Assembly: GCA_965279305.1 (NCBI GenBank)
Contig: OZ257143.1
Location: 90,001-122,000 of the forward strand
DNA length: 32,000 nt
Direction: 5' to 3'
Source: Gammaproteobacteria bacterium
Lineage (GTDB): Bacteria; Pseudomonadota; Gammaproteobacteria; JBIOEC01
The notes beneath the pieces were generated by a model. The model had not been told where the DNA came from and did no database searches. It worked only from the letters and a program-made list of their open reading frames with translations. Positions 1 through 32,000 of the stretch are shown here, in pieces. Each line of letters starts with the position of its first letter. Position 1 is the first letter of the stretch. Position numbers and translations under genes: made by a program.

Positions 1-389
1 AAACGTTCAGTGGCTGGTGGCGGTTGATCGTTTTGCAAATAAGGTTTAATACGTTCGTATTGCTTATAGAATTCGGTTAAATCTACGACTAAGTCACGAA
101 TCACTGGCATACCAGGCAATGGGCGTATTACAATTTGATTGCCTAAGCTGGAAAGTGACGTAATACAGGCTAAACGGTTTTTACCGTTAATGTTCATACC
201 ATCAGATCCACAAACACCTTCACCACAAGAACGTCGAAAATTTAAAGTGGGATCTTTTTCTTTTAATAGTAATAATGCTTTTAATAGCATCATATCGCTA
301 TGCTCAGGTACTTCTAATTGATAATCCTGCATATAAGGTTTAGCATCTGTTTCGGGATTGTATCGGTAAACAGAAAATTTAATTGTCAT
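1..389 (-). CDS. sdhB: succinate dehydrogenase iron-sulfur subunit, N-terminal part (gene continues past the left edge)
   Basis: My own translation of the minus strand from ATG 389-387 gives MTIKFSVYRYNPETDAKPYMQDYQLEVPEHSDMMLLKALLLLKEKDPTLNFRRSCGEGVCGSDGMNINGKNRLACIT... It carries the SdhB 2Fe-2S motif C-x-E-G-x-C-G-S and starts 14 nt after the sdhA stop, completing sdhCDAB order. It is absent from the ORF track because it has no stop in the window. Confidence 0.9.
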   Translation of the reverse strand, partial: MTIKFSVYRYNPETDAKPYMQDYQLEVPEHSDMMLLKALLLLKEKDPTLNFRRSCGEGVCGSDGMNINGKNRLACITSLSSLGNQIVIRPLPGMPVIRDLVVDLTEFYKQYERIKPYLQNDQPPPATER

Positions 390-403
390 ATTCTTTTCTC
401 CAA

Positions 404-2176
404 TTAGTATGTCCGTTTTTTCGGTTCAAACGGTTTCATCTTTTCTGGTTTCATATTCACTTCACGATATACAATCGTTCCATCCGATAAAAATACCGTG
501 TGCTTTAACCAATGTTCATCATCTCGTTCAGGGAAATCAAAACGACAATGTGCACCGCGACTTTCTTCACGTGCATCGGCACAAATTGCTGTGGCAATAG
601 CCACTTCCATTAAATTTTCTAATTCTAAGGCTTCAATACGTGCGGTATTAAACACCATGCTTTTATCGCCTAATACGGCGTGATGTAAACGTTCACGTAA
701 GGCTTCTAATTTTTTAACACCCGCTTCCATTACATCGGCGGTACGGAATACACCAAAATCGTTTTGCATAACGGTTTGCATTTCTTCACGAAGCTTATTA
801 ACATTTTCGCCTTTCTCTGCCCCTTTTCCATTAGACTCCCAACGATTTAAACGTTGTTCAATTTTTTCTAAACTTTTTTGATCAGGTTCATGGAAGTGAA
901 TATCGTCTTTACGTAAACGTTCACTTAAATGCAATCCGGCTGCACGCCCGAATACCACTAAATCTAATAATGAATTTCCACCTAAACGATTAGAACCGTG
1001 TACTGATACACACGCACATTCTCCCACTGCATATAATCCTTCTACTACTTTATCTTTTCCTTTTTTATCCACAGTGATCACTTGTCCGTGAACATTAGTA
1101 GGCACACCACCCATCATATAATGGCAAGTAGGCACCACAGGAATAGGATCTTTAATGGGATCCACATGCGCAAATGTCATCGCTAATTCACGAATACCGG
1201 GTAAACGTTCTTTAATTAACGCTTCACCTAAATGATCAAGTTTTAATAAAACGTGATCCCCTTTAGGACCACACCCACGACCTTCACGAATTTCAATCGC
1301 CATTGAACGTGCGACCACATCGCGTGAGGCTAAATCTTTTGCATTCGGCGCGTAACGCTCCATAAAGCGTTCACCATTTTTATTAATTAAATATCCACCT
1401 TCGCCACGAACACCTTCGGTTACCAGTACGCCAGCGCCTGCAATACCCGTAGGATGGAATTGCCACATTTCAATATCTTGCACCGGATATCCCGCACGTA
1501 ATGCCATACCCAAACCATCGCCGGTGTTAATTAATGCATTCGTAGTAGAACTAAAAATACGCCCTGCTCCACCTGTTGCTAAAATCACGGCTTTCGCTTG
1601 AAAGAATTCTACATGACCATCTTCAATACATAACACAACTACGCCCGCCACGTTTCCATCTTCTGTGCGCACTAAATCCACCGCAAACCATTCATTAAAA
1701 AAAGTGGTTTTTTCTTTTACGTTTTGTTGATATAAAGTATGTAATAAAGCATGTCCGGTACGATCCGCTACAGCGCAAGTGCGCGCCGCTTGCTCGCCAC
1801 CAAAGTTTTTAGATTGTCCGCCAAATCGGCGTTGATAAATTTTTCCGTTATCCATACGAGAAAACGGCATTCCCATATGTTCCAATTCGTAAACGGCTTG
1901 AGGTGCTTCTTTGCACATATATTCGATGGCATTCTGATCACCTAAATAATCAGAGCCTTTAATGGTATCAAACATATGCCACTGCCACTGATCTTCATCT
2001 GCATTACCTAAAGCAGCATTAATACCACCTTGTGCAGATACAGTGTGAGAGCGAGTAGGAAATACTTTTGAAACCACAGCAATATGAGTGCCTTGCTCCA
2101 TTGCCATTTGATAAGCCGCACGTAAACCTGCTCCGCCGCCGCCCACTACTACTACATCAAAAGATCGAGTTAACAT
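404..2176 (-). CDS. sdhA: succinate dehydrogenase flavoprotein subunit
   Basis: 590-aa ORF with the FAD-binding [10 protein letters not shown] near the N-terminus. It also has [13 protein letters not shown] (covalent FAD His region) and [17 protein letters not shown], all typical SdhA/FrdA signatures. Confidence 0.97.
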
Positions 2177-2198
2177 AATATTTTTTCTCTTCGTTGTT

Positions 2199-2549
2199 CT
2201 AACCGAATAATAAATAAATGCCCCACAGTAAATACACTGCGAGAGATAAAATAACCGCTACTTCTACACTGGCTCTGGCCCACACCGGTTTTACATAATC
2301 GGTGATAATGGTCCACATACCAATCCATGCATGAATTAATAAACAAATTAAAACCAATAATGTGTAAATACGAACACTTAAGCTAGAAAATAATTCAAAC
2401 CAATCCACGAAAGTGACAGGGGAATTGAGAGCAAAAAAACCAATAAGAAAAAAAACATAAGAAGCCACTACGATAGAAGTGACTCGTTGAACAAACCAAT
2501 CAGAAAGTCCTGAACGTCCGAATGCAGTAATATTTTTTACCATAACCAC
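2199..2549 (-). CDS. sdhD: succinate dehydrogenase hydrophobic membrane anchor subunit
   Basis: 116-aa, three-TM hydrophobic ORF between sdhC and sdhA. Its N-terminus ([18 protein letters not shown]) resembles E. coli SdhD. It overlaps the sdhC end by 13 nt. Confidence 0.85.
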
Positions 2550-2911
2550 ACTCCTACTAACGCAATCAATATAAAGGAAATAACCATCACGGCTTGCGCC
2601 CCTAAGCGCCCGCCTTGTTTACTATCTCCAATATGCACGTCCATAAAAAGATGGCGCACACCGGCTACCAAGTGATAGATAAGACTGCCCAGTAATCCAA
2701 AAACGACTAGCTTAACAAAAGGGCTAGATAAGATATCGGTCAGCTTAATATAGGTCCAGGGGCTAGCAAGAGACATCTGTAGCATCCACAGCATGAGAGG
2801 GATTAATAAGAATAAAACAACCCCTGACAGGCGGTGTAGGATAGAAGTGATAGCCGTAATAGGAAAGCGAATGGTGAACAAGTTTAAGTTCACAGGTCGT
2901 TTCTGTTTCAC
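2537..2911 (-). CDS. sdhC: succinate dehydrogenase cytochrome b556 subunit (GTG start)
   Basis: 124-aa ORF. RPVNLNLFTIRFPITAITSILHRLSGV closely matches the conserved SdhC N-terminus. It is the first gene of the sdhCDAB order. Confidence 0.87.
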   Translation of the reverse strand: MKQKRPVNLNLFTIRFPITAITSILHRLSGVVLFLLIPLMLWMLQMSLASPWTYIKLTDILSSPFVKLVVFGLLGSLIYHLVAGVRHLFMDVHIGDSKQGGRLGAQAVMVISFILIALVGVWLW

Positions 2912-2950
2912 TATATAGTCCTTATGAATTTAGTGGAGTATTCGACCAAT

Positions 2951-2979
2951 ATTATAAGGCAGTTCGCCCTCTGGCACAA
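2951..2979 (-). promoter_or_regulatory. candidate sigma70 promoter of sdhCDAB
   Basis: The minus strand reads TTGTGC (2979-2974), 17 nt, TATAAT (2956-2951), about 40 nt upstream of the sdhC GTG. This rests on sequence pattern only. Confidence 0.4.
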
Positions 2980-3028
2980 TTGGGATCTGCGCCTAATACC
3001 AAAATCGAGCAATAAACCCACTAAAGTC

Positions 3029-3871
3029 TTAGCTGGGGGTAGAACCTGGTTTTTCGCAAGGTAATGCCGCCAGCGCATTTTTTGCTGTCGTTATATCTAC
3101 TTCAGATTGGCTTGAAAACCCGTCTGCTACCCATCCACGATAAGGTTCATAAGCTAAAAGAGGGAGTGCAACCAAAGCCGCCCCTAAACGGATTACCGCT
3201 TTCCCTCCCAAAGCAGGCGCATTTCTGGCAGGCATGGCCTCTTTTGCACGATCCCCTTCCAATACAGATCTCAAGGAGTCTTTAATAGCTTTTTTTAACT
3301 GTTCTAATAGTTCTATAAATGGACCCGCTCGATTTACTTGGAAATCATTTATGGTCTTTTTTAGAGTCAGTTGTAACCCCGTATTTAATCCAATAAGATT
3401 CCCCGCTTTCAGATCTGCATCTCTATCTTGGGGGTCTTTTTTTACAAGCACTTCTAATCTAATTTTAGAATCAATAATGGGAGCCACAACCTCATCCAGT
3501 AAGCCTTGCATAAATCCATCGGTATACAATTGTCCTATCAACCTGTATTTATCATCATTCCCTTTGTGATCACGCGCTATAGTCTGTAAGACCATTTTCC
3601 ACTGCTCCCATGCCTCAACACCTTTTTTCCAACTATCCCCTTCCCACTTCATATAACTGGGGGTAGTCAATGAAAGCACCAGCAATTTAGCCCTATCGTA
3701 ATTAAGTTCGATCGCATCTACTATACCAATTGAATCTGCCTCTGCTGGATTACCAACCACGTCATTAATCTCTTTGAAACACTCCGCCGCTCCATCAACA
3801 GACTGTGCCACTTTTGAAGGGAAATACTTAGGGTCAAAAGGCGCTGGGGCTGTGGTTGCTGCTGCTTTCAT
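3029..3871 (-). CDS. hypothetical protein, 280 aa (orphan)
   Basis: Long ATG-initiated ORF with no recognisable catalytic motif. It is mostly helical-looking, with one hydrophobic stretch near the C-terminus (AVIRLGAALVALPLLAY). The antisense ORFs in the track (3064-3285, 3234-3569) look spurious. Confidence 0.6.
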   Translation of the reverse strand: MKAAATTAPAPFDPKYFPSKVAQSVDGAAECFKEINDVVGNPAEADSIGIVDAIELNYDRAKLLVLSLTTPSYMKWEGDSWKKGVEAWEQWKMVLQTIARDHKGNDDKYRLIGQLYTDGFMQGLLDEVVAPIIDSKIRLEVLVKKDPQDRDADLKAGNLIGLNTGLQLTLKKTINDFQVNRAGPFIELLEQLKKAIKDSLRSVLEGDRAKEAMPARNAPALGGKAVIRLGAALVALPLLAYEPYRGWVADGFSSQSEVDITTAKNALAALPCEKPGSTPS

Positions 3872-3959
3872 AATCTTATACCTACTATTAATAATGGTTT
3901 AATGAGGCATATCCTACCATTTTCAGGTAGTTGCATCAATAAAACGCAAATGGGAGGTT

Positions 3960-4289
3960 TTAGGCGGCTTGAGTTACTTGGATATTGAGATGTAAACCTA
4001 GACGCTCTACTTCTTCTTGAATGGTAAGTCTTACAAATTGCACAGGAGACTCGCCCAGTTTCTTGGCAAATTGAGCAGCCATTTTTACACTGAGGGTTCT
4101 ACGACCGTGCTCAAGATCACAAAGGTACTGGCGCGAGACACCCAATTTCTTTGAAAACGCTGCTAGAGACACTTCTTCAGATTCACGAATTGCCCATAAT
4201 AAATTTCCAATGGTCAGCTTCTTTTTACTAATACCTTCTAAAGCAGCTAACGTTTTTTCCGTCATGCTCTTTGATTTTTTAGTACTCAT
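3960..4289 (-). CDS. XRE-family helix-turn-helix antitoxin (HigA-like)
   Basis: SLAAFSKKLGVSRQYLCDLEHGRRTLSVKMAAQFAKKLG is a classic XRE/Cro HTH. I prefer ATG 4289 (GAGG 9 nt upstream) over the TTG at 4304 used by the ORF track. It overlaps the upstream toxin stop by 11 nt. Confidence 0.75.
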   Translation of the reverse strand: MSTKKSKSMTEKTLAALEGISKKKLTIGNLLWAIRESEEVSLAAFSKKLGVSRQYLCDLEHGRRTLSVKMAAQFAKKLGESPVQFVRLTIQEEVERLGLHLNIQVTQAA

Positions 4290-4569
4290 GTTTATTAACC
4301 TCAATTATTTCAACAAAATGAACTCGACCCGATATATCAATCTTATAAAATGCTCGCCATGCCTTACTTAAGCGAATCGAATGCTGTCCTCTTCGTTTTT
4401 TTCCTTTTACAGGCTCATCATGATAACCAGGGATTTTTCGCGTTTGATAAAGACCATCAACCCCAACGCTTTCTACCCATTTTTGAAGCTTAACGACAAT
4501 CTGCTTAGGCACATTACGTTTCAATGAATCTAAAACTTTATTTGAAATCGTTACCTGGAAAATATCCAC
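4279..4569 (-). CDS. RelE/ParE-superfamily type II toxin (toxin-first, HigB-like arrangement; GTG start)
   Basis: 96 aa, basic. The C-terminal pattern HSIRLSKAWRAFYKIDISGRVHFVEIIEVNKHEY matches the RelE/ParE (R-x-R-x-x-x-x-R-x-x-Y ... V-x-x-H) signature. It is translationally coupled to the HTH gene. Confidence 0.7.
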   Translation of the reverse strand: MDIFQVTISNKVLDSLKRNVPKQIVVKLQKWVESVGVDGLYQTRKIPGYHDEPVKGKKRRGQHSIRLSKAWRAFYKIDISGRVHFVEIIEVNKHEY

Positions 4570-4582
4570 GTTAACGACCGCC

Positions 4583-4624
4583 TGTACACTGCATTAGTGT
4601 ACATCGAGCAAGTGCTACTGTCAA
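4583..4624 (-). promoter_or_regulatory. toxin-antitoxin promoter with overlapping palindromic operator
   Basis: The minus strand reads TTGACA (4624-4619), 17 nt, TACACT (4601-4596). A perfect inverted repeat TGTACAC-N7-GTGTACA (4583-4603) covers the -10 and the likely start site, 14 nt upstream of the toxin GTG. Confidence 0.45.
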
Positions 4625-4741
4625 CCATTGGTTTGCCATACATTCAGCCTCTTTTACTTAAATTAAATATATATTAAGCAAAAAGGCCATAGCCATTCCA
4701 TAGGACATTAGCCATTGGTGAAAAAATAAATGGTGGGAGGG

Positions 4742-5680
4742 TTATGAGGGGCGTGAAGTACTTTGTATAGAAGGGGCTATTGGAGTATTGGCTCTTATTT
4801 GACGATCGAGGGTTTCTACCGCCTCAGCAGAGCGAGTCAGCATTTCTGAAAAACTACTCGTGGTAAAAGCACCACCCAATAAACCTTCTTTTTGGTGAAG
4901 CTCATCACTTTCCTTAATCAATTCTCTCGTTTTTCTAATATAGTCTTGTGTGCTTTTATCATTACCGGCTACAAATGGTCGTAATGCCTCTTTAACGTAC
5001 CTAGCCACTAAATCATTTCTTTCTGCTGATGGTTGAAACAAACGATTCTCTTGTGCTCGTTTATATTCCTCATAAAAATCGATAGCGATTTTTTTCAGAT
5101 TTTCCACCTTAACAGCATTTATAACAATCGTTGCAACTACCGCATCTGCACCTTTTTTATCTAATCGATCAAAATCAAAAAATAAAATATGGTTTTTTTC
5201 TGCAAATGATTTAGCATCATTAACAACAGAAATATCTTTAGTAACAACACCCAAAGCTATATCTCCCTGCTCTTCAGCAGGTAGATCAGAAACAGGTGCG
5301 TGAGAAACGGCAACTAAAGCAATAGCTATTAAACTATTGTTATTATTGGCTTCTCTTTTTTCTTTGAATGACAATATACCGTTTATATATTGTTTTACAG
5401 TTTCTGCTGAATTAAGATCTTTGGGATTAAAACAAACCACATAACCCAGAATATCGGGCTCATACTGATCAATTTCTTTTGGCACACGATTAAAAACTTC
5501 TACCTTATCTGTTTCACGCAATCTCAGATTAGCAGCAACATTCTCATTACCACCAGCTAAAGTGTTAAGAAATAAATCGGTGCCGTCTCCCATAAATGAG
5601 ACAGGAATTTTATATTCAGTATTTTCACTTAAGGCATTGCCATATATGATATTTACAAACGTTAATCCACTACTAGGCAT
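4742..5680 (-). CDS. hypothetical protein, 312 aa (orphan)
   Basis: ATG-initiated ORF with an alternating beta/alpha-looking N-terminal half and a helical, charged C-terminal half. No Walker A or other catalytic motif was found. Confidence 0.6.
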   Translation of the reverse strand: MPSSGLTFVNIIYGNALSENTEYKIPVSFMGDGTDLFLNTLAGGNENVAANLRLRETDKVEVFNRVPKEIDQYEPDILGYVVCFNPKDLNSAETVKQYINGILSFKEKREANNNNSLIAIALVAVSHAPVSDLPAEEQGDIALGVVTKDISVVNDAKSFAEKNHILFFDFDRLDKKGADAVVATIVINAVKVENLKKIAIDFYEEYKRAQENRLFQPSAERNDLVARYVKEALRPFVAGNDKSTQDYIRKTRELIKESDELHQKEGLLGGAFTTSSFSEMLTRSAEAVETLDRQIRANTPIAPSIQSTSRPS

Positions 5681-5845
5681 AAGTTACTTTCCATTAATTA
5701 TCTATTATTAAGTCTAATTGATTGTTAGCTCAAAGAAAGTAATTTAGCTTATTAATCAGATAATTGGCCACATTTGACCTAATAGCAAAAACCAGGAGAT
5801 AGGGCTTTAGGAGCAGTTTTGGGGATAATTTGGTATAATAATGGC

Positions 5846-6619
5846 ATGACTATTCATATTAATACCCCTGAAGACATCGAGAAAATGCGTATTGCAGGCC
5901 GTTTAGCCGCTGACGTACTCGATATGATTACCCCTCATGTAAAGGCCGGGGTGACCACTGACGCCCTAGATAAGCTATGCCATGACTATATAGTGAACGT
6001 TCAGGATGCTATTCCGGCCTGTTTAGGCTATAGAGGCTATACCAAAACCATCTGTACCTCGGTTAATCACCAGGTTTGCCATGGGATCCCTAGCGATAAA
6101 AAGCTCAAAACCGGCGATATTATCAATATCGACGTGACCGTTAAAAAAGACGGTTATCACGGCGATACCAGTAAAATGTTTATTGTAGGCAAAGGCAGTA
6201 TATTGGCCGAACGCCTAGTCCGTGTCACCCAAGAATGTATGTATTTAGGCATTCAAGCCGTAAAACCTGGGGCCCATTTTGGGGATATTGGGGCGGTTAT
6301 TCAAGAACATGCCCATAAAAACCATTTTTCAGTAGTACGCGACTTTTGCGGCCATGGCATTAACACAGTTTTCCATGCCGAGCCTCAAGTGCTGCACTTT
6401 GGCGTAAAAGGCACAGGCGCCATGATGAAACCCGGCATGATTTTTACGATTGAACCCATGATTAATGCCGGCAAATCCGGCGTTAAAGTATTAGCCGATG
6501 GCTGGACAGCTGTGACTCGCGACCACAGTTTATCGGCACAATGGGAACACACTATTCTTGTCACTGAAACGGGCTACGAAGTACTTACGCTTCGCTCTGA
6601 AGAAAAAGGGCAAATATAA
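5846..6619 (+). CDS. map: type I methionine aminopeptidase
   Basis: MTIHINTPEDIEKMRIAGRLAA aligns residue for residue with the E. coli Map N-terminus. Metal-ligand contexts are present (DIINIDVTV..DGYHGDTS, FCGHGI, FTIEPM, SAQWEHT). The ORF track starts at TTG 5819, which has an AGGAG 5 nt upstream, so a 9-aa longer form is possible. Confidence 0.95.
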   Translation: MTIHINTPEDIEKMRIAGRLAADVLDMITPHVKAGVTTDALDKLCHDYIVNVQDAIPACLGYRGYTKTICTSVNHQVCHGIPSDKKLKTGDIINIDVTVKKDGYHGDTSKMFIVGKGSILAERLVRVTQECMYLGIQAVKPGAHFGDIGAVIQEHAHKNHFSVVRDFCGHGINTVFHAEPQVLHFGVKGTGAMMKPGMIFTIEPMINAGKSGVKVLADGWTAVTRDHSLSAQWEHTILVTETGYEVLTLRSEEKGQI

Positions 6620-6636
6620 AATATTTGCCCTTTTTG
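6608..6636. terminator. bidirectional rho-independent terminator shared by map and the ankyrin-protein gene
   Basis: The sequence is AAAAA-GGGCAAATAT-aaa-ATATTTGCCC-TTTTT, a 10-bp perfect stem with T-tracts on both strands. It lies between the convergent stops at 6619 and 6638. Confidence 0.65.
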
Positions 6637-6637
6637 G

Positions 6638-9600
6638 TTAGTTAGCCGCTGGCCCTGCAGATCCTGCGGCGGGAGCCGGAGGCGTTGATGATGGTGAGGA
6701 ACCTGATGAAGCTAAACTGCTTCCAGAATTAGAAGCGAGACTGCCACTTCCTTTTTTCGGATATTTCTTTTCCAACACATCAAAAGGTTTAGCTTCTCTA
6801 CTTACCAACACATTCTTGTAGTCTTGAATGAAACTATCTTCTCGAACATAACCGTGTTCATTTACAAAATGATCTCTTTCATCTGCTGTGACTACTCTAG
6901 GCTCGCCATATTTATTATAAATTAAATCACTATCATTTAATGGTTCACCACCCACTGAAAGTTTCTTCAAATCTTTTAATTTTCTGTCGGGAGCAACATA
7001 TACGATACCCTCACAAACAATAGGACTACGGAATAAAACACCCAATACAGTCCAATGATCTCCGTCTTCAACACCTACCCCCATCATGGCGTGTATCACA
7101 GGACTACTCGCTGCCTTGGTTTTATCCGTACTCGTTTCTAATATTTTGTTAGGTTCTTTACGTATTATTCCACGAGTAAGGTGTTTAGGTTTGCGTAATG
7201 CTGCCACCATAGCATTTTGCACACCCTCACTTTCTAATACGGCAGGGGTTTTAAGCTTATCAAAAATCACTTCAGCAAAATAAACAGCTAATTGTCTCGC
7301 TCCTTTCCCAGATAGTTCCAAAATTTGAGGAGAAAAATCTTCGGCAACTCTTTCTGCAGCCGCTACGCAAATTAATTTAAAGTCACGCTCCCTTTCAGGC
7401 TCTGACAAAACCTGCGAGATTCTATCGTATTGTCTCTCGGCTTGAACCCGCATATAACGTTTATACACTTCATTAGCCATGGTCACCAATATTTGAGCAA
7501 CAAATGATCCTGCTGCAGAAGCACCTGTTACATCCGTCATTCCACTCGCCGCCGCACTGACAGCGCCACTAGCCACTTTACCTATCAATTGCACCAAGGT
7601 TTCATCAAGAACTAAGTCTTTTAAATCAGATAATTTTTTAACTAAATCTCCAGATAAAGCAGCAACAAACTCGCTTTTAACATCCGTGCCCCATTTTTTA
7701 CTCGTATCAAAATAGTCGAATATTCTTTTAATACCATCCAGCTGCTCTTTAAGATCAGCCATATCTTTTTCTGTTCTCTCTGCTGACGCAGCTACTTTTG
7801 CATCTAACCTTGCAACCATGTCTTTCAAATCGGTTAAATGATGCTCAGCCATAGCAAACATAATTTGAAATTTTTGAGCCTCTACGGCGACTACTTCTGC
7901 AGATTTTGCTCCTCCTGATCTTAAGGTGGAAATTTTGTGCGCGCAATCAAAAATGGCTTGCTCTTGAACCTGAGAAGTAGCAGAGGCATTATCTGCTATA
8001 GAAGCCAGCTCATCTTTTTCTCCCTTACTAAAATCTTCAGACTCTAGAAAATAATCCATGCCTCTCAAACTTTTTACCATTTTTTCTACGATATCTTTAT
8101 CGGCTATCCATTCTTTTAAGAAAAATAACACTTTTAAAAAAGCATTCTCAGAAGCAAGGCTAAGCACATGATCACCCCGACGATTACGAAGAGTTAAAGT
8201 AGCTCCTTCTCGCGCAAGTAAAGATAATGCATCCACCGGATTTTCTAATTTAACCGCTGCCTTATGTATCGCGGTATTGCCATGAGAATCACGAGTATCA
8301 ATATTAAAACCCAATTCATATAAAACTTTTAATGCAGTTTGATTAGCATCTCTAGCTGCTTGGAAATAAGCATCTACAATCCACTCATTGGATGGAGGGT
8401 TATTATAAATATAATCCCATGTTGCATCTGCATTGCCTGCCGATACCATTTTATATAATACATTCTCTTCATCGACTGAAACCACTGTTCCAATTCTTAC
8501 TACAATGGTAGAAGGTGCTACCGGTCTAGGTACAATTTCAGGTTCAACAGGAAGCACAAAGCCGGTAGAAGGTATAACGTATGGTGTAACTTCAGGTTCG
8601 ATATCCGCAGGTTCTGGAACGTTTGAAGGACTCGCAGGTACTACAATATTTTCTGAATCAGGAGCTGCCGTATCTGTAACAACGGGGGCTTCTCCTATTT
8701 CCGCCAACATGTTAGCCAACGCATCATCCACGCTTCTTGCTTCTGATTTTATTGCTACATGCTCCAACTGTGCTGCTTTATACTCGGCTTGTAAAGCTGC
8801 CACACCTTCCACTCCAGCGGCAGGATCCACAACAATAGTAGGCGTAACAAAAGTTTCATCAACTGCCGCTGCTTCTGCGCTTACCACGTTGCTTGTTTCT
8901 GCAGCATTCGCAGCGGCTACAGAAGTGTCAATAATGAGAGGAACAGGAGCCGCTATGGTTTCGGCATTTGCCGCAGACTCGGAAGTAGCAACCACCACCG
9001 GAATAATACCAGGCGCATCACTAAACTCTTTAATTTTTCTACGTAATCTCAACAATTTAGCATGATTCTTTTTCGCTTTATCACTGGTTTTTTGAAGGCG
9101 CTGCTCTAGATCAGTCAACGCAGATAATCGGGCATCATGTTCATTTTGAAGTGATTCTCTTTCTTGTTTTTCAAAAACTAAACGACCCTGGGTAGATTCT
9201 AATCGATCATAAAGTTCTAAAGCTTCCTCATCTAAGGTTTTAACTTCCTTTTTATATTCACCTAGTAATTTTTTATAATTTTCATTTGCTTTCTGCTCTT
9301 GTTCAAGCTTTTTCGAAGTATCAGTCAGAGTAGCTGCTAATTTCAAATTTTCATCTAAAGCGGCGGTGTATTTTTCAACAGCTTCATCCATCTTAGCTTT
9401 TGCTGCTTCGCGTTCTTGATTAGCTTTATCTAATTTTTGTTGAGCCTCATCTCGCTCTTTTTTCAAATCAAATATTTTTACTCGTTGTTCATTAATTTTA
9501 ACGCGTTGATTTCTAATCTCTTGGCGCTGCGCTATAATTTGTTCACCTTGCGCGCTGATAGTCTCCTCATGTGCTTCTAATGTTACTCGCAATTCTGTGG

Positions 9601-10084
9601 CTTCTTTAGCGGTTTCAACCGTAAAATTATTTAACATATCTGACAATTTTTTTAAAGCATTCAAAAAATCGACTAACATTTTGTCGTCATAGGTTCCCTC
9701 CGGCAATAAGGGTTTGAAAAAACCGACCTGACCTCTACTAGATCCCACATGCGTGAGCATTTTGTCAATAATACTTTTCCAAAGATTAACGAACTCTAAA
9801 AAACTTAATGCATTTTCAGCCGGTTTATACCCTTCCGTTAGAAAAGGCTGCGCATCTGCTAAAAATATTCTCACAGGCACAGCAAAACCGTGCATATGTC
9901 CTATGTGTTTAAGAGTCGTTAGCTCACCACTCAACCGACTTTTTTGAGAAACCTCTTGTGCATCCGAACCTTTACGACTTGTAGGAATTTTGTATACTCC
10001 AATAGTCAGGTTTTCTAAATGATCGTCTGTAGCCAGTTTTACTAAACTACTTAATTCTTTTATCAACACTTTTTCGTTTGGCAT
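6638..10084 (-). CDS. giant coiled-coil / ankyrin-repeat protein, 1148 aa (eukaryote-like, candidate effector)
   Basis: Residues ~155-350 (nt ~9035-9622) are heptad-like and charged (KINEQRVKIFDLKKERDEAQQKLDKANQEREAAKAKMDEAVEKY...). Residues ~355-530 form an A/V/T/S/P/E-rich low-complexity linker. Ankyrin repeats lie at aa ~540-655 (nt ~8120-8467), e.g. GFNIDTRDSHGNTAIHKAAVKLENPVDALSLLAREGATLTLRNRRGDHVLSLA. The C-terminal tail is S/G/P/A-rich. The start has GGGAG 10 nt upstream. Confidence 0.85.
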   Translation of the reverse strand: MPNEKVLIKELSSLVKLATDDHLENLTIGVYKIPTSRKGSDAQEVSQKSRLSGELTTLKHIGHMHGFAVPVRIFLADAQPFLTEGYKPAENALSFLEFVNLWKSIIDKMLTHVGSSRGQVGFFKPLLPEGTYDDKMLVDFLNALKKLSDMLNNFTVETAKEATELRVTLEAHEETISAQGEQIIAQRQEIRNQRVKINEQRVKIFDLKKERDEAQQKLDKANQEREAAKAKMDEAVEKYTAALDENLKLAATLTDTSKKLEQEQKANENYKKLLGEYKKEVKTLDEEALELYDRLESTQGRLVFEKQERESLQNEHDARLSALTDLEQRLQKTSDKAKKNHAKLLRLRRKIKEFSDAPGIIPVVVATSESAANAETIAAPVPLIIDTSVAAANAAETSNVVSAEAAAVDETFVTPTIVVDPAAGVEGVAALQAEYKAAQLEHVAIKSEARSVDDALANMLAEIGEAPVVTDTAAPDSENIVVPASPSNVPEPADIEPEVTPYVIPSTGFVLPVEPEIVPRPVAPSTIVVRIGTVVSVDEENVLYKMVSAGNADATWDYIYNNPPSNEWIVDAYFQAARDANQTALKVLYELGFNIDTRDSHGNTAIHKAAVKLENPVDALSLLAREGATLTLRNRRGDHVLSLASENAFLKVLFFLKEWIADKDIVEKMVKSLRGMDYFLESEDFSKGEKDELASIADNASATSQVQEQAIFDCAHKISTLRSGGAKSAEVVAVEAQKFQIMFAMAEHHLTDLKDMVARLDAKVAASAERTEKDMADLKEQLDGIKRIFDYFDTSKKWGTDVKSEFVAALSGDLVKKLSDLKDLVLDETLVQLIGKVASGAVSAAASGMTDVTGASAAGSFVAQILVTMANEVYKRYMRVQAERQYDRISQVLSEPERERDFKLICVAAAERVAEDFSPQILELSGKGARQLAVYFAEVIFDKLKTPAVLESEGVQNAMVAALRKPKHLTRGIIRKEPNKILETSTDKTKAASSPVIHAMMGVGVEDGDHWTVLGVLFRSPIVCEGIVYVAPDRKLKDLKKLSVGGEPLNDSDLIYNKYGEPRVVTADERDHFVNEHGYVREDSFIQDYKNVLVSREAKPFDVLEKKYPKKGSGSLASNSGSSLASSGSSPSSTPPAPAAGSAGPAAN

Positions 10085-10107
10085 TATTCATTTGCTCCCA
10101 TCGTTAA

Positions 10108-11060
10108 ATAGTCTTCCATTAATATTAAGCATTAAAAGCCGGATAATAAGCCTGTTTTTGAGGCGGTGTTGCTTTTCTCACTTGTGCAGATAGCTCCATC
10201 ATATCAACCAAAGGTACAGGAACCGCTGTTTTAGCGAGTTCCTCTTGCGCTTTAGTCGATGTCCAACGATCAGCTGCTGTCCTTTTGCAAGAATGCTCTA
10301 TTAGCATTCGCATGATCAATGGCGTATCTAATGGAAGGTTACGCATTAATTCAGCGGCTTCAGGTCTTTCCTGATCACGACGTTTATCTAGTATTTGAAA
10401 AAAGTTTACACTAGAAGGATAAACGGGTTTTTGGGTGGCTAACGCTACGATGACTAATCCAAAACTATACATATCAGAACGCTTAGTCAAAGCCTCACCT
10501 CTACAAGCTTCAGGTGAAGCATAAGCAACAGTACCTCGGATCCAATCACTTTGAGAACCAGCACCATTTTGTGAGGCAGCAGTAAAGATCGTATTTCCTA
10601 TATCTTTTGTTAACGCTAACCCAAAATCGGCCACCTTCAAATGCAAATCCTGTCCCAATAAGAAATTCTCGGGTTTCACATCGCAGTGAACCATACCCTG
10701 TGGAATCCCAGCAATAACCAAGGTGTGTAGAACAACTATGGCTCCCACTATTTCCCTTGCAAATTGTAAACGCACAGACCAGGGAAGTGGCTGCGCTTGG
10801 TTATACAGAACATCTGCCAAAGAGCCCCATGCTAATTCAAACACCAAAGAAATAACAGCTTGCTCACGAACCTCATCAGAAAAATATCCATAAAATCCAA
10901 TAACACTAGGTGATTTCACCATTCTCAGAGCTGCTATCTCTTGTAATGTCATGGCTTCACCCGCATCGTTCAACAACGGTATTTGTTTAAGCGCAACAGT
11001 TCCACCCGCTTTTCTTGAAACAGCATATACCTTACCAAAACCGCCTTTTCCTAGCATTCT
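10108..11060. repeat. dispersed repeat copy 1: 3' ~0.95 kb of paralogue A (kinase domain plus 17 nt past the stop)
   Basis: Near-identical to 13870-14810. In the first ~340 nt compared by eye I count about 11 mismatches. There is one 12-nt indel next to the catalytic loop. Confidence 0.9.
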
Positions 11061-13685
11061 GCCTTCCGTCAATGCTAACGTGTATTGGGCTTCCGCTTGT
11101 GTTTTTGTTAATTGGCGAGGTTCTTCTTCATTGCTGGCTCTTAACGCGTCTAATTTTACTTTTAACGCATCAGAACTACGTCTTTGTTCAGCCGACAATT
11201 TAGGAAATTGGGTTGGTAAACGCGTTTGATCTAACCAATAACGAGCCATGATGTAATTGCCATCAGCAAAATTACTTTCAAGCAAAGCTACCTGGGCATT
11301 AATATCGCCCGCTTGCGCATCTATTACTTGGAAATAATTTCTCAAGAATAAATCTGAACGGTTAACATACGCAAGATAGTCTTTCTCAAACCGAGTGGCT
11401 AGCTCAGTAAAAGTAGTTTCAAAGCGCACTAGTTTAATAATTCTTAGCACTAAACTAGTTACGGCTTGCTTAGCAGCCAGCCACTCTTGCTCCGCTTTCA
11501 CTTTTGCTTTCAAACCGATCACACCAGGTGTGGTGCCTACTGCAGGAGTGCCATTTATCGCAAGATGGTCCACACGAATGGTATACTCATTACTGGTTTT
11601 CTCTGTGTTCAATCTAGCGCGTAGAGTATTTCTGCGATCTTCCTCTAATCCACCTTGATTATCAATTTCCCTATTTCTTTCGTTGATATCACTTACTAAA
11701 GCATCAATCTCTACCTGCTTTGCATCACGCCGTGTTATAAGAGCTGCTCTTCTGTCCACATAACCTTGTATAATTGCAAGACTCGCTGGCAGATGTCTTG
11801 TTTCAACCAAAATATCTACAGAAGCTTTCGTGGCATGATAAGGGTTATATTTTAAATTAACATTTAATGAGCCATTATTACCACCTGCATCAGTCCATGT
11901 ACTTCCAGCACTGGTGATATCCGTAAACTCTCCATGCTCACCTTTTTTCTCGACTACCTGGCCATCAACCCGAAGACGATATTTATCTATTAGCCCTGAA
12001 TAAGTGAAGGGTTGATTAAAGCTTATGCTCAAAGTCATCCACCACCACCACCTTAATGTATATTCCCAATTCTTCGGCTCTGCTTTCGCATAAGGGGGTT
12101 GATCCGCAGCGGGAACAGAGTCATCTCCTTTTAATACTTGAATTTTCGCATCAAACTGGCTAAGCCCCCATTGTTCTTCCCCTATCTCAGTATACAAAGG
12201 AGTTCTATATACAATCGGATTAGCCTGTGCATCAACTGGGAACCGTCCCTCTAGCTTTACTTTTTCTATTTCCGCGGCCTTAAGTGCAGTTTTTTTACTC
12301 TCACGCTGTATCTTAAGCTCATCTGTTGGATCGGCCACCGTATCTACTCCATCTAACTCACGATCTATACGTTGATTATCCTTAACTAACCTATCTATTT
12401 CTCCGAGTAAACGAGTAATCGCTGGTGTGTGCGTAGCATGTGCTTGTGTATGACTTGAAACTTCGCTCATAGTCCCAGCAAGCGCTTGTTCAAGCCTTCT
12501 TCTTGCGGGATCATAGACATTAAAATTAAATTTTTCTTTAGCAACAACAGTAGTATTCAATGCCAAGCGTTGTGTTACTTCTGTTCTTAATACAGTTTGA
12601 TCCGCGTCTGTATTCATTAAAAAAATATTATCCATATTGGCGATCATCGCTGTCAAAACGTCTTTAGCAGCATTGCATCTATTAATATCATTCATTAATT
12701 CATTTAGTTCCCCTTCAACTTGGTGTTCAACTGCAGTTGCACCAGGGTTAACCACTGCATTTACAACTCTATAAAACCCTCTTCTTGCATCCAACACAAG
12801 ACCCTCAGCCATACTTTGATTTATTTTTCTCGCTAGAGATTTGATCGTGTCTTCAAAAAACTCTATGTGCCCTTCAATTTGTGTTTTTATATCATCTTTA
12901 ACAAGGTCGCGATCATCTATCCTTGTAAATACCCACAATAGAGGGAGCTCCTGAGGTTTTCTCAACAATTGGGTTAGTAATTCCAATAACCCTTGAAAAT
13001 TTCCGTTTCTATCCAAATTGTTGTAATTAAATACCACTATCACGGCTTTAATGGTTTTAGCATTATGAACCGCAATTTCAGTTGTGATGGAGGCACAGGC
13101 TCGTTCTTCAATCTCTCGGTTATCATTAAGTCCTGGTGTATCACAATACTTAATCGTGGTTCCATAAACCGAAGGATATTGTGTTTGAGCAGCGATCCGA
13201 TGGCCAATAACAGCAGCCTGATCATTAGGTGTTGCTAAATTTAGAACAGCACGCCCGCCAACTCTTGCTTGCCTCAAAGCATTGCCAACCATTGCATTAA
13301 CAAACGTACTTTTTCCTGAACCAATCAATCCAACCACAATAGCAACATCCTCATCTTTTACGTCTTCTACTTTATGAACGCCTACCGCTAACAATTCATG
13401 CAATCGAGTTAAATCAAAACCTCCTGTAATAGGAGTCACTGCAGCTGCTCGCGCAGGTGCCTGTTGCGCTGCTGCGGCAGCAGCTGCTTGTCGCGGTGCT
13501 TGTTGCGCTGCAGCAGCAGCTTGTCGCGGTGCTTGTTGCGCTGCCGCTACAGCAGCTGCTTGTCGCGGTGCAGGGGCTGCTTGCTGAGCCGAATGAGCTG
13601 CTTGTGGAGCTGCGCTCGCTTGAGCTGCGGCTTGTTGCGCGGCGGGAGCTTGTTGTTGTGCGGAACCTGCTGTTGGTTGAACCAT
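10125..13685 (-). CDS. GTPase / coiled-coil / Ser-Thr kinase fusion protein, paralogue A (~1186 aa)
   Basis: The N-terminus is Q/A-rich. P-loop GLIGSGKST is at 13305-13331, followed by DTPGLND and a G4-like LLWVFTRIDD. A central Trp-rich module (RWWWWMTLSISFNQPFTYSGLIDKYR) begins at nt ~12068. The kinase spans ~10260-11060 with GKGGFGKV, VALK, HCDVKPEN (HCD at 10680-10688), DFG, ASPE and SDMYSFG. I prefer ATG 13685 (AAGGAA upstream, homologous to the paralogue B start) over the track's 13715. Confidence 0.85.
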   Translation of the reverse strand: MVQPTAGSAQQQAPAAQQAAAQASAAPQAAHSAQQAAPAPRQAAAVAAAQQAPRQAAAAAQQAPRQAAAAAAAQQAPARAAAVTPITGGFDLTRLHELLAVGVHKVEDVKDEDVAIVVGLIGSGKSTFVNAMVGNALRQARVGGRAVLNLATPNDQAAVIGHRIAAQTQYPSVYGTTIKYCDTPGLNDNREIEERACASITTEIAVHNAKTIKAVIVVFNYNNLDRNGNFQGLLELLTQLLRKPQELPLLWVFTRIDDRDLVKDDIKTQIEGHIEFFEDTIKSLARKINQSMAEGLVLDARRGFYRVVNAVVNPGATAVEHQVEGELNELMNDINRCNAAKDVLTAMIANMDNIFLMNTDADQTVLRTEVTQRLALNTTVVAKEKFNFNVYDPARRRLEQALAGTMSEVSSHTQAHATHTPAITRLLGEIDRLVKDNQRIDRELDGVDTVADPTDELKIQRESKKTALKAAEIEKVKLEGRFPVDAQANPIVYRTPLYTEIGEEQWGLSQFDAKIQVLKGDDSVPAADQPPYAKAEPKNWEYTLRWWWWMTLSISFNQPFTYSGLIDKYRLRVDGQVVEKKGEHGEFTDITSAGSTWTDAGGNNGSLNVNLKYNPYHATKASVDILVETRHLPASLAIIQGYVDRRAALITRRDAKQVEIDALVSDINERNREIDNQGGLEEDRRNTLRARLNTEKTSNEYTIRVDHLAINGTPAVGTTPGVIGLKAKVKAEQEWLAAKQAVTSLVLRIIKLVRFETTFTELATRFEKDYLAYVNRSDLFLRNYFQVIDAQAGDINAQVALLESNFADGNYIMARYWLDQTRLPTQFPKLSAEQRRSSDALKVKLDALRASNEEEPRQLTKTQAEAQYTLALTEGRMLGKGGFGKVYAVSRKAGGTVALKQIPLLNDAGEAMTLQEIAALRMVKSPSVIGFYGYFSDEVREQAVISLVFELAWGSLADVLYNQAQPLPWSVRLQFAREIVGAIVVLHTLVIAGIPQGMVHCDVKPENFLLGQDLHLKVADFGLALTKDIGNTIFTAASQNGAGSQSDWIRGTVAYASPEACRGEALTKRSDMYSFGLVIVALATQKPVYPSSVNFFQILDKRRDQERPEAAELMRNLPLDTPLIMRMLIEHSCKRTAADRWTSTKAQEELAKTAVPVPLVDMMELSAQVRKATPPQKQAYYPAFNA
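13336..13448. repeat. short near-identical patch (113 nt) shared by the 5' regions of paralogues A and B, copy in A
   Basis: Five mismatches by eye against 17110-17222. It encodes ITGGFDLTRLHELLAVGVHKVEDVKDEDV, immediately before the P-loop. Confidence 0.85.
13441..13683. repeat. GC-rich imperfect tandem repeat encoding the Q/A-rich N-terminus of paralogue A
   Basis: The core unit gcttgtcgcggtgc... recurs at 13486, 13519 and 13558 (periods 33 and 39 nt). On the minus strand it encodes AAQQAPRQAAAA(A) repeats. Paralogue B has a shorter related tract (~17205-17335) and C has none. Confidence 0.8.
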
Positions 13686-13843
13686 GATATTATTCCTTGT
13701 ATTATTCTCAAACATGAAATACTAAAAAGAAATCGGAGACGAAAATATTACAACATCCTATCAGAAGGTAATGTCATTAGTAGATAGCTTATAACTGAAT
13801 TAGCTACCAGAGATTAGCTTGCATATTTTTGAGCGATTAACCA

Positions 13844-13870
13844 TTAAGAACTCAAAAGCAGATAAAACCA
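13844..13870 (-). pseudogene. stranded relic of an ancestral paralogue 3' end (last 8 codons plus stop)
   Basis: The minus strand reads tggttttatctgcttttgagttcttaa (W F Y L L L S S stop). It matches 22 of 27 nt of the real 3' end of paralogue C, cgtttttatcctgttttgagttcttaa (R R F Y P V L S S stop, 17495-17521). It lies 17-43 nt downstream of the present stop of paralogue B. Confidence 0.55.
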
Positions 13871-14810
13871 TAGTCTTGCATTAATATTAAGCATTAAAAG
13901 CCGGATAATAAGCCTGTTTTTGAGGCGGTGTTGCTTTTCTCACTTGTGCAGATAGCTCCATCATATCAACCAAAGGTACAGGAACCGCTGTTTTAGCGAG
14001 TTCCTCTTGCGCCTTAGTCGATGTCCAACGATCAGCTGCTGTCATTTTGCAAGAATGCTCTATTAGCATTCGCATGATCAATGGCGTATCTAATGGAATA
14101 TTACGCATTAATTCAGCGGCTTCAGGTCTTGTCTGATCACAACGTTTATATAGTATTTGAAAAAAGTTTACACTAGAAGGATAAACGGGTTTTTGGGTGG
14201 CTAACACTAAGATGATTAATCCAAAACTATACATATCAGAACGCTTAGTCAAAGCCTCACCTCTACAAGCTTCAGGGGAAGCATAAGCCGCAGTACCTCG
14301 GATCCAATCACTTTGAGAACCAGCACCGGCTTCTGACCCAGCAGTACGGATCGTATTTCCTATATCTTTTGTTAACGCTAACCCAAAATCGGCCACCTTC
14401 AAATGCAAATCCTGTCCCAATAAGAAATTCTCGGGTTTTAAATCGCAATGAACCATTCCATTTGGAGGGAATGTATGTAAAACAACTAAGGCTCCCACTA
14501 TTTGCCTTGCAAATTGTAAACGCACAGACAAAGGAAGTGGCTGCGCTTGGTTATACAGAACATCTGCCAAAGAGCCCCATGCTAATTCAAACACCAAAGA
14601 AATAACAGCTTGCTCACGAACCTCATCAGAAAAATATCCATAAAATCCAATAACACTAGGTGATTTCACCATTCTCAGAGCTGCTATCTCTTGTAATGTC
14701 ATGGCTTCACCCGCATCGTTCAACAACGGTATTTGCTTAAGCGCAACAGTTCCACCCTCTTTTCTTGAAACAGCATATACCTTACCAAAACCACCCTTTC
14801 CTATCATTCT
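13870..14810. repeat. dispersed repeat copy 2: 3' ~0.94 kb of paralogue B
   Basis: See copy 1. Similarity drops to protein-level only beyond ~14810 / ~11060. Confidence 0.9.

Positions 14811-32000: not shown

Follow-up and report, generated by a model that had tools for sequence, protein, structure and literature searches.

Gene Organization of the Locus

Three large genes, designated here paralogues A, B and D, lie one after another on the minus strand of the window, by which we mean the whole 32-kb stretch of DNA that was analyzed. The genes, and a repeat array at the start of A, are as follows:

10125-13715, minus strand: paralogue A, longest ORF 1196 aa (ORF list and Pfam)
13887-17345, minus strand: paralogue B, 1152 aa, architecture as in A
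17495-20641, minus strand: paralogue D, an old outgroup copy, 1048 aa if read from a GTG start, 1045 aa if read from the ATG at 20632
13441-13571, minus strand: Ala/Gln-rich tandem repeat at the N-terminus of A, period 33/39 nt (Tandem Repeats Finder, repeat families D3 and D8)

All three are complete ORFs. The true start of A is probably the ATG at 13685, giving a protein of 1186 aa, because this agrees with database protein P0001 (1186 aa, 100% identical to A) and with the start context of B; the start contexts of A and B are alike and of the AAGGA type. The database protein corresponding to D, P0005, is 1045 aa long. A and B share 68.6% protein identity across 1110 aa (BLASTP), while D is about 28-30% identical to either over the N-terminal module and center and about 38-40% over the kinase. 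At the nucleotide level, D is ~50% identical to both A and B, in all segments alike. The Ala/Gln-rich array is shorter in B (17209-17293) and absent from D. The gene at 6638-10084 was considered as a fourth paralogue and rejected, its similarity being at the coiled-coil level only.

Scans for promoters and terminators gave numbers of sites that were not above those of shuffled sequence. Both intergenic spacers (D-to-B and B-to-A) contain a conserved TTAAT-GG-T(T/C)AAT motif. It recalls PmrA boxes, but its spacing departs from their consensus, and we make no claim about it.

Predicted Protein Architecture

The proteins encoded by A, B and D are predicted to consist of a TRAFAC-type GTPase module, an orphan middle of ~600 aa and a TKL-like kinase. 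In A, the Pfam match to MMR_HSR1 covers aa 126-260, that to Pkinase aa 884-1157. The kinase match is strong in all three (PF00069, 120-132 bits against a cut-off of 31.7), the translations carry the motifs GKGGFGKV, VALK, HCD(V/L)KPEN, DFG and SPE, and the best relatives in the PDB are FERONIA, RIPK1/3/4 and IRAK4 (E ~1e-20). By these signatures, the C-terminal domain is a predicted eukaryote-type protein kinase with its catalytic motifs intact.

The GTPase match is closer to its threshold (PF01926, 25-32 bits against 21.9), and G1, the invariant Thr and DxxG are conserved in 13 family members. A structural model of the G domain (pLDDT 83) shows apparent fold similarity to FeoB, Toc34, GIMAP1 and Era, with Toc34 and GIMAP1 among the best matches at a TM score of at most 0.49. 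An AlphaFold model of the whole non-kinase region, built from three sequences, was poor (pLDDT 55), and its matches were kept only as indicating a generic GTPase. The G4 motif reads TRID in A, TKIE in B and SKIY in D, which leaves the specificity for guanine in doubt. Several established families were considered for the module and rejected. Profiles for Roc, Ras and COR matched none of the three proteins, and the best 50 fold matches contained no Roc structure, contrary to membership of ROCO/LRRK. Dynamin_N scored 16-19 bits against a cut-off of 27 and matched the P-loop only, and the fold matches to dynamin, Vps1 and IniA had TM scores of 0.1-0.25, both of which speak against the dynamin superfamily. 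The AIG1/GIMAP/Toc34 GTPases also fell short (AIG1, 23.6-23.9 bits against a cut-off of 27).

As regards translocation by a Dot/Icm (type IVB) system, no secretion genes were found within the 32-kb window. The eukaryote-type kinase, an ankyrin neighbor and the U-box, OTU and PARP fusions of related proteins (see below) give A, B and D an effector-like appearance, and from this domain content it is plausible that they form an effector family under host pressure.

Near-Identical Segments of Paralogues A and B

Paralogues A and B are mosaics, in which two segments of near-identity bound a divergent center and the larger segment is itself interrupted by two short islands:

10108-11060, minus strand: putatively converted 3′ tract, A copy; kinase domain, C-terminal tail, stop codon and 17 nt of 3′ flank
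13870-14810, minus strand: putatively converted 3′ tract, B copy; counterpart of A 10108-11060
13336-13448, minus strand: putatively converted 5′ patch, A copy; encodes the N-terminal helix directly before the P-loop
17110-17222, minus strand: putatively converted 5′ patch, B copy; counterpart of A 13336-13448
11043-13335 (B: 14793-17109), minus strand: center, probably unconverted or anciently diverged; G domain, helical hairpin, beta-rich domain and helical bundle
10677-10730 (B: 14439-14480), minus strand: island 1; holds a 12-nt indel, 71% identity, dS 1.6
10566-10586 (B: 14328-14348), minus strand: island 2; activation loop, FTAASQN in A and RTAGSEA in B

The two copies of the 3′ tract differ by 44 substitutions, 11 of them within the first ~340 nt, and by one 12-nt indel (A 10704-10715, missing in B), giving 95.4% identity. 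The 5′ patch has five mismatches in 113 nt (95.6% identity; dS 0.15), with high identity continuing beyond it to ~13474 and the HMM segment reaching 13583 in A coordinates. An earlier sequence-only reading of this DNA had given the same coordinates for both segments, and its counts proved exact when repeated. It had also proposed a sliding-window comparison of A and B as a check, and identity is indeed not uniform along the genes: in sliding-window and HMM profiles it changes in sharp steps between ~97% and ~62%.

The boundaries of the tract are well defined. Similarity sets in abruptly 17 nt 3′ of both stop codons, where 16 of 17 nt are identical, and at the other end the tract begins ~20 nt or less from the first kinase codon (aa 884, nt 11066). 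The longest run of identity between A and B is 203 nt, whereas permuting the mismatch positions gave a mean of 28 and a maximum of 61 (n = 10,000), an outcome that was unchanged with third codon positions alone. The silent sites of the tract are homogenized: four-fold degenerate sites differ at 5 of 136 positions (3.7%) in the tract against 68 of 174 (39%) in the center (Fisher p = 7e-15), and among codons for the same amino acid synonymous differences amount to 3.6% and 28%, respectively. The dS of the tract is 0.07 overall and 0.03 without the islands, compared to 0.73 in the center. No RNA family or long opposite-strand ORF able to constrain the DNA of the tract was found. Base composition is even, with a GC3 of 0.30-0.31 across all A/B segments, like that of neighboring genes, and GC-biased conversion was rejected.

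The residual mismatches of the tract are clustered, with nine adjacent pairs where 2.0 were expected, a number that none of 5,000 permutations attained. Island 1 corresponds to the loop that separates helix E from the HCD catalytic loop; this stretch reads LHTLVIAGIPQGMVHCD in A and LHTFPPNGMVHCD in B, and island 2 has eight mismatches in 21 nt (permutation P = 6e-4). The clustering, together with the dS of 1.6 in island 1, is what unconverted remnants would look like.

The Divergent Center

Over the center, A and B are 69.9% identical in nucleotide and 58.9% in protein sequence, with dS 0.73, dN 0.31 and an omega of 0.42. The sequence-only reading had described this part as recognizable only at the protein level, but it can be aligned as DNA; the two peptides it quoted were located at aa 555 of A and aa 510 of B. 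It had also offered diversifying selection on the center. Pairwise dN/dS is 0.3-0.7 throughout, and although some central windows come near 1, none clearly exceeds it, so this suggestion is not borne out.

Three stretches of the center are better conserved than the rest (13217-12925, 12710-12486 and 11559-11269; 225-293 nt each, 80-87% identity). Their synonymous differences are fewer (24.5% against 33.9%, p = 0.04) under a segmentation made on amino-acid divergence only, which is non-circular. They may hint at older conversion tracts, a reading that we do not assert.

The Duplication Unit

Two further features lie between B and A:

13844-13869, minus strand: relic of the last eight codons and stop of D, adjoining the 17 nt that follow the B stop codon; left boundary of the unit duplicated in B and A
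13686-13843, minus strand: B-to-A spacer, homologous to the D-to-B spacer at 17346-17494; a non-coding yardstick for the age of the duplication

The relic is identical to the end of D (17495-17520) at 22 of 26 nt. Relic and spacer together agree with their counterparts at 118 of 175 positions (67%), where shuffled sequence gives 47% (sd 3.5), and repeat family D10 has 71% identity. The first ~100 nt of coding sequence are 61% identical between A and B. Since the relic of D stands directly beyond the 17 nt past the stop codon, those 17 nt are the right-hand edge of the original duplicated unit. The sequence-only reading had counted them with the near-identical ends; they are not in themselves a mark of conversion. 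The non-coding spacer was duplicated along with the gene and has diverged as much as the center, which indicates that the duplication is old and that the ends were homogenized later.

Origin of the Mosaic

The sequence-only reading had left two options, recent gene conversion of the ends or a faster center under diversifying selection. The four-fold sites and the dS values (0.03 against 0.73) favor the former and count against the latter. We consider it very probable that A and B are old tandem duplicates in which two segments were later overwritten by interlocus gene conversion.

In such a history, the unit duplicated in tandem would have comprised the final ~26 nt of D, the spacer, the gene and the 17 nt that follow its stop codon, and the unconstrained sequence of the two copies would then have drifted apart by ~30%. 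Much later, non-reciprocal homologous recombination would have replaced one copy's sequence by that of the other in two segments, presumably through RecA-dependent repair templated by the neighboring paralogue or by a misaligned sister chromosome. The first segment would comprise the whole kinase domain and C-terminal tail up to the edge of homology (~0.95 kb, dS ~0.03), and the second would be a separate and somewhat older patch before the P-loop (~0.11-0.25 kb, dS ~0.15). Conversion would have been patchy, with the two short islands in kinase surface loops retaining the old divergence, spared either by mismatch repair of the heteroduplex or by selection against converted variants; judged from two sequences, patchy repair and selection could equally account for them. 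The outcome would be two proteins that are nearly alike in the kinase and C-terminus and unlike in the GTPase and middle modules. The sequence itself shows the mosaic, the homogenized silent sites, the edges of the duplicated unit and the patchiness; the recombination pathway, the direction of transfer and any selective value are what we infer in this account. At sites that differ between A and B, agreement with D is found five times for each of them. The tract extends to ~9 nt from the end of homology, which would be awkward for a two-ended repair model. No fourth close paralogue that might have served as an outside donor is on record in the protein databases searched.

An improbable alternative is that A and B are recent duplicates and that the center of one was replaced by a divergent allele, coming from another strain by homologous recombination, for which the conserved ends served as arms, or from a third paralogue located elsewhere or since lost. 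Near-identical ends around a divergent core are the pattern expected of homology arms, but such a replacement predicts near-identity outside the arms as well, where spacer and relic are only 67% and the first ~100 coding nt only 61% identical. The two ends also differ in age (dS 0.15 and 0.03), and neither a further close paralogue nor a foreign relative appeared among 5.8 billion clusters and 1.84 billion representatives; genome and metagenome scans were likewise without a donor.

We give still less credence to an assembly artefact, in which strain variants or repeats would have been collapsed or joined into chimeras. A pair of direct 0.95-kb repeats with 95% identity, 3.76 kb apart, is a known hazard, but 44 sites and a 12-nt indel separate the copies, these differences keep the reading frame and introduce no stop codons, no perfect repeat is longer than 203 nt, both genes are intact with distinct flanks, the relic junction makes evolutionary sense, and the source contig on record is 1.87 Mb long.

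A history without recombination, with stronger purifying selection on the kinase or a center evolving faster under relaxed or diversifying selection, is the least credible: the kinase is the best conserved part in the long term (40% aa identity to D, against 28-30% for the center) and dN/dS nears 1 in some central windows, but selection on protein leaves synonymous differences in place (here 3.7% against 39% at four-fold sites), the identity also extends into non-coding sequence, at 16 of the 17 nt that follow the stop codon, a central dN/dS of 0.42 overall is not positive selection, no RNA family or opposite-strand feature was found to constrain the DNA, and the dN of the kinase tract relative to D (0.64) equals that of the better-conserved central segments, so that constraint over the long term cannot account for how A and B differ.

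Divergence at silent sites and in co-duplicated non-coding sequence thus decides between conversion and selection without outgroup genomes, and trees or dN/dS calculated from the whole genes of A and B would come out wrong. The 0.95-kb direct repeats are also a real substrate for deletion or amplification of the 3.76-kb unit.

Comparison with Known Systems

The tufA/tufB genes and the rrn operons are bacterial examples of interlocus gene conversion and concerted evolution. As in these, A and B would represent partial, non-reciprocal homogenization of two paralogues of the same genome, with near-identity that includes silent sites and older divergence at its bounds. Unlike tufA/tufB and rrn, the homogenized part here is one domain-sized segment and a small 5′ patch, and the genes are lineage-specific and effector-like, not housekeeping. 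Gene conversion between bacterial paralogues has been reviewed (Santoyo & Romero 2005, as cited in PMC4209131) and interlocus conversion has been surveyed across prokaryotes (PMC6053082). The mechanism is already known; the gene family is new and previously undescribed. Within converted GOT1 paralogues of a copepod, a eukaryotic case, divergent islands persist (PMC3728101), much as short islands of old divergence would have survived in the tract of A and B at 10677-10730 and 10566-10586.

Tandem expansions of eukaryote-like effectors are found in amoeba-associated bacteria as the F-box, BTB and RING families of the Parachlamydiaceae, for which birth-and-death evolution with purifying selection was favored over concerted evolution (PMC4209131). 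The likeness to A, B and D is that large proteins with domains of eukaryotic type form lineage-specific tandem arrays in a bacterium that apparently lives in association with a host; the phylum is a different one, as are the domains, and at the present locus there is a clear conversion tract.

In Neisseria pilE/pilS, Borrelia vlsE and Anaplasma msp2, silent, promoterless donor cassettes diversify an expressed surface protein. These systems resemble A and B in that segments are transferred non-reciprocally among related sequences of one locus or genome, but A and B are complete genes, each with a start context of its own, and the effect is homogenization, not diversification. Cassette-based antigenic variation was rejected, since all three ORFs are complete and the start contexts of A and B, both of the AAGGA type, resemble each other.

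The LRRK kinases are assigned to the TKL group, and it is to TKL-group kinases (RIPK, IRAK and plant receptor kinases) that the kinase of A, B and D is closest. Eukaryotic and bacterial ROCO/LRRK proteins resemble A, B and D in joining a G domain at the N-terminus to a eukaryote-type kinase at the C-terminus of one polypeptide, as do the Rac1-like GTPase-ankyrin-kinase proteins of Ca. Centrionella, a Legionellales symbiont, which are encoded by neighboring paralogues with shuffled domains (bioRxiv 10.64898/2026.04.11.717937). In contrast to both, the G domain of A, B and D is not Ras-, Roc- or Rho-like but matches MMR_HSR1, with a predicted fold nearest to FeoB, Toc34 and GIMAP, and a COR domain, LRRs and ankyrin repeats are absent, the ~600-aa orphan middle standing in their place.

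Relatives of the GTPase Module

The combination of GTPase module and kinase was found nowhere else among 1.84 billion representative proteins. A word-indexed protein search with A returned the window's own proteins and generic kinases only, genome and metagenome scans with an alignment of the non-kinase part returned no orthologues, and A/B/D genes occurred at no locus of 80 related genomes carrying sdhA. The N-terminal module by itself has 555 relatives at E ≤ 1e-10 (profile search), all from metagenomes or uncultured genomes; relatives of the module carry U-box, RING, OTU, PARP or ankyrin domains. Naming the GTPase family through cluster look-ups was abandoned, as the records were metagenomic and either nameless or given automatic misnomers such as 'EcfA2'.

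Incidental to the conversion, and biologically the more interesting point, is this undescribed architecture, in which an uncultured, deep-branching bacterium resembling Legionellales joins a TKL-like kinase to a predicted TRAFAC GTPase module, with the module recurring in hundreds of uncharacterized bacterial proteins joined to ubiquitin-system or other eukaryote-directed domains. Should the proteins turn out to be secreted as effectors, the family would represent a new, modular type of effector scaffold. A tentative extension, to which we attach rather low confidence, is that the N-terminal ~650 aa of all three proteins represent a 'GTPase scaffold' family that is widespread in bacteria, has no name and takes interchangeable eukaryote-directed C-termini. 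The choices of C-terminus would then be U-box or RING ligases, OTU, PARP and ankyrin domains, with the TKL-like kinase used only here, and the locus would encode a bacterial counterpart, arrived at by convergence, of LRRK/ROCO and similar GTPase-regulated kinases. Conversion matched precisely to a domain would keep one kinase 'warhead' and secretion tail common to A and B, while the GTPase and targeting modules and two regulatory loops of the kinase stay different.

Gene content and layout of the locus

The window derives from a gammaproteobacterial chromosome, and its contig is recorded at 1.87 Mb. Among its genes are sdhCDA, map and ychJ, those for an rhtB-like exporter, nhaA, an RND efflux pair, dapD and an M20 peptidase, along with a rhodanese, a GNAT acetyltransferase, pyrF and a tRNA-Arg. 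The interval between map and ychJ holds four very large genes, all on the minus strand, of which A, B and D are paralogues and the fourth is unrelated to them:

6638-10084, minus strand: large gene downstream of A, 1148 aa; coiled coil and ankyrin repeats
10125-13715 (likely start 13685), minus strand: A; 1186-aa database protein from 13685
13887-17345, minus strand: B, 1152 aa
17495-20641, minus strand: D, 1048 aa

The longest ORF of A opens at 13715, but the 1186-aa database protein begins at ATG 13685, a start favoured by the AAGGAATAAT-N-ATGGTT context conserved between A and B. The ATG of gene 6638-10084 lies 40 nt past the stop codon of A, and the orphan protein it specifies (long coiled coil, ankyrin repeats, Ser/Pro/Ala-rich C-terminus) may be another effector-like product. 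Between sdhC and map are two orphan ORFs (280 and 312 aa), neither with a Pfam or NCBIfam match, and a gene for an XRE-type HTH protein (3029-3871, 3960-4304 and 4742-5680, minus strand); added to the four large genes, they give the sdh-to-ychJ interval its wealth of lineage-specific genes. D has a higher AT content (GC 31–37%, GC3 0.21–0.26) than A and B (GC ~37–43% outside the Ala-rich N-terminus, GC3 ~0.30), and also than the housekeeping genes nearby.

SdhA reaches at best 72–73% identity across 185,579 species representatives, its nearest matches coming from uncultured Gammaproteobacteria, Ca. Berkiella, and Coxiellaceae and Legionella MAGs. Identities this low, to these taxa, indicate that the organism is a deep-branching, probably Legionellales-like lineage, and the gene content suggests that it is host-associated.

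Stepwise identity between A and B

Similarity between A and B begins abruptly, 17 nt 3' of each stop codon, and the 3' tract that follows (10108-11060 and 13870-14810) is 95.4% identical, with 44 substitutions (11 within the first ~340 nt) and one 12-nt indel. A 5' patch just before the P-loop (13336-13448 and 17110-17222) has 5 mismatches in 113 nt. Every figure given in an earlier, sequence-only reading holds. That reading held the centre of the genes to be recognisable only at protein level, but it can be aligned as DNA, at 69.9% nucleotide and 58.9% amino acid identity, and contains stretches of 225–293 nt at 80–87%. Uniform identity along the genes, which would have spoken against a mosaic, was not seen, as a sliding-window profile and a three-state HMM give steps of ~97%, ~84% and ~62%. 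The longest stretch without a mismatch measures 203 nt; when mismatch positions are permuted (10,000 permutations), its length averages 28 and never exceeds 61, and third codon positions alone likewise show an excess of run length.

It is unlikely that the mosaic is an assembly artefact. Both copies are intact and in frame with 44 differing sites, the longest perfect repeat is only the 203-nt run, and a relic at the junction between the genes makes evolutionary sense.

The duplication unit and its age

This relic (13844-13869) derives from the 3' end of D (8 codons plus the stop), and matches 17495-17520 at 22 of 26 nt. Downstream of B, the order is stop codon, 17 shared nt, D-tail relic, and then a spacer homologous to that between D and B, so the duplication that gave rise to B and A copied a unit of D tail, spacer, gene and 17 nt. 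The relic fixes both edges of this unit, and similarity ends exactly 17 nt past the stops because an edge lies there. The co-duplicated relic and spacer are 67% identical (47%, sd 3.5, for shuffled sequence), a divergence like that of the gene centre, and it follows that the centre dates the duplication and that the ends are younger.

A TTAAT-GG-T(T/C)AAT direct repeat (13846-13858 and 17497-17509) overlaps the stop of D and that of its relic after B. Both spacers have kept it at their start, together with a few further blocks, e.g., GCTATCTACTA; these may be regulatory sites, although a match to a known regulatory box was not established.

Gene conversion as the probable source of the mosaic

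A and B differ at 5 of 136 four-fold degenerate positions in the 3' tract (3.7%) and at 68 of 174 in the centre (39%; Fisher p = 7e-15), and Nei-Gojobori dS is 0.07 (0.03 without two divergent islands) and 0.73, respectively. Where the amino acid is identical, the codons differ in 3.6% of cases in the tract, against 28% for the centre. Since silent sites are homogenised too, protein-level selection is ruled out as the cause of the tract's identity, and a screen of the tract for Rfam families and long opposite-strand ORFs returned none. Compared with D, dS is saturated throughout, and the dN of the kinase tract (0.64) equals that of the better-conserved central stretches, so the kinase is not exceptionally constrained.

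The sequence-only reading had offered either recent conversion of the ends or diversifying selection on the centre. The first is upheld by three independent lines, namely silent sites, the non-coding yardstick and long-term constraint, and we consider it very likely that gene conversion explains the mosaic: an old tandem duplication would have been followed by recent, domain-sized and patchy conversion. Diversifying selection is not supported, as dN/dS between A and B is 0.42 in the centre and 0.3–0.7 in every segment. The proposal that A and B are recent duplicates whose centre was later exchanged by allelic replacement is contradicted by divergence of the spacer and the N-terminus beyond the putative arms, by the differing ages of the two ends, and by the absence of a donor or further close paralogue from very large protein collections.

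Make-up of the probable conversion tracts

The 3' tract starts no more than ~20 nt from the codon that opens the kinase domain (A aa 884, nt 11066) and runs through the C-terminus to the duplicon edge, and so equals the kinase module plus tail. It extends to within ~9 nt of the end of homology, which is not what a simple two-ended repair model predicts. The 5' patch has a dS of 0.15 and therefore represents a separate, older event. The mismatches of the 3' tract are not evenly spread: 9 pairs are adjacent where 2.0 would be expected (none of 5,000 permutations gave as many), and one 21-nt stretch holds 8 of them (permutation P = 6e-4). Two islands keep an old divergence:

10677-10730, minus strand: island 1; 12-nt indel, dS 1.6, encodes the loop before the HCD catalytic loop
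10566-10586, minus strand: island 2; in the activation loop

They are best read as unconverted remnants, and could reflect patchy heteroduplex repair, several overlapping events, or selection keeping regulatory loops paralogue-specific, all of which fit the data. At sites differing between A and B, D agrees five times each way, favouring neither direction of transfer. When the centre was segmented on amino acid divergence alone, the 80–87% stretches had fewer synonymous differences (24.5% vs 33.9%, p = 0.04, rho 0.49), which weakly suggests that they are still older conversion tracts.

Ala/Gln-rich tandem repeats (13441-13571 in A, 17209-17293 in B; periods 33/39 and 12/21 nt) give A and B a low-complexity N-terminus, of ~90 aa and ~45 aa respectively, that D lacks; these unequal lengths show that the paralogues have come to differ in repeat copy number.

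Encoded proteins and comparison with known systems

A, B and D share an N-terminal P-loop G domain, a helical and beta-rich middle region of ~400 aa, and a C-terminal kinase. The G domain matches Pfam MMR_HSR1 above threshold, and AIG1 and Dynamin_N below it. A model of the first 386 aa, predicted from a 13-sequence alignment (pLDDT 83, pTM 0.73), places long helical hairpins after the G domain. Among solved structures, its fold comes closest to the FeoB G domain, Toc34/33, GIMAP1, Era and IRG proteins, although TM scores are modest throughout. The domain is probably a TRAFAC-type GTPase outside any named family; it does not resemble Ras or Roc. Conserved motifs are G1, the switch-I Thr and DxxG, whereas the G4 of B and of D is degenerate (TRID in A, aa ~262-265; TKIE in B, ~219-222; SKIY in D, ~210-213); judging from these motifs, the three proteins may differ in guanine specificity or nucleotide use. 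The kinase is eukaryote-type and complete (120–132 bits, catalytic motifs intact), and closest to the TKL group, e.g., FERONIA, RIPK1/3/4 and IRAK4.

Interlocus conversion of tandem paralogues is textbook in bacteria (survey in PMC6053082; review cited in PMC4209131), and divergent islands persisting within converted tracts have been described (PMC3728101). The mechanism at A and B is ordinary, and the undescribed gene family around it is the more interesting lead; the practical value of the finding is as a warning for phylogenetic analyses, selection analyses and locus stability. As all three genes are complete, the locus is not of the cassette type of antigenic variation. Like ROCO/LRRK proteins, A, B and D join a G domain to a TKL-like kinase, but they lack Roc and COR domains and are not members. 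The GTPase-kinase order has precedent in Rac1-like GTPase-ankyrin-kinase fusions, also neighbouring paralogues, that a recent preprint reports from another Legionellales symbiont (10.64898/2026.04.11.717937), and the G domains of which are unrelated to those described here.

Relatives of the putative GTPase module

With the non-kinase part as query, an exhaustive profile search covering 1.84 billion representative proteins retrieved 1764 relatives (555 at E<=1e-10), with only B and D matching over the full length. No source looked up gave the family a meaningful name. The relatives have in common the G domain and, judging by the family consensus, the beta-rich region, while kinase motifs are absent from all of the 149 retrieved except D. 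Their C-termini carry a U-box in 16 of 60, and RING, OTU, PARP and ankyrin domains are also present. The N-terminal module belongs to a large, unnamed metagenomic family (retrieved members P0006-P0153), and contigs with readable context are bacterial and gene-dense. One contig (L081) carries two members (5509-7119 and 10927-13014), and on another (L084) a member (1575-3047) adjoins Tn3 transposase and resolvase genes.
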